Positions 1 to 54,044 of a DNA stretch of 54,044 nucleotides are shown one piece after another. The DNA comes from Gemmatimonadales bacterium (GTDB lineage: Bacteria; Gemmatimonadota; Gemmatimonadetes; Gemmatimonadales; GWC2-71-9). A program made the translations under genes and the position numbers. Within the stretch, counting starts at the first letter, position 1, and each line of letters opens with the position of its first letter. The stretch spans positions 1-54,044 of the forward strand of contig JBFJHJ010000020.1 in NCBI GenBank assembly GCA_041613315.1, written 5' to 3'. The notes below the pieces were generated by a model. That model did no database searches. It worked only from the letters and a program-made list of their open reading frames with translations, and had not been told where the DNA came from.

Positions 1-96
1 GCTCGAGGGCGTGGCCTCCCGCGTACGCTGTGCCGGGTCGGGGTCGAGTGAGCGGCGGCGCACGTCCCCCGGCGGGACCGGGCGCCGGCCGGCGCC

Positions 97-234
97 TCAG
101 CGGGTCGTCAAGGCGATCGTACGCCGCGCGGTGACGGGACGGGTGCGGCGCGGCAGCTTCCTGCCGATCCACAGATCCCCGAGATCCGCCAGCCAGCGCA
201 GATACGTCTCGCTATCCAAGTGCACGGTCACCAC
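97..234 (-). CDS. possible small hypothetical protein (45 aa)
   Basis: GGAGAGG SD-like sequence just before GTG at 234, within ORF 97..330; no family recognised. Confidence 0.3.
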   Translation of the reverse strand: MVTVHLDSETYLRWLADLGDLWIGRKLPRRTRPVTARRTIALTTR

Positions 235-381
235 TGTGCCTCTCCGCGTGAGCCCGATCCACCTGCGTTTCGGGCGTCGTTCACGGCCTGCCGGTGTGTC
301 CGGCCAAGGGCAGACCAGCCGTGGGCGCATCCACTATCGCAACAAGATGCGTGCCAGGCGTGGAAGCGGAGCGAAAACGCG

Positions 382-412
382 ATGTAAGTAATTGTCCACA
401 ATTATCTTACAT
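382..412. promoter_or_regulatory. AT-rich imperfect palindrome, likely protein-binding site
   Basis: ATGTAAGTAATTGT-CC-ACAATTATCTTACAT inverted repeat with one bulged base, in a GC-rich background; contains TTGTCCACA. Confidence 0.5.
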
Positions 413-593
413 GCAATCGCCGAGGAAGGCTGGATCGTGAGGTTCGGCACGAGCCGCGACGCATTCAGCGGACATTTGCCGTCCTTTTGCGTGGACACCC
501 GCAAGAACTGGCAGGAACCGGTGAGCGCCATCACCGTCCGGAGTCGGGTCTGGCCCGAGGGGTGTCGCGGGACGCCGTCTTAATCGCTTGGCG

Positions 594-1403
594 TCAGCGC
601 ACTTCGAACGTCAGCGTCGCCCACTTGGACTCGTAGTCGAGTCCCTCCTCTTCGACGGGCGCCATGTGGATGAACTTGACGTACCACCGGCCGGCCGCGG
701 TCAACGGGAACATGGCCACCCCGTTGCCGTCGGTCCGCACCGATCGCTCAGCGATCGGCTGGCCGTCGCTGGCCTCGCCGCCGGCGATCGCGAGCTGGTG
801 CCGGGCGGGGAGACCATCCACCAGGCAGCGGACCCGCAGCGTGTCGCCGACTCGCAGGTGAGAGGGGTTGGCGAGCGGTACGATCTCGGCGGGGTAGCCG
901 AGGACGGCGGCGTATCCCTCGCTCCGGGTTGCGCCAACTTGAAATACGGCCTTCACGTGTTTGCCATACCGCTCGCGAGCGGGCCGGTCCAGCTCGCCGT
1001 CGCGTGTGCGCGCTTCCAGGATGTCGGGAATCCCGTCGTGTTCGAGGTACGCGTTGAAGTCCTCGGCCGAGAGCTCGAGGGCTCTCGGGTGCGTCGAGGC
1101 TCCCAGGACGTAGGTCCCCGCCGCCCCAGCGCGGATCGTCACGAACGTGGTGTCACCTCGCGCGGCCCACTGACCGGCGTCGAGCCGGGCGCGCCCGGTC
1201 GGCGCCACGAGACTCAAGTCGGCGACCCGGTCCCAGGTGATGGCGTTCTCACTTTGGGCGAAGGTACCGTTCAGGATCGGCACGACGGCCGTGGCGCCGG
1301 GCTCGATGGAATAGCGGTCGAGCTTGATGAATAGATCGTGCGCCTGGAGTAGCGACACGAGGCCGACGAGCAGAATGACCAGTGCGGCGAGACGTCTGCG
1401 CAT
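594..1403 (-). CDS. DUF4198 family periplasmic protein (NikM-like, metal uptake associated)
   Basis: Signal peptide ending QAHDLFI; RERYGKHVKA, EIVPLANP, TDGNG and GRWYVKFIHM...YESKWATLTF motifs. Confidence 0.85.
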   Translation of the reverse strand: MRRRLAALVILLVGLVSLLQAHDLFIKLDRYSIEPGATAVVPILNGTFAQSENAITWDRVADLSLVAPTGRARLDAGQWAARGDTTFVTIRAGAAGTYVLGASTHPRALELSAEDFNAYLEHDGIPDILEARTRDGELDRPARERYGKHVKAVFQVGATRSEGYAAVLGYPAEIVPLANPSHLRVGDTLRVRCLVDGLPARHQLAIAGGEASDGQPIAERSVRTDGNGVAMFPLTAAGRWYVKFIHMAPVEEEGLDYESKWATLTFEVR

Positions 1404-1583
1404 GCAGCCTCCGAGGCCGGGTGAGTCCGAGAGTTGGGAAGGGCGGCCGGCGCAATAGACGGCTTGGGCGCGTGGGTGGCAAGGCCAACACGCTCGCCCC
1501 CGCGCGGAGGGGACTCTGCACGGGGTCCCGCGTGAGCGCGTTCAGGACTTGCTGCGCGGTATCTTCGGCGTACCTTCGGTGGC

Positions 1584-2057
1584 ATGCGCATCTTCCCCCG
1601 GTACACCTTACCTGCTGCGGCCCTCGCGCTCGTTGTCCTGGCGTGCCGCGCGGACGTCGCTCGAGACGGTCCCATGAAGAAGCTCACCCCTGTCATCTTC
1701 GTCGAGGAGATCGAGCCGTGCCTGGCGTTTTGGGAAGACCGGCTCGGGTTCCAGCGAACTATCGAGGTGCCCGACGGTGGTCGGCTCGGCTTTGCCGCGG
1801 TGGCCAACGGGAACGTCGAGGTGATGTATCAGAGCCGCGCCAGCATCGCGGCCGACGTTCCTGCGCTGGCCGAGGGACCCTTCGCCAAGTCCGGCGCGTT
1901 GTTCATCGAGGTGCAGAGCCTCGACGCCCTCAAGCCGAAGCTGGAGGGGGTCGAGGTGGTGGTGCCGGAACGGACGACCTTCTACGGCGCGCGCGAGATT
2001 TTCGTGCGGGCGCCCTGCGGCACCGTGGTGGGCTTCGCGGAGATGACGGGGAGCTGA
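1584..2057 (+). CDS. VOC/glyoxalase family protein, possibly with lipoprotein signal
   Basis: KLTPVIFVEEIE..LAFW.DRLGF and TFYGAREIFVRAPCG.VVGF VOC motifs; N-terminal VVLAC lipobox-like; alternative start ATG 1674. Confidence 0.85.
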   Translation: MRIFPRYTLPAAALALVVLACRADVARDGPMKKLTPVIFVEEIEPCLAFWEDRLGFQRTIEVPDGGRLGFAAVANGNVEVMYQSRASIAADVPALAEGPFAKSGALFIEVQSLDALKPKLEGVEVVVPERTTFYGAREIFVRAPCGTVVGFAEMTGS

Positions 2058-2118
2058 GCCGGCGCACCTTCCCGGGGGGGCAGCCGACCTAGGTGGAGAG
2101 AGTGACGCAGGGCTGGAT

Positions 2119-4767
2119 GTGATGCGGTCGTCGATGGCGGAAACCTCGCGCGCGGCCGGACGCGCGCCCCCGCCCCTCGTGTGGGCGGTCGCATTGCTGG
2201 TGGCGACGGTGTTGGCGCCGTGCGCGCTCGGCGCTCAAGCCGCCGGCCCCGGGCCGCCACAAACAGTGACCGTGGTTCCCGGGCCGCAGTACCGTGCGGG
2301 ATGGCCGCACCGGCTCTTCCTCGGCGCCCACTATCGCGATCTCTGGACCATCCCGATCGACGTTCCCGTCCTCGACGTGGAGCGCTTCGCCGGTGGCCTC
2401 ACGCCGGTCCGGCGTGGCGGCGGGCGTCAGACGAAGTCGCTGCACTTCGATGGCGATGACGGCCGCCGGTACGCGTTCCGCTCCCTCGACAAGGATCCGA
2501 CGCTGGCGCTTCCGAAGGAGCTGCGGGAGTCGCTGGTGGACAATGTGTTGCAGGATCAGATCAGTGCGCAGCACCCCGCGGCAGCTCTCGTGGTGGCGCC
2601 GCTCCTCGACGCCGCCGGCGTCCTGCACACCCAGCCGCAGCTCTTCGTGCTCCCCGACGATCCCCGACTCGGCGAGTTTCGCGCCGAGTTCGCCGGCATG
2701 CTCGGTACGATTGAGCCGCGGGCCGACGAGGCGGAGGGTGGTGAGCCCGGCTTCGCCGGCTCGAGCGACGTGGTCGGGACGCTCAAGATGTTCGAGCGGC
2801 GCGAGGCGGACCCGCGGCATCGCGTGCAGGCGCGCGCGTACCTGCTGGCGCGTCTCATGGACATCTTCGTCGGCGACTGGGATCGGCACCTCGACCAGTG
2901 GCGGTGGGCCGGCTTCGCCCGCGACGGCGGGGTCGCCTGGTACCCCGTGCCCGAAGATCGCGATCAGGCGTTCGCGCGAATGGATGGCGTCCTGCTGTGG
3001 GTGGCGCGCTGGTTCCTGCCCCAGTTGGTGGGGTTCGGCCCCGACTACCCGAGCCTGCTCGGCCTGACCTGGAGCGCGAAGGAACTCGACCGGCGCCTGC
3101 TCGCGGAGCTCGAGTGGCCCGCGTGGGACTCGGTCGCCGCGTCGCTCGAGGCGCGGCTCACGGACTCGGTCATCGAGGCCGCGGTGCGACGCATGCCAGC
3201 CGAGATGTATCCGGCGAACGGCGCTGAGCTGACCTTCCAGCTGAAGCGACGGCGCGACGGGCTGCGCGCTGCCGCCCGATCGGCCTACGCCCTTCTGGCG
3301 CATGTGGTGGACATCCATGCCAGCGACGCGGCCGAGCGAGTCGCGGTGCACGCGGTGGATGAGCGGTACGTGGACATCCGGGCCGAGGCCAAGGGAGAGG
3401 TCGCGTTTCGCCGCCGGTTCGACCGCCGGGAAACCGCAGAGCTTCGCCTCTACCTCCATGGTGGTGACGATGAGGTGCTCATCACCGGCTCGGCGTCGAA
3501 TGGTATGGTCGTGCGGGTGGTCGGCGGTGGGGGGGACGATGTGCTCACCGATTCGACACAGGGGCGTTGGGTGGTACGCACGTATCTCTATGACGACCGG
3601 GGGGACAACGAGTTCGTGCGGGGTCCGAACACGAAGGTCGATACGCGCTCGCCGCACCCGCGCCCCGAAGCGGAGGCGTTTGCGCCTCCGGGGCGGAGCG
3701 ACGAAGCGCCGATCGGCCTGGGCCAGCGTGACTGGGGCCATCGCTGGTTGCCGCTGCCGTGGCTCACCTTCGATCCCGATCTCGGGGCCTTTGTGGGCGC
3801 TGGGACCATCGGGTACACCTACGGCTTTCGCCGGCTGCCGTACCAGGCGCGGGTGCGCGCGCGGGCCGGCTTCGCCACGGGGCCCCGGCGGATTCGCTTC
3901 GAATTCGAGGCCGAGGTTCCGCAGCTCGCGGCAGGTCTGGCGGGGGCTTTGCGGCTCCGGTTCTCCGGGATCGACATCATTCACTTCCATGGGTTCGGTA
4001 ACGAAACAGCCGCCCCCGGGCCCGCCGAGTTCTACAAAGCGCGGCAACAGGTCTTGGAAGCGGAGCCGTGGCTCACGGCCGCCCCGACGCCGGGGCTCGA
4101 GCTGTCCTTCGGCCCGACGCTACGCCTGGGTCACAGCGATCTGCAGGCGGGGACGCTCATCGCGCAAGCACTCCCCTATGGCGTGGACAGCGTGGGAGTG
4201 TTCACCCAGGCGGGCGTGCGGGCGCGCCTCGAGCTCGATCTGCGGGACCGGCCGGTGGCGGCGCGCCGGGGCGTGCTGGTGCGCGCGCATGGCCGGTATT
4301 TCCCCGGCATGTTCAGCGTGGAGGAGCCGTTCGGCGGCCTGCGGGCGGAGGCCGCCACCTACCTCTCCCCGCGCGTCGGGGGCGATCCAACACTGGCGCT
4401 GCGGGTGGGCGGGGAGAAGGTCTGGGGGCGCTTCCCGTTTCACGAGGCGGCGTACCTCGGCGGGGGCGAGGCCTTGCGCGGCTTCCGGAAGCAGCGGTTC
4501 GCCGGTGACGCGTCGCTGTACGGAAATGCGGAGTTGCGCGTCACGGTGACGGACATCTACGTGGGTCTCCCCGGAGCGTTCGGCGTCTTTGCGCTGGTGG
4601 ACGCGGGTCGCGTGTTTCTCAGCGGGGAAACCTCGACCCGGTGGCACGCGGCGGGCGGGGGTGGGATCTGGTTCGCGTTCCTCGACCGCGCCAACACGGT
4701 GAGCCTTGGGGCCGTCCGGAGTCGCGAGGGCCTTGGTGTCTATGCGCGGGCGGGGTTCCCGTTCTGA
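2119..4767 (+). CDS. Omp85/BamA-TamA family outer-membrane protein with N-terminal atypical kinase-like domain
   Basis: Signal peptide; GGGRQT, DWDRHLDQW and PEDRDQAF kinase-like motifs; C-terminal barrel with LGGGEALRGF..RF.G, DAGRV and terminal F. Confidence 0.8.
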   Translation: MMRSSMAETSRAAGRAPPPLVWAVALLVATVLAPCALGAQAAGPGPPQTVTVVPGPQYRAGWPHRLFLGAHYRDLWTIPIDVPVLDVERFAGGLTPVRRGGGRQTKSLHFDGDDGRRYAFRSLDKDPTLALPKELRESLVDNVLQDQISAQHPAAALVVAPLLDAAGVLHTQPQLFVLPDDPRLGEFRAEFAGMLGTIEPRADEAEGGEPGFAGSSDVVGTLKMFERREADPRHRVQARAYLLARLMDIFVGDWDRHLDQWRWAGFARDGGVAWYPVPEDRDQAFARMDGVLLWVARWFLPQLVGFGPDYPSLLGLTWSAKELDRRLLAELEWPAWDSVAASLEARLTDSVIEAAVRRMPAEMYPANGAELTFQLKRRRDGLRAAARSAYALLAHVVDIHASDAAERVAVHAVDERYVDIRAEAKGEVAFRRRFDRRETAELRLYLHGGDDEVLITGSASNGMVVRVVGGGGDDVLTDSTQGRWVVRTYLYDDRGDNEFVRGPNTKVDTRSPHPRPEAEAFAPPGRSDEAPIGLGQRDWGHRWLPLPWLTFDPDLGAFVGAGTIGYTYGFRRLPYQARVRARAGFATGPRRIRFEFEAEVPQLAAGLAGALRLRFSGIDIIHFHGFGNETAAPGPAEFYKARQQVLEAEPWLTAAPTPGLELSFGPTLRLGHSDLQAGTLIAQALPYGVDSVGVFTQAGVRARLELDLRDRPVAARRGVLVRAHGRYFPGMFSVEEPFGGLRAEAATYLSPRVGGDPTLALRVGGEKVWGRFPFHEAAYLGGGEALRGFRKQRFAGDASLYGNAELRVTVTDIYVGLPGAFGVFALVDAGRVFLSGETSTRWHAAGGGGIWFAFLDRANTVSLGAVRSREGLGVYARAGFPF

Positions 4768-4935
4768 CGAGGGCAGCCGTTCTGGCCCGACAGCGGTCGG
4801 ACAGTGCGCTTGCCGCCCACCACCCCGCGCGCCCGCCGTCCGCGGCTGCTCGGTGTCGGACGGGACGACAGCCCGGTCTGCGCGCCGGTATATTGCTCAC
4901 GACCGTGTCCCCGACGCCGCTCCGGGTGATTCGCG

Positions 4936-7900
4936 ATGTTCACTGATGCCGCCGTTCGTCTTGACGTTCCCAGCGCGACGCTGCTGACGCAGATCGCGGC
5001 GGCGCCCCTTCCGCTGGGCCTCAGGGGCTCCCGCCCGCGCGTCACGTTCCATCGCGACGTGTACCTCGACACGCCCGATGCGATCCTCCAGCAGCGCGGC
5101 GTCACGTGCCGGTTCCGCACCAGCATGGACGATCGCCGGTTGCTCACGATTACGATGCGCGTCAGCGTCGGCGACGGGTCGCTCGTCGAGTGGCGGCGGT
5201 ACGAGGCGGAGGTCCCCGAGCTCGATGCGGCCGACGCGCTCGTCGGCGGGTCGAAACCGGCGCGTCGGCTCCGCGCGTTGATCGATCCCCGCCAACTCGG
5301 CGTGCGGGTGGAGCTGCAGACGCAGCGGCGCACGATGACCGTCCGGGCCGGCGTTCTGCCCCTCGACCGCTTCGTGATTCACTTGGATGCCGTGAGCGTG
5401 CGGGGCGGGAGTCTGGTGCGCACGTTCCACGAGCTCGTGATCCGCAAGCTCGTGACCGGGGGACGGGAGCTCGAGGCGTTGCGGGACGCTTTTCGCGCGA
5501 CGTACGGGCTCGACCCGGTCGAGGCCCCGCGCTTCCAGCGCGCCGAGGAGCTGCTGGATGCCATGGAGCGGGCGCCCGCCGCGTCGCCCGGCCCGAGGCC
5601 CGCCGAGGCCGTGCTCCTCGCGGTGGCCGACGGTCGCGTGGTGATGCGGCAGACCGACGGCACGCTCCGGCTGCCGGCGGTGACCGGAGGCGGCGAAGCG
5701 CCCTGCCGCCGCCTCGCAACGGAGCTGGGACTTCCCGCGGCGACACTCCGCCGCATCGGAGCCGTGCCCGCCCCGCCGGGGGAGCCGCCGCTCGAGGTCT
5801 GGCTCGCCGCGGCCGCACCGTCGGAGGCGCCCGCGGGGTTCGTGTGGGTACCGGTGGCCACTGTGATCGGCCTGGCGGGACACCCCGCGCTGCGGGATGC
5901 CCAAAGTCTCGCGGCGCTCGCCGTGTTCGCGTCTTCGGGCGAGTTCGATGCGATCGCGCCCGATGGCGCGGCGTCCGCCGCAGCGGACACGGCTCAGTGG
6001 GCCCCCCCGTCACCGGCCGGGACGGCGGATCGCTACCTGAATCCCGAGATCAGTTGGCTGGAGTTCAATCGCCGCCTGGTCGAGTTGGCCGACGACCCGG
6101 CGACGCCGCTCCTCGCGCGGCTGCGGTACCTGGCGATCCTGAGTGGCAACCTCGACGAGTTCTTCATGGTGCGGGTCGGATCGCTCCGACGCGCCCTGGC
6201 TGACGGGGAGGACGAGCGGGGCGACGACGGGCTCAACGTGCGCGAGCAGCTTGACGCCATCGCGATCCAGGTGCGCGGCCTCGTGCGGGCGCAGCGCCGC
6301 AGCCTGGAGCGGCTTCGGGAAGCGCTGGTGGAGCACGATGTCCGGATCCGCCGGTGGCACGAGCTCGACGCCGACGAGCAGGCGGAGCTCACGACGTTTT
6401 TCCACGACCAGGTGTTGCCACTCCTCACCCCGCACGCGATCACCCGCGCGCCGGGGCACCCGTTCCCCCACATCCCCAACCTTGAGCTCGCGCTCGGTCT
6501 CATGGTGCGGGACCCCCAGAGCGGGCGCCTGCGGTTCGGGTCGATTGCGCTCCCCACGGCGTTGCCGCGGCTCGCCCAGCTCCGGGCGCGCCCGCATTTC
6601 GTGCCGCTGGAGGATGTAGTGGGCGCTCACCTTCAGGAGCTGTATCCCAGTCGGACAGTGGAGGCGGCGCACTGCTTCCGGGTCACGCGGGCCGGCGATC
6701 TCGCGCTGGACGAGCGGGCGACCGACGACTTGCTCGACGCGGTGGAACAGGAGGTCCGGCGACGCCCCTTTGCCGGCGTCGTGCGACTGGAGCTGGAGCG
6801 CGAGATGCCCGAAGCACTGCGCGATCTGTTGCTCCGGGAGCTGCGCATGGTGGGTGGCGGCCGGTCCGGTGCGCCGGGACGCTCAGGCCTCTACGAAGTG
6901 GAGGGTCTGTTCGATCTTGGTGCCCTGAGGGAGGTCGCGGCGCTCAACAGGCCCGAGCTGGACTATCCGCCGTTCGACGGCGCGCTCCCGCTCGCGCGGA
7001 ACGAGTCGGTGTTCTCCGTACTCCAGGGGCGCGAGCTGCTCGTCCACCACCCCTACGACGCGTTCGACGGGTCCGTGCTCCGTCTCCTCACCGACGCGGC
7101 GGAGGATCCCGATGTCCTGGCCATCAAGATGACGCTGTACCGTGCGGGCGCGCGCTCGCCCGTGGTGGATGCGCTCCTGCGGGCGGCTGGCGCCGGGAAA
7201 GAAGTGGATGTCTTCGTCGAGCTCAAGGCCCGCTTCGACGAGGAGCGCAACATCGACTGGGTCCGCAAGCTGGAGCGGGCCGGCGTCCACGTCGTGTACG
7301 GGCTGGTCGACCTCAAGATCCACGCCAAGGTGGCCCTGGTGGTGCGGCGCGAAGGCGCGACCATCCGGCGCTACGCGCACGTGGGCACCGGCAACTACCA
7401 TGCGGCGACCGCGCGGCTGTACACGGATGTCGGACTGATGACGGCGGACGGCGTTCTGGGTGGCGACCTCGCGGCGCTGTTCAACGGGCTGACCGGCTCG
7501 TCCGAGCCGCCGGACGGACCGTTCCGCCGGTTACTCGTGGCGCCCCGGTTCATGCTGGAGCGCTTCCTCGCCCTCATTGAACGCGAGACGGAGCACGCGC
7601 GGGCGCGCCGAGGTGGCCGGATTCGCGTCAAGATCAACGGCCTCGCGGATCGGGACCTCGTCGAGGCGCTGTACCGCGCGGCGCAGGCCGGCGTAGAGGT
7701 GGAGTTGCTGGTGCGAAGCATCTGCACCCTCCGCGCCGGGGTGCCGGGCCTCTCGGAGCGGATCCGCGTGATCTCGGTCATGGGCCGGTTCCTGGAACAC
7801 GCACGGATCTTCTACTTCGCGAACGGCGGCGAGGACGAGTATTACATCGGGTCGGCCGATTGGCGGCCGCGCAACCTCCGGCGGCGGGTCGAAGTCGTGA

Positions 7901-8091
7901 CCCCCGTCGTCGACCCCGCCGCCTGCGCCCGGCTCGAGGCGATCCTGGAGCGGGAGGTGGCGGACGGGAGCGCATGGGAGTTGCGGCCCGACGGCTCGTA
8001 CCGTCGCCGCGGCTCAGGCGGGGGGTCGGTGGCGCAAGACGCGTTCATGCACGAGACCCGTCGGGCGCGCGAGCGCGTGTTGTCGGGCTAG
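4936..8091 (+). CDS. ppk1: polyphosphate kinase 1 with N-terminal CYTH-like and NUDIX-like extensions
   Basis: YLNPEISWLEFNRR, NLDEFFMVRV, HHPYD, KMTLYR, ELKARFDEERNI, KIHAK, GTGNY, RFLEHARI and SADWRPRNL; N-terminal RDVYLDTPD..L..RG..CRFR (CYTH-like). Confidence 0.95.
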   Translation: MFTDAAVRLDVPSATLLTQIAAAPLPLGLRGSRPRVTFHRDVYLDTPDAILQQRGVTCRFRTSMDDRRLLTITMRVSVGDGSLVEWRRYEAEVPELDAADALVGGSKPARRLRALIDPRQLGVRVELQTQRRTMTVRAGVLPLDRFVIHLDAVSVRGGSLVRTFHELVIRKLVTGGRELEALRDAFRATYGLDPVEAPRFQRAEELLDAMERAPAASPGPRPAEAVLLAVADGRVVMRQTDGTLRLPAVTGGGEAPCRRLATELGLPAATLRRIGAVPAPPGEPPLEVWLAAAAPSEAPAGFVWVPVATVIGLAGHPALRDAQSLAALAVFASSGEFDAIAPDGAASAAADTAQWAPPSPAGTADRYLNPEISWLEFNRRLVELADDPATPLLARLRYLAILSGNLDEFFMVRVGSLRRALADGEDERGDDGLNVREQLDAIAIQVRGLVRAQRRSLERLREALVEHDVRIRRWHELDADEQAELTTFFHDQVLPLLTPHAITRAPGHPFPHIPNLELALGLMVRDPQSGRLRFGSIALPTALPRLAQLRARPHFVPLEDVVGAHLQELYPSRTVEAAHCFRVTRAGDLALDERATDDLLDAVEQEVRRRPFAGVVRLELEREMPEALRDLLLRELRMVGGGRSGAPGRSGLYEVEGLFDLGALREVAALNRPELDYPPFDGALPLARNESVFSVLQGRELLVHHPYDAFDGSVLRLLTDAAEDPDVLAIKMTLYRAGARSPVVDALLRAAGAGKEVDVFVELKARFDEERNIDWVRKLERAGVHVVYGLVDLKIHAKVALVVRREGATIRRYAHVGTGNYHAATARLYTDVGLMTADGVLGGDLAALFNGLTGSSEPPDGPFRRLLVAPRFMLERFLALIERETEHARARRGGRIRVKINGLADRDLVEALYRAAQAGVEVELLVRSICTLRAGVPGLSERIRVISVMGRFLEHARIFYFANGGEDEYYIGSADWRPRNLRRRVEVVTPVVDPAACARLEAILEREVADGSAWELRPDGSYRRRGSGGGSVAQDAFMHETRRARERVLSG

Positions 8092-10361
8092 GTCAACCCC
8101 ACGCGCGCCATCACCGCCTGGAAGCTGGGGGCGTCTCGGATCGCGTCCCAGAACGGGTCGACGGCGAGAAAGCACAGCCACGCGGCGTGCTCATCGCACG
8201 CCCGCTCCAGCCAGTTGAGGGCGGTGTCGTGGTCGCCAAGCCACGTGTGGACCAGCGCGATGTCGCGCGGGGAGACGTAGCCGCCACCCGGCGCCTGCAG
8301 CTCCTCGAGCGCCGAGACAGCGTCCCGCCGCCGTCCGACGGCTGCGTAGGCGCACGCGAGGGCGGCGAGGTAGGTTTGCTGGCGGCCCGTCCCGCGCGCC
8401 ATCTCCTCGAACTCCTCCAGCGCTGCAGCCGGCCGACCGTCCACGAGATAGGTCCACCCCAGGGTCATCTGCGTCGGTGGGAACGCCGGATCGAGCTCTT
8501 TCGTCCGGAGGAGCTGGTCGACGGCCTCGTCGTAGCGGCGGGCCCAGTAATACTGGAGCCCGAGGTTGGCATTGACGATGAGGGAGACGGGGTCCAGCTC
8601 GAGCGCCTGGCGGACCGTACGGATGGCTTCCGGATGCCGCCCGCGGGCCGCGAGAAAGAAGCCGTACTTCAGGTGGGGCGCTTCGCACCCCTTCCCCAGC
8701 TCGCGGGCGCGCGCGAACTCCCGCTCCGCGGCAACCCAATCCCAATCCGCCCACATGTACGCCACGCCTAGGGTCGCGTGCGCGTCGGCGATCGTGTCGT
8801 CCAGCTCCAGTGCTCGCTCGGCCGCCGCTTTCGCGCGCCCGAACGCGTCCGTCGGCGTGAGCGGTCCGTGGCCGACCCCGAACGAGAAGTACACATTGGC
8901 GAGCCCCGCGTGGGCCAGTGCGAAGTCGGGGTCGAGCGCGATGGCCTGCTCAAAGCTCGCCAGCCCCTTCTTGCTCGACTCGACGGTGAACTTGTTCCAA
9001 TGGTGCTGCCCGCGAAGATACAGATGGTACGCCTCGAGATTGTCCGTGGGGTGCCGCCGGATCCGGGCCTCCTCCGACGGCAACAGCGTGGCCTGGAGGG
9101 CGTTCGCGATTTGCCGGGCCACGTCGCTCTGGATCTCGAAAATGTCCGTGAGCTCCCGGTCGTAGGTCTCCGCCCACCGGTGGGTGTCGGACTGCACGTC
9201 GATGAGCTGCGATGTGATCCGCACGCGTTTGCCGGCGCGGCGAACGCTGCCCTCCAGCACGGCCGCGACGCCCAGTTCCCGGCCGATGTCGACGAGGCTC
9301 TTGGTGGCGTGCTTGTACTGCATGACCGACGTGCGCGACGTGACCTTCAGATCACCAATCTTGGACAACTGGGTGATGATGTCGTCCGTAATCCCGTCAC
9401 TGAAGTACTCGTTGTCCGGATCGGCGCTCACGTTGGCGAAGGGGAGCACCGCAAGGGACTTGGCCGGGGCCGAGACGTCGCCTGACGACGTCACTCGCCA
9501 CGCCGTGTGCGGCGTCTCCGCGCCGGTCAGGGTCGCCGCGAACTCGGCGCAGGTGGGGAACCGCTCCGCCGGATCCCAGGCGAGCGCGCGCCGCATCGCG
9601 GCCCGCACCGGTTCGGGGACGGTCTCCACTGGGCCCGCCGGCGTCCGCATGCCCGCCTGCTGCGCCACGGTCACCGTCGCTAGGGTGTCGCCGGCGAAGG
9701 GCCGCCGGCCCGTGAGCATCTCGTACAGCACGCACGCGAGGCTGTAGATGTCGCTCCGCGCGTCCACGATGTCCGCCCCCGTCGCCTGCTCGGGGCTCAT
9801 GTAGCCGGGCGTGCCGATGGGGATGCCCGCGATCGTCAGGTTGTCGCCGCACGCCTGGCACACCGCCCGGGCGATGCCGAAATCGGCGACGAGGGCGTGG
9901 CCGCCCTGGAGGAGGATGTTCTCCGGCTTGATGTCGCGGTGCACGACGTCGGCTTTGTGCGCGTAGTCCAGGGCGTCGGCGACGTCGTGCGCCACGTGGA
10001 GGGCGTCGTGAACCGGCAGCGGTCCGTCGGCCACCAGCCTCGACCGGAGCGACGGCGCCGAGATGTACGGCATCACGTAATACAGAAACCCGTCGGCCTC
10101 GCCGGCGACGAAGATCGGCACGATGTGCGGGTGCGTGAGCTTCGACGCGATCTCGATCTCGCGGAGGAAGCGCTCGCGCCCCACCTCGTTGGCCAGCGTC
10201 GGCTCCAGCACCTTAATGGCGACCTCGCGGTCCGGATGGCGTTCGCGAGCGAGGTACACCGTGGCCATCCCGCCCCGGCCGATAGGGCGCGCGATGGTAA
10301 ACCTGCTGGCGAGGGCCGTGCGGAGCTCGTCGAGGTACGTTTCCGTGGGTGTCGACATCAT
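8088..10361 (-). CDS. Ser/Thr protein kinase with TolB-N-like domain and TPR repeats
   Basis: IGRGGMATVY, VAIKVL, HRDIKPEN, DFG, GTPGYMSPE; SLAVLPFANVS.DPDNEYFSDGIT; TPR helices. Start placed at MMSTPT, not 11963. Confidence 0.93.
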   Translation of the reverse strand: MMSTPTETYLDELRTALASRFTIARPIGRGGMATVYLARERHPDREVAIKVLEPTLANEVGRERFLREIEIASKLTHPHIVPIFVAGEADGFLYYVMPYISAPSLRSRLVADGPLPVHDALHVAHDVADALDYAHKADVVHRDIKPENILLQGGHALVADFGIARAVCQACGDNLTIAGIPIGTPGYMSPEQATGADIVDARSDIYSLACVLYEMLTGRRPFAGDTLATVTVAQQAGMRTPAGPVETVPEPVRAAMRRALAWDPAERFPTCAEFAATLTGAETPHTAWRVTSSGDVSAPAKSLAVLPFANVSADPDNEYFSDGITDDIITQLSKIGDLKVTSRTSVMQYKHATKSLVDIGRELGVAAVLEGSVRRAGKRVRITSQLIDVQSDTHRWAETYDRELTDIFEIQSDVARQIANALQATLLPSEEARIRRHPTDNLEAYHLYLRGQHHWNKFTVESSKKGLASFEQAIALDPDFALAHAGLANVYFSFGVGHGPLTPTDAFGRAKAAAERALELDDTIADAHATLGVAYMWADWDWVAAEREFARARELGKGCEAPHLKYGFFLAARGRHPEAIRTVRQALELDPVSLIVNANLGLQYYWARRYDEAVDQLLRTKELDPAFPPTQMTLGWTYLVDGRPAAALEEFEEMARGTGRQQTYLAALACAYAAVGRRRDAVSALEELQAPGGGYVSPRDIALVHTWLGDHDTALNWLERACDEHAAWLCFLAVDPFWDAIRDAPSFQAVMARVGLT

Positions 10362-10434
10362 CCTGTCAAAAGCTAGAAGCCCCTGAGAGCCAACGCCAGG
10401 CGGGGCGGCGGCTCGCGGGTCCGAGGGGGCGGCC

Positions 10435-10462
10435 TTGCGTTCACGCCCCGGGGGCGTACCTT
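10435..10462 (+). promoter_or_regulatory. sigma70-like promoter for the small intergenic transcript
   Basis: TTGCGT-16 nt-TACCTT. Confidence 0.5.
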
Positions 10463-10509
10463 GAAGGCCGTCCTGCCCGATCCGTTCACTCAACCAAGGA
10501 GGTGATCCA

Positions 10510-10569
10510 TTGTCTAATCCAGCCAGTCGCAACCTGGTACGGGCAAGCGATCGCCGTCTCGGTAACTGA
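10510..10569 (+). CDS. 19-aa small ORF (M/L)SNPASRNLVRASDRRLGN
   Basis: TTG start directly after a very strong SD; TGA at 10567-10569. Confidence 0.4.
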   Translation: MSNPASRNLVRASDRRLGN

Positions 10570-10642
10570 TCCCGGACCGAATCGCACTCTGCGCCGACTG
10601 ATCTGATGCCGTCGCGGCATCGTCCCAGGTTGCAGAGGTCCT

Positions 10643-10688
10643 GAGCGGCGTCGTCGGGCGTTCGGTCCCGACGGCGCCGCTCTTGCAT
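10643..10688 (+). terminator. intrinsic terminator-like hairpin
   Basis: GAGCGGCGTCGTCGGG / CCCGACGGCGCCGCTC 16-bp stem with one G-U, followed by TTGCAT (weak U-tract). Confidence 0.6.
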
Positions 10689-10754
10689 CGGCCGCTTGAC
10701 ACGCCCCTCGCCCCAGGCCTCAATTTCGACATCCCCCACTTGAGGTAACGATCG

Positions 10755-11393
10755 ATGCCGCTCGTGTGTTCGCCTCGTGGCGTCCTGCCCGTGTGCCTTG
10801 CCGCCCTCGGGATCGTCCCCGGCACGCTCGCCGGCCAGCACCTGCGGCCGGAGGAGCGGCAGGCTCTCCTCACTCAATTGCACGCGAGCCGCGCCCAGTT
10901 CCACAAGGCGGTGGGGGATCTGACCGATGCCCAGTGGACCTTCAAGCCGGCGCCGGACGTCTGGTCGGTGGCGGAGGTCGCCGAGCACATCACGGTCTCG
11001 GAAGACGCCCTGCGCCAGCTCGTGCTGGAAGAAGTCCTGACGGCGCCTGCCGAACCCGGGCGGCGGCGGGAGCTGCCGGCCAAGGCCGACGAGGTCGTGC
11101 AGTTCATGCACGACCGGAGCCAGCGGTTTCAGGCGCCGGCGTTCGTGGCGCCCGCTGGCCGCTGGCCGTCGCGGGGCGGGCTGCTCGAGGCGTTTGACGG
11201 CTCGCGGGCCATGACGATCGCTTTCGTGGACACGACGCGGTCGGAGCTGCACGCTCACTTTCGCGACAATCCCGCCCTCGGGCCGCTCGACGGCTACGAG
11301 TGGCTGTGGTGGCTCGCCGCGCACACGGAGCGCCACCTGATGCAGATCGCGGAAGTGAAAACCCATCCCGCGTTCCCCCGACGTCGAGGATAG
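10755..11393 (+). CDS. DinB family protein (secreted)
   Basis: Signal peptide; QWTFKPAPDVWSVAEVAEHI and AAHTERHLMQI His motifs. Confidence 0.88.
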   Translation: MPLVCSPRGVLPVCLAALGIVPGTLAGQHLRPEERQALLTQLHASRAQFHKAVGDLTDAQWTFKPAPDVWSVAEVAEHITVSEDALRQLVLEEVLTAPAEPGRRRELPAKADEVVQFMHDRSQRFQAPAFVAPAGRWPSRGGLLEAFDGSRAMTIAFVDTTRSELHAHFRDNPALGPLDGYEWLWWLAAHTERHLMQIAEVKTHPAFPRRRG

Positions 11394-11402
11394 CCGCCCC
11401 GC

Positions 11403-11861
11403 ATGGGTGACTCCCCGGACCGCGAGGCGCCAAGTCCCGGCGCGGCCGAGCGCCGCCGCCTGGGCTTTGTGCTCGGTGCGCTCCTCGTGGCGGTGCTTGG
11501 GGAGCTGGCCGTGCTCGTCCTGGTGTCCGCGCCGCTCGCGCGCGCCGTGGGCGGCATGGCGCTGGCCGCGGTGATCGTCTGGCTCGCCATGGGGCTCGGG
11601 GCGGCGCGCGTTCTCCAGGCGCGGAGAGCCAGCGGGCCGATTCGGCGGTTCGACGCCCTGCGCGCCACTGTCGAGGAGTTCCTGGCGGAGATCCGGCGCC
11701 TCAACTGGGTCGCGGTGATCGGCGAGCGCGGTTTCCGCGATCCCGAGACCGCCGAGCGGGAGCGTGGGGTGATCGAGCGGCGCCTGCACCAGCTGGTGGA
11801 CGAGATCCGCGATGCCGCGGGCCGAGAGTCGGCCGGCGGGACGCGGGCGAACGACGCCTGA
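11403..11861 (+). CDS. hypothetical membrane protein (2 TM plus cytoplasmic helical domain)
   Basis: Two hydrophobic segments; 9 nt downstream of the DinB stop, same strand. Confidence 0.7.
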   Translation: MGDSPDREAPSPGAAERRRLGFVLGALLVAVLGELAVLVLVSAPLARAVGGMALAAVIVWLAMGLGAARVLQARRASGPIRRFDALRATVEEFLAEIRRLNWVAVIGERGFRDPETAERERGVIERRLHQLVDEIRDAAGRESAGGTRANDA

Positions 11862-11976
11862 CGCCCGTCCCGGACGACCCACGGCGCGCCTGTGGGCAGG
11901 CCGAACGCGCCGTGTGCTGGCCCGGCGCCTTCCGCCCCGCCATCTTTCCTCCACGCCTCCCACGCCGAGTGCCCGA

Positions 11977-12279
11977 ATGAACCGGTTCCGCTACTTCTCG
12001 GCCGTCCTGCTGACGGCGATCGTCATTTTCTTTGCGCTCCAGAATCTCGACGCGGTCGAAGTGCGGCTGCTGCTCTGGCGGGTCGAAGCCAGCATCTCGC
12101 TGATCGCGCTGGGCCCCTTCCTGGTCGGTCTCCTGCTGGGTGGGATCACGGCGCTCTACTACGCCGCACGGCGGGGGCGCCGCGCGGCGGATGCATCACC
12201 TCTCCCACCTCTCGCGGCGCCGTCGCCGGACGCCCCGCTCAAGGAATCGCGCGAGCACGAGCGGTCGACGGGGCGCTAG
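11977..12279 (+). CDS. LapA (DUF1049) family small membrane protein
   Basis: IVIFFALQNLDAVEVRLLLWRVEASISLI...FLVGLLLG signature. Confidence 0.85.
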   Translation: MNRFRYFSAVLLTAIVIFFALQNLDAVEVRLLLWRVEASISLIALGPFLVGLLLGGITALYYAARRGRRAADASPLPPLAAPSPDAPLKESREHERSTGR

Positions 12280-12452
12280 TCGCCTCGCCGGTCGTCGGCC
12301 GCACGCCATTGCACGGGCGCGTGCGACTTCTTGCTCACATCTGGACCAGGCCGTATGTTGGGCCTAACCGCATTGGTTGTTCTCTTCCGCCGTCCGCCTC
12401 CGGCGCGCGGCGGCTCTGCGCCCTCGTCAGGCTTCGTTTCAGGAGGTGTCCT

Positions 12453-15230
12453 GTGATACGTGGGCTATTCCCGGTATTGATCAGCGGCATGGTGCTCGGC
12501 GGTCTCGCCGCCGTCGGTTCCCAGCCGCTCGCGGCCCAGACCGGCACGATCTCAGGCCGTGTCGTGTCGGCGGAGACCGGACAGGCACTGGCCAGTGCGG
12601 ACGTGTTCGTCGTCGGCACGGTGCGCCGGTCGCTGACCGACGTGGACGGCGGCTTCAGTCTCGGCATGCCGCCCGGCACCTACACCGTGCGGGCCCGGCT
12701 GGTCGGGTACCAGGCGGCGGAACAGCAGGTCAGCGTGAGCGCCGGCGCCACGGCGACCGTGGAGTTCCGGCTCCAGGCCGGCGCGGTCATCATGGACGAG
12801 CTCGTGGTGATCGGCTCGCGCACCCAACGCAGTGTGCTCGAGACGCCGGTACCGGTGGACGTGATCCCGGCCTTCGAGCTGCGCGAGGCCGGCCACACCG
12901 AGGTCAACCAGATCCTCGCCACGGCCGCACCGTCGTTCAACGCCAGCTACCAGACAATCGCCGACGGATCCGACCACATCAATCCCGCGAGCCTCCGGGG
13001 TCTCGGACCCGACCAGGTGCTCGTGCTCGTGAACGGCAAGCGGCGGCACCAGAGCGCGTTGCTGCACGTGAACGGCACGTTCGGGCGCGGGACGGTAGGC
13101 GTCGACCTCAACGCCATTCCGCCGGCCGCCATCGAGCGGATCGAGGTGCTGCGGGACGGCGCCTCGGCGCAGTACGGGTCCGACGCCATCGCCGGGGTGA
13201 TCAACATCGTCCTCAAGGACCAGACGCAGCACATCGAAGCCAACGGCATGGCCGGCGTGAGCGGCGGGTACGCACCGATGTTGAGTACCGAGGGCCGACG
13301 GCGGGACGGTGAACAGGTCCGCACCGACGTCAACTTCGGCTTTCCCTTCGGCGACCGCGGATATGTCAACGTCACGGGCGAGTACTTCAACATCGAGCGG
13401 ACGAACCGCTCCGATCCGTGGCAAGGCGACATCTTTCCCGGTATCAGCGGTACCGCCGCGACCGACGCGGAGCTGACGCGGCTCGGGCTCACGCGCGACG
13501 ACTTTTCGATGAAGACGGGACAGGGCGCGGCGACGGGCGGCATGATCTTTTACAACGCCGCCGCGCCGCTGGGCGAGTCCGCCGAGTTCTACAGCTTCGG
13601 CGGCGTCTCGCACCGCAATGGCGCCGCCACGGGCTTCTACCGGCTGCCCAACCAGGAGGCCCGGGTGGTCCCGGAGATCCACCCGAACGGCTTCCTGCCC
13701 GAGATCCACACCGAACTGCAGGACCGCTCCTTCACGGCCGGGATGCGCGGGGCGACGGCCGGCTGGGACCTCGATCTGAGCGTCACACATGGCGGGAACT
13801 CGCTGCAGTTCAATATCGAGAACTCGGACAACGGGTCCATGGGCACGTCGAGCCCAACGACGTTCGACGCCGGGCGACTGCACTTCACGCAGACGACCGG
13901 CAACTTCGATGCCGTCCGGCTCCTCAACACCGGCGGGGCCCTCCGGTCGCTCTCGCTGGTCTTGGGCGGGGAGTTCCGCGTTGAGAACTACCGGATCGAT
14001 GCCGGCGAAGACGCGTCGTGGCAGCTCGGAAACGGCGGCAGTCGTCCCGGGATCGACTTCGACACAACCGCATCGGGCGCGCCCAAAGAGCCGGGGTCGC
14101 AGGTGTTCCCCGGGTTCCAGCCCTCCAACGAGGTGGATCGGTTCCGCAACAGCATCAGCGCCTACGCCGGCCTCGAGATCCAGGCGACGGACAAGTTCCT
14201 CGTGGACGTGGGTGGCCGGTTCGAGAACTATGAGGACTTCGGGAACCGCTTGACCGGCAAGGTCGCGACTCGCCTCGAGGTGTCGCCCGAGTTCGCGATC
14301 CGCGGCGCGCTAAGCACCGGGTTCCGGGCTCCCTCGCTGCATCAGATCTGGTTCAACAACGTGAGCATCCAGTTCCTGCTCGTCGGCGGCAGCCTCGAGC
14401 CCGTGCGCGTGCTCACCAGCAACAACCAGAGCCGCGTCACCAAGGCGTTCGGCATCCCCGACCTCAAGGAAGAGACGTCGGTCAACGTGAGCGCCGGCTT
14501 CACCGCGCGGCCGCTCAACAACCTCTCCCTCACGGCGGACTTCTACCACGTGAGGATCGACGACCGGATCGTGCTCACGAGCCGGTTCGACAACGCCGAC
14601 CCGATCGTCGCGGGAATCCTCCAGCCGTTCGCCCGGGACGGTGTGGGCGCCGCCCAATTCTTCGCCAACGCGGTGGATACCAGGACCAACGGCGTGGACA
14701 TCGTGGCGGCGTACGAGACGTCTGCCGGGCCGGGCACGCTTACCCTGCAGGGCGCGGCGAACCTCACCGATACCGAGGTCCTGCGCATCAACATCCCGCA
14801 GGCGGTAGCGGACACCTTCGCGGGCGGCGACCTGAACGCCGTCGCCAACACGATCTTCAACCGCGAAGAGCGGAACCGGCTCGAGGACGCGCTGCCGCGC
14901 GTGAAGGGCAGTTTCTCCGCGCGCTACGCGGTGGATCGGTTCACGTTCAAGGCACGCGGCACCTACTACGGCTCGATCGAGTACAAGCCGCCCGCGGCGG
15001 CCGACGATGAGACCTTCGGCGCGAAGACCCTCTTCGATCTCGACGTGGGCTACGAACTCCGCCAGGGCGTGCGCGTCTCGGTGGGCGGGACCAACATCTT
15101 GAACACCTTCCCGGACCGGCACTTGAAGCCGTCGAACTACAGTAACGGCCGGTTCCCGTTCAGCCGCCGCGTCACGCAGTTCGGCATGAACGGGGGGTTC
15201 TACTACGCGCGGCTGCAGCTGACCCTGTAA
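12453..15230 (+). CDS. TonB-dependent receptor with CarboxypepD_reg-like N-terminal domain
   Basis: AGGAGG SD before GTG; GTISGRVV; ELVVIGSR; plug LRGLGPDQVLVLVNGKRRH, IERIEVLRDGASAQYGSDAIAGVINI; barrel STGFRAPSL. Confidence 0.95.
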   Translation: MIRGLFPVLISGMVLGGLAAVGSQPLAAQTGTISGRVVSAETGQALASADVFVVGTVRRSLTDVDGGFSLGMPPGTYTVRARLVGYQAAEQQVSVSAGATATVEFRLQAGAVIMDELVVIGSRTQRSVLETPVPVDVIPAFELREAGHTEVNQILATAAPSFNASYQTIADGSDHINPASLRGLGPDQVLVLVNGKRRHQSALLHVNGTFGRGTVGVDLNAIPPAAIERIEVLRDGASAQYGSDAIAGVINIVLKDQTQHIEANGMAGVSGGYAPMLSTEGRRRDGEQVRTDVNFGFPFGDRGYVNVTGEYFNIERTNRSDPWQGDIFPGISGTAATDAELTRLGLTRDDFSMKTGQGAATGGMIFYNAAAPLGESAEFYSFGGVSHRNGAATGFYRLPNQEARVVPEIHPNGFLPEIHTELQDRSFTAGMRGATAGWDLDLSVTHGGNSLQFNIENSDNGSMGTSSPTTFDAGRLHFTQTTGNFDAVRLLNTGGALRSLSLVLGGEFRVENYRIDAGEDASWQLGNGGSRPGIDFDTTASGAPKEPGSQVFPGFQPSNEVDRFRNSISAYAGLEIQATDKFLVDVGGRFENYEDFGNRLTGKVATRLEVSPEFAIRGALSTGFRAPSLHQIWFNNVSIQFLLVGGSLEPVRVLTSNNQSRVTKAFGIPDLKEETSVNVSAGFTARPLNNLSLTADFYHVRIDDRIVLTSRFDNADPIVAGILQPFARDGVGAAQFFANAVDTRTNGVDIVAAYETSAGPGTLTLQGAANLTDTEVLRINIPQAVADTFAGGDLNAVANTIFNREERNRLEDALPRVKGSFSARYAVDRFTFKARGTYYGSIEYKPPAAADDETFGAKTLFDLDVGYELRQGVRVSVGGTNILNTFPDRHLKPSNYSNGRFPFSRRVTQFGMNGGFYYARLQLTL

Positions 15231-15279
15231 CCAGAGTCGCCGCCGCCGTTCCCGGCGACGGACCGCCGGTGAGCACACG

Positions 15280-15311
15280 ACGAGCCCGGTGCCCTGGGGC
15301 ACCGGGCTCGT
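15280..15311. terminator. hairpin between convergent TBDR and ku genes, probably a bidirectional terminator
   Basis: ACGAGCCCGGTGCC-CTGG-GGCACCGGGCTCGT perfect 14-bp stem. Confidence 0.7.
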
Positions 15312-15335
15312 TCTGCGTCGGGAGGGGACGGCGCG

Positions 15336-16217
15336 TCAGGCGGCGCCGGTGTGCTTCTTGCGCGTGGCGGCCGTCTTCTTCTTGGATGCCGACTTCTTGG
15401 CGACGCGCTTGTCCGGTTTGCGCGCCGTCGCGTCGGCACCCTCGCCGCCCGCAGCGAGGCTCGCCTTGAGCGCCTCCATGAGGTCGATGATCTGCGTCTT
15501 CGGCTCTTCGGCCGGCGCGGTGGTGATCTCTTCGCCCTCGACCTTCCGTTGGATCATCTCAAGAACCCGACGGCGCACCTCGTCGCCGTACTTGCCAGGC
15601 TCGAAGCGCTCGGACGCGGCCTGGCGAATCAGTTGCACCGCGAGTTTGAGCTCCTCCGCCTTCACGGCGCCGTCCCCGAGGGGCACCTCGGAAAACGGCC
15701 GGATCTCGTCGGCGTAGTGGAGCTGCTCCATAACCAGTCCGTCGTCCATCGGGCGCACGAGCACGAGATACTGCTTGCCCCGCGCCGAGTAGCGGGCCAG
15801 TGCCGAGAGCCCCGTTTCCTTCATCGCCGCGCCGAGCAGGCGATACGCCCGCTCGCCGCCCTTGTCCGGGCCGAGGTAATACACCTTGTCGAGGAACAAT
15901 CGCTCCACCAGCTCCGCCGGCACGAATTCCTCGATGTCGATGGTCTCGCTGGCTTTCTGCTCCAGCGCCTTCAGCTCTTCCGTGGTGAAGGTCACGTATT
16001 GGTTCTTGGCGAATTCGTAGCCTTTCACCATCTCGTCGCGCTCCACGACGTTCCCGTCCTGCTTGCAGACGTACTGCTGCTTCAGCCGGGAGCCGCAGTC
16101 TCTGTGAAGCCAATTGAACGAGACGCTCGCCGACGACTCGGCCGCGGAATACAGGCTGATCGGGACCGAGACGAGCCCGAAGGAGATGGTGGCGGAACTA
16201 ATGGGCCGTGCGGGCAT
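15336..16217 (-). CDS. ku: non-homologous end joining protein Ku
   Basis: ISFGLVSVPISLYSA, MVKGYE, IDIEEFVP, YYLGP, IIDLMEALKASL and a Lys/Arg-rich tail. Confidence 0.96.
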   Translation of the reverse strand: MPARPISSATISFGLVSVPISLYSAAESSASVSFNWLHRDCGSRLKQQYVCKQDGNVVERDEMVKGYEFAKNQYVTFTTEELKALEQKASETIDIEEFVPAELVERLFLDKVYYLGPDKGGERAYRLLGAAMKETGLSALARYSARGKQYLVLVRPMDDGLVMEQLHYADEIRPFSEVPLGDGAVKAEELKLAVQLIRQAASERFEPGKYGDEVRRRVLEMIQRKVEGEEITTAPAEEPKTQIIDLMEALKASLAAGGEGADATARKPDKRVAKKSASKKKTAATRKKHTGAA

Positions 16218-16245
16218 GGGAGCGGTATGATATCCTTGTAGGGCC

Positions 16246-18747
<2,502 letters not shown>

Positions 18748-18797
18748 GGGATGGGACGGCCGATGTTGCGGACCGTCGCCGCCCGGTACGGATAAGG

Positions 18798-19457
18798 GTG
18801 GAGCTCGACTTCGACATCGGGAGCGGGACGCGCGTGTCGGCGCTCCTCGAGCGTCCGCCCGGCACCCGCGTGCTCTACGTGCTCGCGCACGGCGCCGGCG
18901 CCGGCATGCGGCACCCGTTCCTCGAGGCGCTCGTCGGCGCGCTGGCGGCCCGCCGGATCGCGACGTTCCGGTATCACTTCCCGTATATGGAGCAGCGGAA
19001 GCGCCGGCCCGATCCGCCGCATATCGCGCAGGCGACGGTGCGGGCGGCGGTGGAGGCCGCCCGGCGCGCCGCGCCGGAGCTGCCGCTCGTCGCGGGCGGC
19101 AAGTCATTCGGCGGACGGATGACGTCGGAGGCCCAGAGTCATGAGCCGCTCACGGGAGTCCACGGCCTCGTGTTCGTGGGCTTCCCGCTCCACGCGCCGG
19201 GGCGGCCAGGCGCCCGGCGTGGCGACCACCTGGCCGAGGTGCGGATCCCCATGCTGTTTCTCCAGGGCACGCGCGACTCCCTCGCCGACCTCGAGCTCAT
19301 GCGCGGCCTGTGCGACCGGCTCGGCCCGCGCGCCACGCTCCATGTGGTGGAAGGCGGTGACCACTCGTTCAAGGTGCCGAAGCGATCGGGCCGTGGGACC
19401 GACGAGGTGCTGGCGGAGCTCGGCGAGGCCGTCGCGAACTGGACCGGCCACTTGTGA
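18798..19457 (+). CDS. alpha/beta hydrolase (KANSL3/Tex30-like)
   Basis: LAHGAGAGM, GGKSFGGRM nucleophile elbow, GFPLH, QGTRD, GGDHSF. Confidence 0.9.
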   Translation: MELDFDIGSGTRVSALLERPPGTRVLYVLAHGAGAGMRHPFLEALVGALAARRIATFRYHFPYMEQRKRRPDPPHIAQATVRAAVEAARRAAPELPLVAGGKSFGGRMTSEAQSHEPLTGVHGLVFVGFPLHAPGRPGARRGDHLAEVRIPMLFLQGTRDSLADLELMRGLCDRLGPRATLHVVEGGDHSFKVPKRSGRGTDEVLAELGEAVANWTGHL

Positions 19458-19464
19458 GGCGGTG

Positions 19465-19875
19465 ATGGCGAACTATTGGATCGTGAAGACGGAGCCCTCG
19501 ACCTATTCCTTCGACGACCTGCTGCAAGAAGGCACGGCGGTCTGGGACGGCGTCAAGAACCCGCTGGCGCTCAAGCACATACGGGCGATGCAGGCGGGGG
19601 ACGACGTCCTGATCTATCACACCGGGAAGGAGCGGGCCGCGGTCGGCCGCGCGACGGTCGCCTCGGCTCCCTATCCCGATCCGAAGGCGAAGGGCGGGCG
19701 TCTCGTGGTGGTGGACCTGCGCGCGGGCGCGCGACTGGCCCGGCCGGTCACGCTCGCGGAGATCAAGCAGGATCCCGCGTTCAAAGACCTGGCGCTGGTC
19801 CGGATGCCACGACTCTCCGTGCTGCCGGCGACACCGGCGCAATGGCGACGCCTCGAACAGCTCGCGGCGGGTTAG
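19465..19875 (+). CDS. EVE domain protein
   Basis: YWIVKTEP..YSFDDL...WDGVKN, GDDVLIYHTG, PVTLAEIK, RLSV. Confidence 0.93.
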   Translation: MANYWIVKTEPSTYSFDDLLQEGTAVWDGVKNPLALKHIRAMQAGDDVLIYHTGKERAAVGRATVASAPYPDPKAKGGRLVVVDLRAGARLARPVTLAEIKQDPAFKDLALVRMPRLSVLPATPAQWRRLEQLAAG

Positions 19876-20582
19876 GCGGCGGCTCCGCCGGGCAGCTGGG
19901 CGATGAACTGCCGCGCCAGCCGCGGCCCCGCGCCCTCGTCCTCGTGCTTGAAGAACACGAATGCGTCCTTCCAGGCCTGGCTCGTGACCCGCTCCCCCCA
20001 CGCGGCGAGGTCCCGTTCCGCGTACGCCACGCGCCGGAGGCGGAGGTAGCCCCAGTCCGCGGTCGCCACCAGGCGGGCGTCCTCCTCGTCGGTGTCCGCG
20101 GCGCACAGCGCCACGTTGTGGCGTCGCAGCGCGTCATACACCGCGTCGTCGAACCACGACGCGTGGCGAAACTCCATGGCCGCACGCCAGGCCGGCGGCA
20201 CCAGCGGGAGAAAGGCGTCCAGACGGGCAAGGTCTTTCTTCAGGTTGGGCGGCAACTGGAAGAGGAGGGGGCCCAACTTCGGGCCGAGCACCGACGCGGT
20301 GTTGAGGAGATACGAGAGCGGATCCTCCACGTCCTTGAGCCGCTGGAGGTGGGTGATCCGGCGTGATGCCTTGAGGACGAAGGTGAAGCGGTCGGGGACC
20401 TGTGTCGCCCAGTCGAGGAGCACGCGTTCCCGCGGCATCCGATAGAAGGTGTTGTTGATCTCCACGGTGGGGAACCGCTCCGCGTAGTACCGCAGATACG
20501 CCTCGGCCTTCAGGTCATCGGGGTAGAACGACCCCTTCCATTCCTTGTAGGCATAGCCGCTCGTCCCGACCAGGACCCGCAT
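19872..20582 (-). CDS. DUF72 (YecE/UPF0759) family protein
   Basis: GTSGYAYKEWKGSFYP, VEINNTFY, KASRRITH, LFQLPP, EFRHASW, YLRL. Confidence 0.93.
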   Translation of the reverse strand: MRVLVGTSGYAYKEWKGSFYPDDLKAEAYLRYYAERFPTVEINNTFYRMPRERVLLDWATQVPDRFTFVLKASRRITHLQRLKDVEDPLSYLLNTASVLGPKLGPLLFQLPPNLKKDLARLDAFLPLVPPAWRAAMEFRHASWFDDAVYDALRRHNVALCAADTDEEDARLVATADWGYLRLRRVAYAERDLAAWGERVTSQAWKDAFVFFKHEDEGAGPRLARQFIAQLPGGAAA

Positions 20583-20598
20583 GACGCGCGCGTCCGTC

Positions 20599-21903
20599 TC
20601 AGGCCCGCGCGCCGCGTCCGGCGTCGGACACGGGATCGGCGCGCACGAAATCGTAGCCCAGCCGCCGCCGGATGCCGACCAGCCGCGCGTCCAGGGCGTC
20701 CCAGCTTTCGGCTCCGACGTTGATCACCGCGTAGCGCGCGCTCTGCCCGTCTTCCACCCGCTCGAACTCGGCGAGGAGCTGGCCCGTGTGGCACTCGTTC
20801 CAGACCATCGTACCGGGAAAGAGCGCCTCCGCGGCCGTGATGTCGTCGGCGCTGGGCGCATGCCGGACGCGCACCGGCTCGAACACGCGCTGGGGAGCGC
20901 TGGTGGCGACGCGGTAGGTGCCGCCGCCTCGCCGCCGCCGCGGTGGCTCTCCCGTCGCGAGGGCCAGCGCGATTTCGTAGCCGCTGACGCCGTCCACCTT
21001 GCGGTAGAGGTCGGCGAATTGGCCGCACAGGCGGGGGTTGATCTCGATGATGTGCAGCCGGTCGGTCGCGGCGTCGTGGATCATCTCGATGTTGACCAGT
21101 GTATCGGTGAGCCCCAAGTAGCCGATCACACGTCGCGCGACGTCGGCCATGCGAACCAACACCGGCTCGGGAAGGCGCGAGGGGTAATCGAAGCGGGCGA
21201 AGCTGCCGCCGGGATGGGTGATCGAATCGACGATCCCCATGATCTCGATGGCGCCGCCCTGGGCGTACCCCTCGACGGTGGTCAGGACGCCATGCAGCAT
21301 GGCCTCCGCCAGAAAGTGGGCGCCGTTCACCTCGAACGGCGTGAGGCAGCCCACCAGCTGATTGAAGATCTGAACGTAATCCCTCATGAACTCCTGGGTG
21401 GCGGGGCGCGCCAGGAAGGCGCGCAGCTCCTCCCGCGAGTCTACACGCCCCGACATGACGGAGAACGCGCCTTTCACCGGCTTGATGAAACAGGGAAAAC
21501 CGGTGGAAGGATCAGGGGGATCGGGGTCGAACGGATCGACGAGGTCGAAGGCCGGGACGGCGTCCGGGACGACCTCCCGCTGGGCTAAGCGCGAGTAGTA
21601 CTTGTGCGAGCACCGGATGACGGTCTCGGGGGGCGACCCCGGCAAGTCGAGGGCCGTCGCGATGGCGCCCGCGACCGTCGCCCCCGGGTAGTCGCTCGAG
21701 CTCAGGACTCCATCGATCGCTCCACGGTACTGCTCTGCCGCCCGCTCGATGTACGCCGCGATGTCCAGGTCCCAGGCGCAGTCCTCGTCGCTCGGGTCGC
21801 CGTAGATGATCTCATAGCGGTCCTCCCACGCCCCGCGGCAGCGCTCGAGCTGGCGCGCGTCCCACGCGGTCGGGAACACCATCAAGACCCGCTTCTTCGT
21901 CAT
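20599..21903 (-). CDS. ATP-grasp domain protein (amino-acid ligase-like)
   Basis: CSHKYYSR, FPCFIKPVKGAFS, FLAE, TVEG, NIEM, IIEINPR. Confidence 0.85.
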   Translation of the reverse strand: MTKKRVLMVFPTAWDARQLERCRGAWEDRYEIIYGDPSDEDCAWDLDIAAYIERAAEQYRGAIDGVLSSSDYPGATVAGAIATALDLPGSPPETVIRCSHKYYSRLAQREVVPDAVPAFDLVDPFDPDPPDPSTGFPCFIKPVKGAFSVMSGRVDSREELRAFLARPATQEFMRDYVQIFNQLVGCLTPFEVNGAHFLAEAMLHGVLTTVEGYAQGGAIEIMGIVDSITHPGGSFARFDYPSRLPEPVLVRMADVARRVIGYLGLTDTLVNIEMIHDAATDRLHIIEINPRLCGQFADLYRKVDGVSGYEIALALATGEPPRRRRGGGTYRVATSAPQRVFEPVRVRHAPSADDITAAEALFPGTMVWNECHTGQLLAEFERVEDGQSARYAVINVGAESWDALDARLVGIRRRLGYDFVRADPVSDAGRGARA

Positions 21904-21967
21904 GGGCCGGAATGTAACACGCGGCGCGGAGGGGGTAGATTCCCGCGATGACCGAGGAGAACGCCGG

Positions 21968-24004
21968 GTGAAGGTCGTCGAGACGTTTCCGTACGCGGTA
22001 CGTGAGATCGAGCACTGCTGGATTCCGCTGCCGGACGGCTGCCGGTTGGCGGCGCGCATCTGGCTGCCGGAAGATGCGTGGCGGTCGCCCGTGCCGGCCA
22101 TCATCGAGTACATCCCCTACCGCAAGCGGGACGGTACGCGGTGGCGGGACGAGCCCATGCACCACTACTTCGCGGGACACGGGTACGCGGCCGTGCGGAT
22201 CGATCTCCGGGGTTCCGGCGAATCCGACGGGCTCCTCCTCGACGAGTACTTACCCCAGGAGCAGGACGACGCCGAAGCCGCGATCCAGTGGATCGCGGCC
22301 CAACCGTGGTGCAGCGGCGCCGTCGGCATGATGGGGAAATCCTGGGGTGGGTTCAGTGCGCTGCAGGTGGCCGCGCGCCGGCCGCCGGCCTTGAAGGCGG
22401 TCATCACGGTTTGCTCCACCGACGACCGCTACGCGGACGACGCCCACTACATGGGGGGGTGTCTGCTCGGCGAGAACTTGATCTGGGGCTCTGCCCTCTT
22501 CACCCTCTCGGCGCAGCCGCCCGACCCGGCGCTCGTGGGCGACCGCTGGCGGGAGATGTGGCGCGCGCGGCTCGAGCATCTGCCGCTCTACGCCGAGAAG
22601 TGGCTGCGGCACCAGCGGCGCGACGAGTACTGGAAGCAGGGTTCGGTGTGCGAGAACTACGCGGACATCGCCTGCCCCGTCTACGCCGTGGGGGGGTGGG
22701 CGGACGGGTACACGAACGCCATTCCCCGGCTCCTGGCGGGACTCCAAGTGCCACGCAAGGGATTGGTCGGACCGTGGGCCCATCTCTATCCGCACCGCGG
22801 GGTGCCGGGCCCGCCGATCGGGTTCTTGCAGGAAGCGCTGCGCTGGTGGGATCACTGGCTCAAGGGGAACGACACGGGCGTCATGCACGGTCCGATGTAT
22901 CGGGTGTGGATGCAGGAGAGTGTGCGGCCCCGCCCGTTCTACGCCGAGCGACCCGGTCGGTGGGTGGCGGAGGACGCGTGGCCGTCACCGCGGATCCGGG
23001 TCGAGCGGTATCGCATGGCCCCGGGCCGGCTCGTGACCGGTGCGGCCGTGCCGTCGCCCGAGAGACTCACGTGCCGGTCGCCGCAGACGGTGGGGCGCGC
23101 CGCGGGGGCCTGGTGCGGGTTCGGCATGGATGGCGACAGCCCCGTAGATCAGCGAGAGGATGACGCCGGGTCCCTGGTGTTCGAGTCCGAGCCGCTCCAG
23201 GAGCGGCTCGAGATTCTGGGCGCGCCGGTGGTGACGCTCCGGGTGGCGTCCGACCGTCCGACCGCGCTCCTGGCGGTGCGGTTGAGCGATGTGGCGCCCG
23301 AAGGCTGGGTGACGCGGGTAACCTACGGGGTGCTCAACCTGACCCGGCGGGCGAGCCCGGAGCGCGCGGAGCCGCTGGAGCCGGGGCGGCGCTATCTGGT
23401 CCAGGTGCGGCTCAACGACGTCGCGCACGCCTTTCCGGCGGGGCACCGTGTGCGGCTCTCGCTTTCGACGAGCTACTGGCCGATGGTCTGGCCTCCCGCC
23501 GAGGCGGCGACGGTGGAGGTCTTTTCGCAGGATGGCGCGCTGGAGTTGCCCGTGCGCCCCCCGCGGCCCGAGGACGCCCACCTGCCTCCGTTCCCCCCAC
23601 CCGAAGCGGCGCCGTCCGCGCCGGCCCGCTCGCTCGATCCCGGCGGCGTGCGGGAGACGGTGGAGCGCACGCCCGCCGGCGAGCTCGTGTCCACGACCTT
23701 CATCGATGTTGGGCCGGCTGGCGATGCGGCGCTCTCACGCCTCGAGGCGATCGACCTCGACGTGGGGCACGCCGTGATCGAGCGGTTCCGGATCCACGAG
23801 GACGACCCGCTCTCCGCCCAGGGCGAGATCACGCACCGAGCCGTCTTCGAACGCGACGGCTGGGCGGTCACCGTCGTGACCCGCACGTGCCTGACGACGT
23901 CGCGGGATGCGTTTCACCTCGAGGCGGAGCTGGCCGCCTTCGAGGGCGCCGAACGGGTGTGCACCCGCAGCTGGAACTGCACGGTGCCGCGGGAGCTGCT
24001 GTAG
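21968..24004 (+). CDS. CocE/NonD family hydrolase (S15-like)
   Basis: GAGGAG SD before GTG; LAARIWLP, EYIPYRKRD, DLRGSGESDG, GKSWGG, GGWADGY, GPWAH. Confidence 0.93.
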   Translation: MKVVETFPYAVREIEHCWIPLPDGCRLAARIWLPEDAWRSPVPAIIEYIPYRKRDGTRWRDEPMHHYFAGHGYAAVRIDLRGSGESDGLLLDEYLPQEQDDAEAAIQWIAAQPWCSGAVGMMGKSWGGFSALQVAARRPPALKAVITVCSTDDRYADDAHYMGGCLLGENLIWGSALFTLSAQPPDPALVGDRWREMWRARLEHLPLYAEKWLRHQRRDEYWKQGSVCENYADIACPVYAVGGWADGYTNAIPRLLAGLQVPRKGLVGPWAHLYPHRGVPGPPIGFLQEALRWWDHWLKGNDTGVMHGPMYRVWMQESVRPRPFYAERPGRWVAEDAWPSPRIRVERYRMAPGRLVTGAAVPSPERLTCRSPQTVGRAAGAWCGFGMDGDSPVDQREDDAGSLVFESEPLQERLEILGAPVVTLRVASDRPTALLAVRLSDVAPEGWVTRVTYGVLNLTRRASPERAEPLEPGRRYLVQVRLNDVAHAFPAGHRVRLSLSTSYWPMVWPPAEAATVEVFSQDGALELPVRPPRPEDAHLPPFPPPEAAPSAPARSLDPGGVRETVERTPAGELVSTTFIDVGPAGDAALSRLEAIDLDVGHAVIERFRIHEDDPLSAQGEITHRAVFERDGWAVTVVTRTCLTTSRDAFHLEAELAAFEGAERVCTRSWNCTVPRELL

Positions 24005-24026
24005 CGTCCATCCGCGCGCCGGCGCC

Positions 24027-24458
24027 TCAGGCGGCGGGCGTGGCTGTCGGCCGGCGCCGACGCCGCGCCCGATCGACGCTCAGCGACCCGGCTCCATGCG
24101 CGGCTATCAGGAGGAAGACGAAACAGTAGAGGACCGCAAGCTCACCGCGGTTCGCCCACCACCACAGACCGCCGCGCCCCACGTGGGACCAGAAGTACGC
24201 CACGGCCATCTCGCCGGCGAGAATGAATGCCACGGGACGGGTGAACAGTCCCAGGATGATCGCGAGGCCCCCCACGGTCTCGAGCATCCCGGCGACGCCG
24301 AAACGGGACAGGAGCTCCGCGGTCCCGCCATCGGCGCCGAAGCCGCCGAACCATCCCAGGGTCTTCTGAGCGCCGTGCGAAAAGAACATGATGCCGACGA
24401 CGATGCGCAACGCGTTGAGGGCGGCATCGCGGTACCGGTCTGGGGCGAAAATGGTCAT
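24027..24458 (-). CDS. DoxX family membrane protein
   Basis: LRIVVGIMFFSHGAQK, LE.VGG..I.LGLFTR, GEMAVAY, GAG.LSVD. Confidence 0.93.
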   Translation of the reverse strand: MTIFAPDRYRDAALNALRIVVGIMFFSHGAQKTLGWFGGFGADGGTAELLSRFGVAGMLETVGGLAIILGLFTRPVAFILAGEMAVAYFWSHVGRGGLWWWANRGELAVLYCFVFLLIAAHGAGSLSVDRARRRRRPTATPAA

Positions 24459-24678
24459 CGCGTCTCCTCGGGTCGTGGTGAGCCATCGTTGCCTTGCGCG
24501 CCGGGCCACCATTGGAGCGGTGCACGTCGGCACGAGTCCCGGCCGTCTCGATGGGCGGCGTGCGGTAGCGGCCGTCCGGCGCGTGATTGACATTTCGCCG
24601 CGAGCGCTATACCACATTTCATAGACGCTTCATCCTCCGCGCCGTACCGATGAACCACGCAGCCATACGAGGTGGGCA

Positions 24679-25332
24679 ATGACGAGGTTCTCGCCACACA
24701 GGGTCGGTCGTCGTCCTGCGTGTTGGCTTTTTGTGACTCTTGTCTTCGCGGCCGCGTGTGGACCGGCGTCGCAGAGCGGCAGCACGCTCGACACCGCCCA
24801 GGCGCCCCCGGCCGCCGCGGATCGGCTGTTGCTGGCGTCCGCCAAGGTCGCGCTCCCGCCCCCGGGTGTCTCACCATTGGAACTGCCCGATCCGCTGTCC
24901 TCGGGCGCCAAGCACCTGCAGAGCTATTGCACGGCGTGCCATGCGCTGCCGACTCCCTCGTTGCACTCCACCACCGACTGGCCAGGCGTGGTACGACGGA
25001 TGTGGTTGCGCATGGACTACCTCTCCTCGGAGATCGCGGTGCCGGTTCCCACCACCGCCGAGCGCTACGTGATTCTCCAGTATCTGCTGGACCATGCGTT
25101 CAAAGTGACCGCCGCGGCGCTGCCGGCCGGTCCGGGGCGGGACCTGTTCGCCAGTCGCTGCAGCCGGTGTCATGACCTGCCCGATCCCAAGCAACACGCG
25201 CCCGAAGACTGGGTCGCGGTGGTCGTCCGCATGTCCCGCCACAGTCAGGACATGCTGGGCGAAACGGTGCCGCGGGACGACGTCCAGCGGATCATCCTCT
25301 ACCTGGAGAACGCGTCGAGGCGGCGCTCCTGA
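24679..25332 (+). CDS. dihaem c-type cytochrome lipoprotein
   Basis: FAAAC lipobox; CTACH and CSRCH haem motifs, each followed by LP.P..H...DW..VV.RM. Confidence 0.8.
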   Translation: MTRFSPHRVGRRPACWLFVTLVFAAACGPASQSGSTLDTAQAPPAAADRLLLASAKVALPPPGVSPLELPDPLSSGAKHLQSYCTACHALPTPSLHSTTDWPGVVRRMWLRMDYLSSEIAVPVPTTAERYVILQYLLDHAFKVTAAALPAGPGRDLFASRCSRCHDLPDPKQHAPEDWVAVVVRMSRHSQDMLGETVPRDDVQRIILYLENASRRRS

Positions 25333-25391
25333 TCACCGCCCCGGCCGCCGGCGCGCTATGAGCGCGCCGGCGGGGGCTTGGGCGTCACGGG

Positions 25392-26378
25392 CTACGGAAG
25401 TTGCGCGCGGCCGATCGTGTTCGCGTCCGTGCCGAACCAGATCGTGCGCGTCGGACGGTGGAGCGTCATGTGGCGCACCGCTCCGGCGCCGCTCTTGATC
25501 GGGGTGACGCTGAAGAACTCCTCGGTCGCCGGGTCGAACCCCACGAAGGTGTTCGGCTCGGGGCCGGTCTCGACGAACCAGATCCGGTCGCGGTCGTCCA
25601 CTTCCATCGCATAGGGACGGGAACCGGCACCCGCGGGGGCCGGCCACTCCTTCACCTGCCCGGAGGCGGGATCGTAGCGGCCCAGGTACCCTCCGGCATA
25701 ATCCACATACCAGACCTTCCGGTCGGACGTGACGACGAGCCGCCGGGCCCGTGCCTCGGCACGGGGCAAGGCGATCTCCCGCAGCGTCATCGTGGCGGGA
25801 TCGACGGTGGCCAGCATGTTGGTGCCGAAGAGGGCGATCCACGGATGGCCCTGCCCGTCGACCACGATGCCGTACGGCCGCGCCCCCGCCGCCGGCACGG
25901 CGATGAGACGCACGGCGCCGGTCCGCACGGTGAGCTTCCCGACGAAGTTGCTCCCCTGCATGGTGAACCAAATGTCACCGTTGTGATCGAACACGAGCGT
26001 GTGGGGATCGCGGGCGGCCGGGTCCGGCATCGCGTACTTCGTGATCTTGCCGGTGGCGGGGTCGAGCTTGCCGATGTGCGCGTTGCGGTTGCCGGCGTAC
26101 CACACCATGCCGGCGGGGTCCACGATCAGGTTGTGCGGGCCGGTCCCCTCCTCTAACTCGTACCGGCGGAAGTTCCCGGTCGCGGGGTCGAGGAAGGCGA
26201 GGTAGTTACCGACCTGCCCGCAGAACCAGACGCGGCCCTGGCCGTCCATGAAGGGGTCGCGGGGACGCGTCCCCTCCCACGGCACCCGCCACTCTGTCAG
26301 GCTGATGGGATCGGGCGTGACCGCCGCTGGCGGCGGCACGAGCGCGGCAACGAGCGCGAGGATCAGTGCGTGTATCAT
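25392..26378 (-). CDS. Vgb (virginiamycin B lyase-like) beta-propeller protein, secreted
   Basis: Signal peptide; repeated P.....D..G.VW...N.IG..DPATG blades. Confidence 0.88.
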   Translation of the reverse strand: MIHALILALVAALVPPPAAVTPDPISLTEWRVPWEGTRPRDPFMDGQGRVWFCGQVGNYLAFLDPATGNFRRYELEEGTGPHNLIVDPAGMVWYAGNRNAHIGKLDPATGKITKYAMPDPAARDPHTLVFDHNGDIWFTMQGSNFVGKLTVRTGAVRLIAVPAAGARPYGIVVDGQGHPWIALFGTNMLATVDPATMTLREIALPRAEARARRLVVTSDRKVWYVDYAGGYLGRYDPASGQVKEWPAPAGAGSRPYAMEVDDRDRIWFVETGPEPNTFVGFDPATEEFFSVTPIKSGAGAVRHMTLHRPTRTIWFGTDANTIGRAQLP

Positions 26379-26531
26379 CGGGTCTCCTGAGAGGGATGGT
26401 CGCGACATTTGAAACGTACGCGCGGGAGCCGCCGCGCGTTGAGCGCTCGGGATCGGGTGCTTGCCGGCGCAGCCGCCGTCGGCTGAGCTGAGCGGGACAC
26501 ACCCGCATGTCGCACCGCCCGCTGCCTTCTC

Positions 26532-27665
26532 CTACAGCTGAGCGGTCGTCTCTGCGATCAGCATGTCCACCACGGCGCGGAGCGCGGCTTCGTCCGTCGC
26601 GCCGTTCGCCCGGGCCGCCCGGTAGGCCGCGACTTGCCGGTGCGCACTCGTGCCCCGCGCCAGGATCGTGCGGGCGTGAGCCACCTCGGCGGTGCACCCG
26701 AGGGCCTCGGCGTCTTCGGCGATCAGGTCCAACACCTCCTCCAGCAGCTCCCCGTAGGGCACGATGCGCCGCTTCCCCCAGTCGACGAGCCCCTGCTCGA
26801 ACCCGTACCGCTGCGCCCGCCAGCGGTTCTCGTTGACCAGCAAGAGGGCATAGCGCCGCCAGCGCTGGTTGCGCTGTCGAATGCGGTACAGCATCCGGAG
26901 CCAGCACACATAGAGCGCCGCCACGCACATCGCGTCGTCGAGCAGCGTGCAGACGTCGCTGATCCGCGCCTCCAGCGTGGGGAACCGCGCGCTGGGCCGC
27001 ACGTCCCACCAGATCTTCGTCGCGTCCTCGATCACCCCGGCGTCGATCAGCGCGTCCAACTGCCGCCGGAACTCACCGAAGCTGTCGAAGTCCTCGGGCA
27101 GCCCCGTGCGAGGCATCCCGTCCCACAGCGCTATGCGGTACGACTTGAGGCCGGTGTCCGTCCCCTCCCAGAAGGGCGACGATGTGGAGAGGGCCAGCAG
27201 GTGGGGGAGCACGTAGCTGACCTGTCCCATCAGGTCGATACGCAGATCATCATCGTCGATCCCCACGTGGACGTGCATGCCGCAGATCATGATCCGGCGG
27301 ATCACCGCCTGCATATCCCTGGCCAGGATGAGGTAGCGCTCCTTCTCGGTCAGCTTTTGGCTCGTCCACGTGGCAAACGGATGCGTGGACGCAGCGATGA
27401 TCGCGAGTCCGTGTTGGCCCGCCACGTCGCTCACGGTGCGGCGCAGGTGCGCGAGGTCGCTTCGGGCGTCCCGCAACGTACGAGACGGGCGGGTGCCCAC
27501 CTCGATCTGCGACTGCAGGAACTCCGGCGTGACCTGACCCTTGAGCAGATCCTGGCACTCCGGGAGCATCGCCGGCGGCGCCTCGGTGATCAGATCACGC
27601 GTCTCCCGGTTCACCAGGAGGTATTCCTCTTCGATCCCGATGGAGAACGTCGGTTCGGTGGACAT
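26532..27665 (-). CDS. ybdK: carboxylate-amine ligase (GCS2/YbdK family)
   Basis: FSIGIEEEYLLV, EFLQSQIEVGT, CGMHVHVG, LALSTSSPFW, WWDVRPS, ENRWRAQRYG. Confidence 0.93.
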   Translation of the reverse strand: MSTEPTFSIGIEEEYLLVNRETRDLITEAPPAMLPECQDLLKGQVTPEFLQSQIEVGTRPSRTLRDARSDLAHLRRTVSDVAGQHGLAIIAASTHPFATWTSQKLTEKERYLILARDMQAVIRRIMICGMHVHVGIDDDDLRIDLMGQVSYVLPHLLALSTSSPFWEGTDTGLKSYRIALWDGMPRTGLPEDFDSFGEFRRQLDALIDAGVIEDATKIWWDVRPSARFPTLEARISDVCTLLDDAMCVAALYVCWLRMLYRIRQRNQRWRRYALLLVNENRWRAQRYGFEQGLVDWGKRRIVPYGELLEEVLDLIAEDAEALGCTAEVAHARTILARGTSAHRQVAAYRAARANGATDEAALRAVVDMLIAETTAQL

Positions 27666-27869
27666 AGTCGAGGTGGTCGGACCCGTAGCGGTTGAGCCTC
27701 CGGCGGCCGCGGGCCGCCGGAAAGCATCGGCATAGACGTAATACGGCCACGACCTCGGGTTGGCAAATCGCTCGGTCTGTTCCCGGTCGCGATCTCGCCG
27801 TACCCTTTTCGGGGGGGCACCGGGCAAGGGCACCGCCCGTCCCAGATCCTCACGTCTCGGAGGTTGTGC

Positions 27870-30155
27870 ATGCGCTGCTCCACCCCCGCGGTCGCGCTCC
27901 GTGTCATCGGCACGCTCGCCGCCGCCCTGCCGCTCGCCACCTGTACCCGTGCGCCGGACTCCCTGGACGCGCTCGCCCGAGCGTCACTCGCGCAACTCGA
28001 CGGGACGATCGCGCTCGACGGGCTAGAGCGTCCCGTGGAGGTGCTGCGCGACCCGTGGGGCATCGCCCATATCTACGCCGAGACCGTGGATGATCTGTTC
28101 TTCGCGCAGGGCTTTGTCGCGGCGCAGGACCGACTCTGGCAGTTGGAGCTGTGGCGGCGTGTCGGCGAGGGCCGCTTGGCCGAGCTGGTGGGGCCCGACG
28201 CCGTGGAGCGAGACCGGCTGGCGCGCCTCCTCCGGTACCGGGGCGACATGGCGGCCGAGTGGTCCAGCTATCACCCCGAAGGGAAGCGGATCATCTCGGC
28301 GTTCGTCCGAGGCGTGAATGCCTTCATCCGGCACTCGGCGGATCGGCCGCCGGTGGAGTTCATCCTCACGGGAGTGCGGCCCGAGCCGTGGAGTCCGGAG
28401 GTCCCGTTGTCGCGTATGGCCGGGCTGCCGATGACGGACAACGCGCTGGGGGAGATCCGCTTGGCGGAATGGGTGCGGGAGTACGGCACGACGGACGCGA
28501 ACCGGCGCGACGCACCCGATCCGTGGGAGCCGCTCCGGGTCCCGCGCGGTCTGGACGTCGCCGCGATCGACCCCGCGGTGCGGACGGTGCTCCGAGCTGG
28601 GTATGCCCCGCTACCCCGGATCCCGGTGCTTGAGCGGTACCGGAGCCGGGCGGGCCTCGAGGCCGACTCGGCGGTGGCGGGGAGTAACAACTGGGTCGTC
28701 GCCGGTGGGCGGACGGCGAGCGGCAAGCCGTTGCTCGCCAACGACCCACACCGGCGCATCTCGCTGCCGTCGCTCCGGTATCTCGTCCACCTCGTGGGGC
28801 CGGGCTGGAACGTGATCGGCGCCGGCGAGCCGGCGTTGCCGGGCGTCGCGATCGGCCACAACGAGCGGATCGGCTGGGGCCTCACGATCGTGGGCATTGA
28901 TCAGCAGGACCTGTTCGTCGAGGAGGTCAATCCGGCGAATCCCGGCGAGGTCCGGTGGAACGGCCGCTGGGAGGCGCTGCGCGTCGAGATCGACACCATT
29001 CGCGTGAAGGGGGAGCCGCCGCGCGTGGTAGAGCTCGCGTTCAGCCGCCACGGGCCGATCATCTACCGGGACACGCTGCGCCATCGCGCCTACGCGTTCC
29101 GCTCCGTGCTCGCGGAGCCCGGGACCGCCGGATACCTGGGGTCACTGCGCGTGGACCAGGCGCGGAGCTGGGAGGAGTTCCTGGCCGCGATGGACGCGTG
29201 GAAGGTGCCGTCGGAGAACATGATCTACGCCGACGTCGATGGCAACATCGGGTGGCAGGCGGCGGGACTCGCTCCGGTTCGGTGTTGCGGCTGGAACGGG
29301 CGCCTGCCGGTGCCCGGAACCGGTGGCTACGCGTGGCGCGGCTTTCGGCCTACGGCCGAGCTCCCGCGCGAGCACAACCCCCCGCCGGGATTCATCGCCA
29401 CCGCCAACCACAACATCATGCCGCGGGGATATTCGCCGCCGTTGGGGTACGACTGGGCGTCGCCCAGGCGGTTTCGGCGGATCGTCGAGGTGCTCGCGGA
29501 CAGCGGCGGCTTCACCGTGGCGGACTTTCAGCGGTTGCAGCACGACGTGCACTCGTCGCAGGCGGCCAATGCACTGCCGCTGTTCCGCGGCTGGACCGCG
29601 GTAGACACTCGGCTCGAGCGGGCACGCGAGATGCTCGCCACGTGGAACGCGGTGCTCGACCGTGACAGTCCGGCTGCCGCGCTCTACGGGCGCTGGCGCG
29701 CGGCGGCGGACCCCGCCGTGTTCGCCGACGAGACGGCCTCCGGGCGTCGCGACGCGCTCGTGCGGGTCGCGCTCGACTCGGCCGTGCGGTGGCTCGAGCG
29801 GGAACAGGGAAGCGACTGGCCGGCCTGGCGGTGGGGAGCGATCCACCAGACGCGGTTCGAGCACCCCGTCTCGCCGGCGTTCGACCTCCCGGCGGTGGGC
29901 CGGCCCGGTGACGGCGCGACCGTGAACGTGACGGGCCAGAGCGGCGCGTCGTTCCGGGAGATCCTCGACTTCGCCGATTGGGACCGCTCGGTGGCCACGA
30001 GCGTTCCGGGGCAGTCGGGGCAGCCCGGCAGCCCCTACTATGCCAATCTGCTCGAGCCCTGGGCGCGGGGCGAATACTTCCCGCTGCTCTACACGCGCGC
30101 CGCCATCGAAGCCAGTGCCGTGCATCGGCTTGTGCTCCGGCCGGGGGGGCAGTGA
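27870..30155 (+). CDS. penicillin acylase family Ntn-hydrolase
   Basis: RDPWGIAHIYA, AQDRLWQ, GSNNW (Ser nucleophile), LANDPH, NMIYADVDGNIG, PGQSG.P.SP.Y. Confidence 0.94.
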   Translation: MRCSTPAVALRVIGTLAAALPLATCTRAPDSLDALARASLAQLDGTIALDGLERPVEVLRDPWGIAHIYAETVDDLFFAQGFVAAQDRLWQLELWRRVGEGRLAELVGPDAVERDRLARLLRYRGDMAAEWSSYHPEGKRIISAFVRGVNAFIRHSADRPPVEFILTGVRPEPWSPEVPLSRMAGLPMTDNALGEIRLAEWVREYGTTDANRRDAPDPWEPLRVPRGLDVAAIDPAVRTVLRAGYAPLPRIPVLERYRSRAGLEADSAVAGSNNWVVAGGRTASGKPLLANDPHRRISLPSLRYLVHLVGPGWNVIGAGEPALPGVAIGHNERIGWGLTIVGIDQQDLFVEEVNPANPGEVRWNGRWEALRVEIDTIRVKGEPPRVVELAFSRHGPIIYRDTLRHRAYAFRSVLAEPGTAGYLGSLRVDQARSWEEFLAAMDAWKVPSENMIYADVDGNIGWQAAGLAPVRCCGWNGRLPVPGTGGYAWRGFRPTAELPREHNPPPGFIATANHNIMPRGYSPPLGYDWASPRRFRRIVEVLADSGGFTVADFQRLQHDVHSSQAANALPLFRGWTAVDTRLERAREMLATWNAVLDRDSPAAALYGRWRAAADPAVFADETASGRRDALVRVALDSAVRWLEREQGSDWPAWRWGAIHQTRFEHPVSPAFDLPAVGRPGDGATVNVTGQSGASFREILDFADWDRSVATSVPGQSGQPGSPYYANLLEPWARGEYFPLLYTRAAIEASAVHRLVLRPGGQ

Positions 30156-30227
30156 CCCGACGGTGGCTGGCGTTTCGGCGACCCGCGCGTACTATGAAGG
30201 GACGTCCCGAACAAGGAGGACAGGATC

Positions 30228-30662
30228 ATGGTGACCGTCAAGGAGATCCTGGAGACGAAGGGGCGCGAGGTCGTCACAATGGTGGCGGCGGAGTCCGTGC
30301 TCAACGCGGCGCGACTGATGAACGAGCGGGGGATCGGGGGCGTCGTCGTGCTGGAGGAGGGCGCGCTAGTGGGGATCTTCACCGAGCGTGACGTCCTGCG
30401 GCGCGTGGTCGCGGAGCAGCGCGATCCGGCGAAGACCGCGCTGCGTGACGTGATGTCCGCGCCCGTGATTTCCTGCCGCCCCGAGGCGACCATTGAGCAG
30501 TGCGGCGCGCTCATCACCGAGCGGCGCGTGCGCCACCTGCCGGTGGTGGGCGATCACGGCCTGGAGGGCATCGTCACCAGCGGCGACATTCTCGCCCATC
30601 GGGTCCGGGACCAGCAGGACACGATTCAGTTCCTGCACAGCTACGTGTTCGACATCCGGTAG
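30228..30662 (+). CDS. CBS domain-pair protein
   Basis: LVGIFTERDVL, VRHLPVV, GIVTSGDI; AGGAG SD. Confidence 0.93.
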   Translation: MVTVKEILETKGREVVTMVAAESVLNAARLMNERGIGGVVVLEEGALVGIFTERDVLRRVVAEQRDPAKTALRDVMSAPVISCRPEATIEQCGALITERRVRHLPVVGDHGLEGIVTSGDILAHRVRDQQDTIQFLHSYVFDIR

Positions 30663-30742
30663 CTGTCCCCGCCGCGTTCACCACATGACGAGCAGCGCGC
30701 CGGCCGCGACCCGCGCCATCCCGGGTCTGCCGGGCCGATCGG

Positions 30743-31189
30743 TCATACGCGGAACTGACGGAGATGGTGGTCGGTGTGGCGATACACCACGTCGGCCCAC
30801 TGCTGGCCGGAGATTCGGCCGAACAACGGATTGCGCGGCCAGTCGGTCCGGTCGCGACGTGCGGCGAAGGCCCGGAGCAGCGTGAGCAGCTCGGCCACGT
30901 CCCGCGCGAGCGTGTCGGGCGGTGTGCGCCGCAACTCCGGAAGCGTTCGTGCATTCTTGGGGAACCCCACCCGCAGCCCGAACACGATCCAGCGGGCGAG
31001 CGCGGCGGTCACGGCGTTTCCGACCGGCGCCGCCCCCACCTCGCCCGTCGCCATGCGCAGATAATCACCCAGGTGGCACACCATCTCGCCGACGGACATG
31101 CGGCCCCAGGCCGGCATGTGGTCGGGCGTGAGGCGAGCGATCCGGCGGATCGTGTCGTCGAGCGTCGCGGGATCGAAGACGGTTTTCAT
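30743..31189 (-). CDS. DUF1569 (DinB superfamily) protein
   Basis: WGRMSVGEMVCHL, NPLFG, YRHTDHHLRQF. Confidence 0.88.
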   Translation of the reverse strand: MKTVFDPATLDDTIRRIARLTPDHMPAWGRMSVGEMVCHLGDYLRMATGEVGAAPVGNAVTAALARWIVFGLRVGFPKNARTLPELRRTPPDTLARDVAELLTLLRAFAARRDRTDWPRNPLFGRISGQQWADVVYRHTDHHLRQFRV

Positions 31190-31231
31190 CGCCGAGGCCC
31201 CTAGCAGCGTCCACGGCGCTTCCGCGCAACC

Positions 31232-32887
31232 CTAGTACGCATCGGCAAACCCCTCGCGGCGGCGGTCCGCCCCGGCGCGCTTGGCGCCGTTCGCGGGGTC
31301 GATCAGGATCGCCTGGGCGCCGCCGAACTCCGCGGTCCAGCCGTGCCGCACCAGCACCGTGTAGCCGCGGGCCTCGAGCGCGCGACGCACCCGCGCCGGC
31401 ACCCGGTCCTCAATCGCGATCCGGGTACCCGCGTAGCGTCGGAGTCGCGGTGCGTCGATCGCCGCCTGCGGCGTCATGTCGAACAGCAGCACGTTGTGCA
31501 GCACCTGGACGAGCGTGTGCGTCTGCCCATCGCCGCCCGGCGTGCCGAACGCGAGCCACGGGCGGCCCCCGCGGAGCGCCAGGACCGGGGTCAGCGTATG
31601 GTACGGCCGCTTCTCGGGCGCCAGCACGTTGGGGTGTGTCGGATCCAGCGTGAACAGCGCCCCGCGGTTGTGCAGCACGATCCCGGTGCCGGGAGCCACG
31701 ATGCCGGAGCCGAAGGAGTGAAACAGGCTCTGGATGAGGGAGACGACGTTTCCCGCCTCGTCCACGGCGGCGACGTAGACGGTGTTCGGGTGATCATCGC
31801 CGTCGGCGTCCTCGGTCGCCGGGGCGCGCCCCGCCGGATCGATGCCGGCGGAGAGAGCGGTCAGCCGCTCCAGGTCCAAGAGGCGCGCCACGGTGGTGCG
31901 CATAGCCGCCGGATCCGCCACACTCGTATCGCGATCCCGGGCGGCATACCGGATCGCTTCGGCGAGTGTGTGCACGTAATTCGGCGAGTTATGTCCCATC
32001 TGCGCGAGATCGAACCGCTCCAGGAGCCGCAGGATCTCCAGCAGCATCACCCCCTGGCTGTTGGGCGGCGCCGTCGCCACCGTGAGGCCGCGATAGGCGG
32101 TCGTGATGGGCTCGACCCACGTGGGGGCGTAGTCCGCGAGGTCCCGCGGCTCGAGAAAGCCGTGCTGTTCCCGCACGGCGCGCACCAAGAGCCGCGCGGT
32201 CTCTCCCCGATACAGCTCGTCCGGCCCGTTCGCCTGCAGGCGCGCGAGCGTCGTGGCGAGGTCGTCCTGCCGAAGCACCGATCCCGCCTCGGGTGGCTGG
32301 CCCCCCGGAAGGTAGGTTCGGGCGGCCTCGGCGTTCCGCTCCAGCTTGGTCCGCTGCGCGGCGAGGTCCTCCGCCAGCCGCTCGGACACCGGCAGGCCGC
32401 GCTGCGCCAGATCCACGGCTGGTGCGAGCGCGCGCTCCCAGCCGACGGTACCGAAGCGCTCGAGGGCGGCTGCCCAGCCGCGAACCGCGCCCGGTACCGT
32501 GACGGTCATGCCGCCGGTCTCGGGCATGCGCCCTGTGTCGCCGACCACCGCGCGGACGCGGGCCACGTCGGCGCGGCTTCCCGACCGGCCCGACGCGTTG
32601 AGCGCGTACACGCGTGCTGACGCCGCGTCGTAATAGAGGAGGAAGAGATCGCCCCCCAAGCCGTTCATGTGGGGGCGCGCGACCGACAGCACCGCCGCCA
32701 TCGTGATGGCGGCATCCATGGCGTTCCCGCCGTCCCGCAGGACGGCGAGGCCGGCCTCGGTTGCGAGAGGATGGCCGGAGGTGACGGCACCATTGGGTCC
32801 CTGGGCGTCGCGCCCCACTTCCGCGGAGGGGGTCGAGGCACACGCCGCGAGGCCGAGGAGGCTCGAGAGCAGGATGGTGGCTCGCAT
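31232..32887 (-). CDS. ggt: gamma-glutamyltransferase (lipoprotein)
   Basis: GGNAMDAA, GLGGD, TVPG, PPNSQG, NTVY (Thr nucleophile), FGSG, LHNRG, GTPGG, GADRRREG. Confidence 0.94.
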   Translation of the reverse strand: MRATILLSSLLGLAACASTPSAEVGRDAQGPNGAVTSGHPLATEAGLAVLRDGGNAMDAAITMAAVLSVARPHMNGLGGDLFLLYYDAASARVYALNASGRSGSRADVARVRAVVGDTGRMPETGGMTVTVPGAVRGWAAALERFGTVGWERALAPAVDLAQRGLPVSERLAEDLAAQRTKLERNAEAARTYLPGGQPPEAGSVLRQDDLATTLARLQANGPDELYRGETARLLVRAVREQHGFLEPRDLADYAPTWVEPITTAYRGLTVATAPPNSQGVMLLEILRLLERFDLAQMGHNSPNYVHTLAEAIRYAARDRDTSVADPAAMRTTVARLLDLERLTALSAGIDPAGRAPATEDADGDDHPNTVYVAAVDEAGNVVSLIQSLFHSFGSGIVAPGTGIVLHNRGALFTLDPTHPNVLAPEKRPYHTLTPVLALRGGRPWLAFGTPGGDGQTHTLVQVLHNVLLFDMTPQAAIDAPRLRRYAGTRIAIEDRVPARVRRALEARGYTVLVRHGWTAEFGGAQAILIDPANGAKRAGADRRREGFADAY

Positions 32888-32988
32888 AGGGGTCCTTTGG
32901 GCGGCGCGGCGCGCGGCCCGTTGCTGGTACTACGATCGCGCTGGGGTTAGCTTGTGTCCACCCACGCCCACCCGGTCGCGATCACGAT

Positions 32989-33408
32989 ATGTCTCCCGAT
33001 CCCACGAGACCCCACATCTTGCTGCGTGCCGAGGGAGCGGCGGCCGTGGCGTTGGCGGTGCTGCTCTACGCGGAGATCGGTCAGCGCTGGTCGGTGTTCG
33101 CGCTCCTGTTCCTGGCGCCCGATCTGTCACTCGTGGGCTATGCGCTCGGGAAACGTGCGGGCGCCGTCGCGTACAACGTCGTGCACACCTACGCGCTGCC
33201 TGCGGCGCTGTTCGCGGGCGGCTTCGTGCTCGAGCGGGGCGTCGTGATGGGTCTCGCCCTGATCTGGGCGGCGCACATCGGCGCCGACCGGCTGCTGGGC
33301 TTGGGCCTCAAGTACCGCGCCGCGTTTCGAGACACGCATCTCCAGCGGGTGCGGGAGTCCGTCGCCGCGGAGGCCGGCGAGCCCGAGTCCGGGGTCCGCA
33401 GTCCGTGA
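32989..33408 (+). CDS. DUF4260 family membrane protein
   Basis: LLRAEG, LAPDLS..GY, YN..H.Y, W.AHIGADR.LG.GLKY...F.DTHL. Confidence 0.9.
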   Translation: MSPDPTRPHILLRAEGAAAVALAVLLYAEIGQRWSVFALLFLAPDLSLVGYALGKRAGAVAYNVVHTYALPAALFAGGFVLERGVVMGLALIWAAHIGADRLLGLGLKYRAAFRDTHLQRVRESVAAEAGEPESGVRSP

Positions 33409-33412
33409 GCGC

Positions 33413-35377
33413 CTAGCGGCGCACCCACACGTTGTTCGAGCGGTCGATGTCTGGGAAGCTCCGCTCGGCGTCGATCTCGACGCGCGCGATCGGTGCCGAG
33501 GTGGACAGCGTCACGGTCGCGCTCCGGGCCCCGCCCAACCACGTCTCGACCGGCACCTCCTGGAATGCGATATCGCCGTTCGCCAGCGTGATCGTGAGCC
33601 GCGCCGGCATCGGGGCGAGCCCACGGTCTTCCACGACGATCCGATTCTCGTTCCCGCGGCGCGTCACAGACCCCACCGCCTGATCGAGCGTCCACGTCTC
33701 GTAGTACCACGTCCGCCAGAACCAGCCGAGGTTCCGCCCGCTGACGTGATTGAACGTGTCGAAGAAATCCCACGGCCTGGGGTGCTTGTACGCCCAGGTC
33801 CGAAGGTATGTCTGGTACGCCCGCGTGAACGTCTCGTCGCCGAGCAGGGCGCGGAGGGTCGCCAGCAGCGTGGCGGGTTTGCTGTACGAGGCGACGCCGT
33901 ACGCGGGCCCGGGGTATTGATAGTCCGACCGTCGCATGATCTCCCCTTCGAGGTCTGCGCGCGCCACCTGGAGGTAACTCTGCCGGTCGGGGTCGTCGGC
34001 GTCGGACCTGGGGAAGAACTCCTTACGGGCCTGGTTCTCGTTGAAGGAGGTCGTGCCCTCGTCCATCCATGAGTAGCGCCGCTCGTCCGTCCCCACGATC
34101 ATGGGCACCCACATGTGCGCCAGCTCGTGCGCGGTCACGTAGTAGAGCGCGCTATCGCCGGCGGTGTTGTAGTCGGAGATGAGCGTCATCATGGGATACT
34201 CCATGCCGCCGCTCACGATCTCCTCCCCTTCCACCGCGCTCATGTGCGGCCAGGGATAGGGCATCCCGGTCCATCGGGAGAGGAAGTCCACCGCGTGCTG
34301 CGCGTAGCGCCACACGTGCCGCCAGCGCGGCGCGGTCGCACGGTAGATTGCGTCCACCCGCGCGTAATCCGGCCGGCCGTCCCCGTCGCGGTCGCCCACG
34401 GCCGTGCGGGCGGCGTCCCACATCGAGGCGCGCGTCGCGCTGAACGCCACGTCCCGCACGCTGTCCGCGGTGAACCGCCAGGCGAGGTACCCGCCGGGCG
34501 CGCGCCGCGTCGCCGTGCCGGCGCCGACATCGCGCTCCGTGAGGACGTGGACGACGGTGTCGCTCTGCTCTGCGCGGCGGAGCCGCTCGAGCACCGCGTC
34601 GGGAAACACGGCGTCGGCGTTCTGGAGCCGGCCGGTGCTCGTCACGACCCATCCTTCGGGCGCTTCGATCGTGACATCGTACGTGCCGAAGCCGACGTAG
34701 AACTCCGCGTTCCCGAGGAACTGGTCGAGCTGCCATCCCGCGACGTCATCCAGCACCGCCATCTGCGGATACCAATACGCGATATAGAACAGGTCGTCGC
34801 GGCTCCATCCCATGCGACCGGTGGAGCTCTGCGGGATGTCGAAGCCCCACGCGAGCTCCAGCACCAGCGAGTCGCGCGTCGCGACGGGGCGCGGCAGGCG
34901 GACTCCGAGCACGGTGCCATTCACCGCCCAGCCGGCACGGGAGCCGGCCTCCGGCAGGTCGATGCCGTTGGCGACAACACGCGTGAGCTCGATTCCGCCG
35001 GTGACTTCTTGAGGCTCGTTCCGGACCGCGCCGGGGAGGTGGATGTTCTGCAGCAAGTGCAGGAACACCACGGGAAGCGGGTTGGGCGAGCGGTTGCGGT
35101 AGATGAGGCGGGCGCTCCCCTCGAGACGCTTCCGCTCCACATCGAGGCGCGCCCGAAGCGTATAGGTGGTCCACTGCTGCCAGTAGCCGGGCCCGGGCAC
35201 GCCGGTCAGCGTGCGGGTGCCGCGTTGGACGGCGGCGAGAAAGTCGGCGGGAGGCGTCACCGGGTAGGGGATGGGACGACGCTCGTCGGTTCGCGCCGGG
35301 GTCTGCGCCCACAGGGCGGTGGGGGCGAGCAGCAGCCATGCGATCGAGCGCGAGAGCCTGACCGAGTGACGGTGCAT
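33413..35377 (-). CDS. M1 family metallo-aminopeptidase (secreted)
   Basis: GGMEYP; HELAH...WMDEG (HEXXH-18-E); signal peptide. Confidence 0.93.
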   Translation of the reverse strand: MHRHSVRLSRSIAWLLLAPTALWAQTPARTDERRPIPYPVTPPADFLAAVQRGTRTLTGVPGPGYWQQWTTYTLRARLDVERKRLEGSARLIYRNRSPNPLPVVFLHLLQNIHLPGAVRNEPQEVTGGIELTRVVANGIDLPEAGSRAGWAVNGTVLGVRLPRPVATRDSLVLELAWGFDIPQSSTGRMGWSRDDLFYIAYWYPQMAVLDDVAGWQLDQFLGNAEFYVGFGTYDVTIEAPEGWVVTSTGRLQNADAVFPDAVLERLRRAEQSDTVVHVLTERDVGAGTATRRAPGGYLAWRFTADSVRDVAFSATRASMWDAARTAVGDRDGDGRPDYARVDAIYRATAPRWRHVWRYAQHAVDFLSRWTGMPYPWPHMSAVEGEEIVSGGMEYPMMTLISDYNTAGDSALYYVTAHELAHMWVPMIVGTDERRYSWMDEGTTSFNENQARKEFFPRSDADDPDRQSYLQVARADLEGEIMRRSDYQYPGPAYGVASYSKPATLLATLRALLGDETFTRAYQTYLRTWAYKHPRPWDFFDTFNHVSGRNLGWFWRTWYYETWTLDQAVGSVTRRGNENRIVVEDRGLAPMPARLTITLANGDIAFQEVPVETWLGGARSATVTLSTSAPIARVEIDAERSFPDIDRSNNVWVRR

Positions 35378-35517
35378 CCGGAACACTCCAGGGCGAAACG
35401 GGTCGCTCGGAGCGTACCCAGGTCGCCGCGGGCGGGCAAGGCGATCGATGACGGCCGACCACCCGAGATCGCCGGTCCCGGGTTGCGCTCCCCAGCCCGC
35501 CACGCGACTAATGCGAC

Positions 35518-36264
35518 ATGCTCCGCTCTGCCATGTGGTGCCTCGCGTTCGTCCCGGCCACCGTTGCGGCCCAGGACTCGCCGCGCGACATCGTGGATCG
35601 CGTGGATCGGCTGCTGCGAGGCCGGTCCAGCACCGGCAACGTCGTGATGGAGATCGTCACCACTCACTGGAGCCGAACGCTCGAGATGCGGATCTGGTCG
35701 CTCGGCACCGACTACGCGATGATCCGGATCGCGGCGCCGCCCAAGGATGCGGGCACGGCCACGCTCAAGGCCGGCAACGAGATCTGGAACTATCTGCCCC
35801 GCGTGGACCGAACGATCCGGCTGCCCCCCTCGCTGATGGGCACGTCGTGGATGGGGTCCCACTTCACCAACGACGACCTGGTCAAGGAAAGTCGGATGAT
35901 CGACGACTACGACATCACGGTCGGGTTCGAGGGTGATCGGGACGGCACGCGGGTATGGGAGTTCGTCCTCACGCCGAAGCCCGAGGCGGCGGTCGTCTGG
36001 GGGCGCATCGTCGAGCAGGTGCGCAAAGCAGACCTGATGCCGGTCTGGGCCCGCTACTACGACGACCGCGGCGAGCTCGCGCGCACGGTGACGTTCGACG
36101 ACGTCCGCACGATGGGTGGGCGGCTCGTGCCCGCGACGATGGTTGTCCGTCCGGCGGACAAGCCGGACGAGCGCACCACGATCCGCTATACGGAACTCCA
36201 GTTCGACGTCGGGCTCGACCCGGGCTTCTTTTCGCTGCGGCGGCTCCGGAGCGAGCGCCGGTAG
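35518..36264 (+). CDS. outer-membrane lipoprotein-sorting (LolA-like) protein
   Basis: Signal peptide; P.KDAGTA.LK, IWNYLP, SWMGSHFTNDDL, FFSLRRL. Confidence 0.88.
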   Translation: MLRSAMWCLAFVPATVAAQDSPRDIVDRVDRLLRGRSSTGNVVMEIVTTHWSRTLEMRIWSLGTDYAMIRIAAPPKDAGTATLKAGNEIWNYLPRVDRTIRLPPSLMGTSWMGSHFTNDDLVKESRMIDDYDITVGFEGDRDGTRVWEFVLTPKPEAAVVWGRIVEQVRKADLMPVWARYYDDRGELARTVTFDDVRTMGGRLVPATMVVRPADKPDERTTIRYTELQFDVGLDPGFFSLRRLRSERR

Positions 36265-36268
36265 CACG

Positions 36269-37528
36269 ATGCCGGCGAGCCCGTGGTGGGTGATCGGCTG
36301 GCGCAACCTCGGCCGAAACCGGCGGCGCACCGCCCTCACGGCGGCCGCCCTCGCCGTCGGCTACTTCGCCGTGGTGGTGCTCGTCGGGTTGATGAAGGGC
36401 CTCGTCACCGAGATGATCGGCAACGGGACCGGCATCCTCACGGGGCAGCTCCAGGTGCATGCGGCCGATTACCGTCCCGATCGGAGTGTGTATGCGACGA
36501 TCGGGGGCGCCGGGGGCGTGGATGTCGATGCGCTGGTGGCCGCCATCGTCGCCGATCCCGCCGTGGCCGCGGCGACGCCGCGCGTGTACGGCGGCGGCCT
36601 GATCAGCGCCGGCGCCGCCACCGTGGCGGCGATCTTCGTCGGCGTCGACGTCGAGCGCGAGCCGCAGGTCGCACGGTTGACCCAGGCGCTCACGCGCGGG
36701 CGCGCGCTGCGGCCGGGCGTGAACGAACTGCTTGTGGGCACGGAGATGGCGCGCACCTTGGGGGTGGACCCCGGGGACGAGCTCGTCGTGGTGGCGCCCG
36801 CCGTGGACGGCTCGCTGGGCAACGACCTCTTCGTCGTCGTCGGCGTGTTCGAGAGCGATCTCGCCGATCTCGATCGCACCTTCGCCCTGCTGCCCGTCGG
36901 TGCGCTCCAGGCGCTCATCGCGCTGCCCCCGTCCCGCGTCCACGAGATCGCGGCGCGCGTCCCCGAGCCGTGGCGCGCCCCGGAGGCTGCCGCGCGGGTC
37001 GATACGGCACTGGCGGCCCTCAGGACCGGGGCGGTGGCCGAGCCCTGGACCACGCTGCGGCCAGAGCTGGTCGAGTATGCCGAGTTGAGCGGCGCCTTCT
37101 CGTGGATCCTGCTGGTCGTGGTGTTTGCCATGGCCATTTTCGGCGTCGCGAACACCATGCTCATGGCGACCTTCGAGCGGCGCCGCGAGTTCGCCGTGCT
37201 TCGCGCGCTCGGGACCACTCCCGGTGGCATCGTGCGATCGGTGCTCTATGAAGCCCTCGTGCTGGGCGCGCTGAGCCTGGCGGTGGGCGCCGCGCTCACC
37301 GTCCCGGTCCTCGTCTGGTGGCATAACGTGCCGCCCGACCTGAGCTGGCTGTTCGGCGACTTCGAGATGGCCGGAGCGCTCGTACGCCCGGTCCTCCGGG
37401 TCGAATACCCGCGCGACATGCTGGTGGGGACGGCCCTCGCCCTGTTTGCGACGGCCTGCCTGGCAGCGCTGTATCCGGCGATCCGCGCGGCGCGCCTGCC
37501 GCCGGCGGACACCTTGGCGGGACGGTGA
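36269..37528 (+). CDS. ABC transporter permease (LolC/E, FtsX-like)
   Basis: WRNLGRNRRRT, NTMLMATFERRREF.VLRALG, YPAIRAARL. Confidence 0.92.
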   Translation: MPASPWWVIGWRNLGRNRRRTALTAAALAVGYFAVVVLVGLMKGLVTEMIGNGTGILTGQLQVHAADYRPDRSVYATIGGAGGVDVDALVAAIVADPAVAAATPRVYGGGLISAGAATVAAIFVGVDVEREPQVARLTQALTRGRALRPGVNELLVGTEMARTLGVDPGDELVVVAPAVDGSLGNDLFVVVGVFESDLADLDRTFALLPVGALQALIALPPSRVHEIAARVPEPWRAPEAAARVDTALAALRTGAVAEPWTTLRPELVEYAELSGAFSWILLVVVFAMAIFGVANTMLMATFERRREFAVLRALGTTPGGIVRSVLYEALVLGALSLAVGAALTVPVLVWWHNVPPDLSWLFGDFEMAGALVRPVLRVEYPRDMLVGTALALFATACLAALYPAIRAARLPPADTLAGR

Positions 37529-38796
37529 CCGGCCGCCTGCGCCTGCTCCCGCGGCTCGCGCTGCGCAACGTCCGACGGCAGGCCCGGCGCAGCCTGCTCA
37601 CCGCCGCCGCCATGGTGATCGGGGTCGCGCTGTTGGTCTTTTCCCGCGCCCTCGGTGATGGTGCCCACCAAGAGTGGATCGACGCCGCCGTGCGACTCGG
37701 GGCGGGACACGTCGCGCTGCAGGCGCCGGGCTTCGCCGCGAGCCGCACGCTGGAGGACCGGCTCTCGCCGGACGCGGTGCGGCGGGCGCGGGCCCTCATC
37801 GAGGCGCCCGACGTCGCGGCCGCCGTGGCCCACGTCGCCCCACGCCTCGAGGTCCAAGCACTCGCCAGCGCTGCGTCCGGCGCCGTCCCGGTGATGATCG
37901 TCGGCGTGGACCCGGCGGTGGAGCGGGAGTTCTCCCGTCTCGACGGGCGACTGATCGCCGGCCGGTACCTGCAGGCCGGAGACCGGCTGCACGCCTATGT
38001 CGGCGAACGCCTCATGGACCGGCTCCATCTCGAGCTGGGGTCGCGGGTGGTGCTCACGGCGCAGGACGCGGCCGGCGACATCGCCGGCCAGCTCGTCCGC
38101 GTGGTCGGGGTCTTCCGTACGGGCTTGCCGGAAGCCGATGAGGGGCTGGTGCAGATTCCGCTGGTCACCGTGCAGCAGTGGCTCGGCAGCGACGGGGCCG
38201 TCACGACGCTGGCGGTGCTGCTCCGCTCATCGTGGGATGTGCCGCGGATCCTGCGGCGCCTCGAGGCGTCGCGGACGCCCGCGGATTCCGCGCTCGTCGC
38301 CCTCGGATGGCGCCGCACCATGCCCGAGCTCGACGCGGCGATCCGGGTGGACGACTACGGGGACTACGTCTTCCACATCGTGTTGTTCGCGATCATCGTG
38401 CTGGCCATCGTGAACACGGTCCTCATGTCCGTGCTCTATCGCACGCGCGAGTTCGGCGTGCTGCGGGCCCTGGGACTCACGAGCCGGGAGACCGCCGCGT
38501 TGGTGTTCACCGAGGGCATGATGCTGACGATCGCGAGCGGCTTCCTCGGGATGATCCTGGGGTTCGCCGTCACGTGGGTCTTCTTCCGGCACGGGCTCGA
38601 CTACTCGGGGCTCCTGGAAAACGAGTTCACGTTCTCGGGAGTGGTGCTCGAGCCGGTTATCATACCGGTGTTCCGCGTGGTGCAGCTGGTGCAGAGCATG
38701 GGCTCCATTCTCGCGGTGGGCACCCTGGCGTCCCTCTATCCGGCGTTCCGGGCGACGCGCATCGACGTTGCCGAGGCCATGAAATTCGAAGCATGA
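37525..38796 (+). CDS. ABC transporter permease (LolC/E, FtsX-like)
   Basis: ALRNVRRQARRS, NTVLMSVLYRTREFGVLRALG, YPAFRA; GTGA overlap with previous gene. Confidence 0.92.
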   Translation: MTGRLRLLPRLALRNVRRQARRSLLTAAAMVIGVALLVFSRALGDGAHQEWIDAAVRLGAGHVALQAPGFAASRTLEDRLSPDAVRRARALIEAPDVAAAVAHVAPRLEVQALASAASGAVPVMIVGVDPAVEREFSRLDGRLIAGRYLQAGDRLHAYVGERLMDRLHLELGSRVVLTAQDAAGDIAGQLVRVVGVFRTGLPEADEGLVQIPLVTVQQWLGSDGAVTTLAVLLRSSWDVPRILRRLEASRTPADSALVALGWRRTMPELDAAIRVDDYGDYVFHIVLFAIIVLAIVNTVLMSVLYRTREFGVLRALGLTSRETAALVFTEGMMLTIASGFLGMILGFAVTWVFFRHGLDYSGLLENEFTFSGVVLEPVIIPVFRVVQLVQSMGSILAVGTLASLYPAFRATRIDVAEAMKFEA

Positions 38797-39503
38797 CGCA
38801 TCCACCGACGCCGGCCGTCGCGGCCGAGGGAGTCTGGAAGGTCTTCGAGCACGACGGCATCGTCGTGGACGCCGTGCGCGACGTGACCATGGACATCGCT
38901 GCGGGAGAGTTCGTCGTCCTGGCCGGGCCGTCGGGCTCGGGAAAGACCACGCTGCTCAATCTCCTTGGCGGGCTGACGGCGGTCACGCGAGGGCGGATCC
39001 GGATCGAGGGCGCGGAGCTGGGCGCGATGTCCGAGCGCGAGCGCGCTCGACTCCGCCTCGACCGGCTCGGGTTCGTGTTCCAGGCGTACAATCTCTTGCC
39101 CGTCCTCACCGCCTACGAGAACGCGGAGTTCTCCTTGCTCCTGCGAGGGGTGCCGGCCGACGAGCGGCGGCGGCTCGTCGTGGAGCTGTTTGCCCGCATC
39201 GGGATCGCAGGCCTGGAAGATCGCCGGCCGTCGAAGTTGTCCGGCGGCCAGCAGCAGCGGGTCGCGGTGGCCCGGGCCGTCGTGGGACGCCCCGCCCTGG
39301 TGCTGGCCGACGAACCGACGGCGAACCTCGACTCCGCGACGAGCGCTTCCCTGGTGGACATGATGGCGGAGCTCAACCGGGAGATGGGCACGACGTTCGT
39401 GTTCGCCACGCACGACCAGGATCTCATGCGTCGGGCGCGGCGGCTGGTGCGGCTGGTGGATGGGGCGATCGTGTCCGACCAGCGTCAGACATCTGAGACC
39501 TGA
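38793..39503 (+). CDS. ABC transporter ATP-binding protein (LolD-like)
   Basis: GPSGSGKTT, LSGGQQQRVA, LADEPTANLD, ATHD; ATGA overlap. Confidence 0.95.
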   Translation: MTHPPTPAVAAEGVWKVFEHDGIVVDAVRDVTMDIAAGEFVVLAGPSGSGKTTLLNLLGGLTAVTRGRIRIEGAELGAMSERERARLRLDRLGFVFQAYNLLPVLTAYENAEFSLLLRGVPADERRRLVVELFARIGIAGLEDRRPSKLSGGQQQRVAVARAVVGRPALVLADEPTANLDSATSASLVDMMAELNREMGTTFVFATHDQDLMRRARRLVRLVDGAIVSDQRQTSET

Positions 39504-39507
39504 GTCG

Positions 39508-40677
39508 GTGCGCGGCCTGGGAGTGGCGCTGCTCTTCGGCGTCGTCGCCGCACCCGCGGCGGCGCAAGCGCCATCGTTGCGGGGCTATGTGCTCGTCGTG
39601 GGAGTTGGGGCGACGTCGGGCCCGTTCACCGCGTCAGGGATCGTGGATCTCCAGCGTGCGCGCGCAATGCTCGCGCCTACGTTCGGCCTCGTGGCGCTGG
39701 ACGCGGCGTACGAGCAGCAGCTGGCCTACCGGAGCGCGGCGGACGCCGCGGGCATCGCCGGGGGACTCGGCCAGGCGGGCAGTGCCACGTGGCTGCCGTT
39801 GCAGGGCTCGGCGGAGCTGTCGGAGCACTGGACGTGGGCGCACCGGGTTGATCGGCTCGCGCTGACCGTCTCGGCGCCGTGGGCCGAGATCACGGTGGGG
39901 CGCCAGACGATCTCCTGGGCGACCACGCTGCTGCTCACCCCCGCCGACCCGTTCGCCCCGTTCGAGCCGTCGCAGCCGTTCCGCGAGTACCGTGCGGGGA
40001 TTGACGCGGCCCGCGTCCAGGTGTTTCCCGGACCGTTCACCGAGGTGGACCTCGTGCTGCGACCTGCCGATACGCCGGCGGGCCGGACGATCACCGCGCT
40101 CGCTCGCGCCGCGTCGCACGTCGGCACATGGGAGCTCTCCGCTTGGGCCGGCGTCGTCCACGACGATCCCGCGGCCGCCACCGCGGCCACCGTCACCGTG
40201 GGCGGGGCGGTCGTGCGGTTCGAAGCGACGCTGCGGCGCGCCGCGGGCACGTGGGTGTCACGCGCGACCCTCGGCGTGGATCGTAGCGTCACGATCTCCC
40301 GGCGTACCCTGTACGTGGCGGTCGAGTACCAGCACGACGGATTCGGCGCCGCGGACGGCGACGACCTGGCTCGCGTCGTGGCGTCCGCGCCCGCGCGCCG
40401 CGGCGAGCTGCAAACGTTCGGCCGCGACGCCGCCGCCGTACAGGCGCGATTCGATCTGCATCCCCTCGTGGCGGCCCATGTGCTCGGCCTGTGGAACCTC
40501 GGTGACGGCAGTCTGCTCGTTGCCCCCGCGGCCAGCTACGGGGTGGCCGCCAGTCTGAGTCTCCGGGCCGGGCTCTTCCTCGGCGCCGGGCGCGATCGCG
40601 CCACCGCCGGCCTCCCGGGATCGGAGTACGGTCCAGTGCCTGCCGTCGGCTACCTGTCCCTCAGCGCCTTTTTTTGA
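39508..40677 (+). CDS. putative outer-membrane beta-barrel protein
   Basis: Signal peptide, HRVDRL, ITVGRQ.ISW, amphipathic strands, terminal F; last gene of the Lol-like operon; start uncertain (39460 or 39508). Confidence 0.75.
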   Translation: MRGLGVALLFGVVAAPAAAQAPSLRGYVLVVGVGATSGPFTASGIVDLQRARAMLAPTFGLVALDAAYEQQLAYRSAADAAGIAGGLGQAGSATWLPLQGSAELSEHWTWAHRVDRLALTVSAPWAEITVGRQTISWATTLLLTPADPFAPFEPSQPFREYRAGIDAARVQVFPGPFTEVDLVLRPADTPAGRTITALARAASHVGTWELSAWAGVVHDDPAAATAATVTVGGAVVRFEATLRRAAGTWVSRATLGVDRSVTISRRTLYVAVEYQHDGFGAADGDDLARVVASAPARRGELQTFGRDAAAVQARFDLHPLVAAHVLGLWNLGDGSLLVAPAASYGVAASLSLRAGLFLGAGRDRATAGLPGSEYGPVPAVGYLSLSAFF

Positions 40678-40725
40678 CCGGCCGGCCGCGCCGCCACGGC
40701 TTGCGCGCCGCGCGCCGCGAGGGCC

Positions 40726-41124
40726 ATGTTCTTCCGCAGTCCACGACTAGGGGGACCGGTGAGAGGGTATCGGCTGGTGGGGCTGGTGGCGGCACTGCTC
40801 ACGGCCGCGGCGTGTTCCGGCGCGACGCAGGGCGGCAGCACAACCCGTCGCGCCAACTTGATCACGGCGCAGGAAATCGCGTCGGTGGAGGTATCCACGG
40901 CCTATGATCTCGTGCGTCGGCTGCGACCCCGGTGGCTACAGGCGCGCGGCAGCGGGACGCCGGTCGTGTACATCGACCAGCAGCGGCGTGGGGGACTCCA
41001 GGAGCTCGAACAGCTGCAGCCGATCGACGTGGCCGAGATGCGCTATCTGAACGCCAGCGACGCCACGCTCCGCTACGGGACCAACCACCCCGGCGGCGCC
41101 ATCCTCGTCACGACGAAGCGCTGA
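40726..41124 (+). CDS. small lipoprotein with a stand-alone TonB plug-like domain
   Basis: LTAAAC lipobox; LIT.QEI, YDLVRRLRPRWL, PVVYID, VAEMRYL.ASDATLRYG..GGAILVTTK. Confidence 0.78.
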   Translation: MFFRSPRLGGPVRGYRLVGLVAALLTAAACSGATQGGSTTRRANLITAQEIASVEVSTAYDLVRRLRPRWLQARGSGTPVVYIDQQRRGGLQELEQLQPIDVAEMRYLNASDATLRYGTNHPGGAILVTTKR

Positions 41125-41218
41125 GCTGAGGTTCTTCACCGCGGCGGGACGGCCGGCCAGGCGGTGCGCGCCCACGCCGCCCGCTCGCGCATGGCTGACC
41201 GGTGCGCGGGCCGCCGGG

Positions 41219-42427
41219 GTGTTGGTCGCCGCCGCCGCGCTCGCCGTCGGCTGCGGCGCCCGGGGCGCGACCGGCCGGCTCGCGCCGACCGTCGTGCTCA
41301 TTTCGCTGGACGGCTTCGCCTCACGGTTTCTCGATTCCGCCGTCACCCCGACGCTCGCCCGGCTCGCCGCCGAGGGGGTCTCCGCCTCCGACGGGATGGT
41401 GCCGGTGTTTCCGACCAAGACCTTCCCGAATCATTACACGATCGTCACCGGCCTCTATGCCGAACACCACGGCATCGTGGCGAATGCGATGTACGATCCC
41501 GTCTTCGATGCGACGTTTTCACTGAGCGACCGGCACGCGGTGGCGGACGGCCGGTGGTGGGGCGGCGAGCCCCTCTGGGTGACGGCGGAGTCGCAGGGAC
41601 AGCGGACGGCGCCGTTGTTCTGGCCGGGCAGCGAGGCGGAGATCAAGGGTGTGCGGCCCACGTACTGGAAGCCCTACGAGGGCAGCCTGGCCGACCACGA
41701 CCGCGTGGCGACCGTCTTGTCGTGGCTCGATCTCCCGCCTGCCCGCCGGCCGACGTTTGTCACCTTGTACTTCAGCGACGTGGACTCGGAAGTCCACCGG
41801 CATGGACCGGATGGCTCCGAGGCGCGGGGGGCGTTGCGACGCGTTGACGCGGCACTGGGGCAGCTGGTCGAGGGGCTCGAGGACCGGGGGATCGCCGACC
41901 AGGTCAACCTGGTCGTCGTCGCCGATCACGGAATGGCCACCACCGCACCCGACCGCGTGATCTTCCTCGATGACTACCTGGACCTCGCGACCGTGCGGGT
42001 GAGCGACTGGAGTCCGGCGGCGGCGATCTGGCCGGCCGCGGGCGCCGAGGAGGCGGTCGTGCGGGCGCTACGGGCGGCGCCGGTGCCGTGGGCGGTGTAC
42101 CGCCGCGGGGAGATCCCCGCGCGATTCCATTATCGACACCATCGGCGCATCGCGCCGGTGCTCGTGGTGGCCTCCGAGGGCTGGTCCATCACCCGCCGGG
42201 CGGGTTTCCGGCCCGCCCGCTACGCGGGGGCGGACCACGGATACGACAACGCCTTGCCGTCGATGCGCGCGCTGTTCGTCGCCCGCGGGCCGGCCTTCGC
42301 GTCTGGCGTGACCGTGCCGCCCTTCCAAAACATCCATCTGTATGAGCTCATGGCGGCGGTGCTCAACCTCTCGCCGGCGCCCAACGACGGGAGTCTCGAT
42401 TCGGTCCGGGTCATGCTCAGAAAGTGA
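41219..42427 (+). CDS. ectonucleotide pyrophosphatase/phosphodiesterase (alkaline phosphatase superfamily)
   Basis: LISLDGF, FPTKTFPNHYTIVTG, WWGGEPLW, ADHGM, HGYDN. Confidence 0.93.
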   Translation: MLVAAAALAVGCGARGATGRLAPTVVLISLDGFASRFLDSAVTPTLARLAAEGVSASDGMVPVFPTKTFPNHYTIVTGLYAEHHGIVANAMYDPVFDATFSLSDRHAVADGRWWGGEPLWVTAESQGQRTAPLFWPGSEAEIKGVRPTYWKPYEGSLADHDRVATVLSWLDLPPARRPTFVTLYFSDVDSEVHRHGPDGSEARGALRRVDAALGQLVEGLEDRGIADQVNLVVVADHGMATTAPDRVIFLDDYLDLATVRVSDWSPAAAIWPAAGAEEAVVRALRAAPVPWAVYRRGEIPARFHYRHHRRIAPVLVVASEGWSITRRAGFRPARYAGADHGYDNALPSMRALFVARGPAFASGVTVPPFQNIHLYELMAAVLNLSPAPNDGSLDSVRVMLRK

Positions 42428-42464
42428 GCGACCCCCACGCTCCGGGTGGTCGCTCAGGGCGGGC

Positions 42465-43088
42465 TCACGCCGTGCCCTCCACGATCGACCGGATCGTCGT
42501 GATCAACATGTCGACGGCCACCTCGTTGTGCCCGCCCTCCGGGATGATCACGTGGGCGTAGCGCTTGCTCGGCTCCACGAACTCGAGGTGCATCGGCCGC
42601 ACGGTTTGGAGGTACTGCCGCACGACCGAGTCGAAGCTGCGGCCACGCTCGTGGATGTCGCGCCGAGTTCGCCGGATGATCCGCAGATCGGCGTCCGTAT
42701 CCACGAACACCTTGATGTCCATCAGAGTGCGCAGCGCCGGATCCGCCAGGATCAGAATCCCCTCGACGATCACCACTTTCCGCGGGGAGACGGCCTCGGT
42801 CTCGCCGCTCCGGGCGTGTCGCGTGAAGTCATACACCGGGACGGCGACACTCCGCCCGGCCTTGAGGGCTTTGAGGTGCTCCACCATGAGCGGGGTCTCG
42901 AGCGCGTCCGGATGATCGTAGTTGATGTTGACGCGTTCGTCTGGCGGGACGTCGCTGCGGTCATAGTAGTAGGAATCGTGGTGCACCAGGCTCACGGCGT
43001 CGGGGTCCAGCCGATTGGTGATGGCGCGGACCACCGTGGTCTTGCCCGAGCCGGAGCCGCCGGCGACACCGATGACGATGGGGGGCAC
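42465..43088 (-). CDS. udk: uridine kinase
   Basis: GVAGGSGSGKTT, DSYY, NYDHPDA, EGIL, RR.RRDI.ERGR, FVEPSKRYA. Confidence 0.95.
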   Translation of the reverse strand: MPPIVIGVAGGSGSGKTTVVRAITNRLDPDAVSLVHHDSYYYDRSDVPPDERVNINYDHPDALETPLMVEHLKALKAGRSVAVPVYDFTRHARSGETEAVSPRKVVIVEGILILADPALRTLMDIKVFVDTDADLRIIRRTRRDIHERGRSFDSVVRQYLQTVRPMHLEFVEPSKRYAHVIIPEGGHNEVAVDMLITTIRSIVEGTA

Positions 43089-43159
43089 GGTGGGAATGCT
43101 GTCGCGACGCCCGGAGGGCGTCAAGCGAACGGCGGCGCGGGCTCAGGGGCCGCGTGCGC

Positions 43160-43939
43160 CTAGCGTGTCCAGATCACGAGGGACCCGCACGGCTTGTTGA
43201 AACGCCGGAACTGCATCGGCACCTCGGCCGGACCGCGGTAAATCTCGACGGCTTCGATGTGGGTCCATGGGATCACGACGTCGATATCCACGTCGCGCGC
43301 GTCGCCCAGGTACATCCCGTCGAGGAAGATGAGCGGGTCACACCGATCGCCCCGCAACGAGATGATGTACGCGCGCGTGTCCATGCCGAGGCGCGGGTGC
43401 CGCCGCCCACGGTTCGCGTTGGGCAAGATGGCGACACCCGGCGTGCGGCGCAGGATGTCGGTCGTGCCCGTGGGCGTCCACCGCTCGATCTGCGCGCGCT
43501 CGATGAACGCTCCCAGCCCCATCCGCTGACGGTCGTAGAAGCCGGCGAGCTCCAAGTGGTGGTGGCGTCCGGCCTCACCGGTGACCGAGACACCGGGGAG
43601 TGTGACGGGCGCGACCGTCAGGACCAGCGCGCCCGCCGCGAGCGTGCGCGTCGTGCCGGCATCGAGATCCAACTGCACCTCGAGCGGCGTATACCCGATG
43701 GCGCGAACCTGCACCGTCACCGGCCCGGGCGCGATGCCCGAGACGAAGAAGCCACCGTCGCGATCGGAGAACACCGGCGCCGCGCCGGCGACCTGGATGA
43801 TCGCGCCCGCGACCGGACCGCCGTCGGGGTCGGTGACGGTGCCGGCAAGCGCGCCGGTTTGCGCGTGAGTCGTCGACGCGGCGAGGCACAGCAGGGCGCC
43901 GACGACGAGACCCGGGTTCGCGTAGGGACGTGATCGCAT
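43160..43939 (-). CDS. CarboxypepD_reg-like plus plug-domain secreted protein without barrel
   Basis: Signal peptide; G.V.DPDG.PV.GA; GFYDRQRMG.G.FI, C.P.IFLDG, IEAVEIYRG, CG.LVIWTR. Confidence 0.8.
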   Translation of the reverse strand: MRSRPYANPGLVVGALLCLAASTTHAQTGALAGTVTDPDGGPVAGAIIQVAGAAPVFSDRDGGFFVSGIAPGPVTVQVRAIGYTPLEVQLDLDAGTTRTLAAGALVLTVAPVTLPGVSVTGEAGRHHHLELAGFYDRQRMGLGAFIERAQIERWTPTGTTDILRRTPGVAILPNANRGRRHPRLGMDTRAYIISLRGDRCDPLIFLDGMYLGDARDVDIDVVIPWTHIEAVEIYRGPAEVPMQFRRFNKPCGSLVIWTR

Positions 43940-44044
43940 GTCGTCTCCGGCCGATCCGGCGAGCCGGGTGGATCGTCGGGCCGCGGCGGAAGGGAATTCT
44001 ATAGAAACAAAGGTCGACATCCGTGGCGAGCGTGCCCGCCGGGC

Positions 44045-45241
44045 CTACGCCGACGGGCCGCCGTCCGGTTCGCGCCGCCGGCTGACGACCAGGCGGGTGC
44101 CGTCCGCGCGGATCTTCCGATAGCCCAGAAGATGGAAGATCTGCAGGGCGCGCCACCGTGCGACCCGGCGATCGACCACGAAGACATCGCGCCGTCTCGC
44201 GTCGCGCCGTACTCCCGGGAGCCAATGGACGATGCGGTCGGCGCCGACCCGCCGCAGCACCGCCGACACCGTGAGCCAGAACGGTCGGAACTCCCGGATG
44301 ATGAAGAAGCCGTCGTCCCCCAGCTGCTGGTACAGCGGCATGAGAATCCGGCCCCCTTGCCGCGCGCGGACCACCCCCGCGCGGTCGCGCGCCAGGGTCT
44401 CCCCGGCGCGGATGGGCCGGAAGCTCGCGAACCCATCCAGCATCGCGAACCCGTCACCGGGCGTCACGGCGTGCCGGTGGCGCACCTCGACGACGCGCGG
44501 GAGCCCGTCGGCGGCCGCGGCGAGGTAGCGACGCGCGGCCTGAATCTCGTCGAGCGCGTCCGCGGCCACAATTCCGGTCGCTCCGAGCGTCACCCAAAGC
44601 GCCGCCGCCAGGCGGTCTGCGGACGCGGGATGTTCGTGGCGACCGCCCTCGACGCCGAGCGTCGTGCACCCCTCGCCGCTCAGGTATTCGACAAGCGTCC
44701 CGTCGATCTGTTCCTCGATTCCCAGAATGATCGGCACGGGCAGCGCGAGCGCCAAAGCGCGGTTCCGCAGCGTGTCGCCGATGGTGACGAACGGGGGACT
44801 CTCGCCGGACGTCGTATGGAGGTCCACGACGATTACGGCCCCCCGAGCAGCGGTCCGCGCCTCCGTGATGACCTGCCAGAGCTCCACCAGCTCGCGGTCT
44901 TCCGCGGACGCCGGGGGGAGCGCCGCGTGCGCCGCGTCGGGGTGGGGGCGGGCGGTGAGGGCCGCGATGCGCTCCGGCGCCCAGTGCCGGTTGAGGTCGT
45001 GGTCGAGAAAGCGCCGGCCGGCGGCGAGCGCCGCCCGATTGCCGACCAGCCCCACCACCTCACCGTGAATCGGCAGCGCCGTCTCCGCGAGACGATCGAG
45101 CACCCGCCGGAGCGCGTCCACGCCGGCAGGCTCGTTGCCGTGCACCGCCGCCACGGCGATCAGCGTCGGGCCGGGCGCGATACCACGCACCCGCCCGAGG
45201 ATCCTGGGCACCTCGCTGGGGCGGGGCCCGGGCGCCGTCAT
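44045..45241 (-). CDS. succinylglutamate desuccinylase/aspartoacylase (M14-like) family protein
   Basis: AVHGNEPAG, RFLDHDLNR, DLHTTS, EGG.H, ILMPLYQ. Confidence 0.9.
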   Translation of the reverse strand: MTAPGPRPSEVPRILGRVRGIAPGPTLIAVAAVHGNEPAGVDALRRVLDRLAETALPIHGEVVGLVGNRAALAAGRRFLDHDLNRHWAPERIAALTARPHPDAAHAALPPASAEDRELVELWQVITEARTAARGAVIVVDLHTTSGESPPFVTIGDTLRNRALALALPVPIILGIEEQIDGTLVEYLSGEGCTTLGVEGGRHEHPASADRLAAALWVTLGATGIVAADALDEIQAARRYLAAAADGLPRVVEVRHRHAVTPGDGFAMLDGFASFRPIRAGETLARDRAGVVRARQGGRILMPLYQQLGDDGFFIIREFRPFWLTVSAVLRRVGADRIVHWLPGVRRDARRRDVFVVDRRVARWRALQIFHLLGYRKIRADGTRLVVSRRREPDGGPSA

Positions 45242-45258
45242 GGAGGCAGAGCGCGCGC

Positions 45259-47175
45259 TCAGTCGTCGTCCAGCTTGTGTGCGAGGAGGCGCTCGGCGAT
45301 CGGCACGAGGTCGCCAACGCTGACGATCCCGACCAGTGTCCCATCCTGCACCACGGGGAGACAACTCACGCAGTGGTCACGCATGAGCCGGATCGCCTCT
45401 AGGGTGGTGGTCTCTGGACGGACGGTGATCGGATTGGGATCCATGATCTCCGTGACCGGGACCGTCACCGCTCCATCCCGGCCAGGGGACTCGGCGAGGA
45501 GTCGCAGCACCGCACCGTAGGAGACGAGCCCCACGAGCCGGCGGGCGTCGTCTTCCACGGGGACCTGGCGCACGTGCTTCCAATCCATGAGAAACGCCGC
45601 CAGATCCACCAACTCGCCCTCCTTCACGGTGTAGAGATCGGTAGTCATGTACTGCTCGACGCGCAAGTAATTGTGCCGCCACCCGCCCCCTTCGTCGATT
45701 GCGGCCGGCGCCCACTCGTGTCCGGGCGTGCCGTTCGCCTGGCGCGCCGCCGTCGCCGCTGTGAGGGCCGCGAGCCGCTCCGCCCGCGTCCCAGCGCGTC
45801 CCATCCCGGCGAGCGACTGGAGGAGCCACCGCGCCCCGGTGCGTCCGGTCTCCACCCGATGCGCGATAATCCCCAGATACCGCTCGCGGGCGTCGCGATC
45901 GATCCCGGCATCCGTGAGGCCGCGATCGGCGATTGGCACCAGCTCCCCGAGAATCAGCTCGCGCGCGGAGATCGACGCACCGCCCAGCCACGTGAAGCCG
46001 GCGTTGAGCCCCCGTCGGGCGGCCGCCAGTAAGTTGGCCCGCGCATCGTCAAAGTCCAGCCGGTCGGCAACATCGCCATAGGTCGCCGAGCCCCCCAACA
46101 TCAGTCCGGCCCAGAACGCGGCGTTCGCGACTTCGTCCGCCACGGACGGGCCGGCCGGCAGCGTGCGGCATTCGATCCTGAGATGCGGGCGGCCGTCCAG
46201 CACCCCGTAACACGGCCGGTTCCAGCGGTACACGGTGCTGTTGAACAGCTGCAGCGCATGAAGCTTCGGGATCCCGCCGCGCTCGAGGACGTCGAAGGCA
46301 TGCTCGGTGGAGGGGGACACGAAGAGGGCGGGGATCCGCGCCACATCCTCCTGAAACAGCTCGAGGATCGAGTCGCGGACCCAGCGTTCCCCGAAACGGA
46401 CCCTCGGGGTCAAGTCCCGCACGTGCGGTGTCGCGCCTCGCGTATCGATCGACTGCTGAAACAGGGCGATGCGCGTCTCCGCCCAGAGCCGCTTGCCGAA
46501 CAGCAGCGGTGAGTTGACCGCCGCGGCGAGCACCGGCCCCGCAATGGCCTGCGCCATGTTGTACATGGCCGGAAACTCGTCCGCGCCGACCTGCAGGTGC
46601 ACCTGAAAGCTGCTGTTGCAGGCCTCGAGCATGACGCTGTCGTGTTCAATGTGCAGCTCATCGGTGCCTTGGATGTGCAGCCGGTAACTGCCCCCCGACA
46701 TCCTGGTAAGGGCGTCGTTCAAGGCCAGATACCGCTCGCGCGGCGTGATGTTGGCGAGCGTGAGATCCGACTTGTTGATCGTCGGCAGGATCCCTGTGAG
46801 CACCACGCCAGCGCCGTGACGTGCGGCTTCGGTGCCGAGCCCGCCGAGCAGGATCGTGAGGCGCCGTTCCAACGCGGTGAAACAGTCGCCGGCGAGCTCG
46901 AGCGGGGGCAGGTTGAGCTCGAGGTTGAATTTCGCGATCTCGGTCGTGAACTCGGGAGCACGAAGCGCTTCGAGGATCGGGAGGGCCACCGGGTGGGGAC
47001 GCCATCCGCGGTCCACGAGAAAGACCTCTTGCTCCGCGCCGATCCGCCGGGGAGCCGACTCGATGGCCCCCTCGGTGATGAGGTGCTCGAGTGCCCGGAG
47101 ATCCTCGAGGATGTGCTTCGTGAACGCGCGAACCGCCGCGGCATCCAGATCAGCACGCACGTCCTGTCTGCCCAT
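45259..47175 (-). CDS. glutamate-cysteine ligase (GCS2) family protein with C-terminal CBS pair
   Basis: IGAEQE.FLVD, TEIAKFNLELN, SFQVHLQV, NSPLLFG, RIECR.LPAGP; two CBS repeats at C-terminus. Confidence 0.9.
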   Translation of the reverse strand: MGRQDVRADLDAAAVRAFTKHILEDLRALEHLITEGAIESAPRRIGAEQEVFLVDRGWRPHPVALPILEALRAPEFTTEIAKFNLELNLPPLELAGDCFTALERRLTILLGGLGTEAARHGAGVVLTGILPTINKSDLTLANITPRERYLALNDALTRMSGGSYRLHIQGTDELHIEHDSVMLEACNSSFQVHLQVGADEFPAMYNMAQAIAGPVLAAAVNSPLLFGKRLWAETRIALFQQSIDTRGATPHVRDLTPRVRFGERWVRDSILELFQEDVARIPALFVSPSTEHAFDVLERGGIPKLHALQLFNSTVYRWNRPCYGVLDGRPHLRIECRTLPAGPSVADEVANAAFWAGLMLGGSATYGDVADRLDFDDARANLLAAARRGLNAGFTWLGGASISARELILGELVPIADRGLTDAGIDRDARERYLGIIAHRVETGRTGARWLLQSLAGMGRAGTRAERLAALTAATAARQANGTPGHEWAPAAIDEGGGWRHNYLRVEQYMTTDLYTVKEGELVDLAAFLMDWKHVRQVPVEDDARRLVGLVSYGAVLRLLAESPGRDGAVTVPVTEIMDPNPITVRPETTTLEAIRLMRDHCVSCLPVVQDGTLVGIVSVGDLVPIAERLLAHKLDDD

Positions 47176-47324
47176 GCCGGCCTCCCCCCCGCACAGGGCG
47201 CCGCGCCCGCGGCGCGTCGTTTTCAGCATGGGGGCCGGCGATGCGCCTGCCCGTGAAGGGCGTCGCAAGACTTCCTTACGACGAACGCCACTCTAGGCAG
47301 GAGCGGACTTTGGCGGCCCAGGTG

Positions 47325-47384
47325 GTCAATTTACCTTTACATATAGTAAAGTGACATTGACATAATGTCGAGCATGGTTTACAT
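47325..47384. promoter_or_regulatory. three tandem 16-bp palindromic operators with 21-bp period
   Basis: GTCAA-N6-TTTAC (47325), GTAAA-N6-TTGAC (47346), GTCGA-N6-TTTAC (47367), each followed by AT; overlaps TTTACA/TTGACA and CATAAT promoter-like hexamers. Confidence 0.75.
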
Positions 47385-47586
47385 TGCCGGCCTGATCCTG
47401 ATGTACCTTCCGGCGTACTTGGTGGCGCGCCGCCTACCGGTGAGAGAGCGGCCGATGACCACGCACGACGGTTCGGCGACCGGCGGGTCGGCGTCGAGCC
47501 TGCGGCTCACGCCGGCGATTCTCGGGTGGTCTCTGGTGAGTGCCGCTCTGATGGTGGCCGTGTCCGCCTTGCCGCGGTACCGGTGA
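47365..47586 (+). pseudogene. degenerate small membrane-protein gene upstream of the XRE regulator
   Basis: Hydrophobic fragments; TACCGGTGA (YR*) occurs twice (~47435 and 47578), the second overlapping the XRE start. Confidence 0.4.
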
Positions 47587-47795
47587 AGAACCGGCTCCGG
47601 GTCTTACGGGCGGAGCGCTCCTGGTCCCAGGCCGACCTGGCCGGGGCACTTGGCGTGTCGCGGCAGACCGTGAACGCGATCGAGACCGAGAAATATGATC
47701 CGAGCCTGCCGCTGGCGTTCAGGATCGCCCACGTGTTCGGCCGATCCATTGAGGAGATCTTCGAGCCGAACGCCGATTTGCGGGAGGGACGATGA
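47583..47795 (+). CDS. XRE/HTH_3 transcriptional regulator
   Basis: KNRLRVLRAERSWSQADLA.ALGVSRQTVNAIET.KYDPSLPLAF.IA..F...IEEIF. Confidence 0.95.
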   Translation: MKNRLRVLRAERSWSQADLAGALGVSRQTVNAIETEKYDPSLPLAFRIAHVFGRSIEEIFEPNADLREGR

Positions 47796-48011
47796 GTGGC
47801 GCTCGGCTGGACACGACCGAGGTCCGCTCCTGCGCGCGATGGTCGGGGCGCTGCCGGCCGCAGCCGTCGCGCTGTGGATGATCGTCGTGCTGCTCGTCCG
47901 GTTCCTGCGGGCCGAGGGCTCCTCACCCGGTGGCACTTGGGCGACGTGTGGCCGCTATTAGTATTCCTCTACTCCGTCGGACTGGTCCTAGCGAGGCTTC
48001 GGTATCAGTGA
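47792..48011 (+). pseudogene. frameshifted membrane-protein remnant
   Basis: TM segments split over two frames (LLRAMVGALPAAAVALWMIVVLLVRFLR and VWPLLVFLYSVGLVLARLRYQ*); the ATG overlapping the XRE stop lies in a third frame. Confidence 0.5.
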
Positions 48012-49369
48012 CGCGCAACATCGTGGTACCTCGGCGGCGGCACGCACCGGGCCGGCTCGCGCTGGCTGCGGCGCTCCTGTGGGGCGCGCCCCTGGCCGCG
48101 CAACAGACGACCCCGCCGGGGCTGGCCGTCGAGACGTTTGAGACGGCGTGGCGTCTGGTGTACGAGACCCACTTCGACACCACGTTCAACGGCGTCGACT
48201 GGGTCGCACTGCGCGGCGAGTTGCGGCCGCGGGCGGAGGCGGCGGAGAGCCGGGAAGCGCTCCGCGCCGTCATCCGCGACATGTTGGAGCGGTTGGCGCA
48301 GTCGCATTTCAGTCTCATCCCCGAGGAGCTGGTGGACACGCTCGAGACACCGTCCGCCGACACGCTCGCGCGGCCTGGCGAGTCGGGGCTCACGGTATGG
48401 CTGCTGGGAGACGCTGTCGTGGTGACCGCTGTCGACAGCGGCGGCCCGGCCTGGGTGGCCGGCGTGCGCCCCGGCTGGATGCTCACGGCGATCGGTGACG
48501 AAACGATGGCCGATCTCGTCGCGGCGGTCCGGGAGAGCGAAGGCCGGTACTCGGATGGCGCGCGCGTGGCGGGGCGGGTGATGCGGCGGCTGCAGGGCGC
48601 GCCGGGCGCGCAGCATCGCCTCGCCCTGCAGGATGGGCGGGACGCGGCGCAGGAGGTGATCCTGACGCTGCGGCACAACCCGGCGGAGCCGGTCAAGTTC
48701 GGCAACCTCCCCACGTTCTACCCGCAGTTTGCGCGACGGCGGGTGACCGAGCCCGGGTCCCAGGTGACCGCCGGCGTGATCTGGTTCAATATCTGGATGG
48801 TGCCGATCATGCGGCAGCTCGATCGGGCCGTGGACGAGTTCCGTGACCTCGACGGCATCGTGATCGATCTGCGCGGCAACGGCGGCGGCGTCGGCGCGAT
48901 GGTCATGGGCGTGGCCGGCCACTTCGTCGATGACCGCGTCTCGCTCGGCGCGATGCGCGGGCGTACGACGACGCTCCGGTTCGCGGCCAACCCACGCCGG
49001 GTGGACGCGGCCGGTCGTCCGGTGTCCCCGTTCCCCGGGCCTGTGGCGGTCCTGATCGACGGCGCGACGGGCAGCGCGTCGGAGGTGTTCGCCGGCGGCT
49101 TGCAGGCGATCGGCCGCGTTCGCGTGTTCGGCGACACGAGCGCGGGTGCCGTCCTTCCGGCCCTCATGGACCGGCTGCCGAACGGCGACGTCCTCTATCA
49201 TGCGTTCGCGGACTTTGTCACGGCCACCGGCGAGCTGCTCGAAGGCCGCGGCGTGTTGCCCGACGAGCCGGTCGCCGTGACCCGTGACGACCTCCTCGCG
49301 GGACGCGATCCGGTATTGGAGGCGGCCATGCGATGGATCGTCGCGCAGGTGCAGCACTCACGCAGGTAA
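48008..49369 (+). CDS. S41 family peptidase (PDZ, C-terminal processing protease-like)
   Basis: Signal peptide; GVDW, QSHF, PDZ GPA..AGVRPG, IDLRGNGGG, TGSASE, EGRGV.PD. Confidence 0.9.
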   Translation: MTRNIVVPRRRHAPGRLALAAALLWGAPLAAQQTTPPGLAVETFETAWRLVYETHFDTTFNGVDWVALRGELRPRAEAAESREALRAVIRDMLERLAQSHFSLIPEELVDTLETPSADTLARPGESGLTVWLLGDAVVVTAVDSGGPAWVAGVRPGWMLTAIGDETMADLVAAVRESEGRYSDGARVAGRVMRRLQGAPGAQHRLALQDGRDAAQEVILTLRHNPAEPVKFGNLPTFYPQFARRRVTEPGSQVTAGVIWFNIWMVPIMRQLDRAVDEFRDLDGIVIDLRGNGGGVGAMVMGVAGHFVDDRVSLGAMRGRTTTLRFAANPRRVDAAGRPVSPFPGPVAVLIDGATGSASEVFAGGLQAIGRVRVFGDTSAGAVLPALMDRLPNGDVLYHAFADFVTATGELLEGRGVLPDEPVAVTRDDLLAGRDPVLEAAMRWIVAQVQHSRR

Positions 49370-49393
49370 TACGGACCCTCAGTGGAGGACAAG

Positions 49394-50152
49394 ATGCGAC
49401 ATGTGACTCTGACCGTGTTGGCGGCGTCGACTCTCATGGTGGCGCCCGTGCTGGCGCAGCAACCGGCGGGCGAGGCGCTGCCGGCCGCCCGCGCGCTCGT
49501 CGCCAAATACGTCACGGCGATCGGCGGCGAAGCCGTGCTCAAGCGCCACCAGTCGCGGCACGCCAAGGGGCGGATCGAGGTGCCGGCTCAGGGGATCGGT
49601 GGCACCATCGAGGTCTACAGTGCGGCGCCCAACAAGCTCTTCGTGCGGACGGACATCCCCGGTATGGGACTGATCCGCGCTGGCTTCAACGGAGACGTGG
49701 CGTGGACCGTGCACCCGGCCATGGGCCCGATGGTGCTCGACGGCCGCATGCGGGACCAGATGCGCCAACAAGCGGACGTGCTGGCCCCGCTGCACGGCGA
49801 GGCATACGTCAAGTCGGTGGAGACGGTCGGCAAGACCGTCTTCGAGGGGCGCCCCAGTTATAAGATCAAAGTCGTGACGCAATGGGGCGAGGAGTACCAC
49901 GAGTTCTTCGACGCCGACACCGGCCTGCTCTTGGGGTATATCCGGCACCAGGCCACGCCGATGGGCGACATCGAGACGACCACCGTGTTGTCCGACTATC
50001 GGGACATGGACGGTCTGCAGGTCCCAATGAAGTCGGTGCAGCGGATGATGGGCATGGAGCAGGTCCTCACCGTGTCGACCCTGCAGCTGGAGGCCGTGGA
50101 CCCATCCGTCTTCACCCTGCCGGCGGAGATCCAAGCGCTGGTCGTGCGCTGA
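49394..50152 (+). CDS. secreted LolA-like-fold hypothetical protein
   Basis: GGAGG SD; signal peptide; YVTAIGG, APNK, GFNGDVAW, FDADTGLL, SDYR..DG..VP, D.SVF.LP. Confidence 0.72.
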   Translation: MRHVTLTVLAASTLMVAPVLAQQPAGEALPAARALVAKYVTAIGGEAVLKRHQSRHAKGRIEVPAQGIGGTIEVYSAAPNKLFVRTDIPGMGLIRAGFNGDVAWTVHPAMGPMVLDGRMRDQMRQQADVLAPLHGEAYVKSVETVGKTVFEGRPSYKIKVVTQWGEEYHEFFDADTGLLLGYIRHQATPMGDIETTTVLSDYRDMDGLQVPMKSVQRMMGMEQVLTVSTLQLEAVDPSVFTLPAEIQALVVR

Positions 50153-50244
50153 TCAGGACCCGGGTGGCGCGCGGCGCCGGCCGGGATGACCACGCGTGGC
50201 CGGGGCGGCGAGTGCGGCGCCGGCACGCGCGTATATTGGGGATC

Positions 50245-50706
50245 ATGCCGGGAGCTGACCCGATCCCGATCGAGCCGGCCCGTCCCGACGACCTCGCGGG
50301 GGTGGCCGACCTGCTGCGCCGGGTCCGCCTACCCACCGACGGCCTCGCCGAGCACCGCGCGACGCTGCTCGTCGCCCGGGATGCGCGGGGGATCGTGGGC
50401 TCGGCGGCGCTGGAGGTGTACCAGGACGGGGCGCTCCTGCGATCGGTCGCCGTGGCCCCCGAGCACCGGGGGAGCGGCCTGGGCGAGCGCCTGACCCGGG
50501 CGGCGCTGGATCTCGCCCGTCGCCGCCGCGTCGCCGACGTGTACCTGCTCACCGAAACCGCGACCGGTTTCTTTCCGCGCTTCGGGTTCCGGTCGATCGA
50601 CCGTGCTACGGTGGCCCGCGGCGTCCAGCGGTCCGTCGAGTTTGCGTCCGTGTGTCCGGTGAGCGCGCAGGCGATGGTGCTGCACCTGAGCTCGGGCGGT
50701 GCTTGA
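50245..50706 (+). CDS. GNAT acetyltransferase, ArsN2-like
   Basis: LLRSVAV.PEHRGSGLG, YLLTETA..FF.RFGF, S.EF..VCP.SA..M. Confidence 0.85.
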   Translation: MPGADPIPIEPARPDDLAGVADLLRRVRLPTDGLAEHRATLLVARDARGIVGSAALEVYQDGALLRSVAVAPEHRGSGLGERLTRAALDLARRRRVADVYLLTETATGFFPRFGFRSIDRATVARGVQRSVEFASVCPVSAQAMVLHLSSGGA

Positions 50707-51262
50707 GCGCGACGTCGTGCTCTGGACCGTCGGGCACTCGACCCGCTCGGCGGACGATCTCCTCGCTCTGCTGCACGAGCACGACATCGCCCTGCTCGTC
50801 GACGTGCGCCGCTTCCCCGGGTCGCGCCGCCATCCCCAATTCGGTGCGGAGGCGCTGGCGGCCTCGCTCCGGGCCGAGGGCGTCGCGTATCTTCACGCGC
50901 CCGACCTAGGAGGCCGGCGGCCGCCGCGGCGCGACTCCCCCAATGTCGCCTGGCGCGAGCCGGGGTTCCGCGGCTACGCCGACTACAGCGTCACGGCGCG
51001 GTTTCGCGCCGCACTCGACGACCTGATGGAACACGCCCGCGCGACGCGAGTCGCCATCCTGTGCGCCGAGGCGCTGCCGTGGCGCTGCCACCGGCGGCTC
51101 ATCGCCGATCAGCTCGTGCTCGGCGGGTGGGAGGTCCGCCACATTCTCGCGCCCGGGCGCTCGGAGCGGCACGAGCTCCACCCGGCGGCGCGGCGCACGG
51201 CGGACGGCCACGTCGTCTATGGGTCTGGCGGGGGGCAGCTCGGACTCTTCTCGGAGCCGTGA
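50699..51262 (+). CDS. DUF488 family protein
   Basis: TVGHSTR, LVDVRRFPGSRRHPQF, LGGRR, LCAE..PWRCHR.LIAD; C-terminal QLGLF. Confidence 0.92.
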   Translation: MLERDVVLWTVGHSTRSADDLLALLHEHDIALLVDVRRFPGSRRHPQFGAEALAASLRAEGVAYLHAPDLGGRRPPRRDSPNVAWREPGFRGYADYSVTARFRAALDDLMEHARATRVAILCAEALPWRCHRRLIADQLVLGGWEVRHILAPGRSERHELHPAARRTADGHVVYGSGGGQLGLFSEP

Positions 51263-51307
51263 TCGGGTGGGCGCGGCCCGCGGGCCGCGCGGGTCCGGTA
51301 CAAACGA

Positions 51308-51337
51308 CGAGCCCCGACGCCTGGGCCCCGGGGCTCG
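51308..51337 (-). terminator. hairpin between convergent DUF488 and ferredoxin genes
   Basis: CGAGCCCCG...CGGGGCTCG stem, followed by TCGTTTG on the minus strand. Confidence 0.5.
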
Positions 51338-51358
51338 AAGACGGGGTGCGGTGCCCCC

Positions 51359-51631
51359 TTAGCCGGCGCGCCCCTTCGCGACTTCGCGTTCCGCGCCGTC
51401 CGCAAAGTAGTCGTAGTTCTTCGGGATGTAGCTCTTCCACTCTTCGGGTACGTCCTCCTCGGGGAAGATCGCGGTCACCGGACACTCCGGCTCGCACGCG
51501 CCGCAATCGATACACTCCTCGGGATGGATGAAAAGCTGGTCCTCACCCTCATAGATGCAATCGACGGGGCAGACGTCCACGCACCCGCGGTCTTTCACGT
51601 CGATACATGGTTCGGCGATGATGTAGGTCAT
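51359..51631 (-). CDS. fdxA: ferredoxin (7Fe dicluster type)
   Basis: [24 protein letters not shown] and [13 protein letters not shown]. Confidence 0.93.
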
Positions 51632-51741
51632 GCGGTCTCCCGGCGGTCAATCACGCCTGTTCCGGCGGAATGTTGTCAGGCCCGGAAAGCCTGTCAAGTG
51701 ATGCCGTTGCCTCGTGTCGAGCGCACCTCCATCTTGCAAGG

Positions 51742-52728
51742 ATGCGAATCGCATCGCTACTGGCCAGCGCCACCGAGATCGCCTACGGGCTCGGGTTGGG
51801 TGACGCCGTTGTGGCCATCTCCCACGAGTGTGACTACCCGCCGGAGGCGCTCACCAAGCCCCGGATCAGCCGTCCGCGCGTCGAGCTCGATGGACTCGAC
51901 AGCGGGGCGATCGATGCGGCCGTGCGGGACGCCATGAGCCGCTACGGCGGCGTATACGAGGTGGACGAGGATCGGCTCCGGGAAGCCGATCCCGACCTGA
52001 TCTTGACGCAGGCCGTGTGTGAGGTGTGCGCCGTGCCCACCTCGCTGGCGGAGCAGGCGGCCGCGGTGCTCGCGGGCCGGCCGCGCATCCTCTCGCTGGA
52101 CTCCCATACGATCGCGGAGATTCTGGAGAGCGTTCGCGCGGTGGGGGAAGCTGCGGGGGTTTTGCGGCGGGCGGAGGTCCTGATCGCGTCACTGCGGGCC
52201 CGGATCGCGCGCGTCGCCGCACAGGTGGCGGGCGCGACCCGGCCACGCGTCCTGGCCCTCGAGTGGCTCGATCCGCCCTTCGTGCCGGGGCACTGGACGC
52301 CCGAGATGATCACGGCGGCGGGCGGCGTTACGCTCGCGGCGTCGGCGCAGGCACCGTCGCGGCAGGTCACGTGGAACGCGCTCGCCACCCTCGATCCGGA
52401 CGTGCTCCTCGTGATGCCGTGCGGGTACCGCCTGCCGGCCGCCGGTCGCGACGCCGCGCGCCATGCGGCTCGCCTCCTCGCAGTCGCCGGCCGCGCGGTG
52501 GCCGCCGGCCGTGGCTACGTGTTGAACGGCTCCGACTACTTCAATCGTTCCGGGCCGCGCATGGTGGACGGCATCGAGCTGCTGGCGGCCCTGCTGCATC
52601 CGGACCGGGTGCGCGGCGTGGCGCTCGCCGGCAAGGCCGAGGTGTGGAGGCCCAACGACGGGGCGCCGAGCCCCGGGGAGACGTCCAGCTCCCCGAACGA
52701 CACAGAACGGATCACGGACAGCGGATAA
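51742..52728 (+). CDS. BtuF-like (cobalamin/iron) substrate-binding fold protein lacking a signal peptide
   Basis: MRIASLLASATEI, SHECDYP, PDLILTQ.VC.VCAV, LEWLDPP..PGHW.PEM, FNRSGPR. Confidence 0.85.
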   Translation: MRIASLLASATEIAYGLGLGDAVVAISHECDYPPEALTKPRISRPRVELDGLDSGAIDAAVRDAMSRYGGVYEVDEDRLREADPDLILTQAVCEVCAVPTSLAEQAAAVLAGRPRILSLDSHTIAEILESVRAVGEAAGVLRRAEVLIASLRARIARVAAQVAGATRPRVLALEWLDPPFVPGHWTPEMITAAGGVTLAASAQAPSRQVTWNALATLDPDVLLVMPCGYRLPAAGRDAARHAARLLAVAGRAVAAGRGYVLNGSDYFNRSGPRMVDGIELLAALLHPDRVRGVALAGKAEVWRPNDGAPSPGETSSSPNDTERITDSG

Positions 52729-52747
52729 CCCTCAGGGAGAACGCAAC

Positions 52748-53176
52748 GTGCGCTACAACCCCTTGCTCGTGCAGCCGATGCGCGAGGATCTGACCCGTAT
52801 CGGGTTTCAGGAGATGATGACGCCGGAGGACGTGGACGACGTCGTCGGCCGGCGCGACGGCACGCTGTTGGTCGTGGTGAATTCGGTGTGTGGATGCGCA
52901 GCGGGCAAGGCTCGGCCGGGCGTGGCGCTCGCGCTCCGGCACCGTGCCGTCCCCGACCGGCTGGCCACGGTGTTTGCGGGGATGGAGCTCGACGCGACCG
53001 ACCGGGTGCGCTCGCACTTTCATGGCTATCCACCGTCGTCGCCCCAGATCGCCTTGTTCAAGGACGGCGCGCTGGTGCAGATGCTCGAGCGCAAAGACAT
53101 CGAGGGTCGCGACGCCGACGCGATCGCCGCCGAGCTCACGGCGGCGTTCGACCGCTACTGCAACGCCGCTGGCTGA
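52748..53176 (+). CDS. BrxA/BrxB family bacilliredoxin
   Basis: PMREDLT..GF, VVNSVCGCAAGKARP, TVFAG, PPSSP.IALFKDG, IEGR. Confidence 0.95.
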   Translation: MRYNPLLVQPMREDLTRIGFQEMMTPEDVDDVVGRRDGTLLVVVNSVCGCAAGKARPGVALALRHRAVPDRLATVFAGMELDATDRVRSHFHGYPPSSPQIALFKDGALVQMLERKDIEGRDADAIAAELTAAFDRYCNAAG

Positions 53177-53198
53177 GCGCTTCAGCCGGCGTCCGGCG

Positions 53199-53945
53199 GT
53201 GTTGCTCCTCGATCCCACGTCGCGCCCCCTCATCGGACACCGCGGCGCGTCCGGGGAATATCCGGAGAACACGCTCCTCGCGTTCGACCAGGCCCTGGCG
53301 CAGGGCGCCGACGCGCTCGAGCTCGACGTGCGGGTGAGCGCCGACGGGATCCCGGTGGTGATCCACGATGCGACGGTGGACCGGACGACGGACGGCGCCG
53401 GCCCGGTCGCCGGCTACTCGGCGGACGCGCTTGGCCGGCTCGATGCGGGCGCGGGTGAATCGGTGCCGCTTCTGGCGGAGGTCCTCGACCGATATGCCGA
53501 CACGCCGCTCGTCGTGGAGCTCAAGGAACGTGCGGCGGGGCCCGCCGTGGCGGGGTTGCTGCGACGGCACGGGGCGGCGAACCGCGTGCTGGTGGGCGCC
53601 TTCGACGGCGGCGCGCTCCGACCGTTCGCGCGGGCGCCGTTCGCGCGCGCCGCCTCGCGCGCGGAGACCGCGCTGTGCTGGGCGGCGTCCCGTCTCGGGC
53701 TCGTCCCGCCGGGCCGCTTCGCGGCCTTTACCGTGCCCGAGCGTCACGGCCTCGTGACGGTGGTGGACCGGGCCTTCGTGCGTGCCGCCCGGCGGCGCGG
53801 CCGGCCCGTGCACGTGTGGACGGTGGACGACCCTGTCGAGGCGGCACGGCTGCGGGGGCTGGGCGTCGCGGGTATCATTACGAACTTCCCGGCGCGCCTG
53901 CGCGCCGCTCAATCCAGTCAGGGAGCGAACCCATGGGTCAATTGA
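53199..53945 (+). CDS. glycerophosphodiester phosphodiesterase
   Basis: IGHRGASG.YPENTL.AF, ELDV..SADG..VV.HD..VDRTT, VELK, VWTVD, GIITN.P. Confidence 0.93.
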   Translation: MLLLDPTSRPLIGHRGASGEYPENTLLAFDQALAQGADALELDVRVSADGIPVVIHDATVDRTTDGAGPVAGYSADALGRLDAGAGESVPLLAEVLDRYADTPLVVELKERAAGPAVAGLLRRHGAANRVLVGAFDGGALRPFARAPFARAASRAETALCWAASRLGLVPPGRFAAFTVPERHGLVTVVDRAFVRAARRRGRPVHVWTVDDPVEAARLRGLGVAGIITNFPARLRAAQSSQGANPWVN

Positions 53946-54044
53946 GTTGTCGTGTCGCGCTGGCCGCCCTGCTCGCCGTCGGCCTGGGTCCCGGTGCGGC
54001 GGACCTCGGCGCCCAGCGCCGCGGCCCGGCGTGCGCTCCGGACC
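53933..54044 (+). CDS. 5' end of a secreted protein, truncated by the window edge
   Basis: GGGAG SD, ATG, MGQLSCRVALAALLAVGLGPGAADLGAQ signal-peptide-like sequence. Confidence 0.55.
   Translation, partial: MGQLSCRVALAALLAVGLGPGAADLGAQRRGPACAPD

What the first reader, a model, noticed from the sequence alone, without database searches (positions are those of the whole stretch)
10435..10688. Stand-alone structured small transcript carrying a 14-nt complement of the 16S rRNA 3' end and a 19-aa sORF
Seen: the intergenic gap between the kinase and DinB genes holds a complete mini transcription unit. It has a promoter-like TTGCGT-16-TACCTT (10435-10462), then AAGGAGGTGATCCA (10496-10509), then TTG-started SNPASRNLVRASDRRLGN* (10510-10569). 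A 12/13-bp long-range helix (GCAACCTGGTACG 10529-10541 with CGTCCCAGGTTGC 10621-10633) encloses further stems (GCGAT/ATCGC, TCGGT/ACCGA, ATGCCG/CGGCAT), and a 16-bp terminal hairpin follows (10643-10682). ATCCAGCC, the continuation of the 16S complement, recurs at 10517. Established: AAGGAGGTGATCCA is the reverse complement of the conserved 16S 3' terminus, far longer than a normal SD, whereas many genes in this window have weak or no SD. Inference: this may be an undescribed ribosome-binding sRNA or micropeptide element, for example a 30S sponge or storage RNA, or a regulatory peptide. I do not recognise it as tmRNA, 6S, SRP or RNase P.
Basis: partly seen in the sequence, partly recalled or inferred. 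Interest (0 to 1): 0.85.

Follow-up and report, generated by a model that had tools for sequence, protein, structure and literature searches.

The report
Self-masking ribosome-docking mini-mRNA
This is a real, free-standing gene for a small folded RNA whose start can grip the docking tail of the ribosome and which carries a built-in decoy that can hide that grip; it is a distant relative of the little-understood 'rre' mini-mRNAs of other bacteria, whose job is still unknown.

Summary
Real and conserved. The gap holds a ~215-nt stand-alone RNA gene of Gemmatimonadota (69 of 150 phylum genomes by my model, nearly always one copy, varied neighbours): promoter-like site, 14-nt complement of the 16S tail, TTG start, 19-codon frame, long helix, terminal hairpin. 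The frame is kept (stop position fixed, all three stop codons used) but the peptide is not; constraint lies on the RNA. Inside the frame sits a mimic of the 16S tail that can pair with the RNA's own Shine-Dalgarno (closed fold); a covarying long-range helix hides the mimic instead (open fold). The folds exclude each other and are close in computed energy, suggesting a gated ribosome-docking switch. Closest known: rre mini-mRNAs (rreB/rreR, Hahn 2016) and Rfam CC2171, which appear to be one class. It misses their >=16-nt complement and the Rfam cut-off, so I file it as a variant. No expression data were available. The repeated ATCCAGCC is chance. This scan has already reported rre-type RNAs on other DNA, Gemmatimonadota included. 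A 30S sponge or storage role is neither shown nor excluded.

The parts
10435..10462 (+). Promoter-like site (-35 TTGCGT, 16 nt, -10 TACCTT)
   Evidence: TTG-N16..18-TAnnnT upstream of the SD in 47 of 178 homologs, 41 of them 31-35 nt upstream; 0-7 hits of 147-177 at nine shifted anchors. Not found by the strict scan.
10470..10495 (+). 5' leader (start inferred at about 10469-10470), with conserved GCCC at 10475-10478
   Evidence: Start inferred from the -10 position only. GCCC can pair with GGGC 10541-10544 as a pseudoknot in the open fold: 97.9% of cells paired, no double change; both motifs present in 62, both absent in 12, one only in 9 of 83 homologs (kin not independent).
10496..10509 (+). 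Extended Shine-Dalgarno, 14 nt complementary to the 16S 3' tail
   Evidence: Complement length 11-18 nt in 179 homologs, 13-14 in 130, >=16 in 12; duplex -24.8 kcal/mol against -9.2 for a 6-nt SD.
10510..10569 (+). sORF, TTG start, 19 codons + TGA
   Evidence: 135 distinct homologs without a length filter: all 16-23 codons, 110 with 20; stops TGA 71, TAG 33, TAA 31. Other clades 11-25 codons with unrelated peptides.
10528..10538 (+). 5' strand of long-range helix P2a (open fold), partner 10624-10634
   Evidence: 9 of 11 pairs show changes on both sides, 91% of cells paired in 59 sequences; also predicted by RNAalifold.
10541..10555 (+). Invariant core with the 16S-tail mimic GATCGCC (10549-10555); pairs with SD extension and start codon (10501-10515) in the closed fold P1, or with 10615-10622 in the open fold (P2b)
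   Evidence: P1: 13 pairs, 100% of 753 cells paired, no double change in the 59; one compensatory A-U to G-C change in L456. Mimic in 83 of 83 loci not chosen by the core pattern, in two reading frames.
10559..10580 (+). Hairpin P3 around the stop codon
   Evidence: Two pairs with double changes in the RNAalifold consensus; the window's own register is shared by few rows (15% paired).
10586..10597 (+). Alternative partner for the 3' strand in the closed fold (P4)
   Evidence: In the computed closed fold; column counts inconclusive because the alignment is poor here.
10606..10634 (+). Small hairpin 10606-10620 and 3' strand of P2 (10615-10634)
10643..10686 (+). Terminal 16-bp hairpin with a weak T-tract (likely intrinsic terminator)
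   Evidence: 10 of 11 counted pairs with double changes; >=5 T in 8 nt in 38 of 59 homologs, 4 T here.
8088..10361 (-). Divergent neighbour: Ser/Thr kinase with TPR repeats (not part of the element)
   Evidence: Pfam Pkinase from residue 22, TPRs.
10755..11393 (+). Downstream neighbour: DinB_2-superfamily gene with its own GAGGT SD (not part of the element)
   Evidence: Pfam DinB_2; no DinB_2 among 86 flanking frames of 43 homolog loci.

Best explanation
An rre-type mini-mRNA that works at the level of RNA and ribosome, with a gated docking site. It is transcribed on its own (inferred). While it is being made, the 16S-tail mimic inside the frame pairs with the RNA's own SD extension and start codon and keeps ribosomes off (computed). 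Once the 3' part exists, a long-range helix P2 can capture the mimic and free the SD (helix supported by covariation; switching inferred). A 30S subunit then docks through 11-14 pairs that cover the free 16S tail, initiates poorly at TTG, and must unwind P2 to read the frame (inferred from rreB, where tight 30S binding, weak translation and start-codon-dependent decay were measured). The likeliest role is a ribosome-activity sensor or timer: the fold and lifetime of the RNA depend on how often a docked ribosome clears it. The peptide is mostly a by-product; what reads the state of the RNA is unknown.
For: Conserved single-copy unit in 69 of 150 genomes with 25 different downstream Pfam families, 13 of 39 convergent. 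Frame kept with three stop codons against a 0.28 chance after shuffling. TTG 168, GTG 11 of 179 (pattern demanded T or G), one ATG among 28 variant loci. Invariant residues use one codon each (GCA 35/36, AGC 36/36, GAT 33/33, CGC 35/35); the mimic lies in frame 0 in 60 and frame 2 in 23 of 83 loci, at +18 to +60; seven different second residues occur. P2a covaries. Nascent folds mask >=6 SD bases in 50 of 59 (30% after shuffling) and 14 of 15 short-frame clades (23%). In full-length folds P2 forms in 43 of 59, the SD is masked in 17, both in 1, neither in 0; the two folds lie within 5 kcal/mol in 42 of 59. CC2171-type RNAs behave alike: masked in 60 of 63 nascent, 18 of 63 full-length folds. 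rreB experiments: PMC5711450.
Against: No transcript, ribosome or structure-probing data for this family. The closed helix has almost no covariation (0 double changes in 59 rows; one in L456); 11 of 14 variant second codons break one of its inner pairs and the GTG clade shows no compensating change. The SD-mimic duplex beat shuffles at p<=0.05 in only 66 of 83. This very copy favours the closed fold by 7.6 kcal/mol, the extreme of the set. Shuffled controls mask the SD often in the CC2171 and rreB types (68%, 75%), and rreR types show no nascent masking (5 of 14 against 47%). A ribosome placed on the stop codon restored masking in only 15 of 59 folds, so translation is not shown to flip the switch. 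The element was not found in 81 of 150 genomes, several near-complete: it is dispensable.
Confidence: 0.55

Rival explanations
1. Tightly throttled mRNA for a functional micropeptide (type I toxin-like control, or a peptide acting on the ribosome or another complex).
For: Frame length and stop are conserved; SD masking by alternative folds is how type I toxin mRNAs are controlled (recalled, no call); Hahn et al. read RreB and RreR as conserved proteins.
Against: Peptides of the 11-, 14-, 15-, 20- and 25-codon clades are unrelated; no synonymous change at conserved residues; frame shifts through the core are tolerated (L046, L208, L209, L217); hydrophilic, mean hydropathy -1.0 here, median -0.56, maximum 0.71, unlike membrane toxins; RreB and RreR were unstructured and overproduction had no effect.
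Confidence: 0.2
2. 30S sponge or storage RNA that parks small subunits or initiation complexes, for example in starvation.
For: Duplex of -24.8 kcal/mol over the free tail; weak start; rreB co-sediments with 30S; modest SD use in this genome.
Against: rreB is far less abundant than ribosomes and 20-fold overproduction did not affect growth; a translated frame and start-dependent decay fit poorly with storage; patchy distribution.
Confidence: 0.12
3. Cis-acting leader or attenuator of the downstream DinB-family gene or of the divergent kinase.
For: Weak T-tract after the hairpin in this copy; sORF plus alternative folds resembles attenuators.
Against: Neighbours differ, 13 of 39 downstream genes are convergent, none is DinB_2; the terminal hairpin forms in both computed folds.
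Confidence: 0.05
4. Guide or protector for the 3' end of 16S rRNA during maturation.
For: The most conserved 11 nt match the tail up to the base of helix 45 (position recalled, no call).
Against: Complementarity seldom runs past the tail into precursor sequence (>=16 nt in 12 of 179); start codon and frame would be needless.
Confidence: 0.05
5. Chance, an rRNA remnant, or coding sequence (the kinase frame on the minus strand stays open across the element).
For: Open minus-strand frame 8088-11963.
Against: Reversed-pattern control 0 in 301 genomes; covariation; the kinase domain starts 22 residues after the ATG at 10361; true 16S antisense continues differently.
Confidence: 0.01

Closest known systems
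rreB (Bradyrhizobiaceae) and rreR (Rhodobacterales) small mRNAs, Hahn et al. 2016, PMC5711450
   Same: Stand-alone small RNA; same head: rreB primer reads CAACGA-AAGGAGGTGATCCA-GTG-TCT, here CAACC-AAGGAGGTGATCCA-TTG-TCT; non-ATG start directly after the complement; short frame whose peptide differs between clades; SD predicted to be paired; context not conserved.
   Different: 14 nt instead of 16-17 nt of complement, lacking the 5' extension that rreB needs for ribosome association; TTG, so the start codon does not extend the duplex; other phylum; body sequence unrelated (my model gives rreB-type loci only 18-26 bits); a two-fold switch was not described in the parts of the paper I read.
Rfam RF01867 CC2171 (Caulobacter sRNA; Northern-confirmed in Methylorubrum, 10.1101/2022.01.24.477521)
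   Same: Best Rfam hit for the window (23.8 bits), best CC2171 hit in the genome, only Rfam hit for 10 of 14 homologs (22-36 bits). Loci over the CC2171 cut-off carry the same head and 22-28-codon frames; rreB-type loci score 39-44 and rreR-type 31-38 bits, so CC2171 and rre look like one class.
   Different: Far below the gathering score of 75; in CC2171 types the long helix starts at +7, here the covarying part starts at codon 7-8; Rfam lists CC2171 as an sRNA.
Type I toxin mRNAs with very strong, masked SDs (recalled, no call)
   Same: Strong SD hidden by alternative folds in front of a short frame.
   Different: Peptide hydrophilic and not conserved; no antisense partner seen.
Rhodopirellula-1 motif (Weinberg 2010, PMC2864571)
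   Same: A lead from memory only.
   Different: Alignment rows seen in the supplement share nothing with this RNA: rejected.

Membership tests
rre small mRNAs (rreB/rreR) | At least 16 nt of perfect complementarity to the 16S 3' end | tested here: not met
   14 nt here; >=16 in 12 of 179 homologs, against 112 of 112 in the GTG metagenome set, which was selected by a pattern that nearly forces it.
rre small mRNAs (rreB/rreR) | Complement runs into the first base of a GTG start | tested here: not met
   TTG here and in 168 of 179; GTG in 11.
rre small mRNAs (rreB/rreR) | Weak non-ATG start directly behind the complement | tested here: met
   one ATG variant, L456.
rre small mRNAs (rreB/rreR) | Short frame conserved within a clade, peptide unrelated between clades | tested here: met
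rre small mRNAs (rreB/rreR) | Stand-alone unit with own promoter and terminator | tested here: met
   By sequence only; no transcript data.
rre small mRNAs (rreB/rreR) | SD and start codon predicted to be paired within the RNA | tested here: met
   (computed; little covariation).
rre small mRNAs (rreB/rreR) | Co-sediments with 30S, weakly translated, decay depends on the start codon | not testable with these tools
   Shown for rreB only.
Rfam CC2171 (RF01867) | Score at or above the gathering cut-off of 75 bits | tested here: not met
   23.8 bits; homologs 22-36 bits.
tmRNA, 6S, SRP, RNase P, riboswitches and other Rfam families | Match to the family model | tested here: not met
   No family reached its cut-off in 9800-11300; none of these appeared at E<=10.
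Type I toxin-antitoxin | Hydrophobic membrane peptide | tested here: not met
   Mean hydropathy -1.0; maximum 0.71 in 179.
Type I toxin-antitoxin | Overlapping antisense antitoxin RNA | not tested
   No transcript data; no dedicated search for a conserved antisense promoter.
Attenuator leader | Fixed downstream gene class and a fold that competes with the terminator | tested here: not met

The most novel reading that the evidence does not exclude
A bistable RNA clamp for the small subunit: in the open fold the 14-bp SD duplex holds the 30S from behind, helix P2 blocks the mRNA entry side, and the 5' GCCC pairs with the GGGC loop to close a ring around the subunit's neck, so that the RNA parks initiation complexes until a signal or slow translation opens it; rreB, rreR, CC2171 and this family would be one multi-phylum class of RNA-based ribosome hibernation or sensing factors.
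Probability: 0.12. Interest if true: 0.85.

Novelty: new variant of a known kind. Interest (0 to 1): 0.52.

Why it matters
rre RNAs have had no function since 2016. This family supplies about 200 diverse sequences that separate what selection keeps (docking site, weak start, a stop after 11-25 codons, an internal 16S-tail mimic, a competing long helix) from what it lets drift (the peptide). That turns 'function unknown' into specific lock-open and lock-closed mutants, and it links an Rfam 'sRNA' (CC2171) of genetically tractable bacteria to the same class. If the switch is real, it is a rare case of an RNA whose ligand and actuator is the ribosome itself.

Tried and rejected
Expression: no RNA holder listed for 9500-11500, so no reads were laid; this is no evidence either way. 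Rhodopirellula-1 motif: unrelated. ATCCAGCC repeat: not conserved. A fixed distance of helix P2 from the start codon: my folds either took in flanking DNA or forced the first 15 bases open, so I make no claim. Flip to the closed fold by a ribosome at the stop: 15 of 59 only. Covariation of the alternative helix P4: inconclusive. Hairpin P3 in the window's register: 15% paired. Automatic terminator calling was unreliable; the 59 rows of A1 are those of 179 with a 20-codon frame (plus the window), a hairpin called at +118 to +147 and <=88% similarity to each other, so short-frame and GTG clades are not in the covariation counts. Dropped rows: L180 and L202 (frames of 67 and 58 codons, chance hits of the pattern), L476 (no element), duplicates (197 loci to 179). 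Ten genomes without a pattern hit were searched for the bare 12-mer: it gave 16S genes or other contexts, yet G038 later proved to hold a variant, so pattern counts are lower bounds. Viral contigs: 15 of 56 distinct pattern hits had frames <=30 codons, several of them rreB- or CC2171-type; none was followed up as a member of this family. No mention of rre in the passages searched in PMC10117765 or PMC13285730. The supplement of PMC11109978 could not be read and might list this motif. The peptide is too short for the protein searches and was not folded.

Full report
Observation. The 14-mer AAGGAGGTGATCCA is unique in the window and in the genome and equals the complement of the 16S tail of related genomes; the genome's own 16S end gave no match in this 83%-complete assembly. 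The region folds better than 200 of 200 shuffles. It lies between a divergent kinase-TPR gene and a DinB_2 gene. No Rfam family reaches its cut-off; the best hit is CC2171 at 23.8 of 75 bits, matching the SD, start and terminal hairpin.

Distribution. Record titles of the pattern hits place the family in Gemmatimonadota (80 titles shown of 120 hits, scan truncated; a few are labelled only 'bacterium' and one Gammaproteobacteria). BLAST found a match in 136 of 301 phylum genomes, some of which touch only the terminal hairpin. The head pattern occurs in 138 of 301, the reversed control in 0. A covariance model built from 30 sequences found 69 of 150 genomes, one copy each apart from one weak second hit that proved empty, and 0 of 19 outside the window's class. 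These three tallies include the unpublished genomes G057 and G097. Whole genera gave no hit although near-complete: not found in those searched, not shown absent. Of 43 loci sampled (every second long locus), 39 had a Pfam-named downstream gene: 25 families, 26 co-oriented and 13 convergent, no DinB_2. The element is therefore not a leader of its neighbour.

Transcription unit. A TTG-N16..18-TAnnnT arrangement sits upstream in 47 of 178 homologs, 41 of them 31-35 nt before the SD, against 0-7 at nine control anchors. Other clades have a longer conserved leader instead (35 of 178 carry GGACYGCGG upstream). The terminal hairpin covaries (10 of 11 pairs) and is followed by >=5 T in 38 of 59 homologs; this copy has 4 and is missed by the strict scan. 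No RNA run was listed, so expression is inferred.

The frame is kept, the peptide is not. With no length filter, 135 distinct homologs all have frames of 16-23 codons, 110 of them 20, with TGA 71, TAG 33, TAA 31; these were selected by similarity or by the core pattern. Of 60 further loci, most picked by the head pattern alone, two were chance hits with long frames (dropped), two had a different second codon (recovered) and the rest have 11-25 codons. Shuffling gives a first stop in that range 28% of the time. The 11-, 14-, 15- and 25-codon clades encode unrelated peptides. In 36 twenty-codon frames not chosen by the core pattern (though most came from BLAST with the window), invariant residues use a single codon. 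The second codon, TCY in the pattern sets by construction, also occurs as Pro, Leu, Ile, Thr, Tyr and Ala. The peptides are hydrophilic. Selection thus keeps a weak start, a short frame and RNA sequence.

Two folds. The invariant core 10541-10555 is complementary to the RNA's own SD extension and start codon (GGUGAUC with GAUCGCC, UUGUCU with GGGCAA): 13 pairs, all 753 cells paired, but with no double change because both sides barely vary. GAUCGCC mimics the 16S tail with one G-U wobble. A 7-mer of this kind was found in 83 of 83 loci not chosen by the core pattern (75 with 7 of 7 pairs, 8 with 6 of 7), at +18 to +60 and in two reading frames; since a best-of-window search with wobble allowed finds much by chance, the better test is the duplex energy, which beat dinucleotide shuffles at p<=0.05 in 66 of 83 and 159 of 179. 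One distant member, L456, changes an A-U pair of this helix to G-C. Against: 11 of 14 variant second codons break one inner pair, and the GTG clade does not compensate. Folding RNAs cut 8 nt after the stop masks >=6 SD bases in 50 of 59 (30% in shuffles) and 14 of 15 short-frame members (23%). In full-length minimum folds P2 forms in 43 of 59, the SD is masked in 17, both in 1, neither in 0. Forcing each fold gives a median difference of -2.9 kcal/mol for P2, within 5 kcal/mol in 42 of 59; the window's copy favours the closed fold by 7.6. A possible pseudoknot between the 5' GCCC and the GGGC loop is 97.9% paired without double changes, and the two motifs tend to be lost together.

Mechanism. 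Seen in sequence comparison: the unit, the frame, helix P2a, the terminator. Computed: the closed fold, its exclusion with P2, early masking. Inferred: masking during synthesis, unmasking by the 3' strand, tight 30S docking (-24.8 kcal/mol against -9.2 for a 6-nt SD), slow initiation at TTG, unwinding of P2 by translation, and ribosome-dependent turnover. I put 0.55 on an RNA-level ribosome sensor or timer, 0.2 on a throttled functional peptide, 0.12 on 30S storage. A ribosome modelled on the stop codon restored masking in only 15 of 59 folds, so a one-shot flip is not supported.

Comparison with what is known. rreB has a 17-nt complement, GTG start, 14 codons, a predicted hairpin over the SD, co-sediments with 30S, is weakly translated, and is stabilised when its start becomes a stop; overproduction did not affect growth. 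Its head is nearly identical to ours, including TCT after the start, which is not 16S complement. A metagenome scan for the GTG head gave 117 loci (truncated), 112 distinct, all with frames of 14-29 codons. Of 20 scanned against Rfam, all 20 hit CC2171, 9 above its cut-off; 14-codon loci beside a tRNA, which I take for rreB from the primer and the paper's context, score 39-44 bits, and 18-codon loci that I take for rreR by length alone score 31-38. Their taxonomy was not determined, and one (L254) belongs to our family. CC2171 and rre therefore look like one class. CC2171 was Northern-confirmed in Methylorubrum (10.1101/2022.01.24.477521, passages). CC2171 types show the same computed pattern of early masking and late release (60 of 63 and 18 of 63; shuffled baseline 68%); rreB types stay masked in both; rreR types are masked only at full length. 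My model scores these loci at 11-28 bits, largely for the head (a chance hit with the head scores 12.7), so common descent rests on the head and layout, not on the body.

Membership and novelty. The element fails two of the paper's hallmarks (>=16 nt; complement into a GTG) and the Rfam cut-off, so I call it an rre-like variant. Searches that found no description in Gemmatimonadota: (listings and abstract starts), with passages or supplements of PMC2864571, PMC10117765 and PMC13285730; the supplement of PMC11109978 was unreadable and subscription papers are not covered. This scan has noted rre-type RNAs before, twice in Gemmatimonadota and in other phyla (unchecked AI notes, one marked as partly fallen).

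Verdict. Real; new variant of a known but functionally open kind; interest 0.52.

Noticed in passing
window 4936-8091 (+): Polyphosphate kinase (PPK1 domains from residue 367) fused behind an N-terminal CYTH-like domain. CYTH-domain genes also lie directly downstream of the element in L082, L088, L091 and L107.
   Followed up: no
window 8088-11963 (-): The kinase reading frame stays open for about 530 codons upstream of its likely ATG (10361), across the RNA element and antisense to the DinB_2 gene; probably a GC-rich shadow frame.
   Followed up: partly
window 10439-10449: The promoter spacer holds GTTCACGCCC, the same motif that begins the RNA leader in many homologs; chance or a short duplication.
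   Followed up: no
L016, L023, L027, L029 and 31 more, 40-110 nt upstream of the SD: A conserved extra 5' region (GGACYGCGG plus a hairpin) in 35 of 178 homologs, many of them Longimicrobiales, suggests a longer RNA or another promoter type in those clades.
   Followed up: partly
L344, L352, L365, L387 (viral contigs), match at 501-520: rre-like heads before 11-26-codon frames, some basic and followed by a hairpin, that fit none of the types seen here; whether they are viral or host DNA was not checked.
   Followed up: no
L456 (G049:C102:201700-202150, -): Distant member with an ATG start and a compensatory change in the self-masking helix.
   Followed up: partly
L156-L158: 16S tails ending CCUCCUUAAC instead of CCUCCUUUCU in three genera of family f2; none of the three genomes had the head pattern.
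   Followed up: no
window 15336-16247 (-): Ku (non-homologous end joining) gene; a long frame at 11892-15230 looks like a TonB-dependent receptor by eye (not scanned).
   Followed up: no
L033, L059, L071, L094 and L026, L030, L040, L048, L074: Lineage-level synteny: Kdo-transferase upstream and Rce1-like protease downstream in one group, M50B peptidase upstream in another.
   Followed up: no
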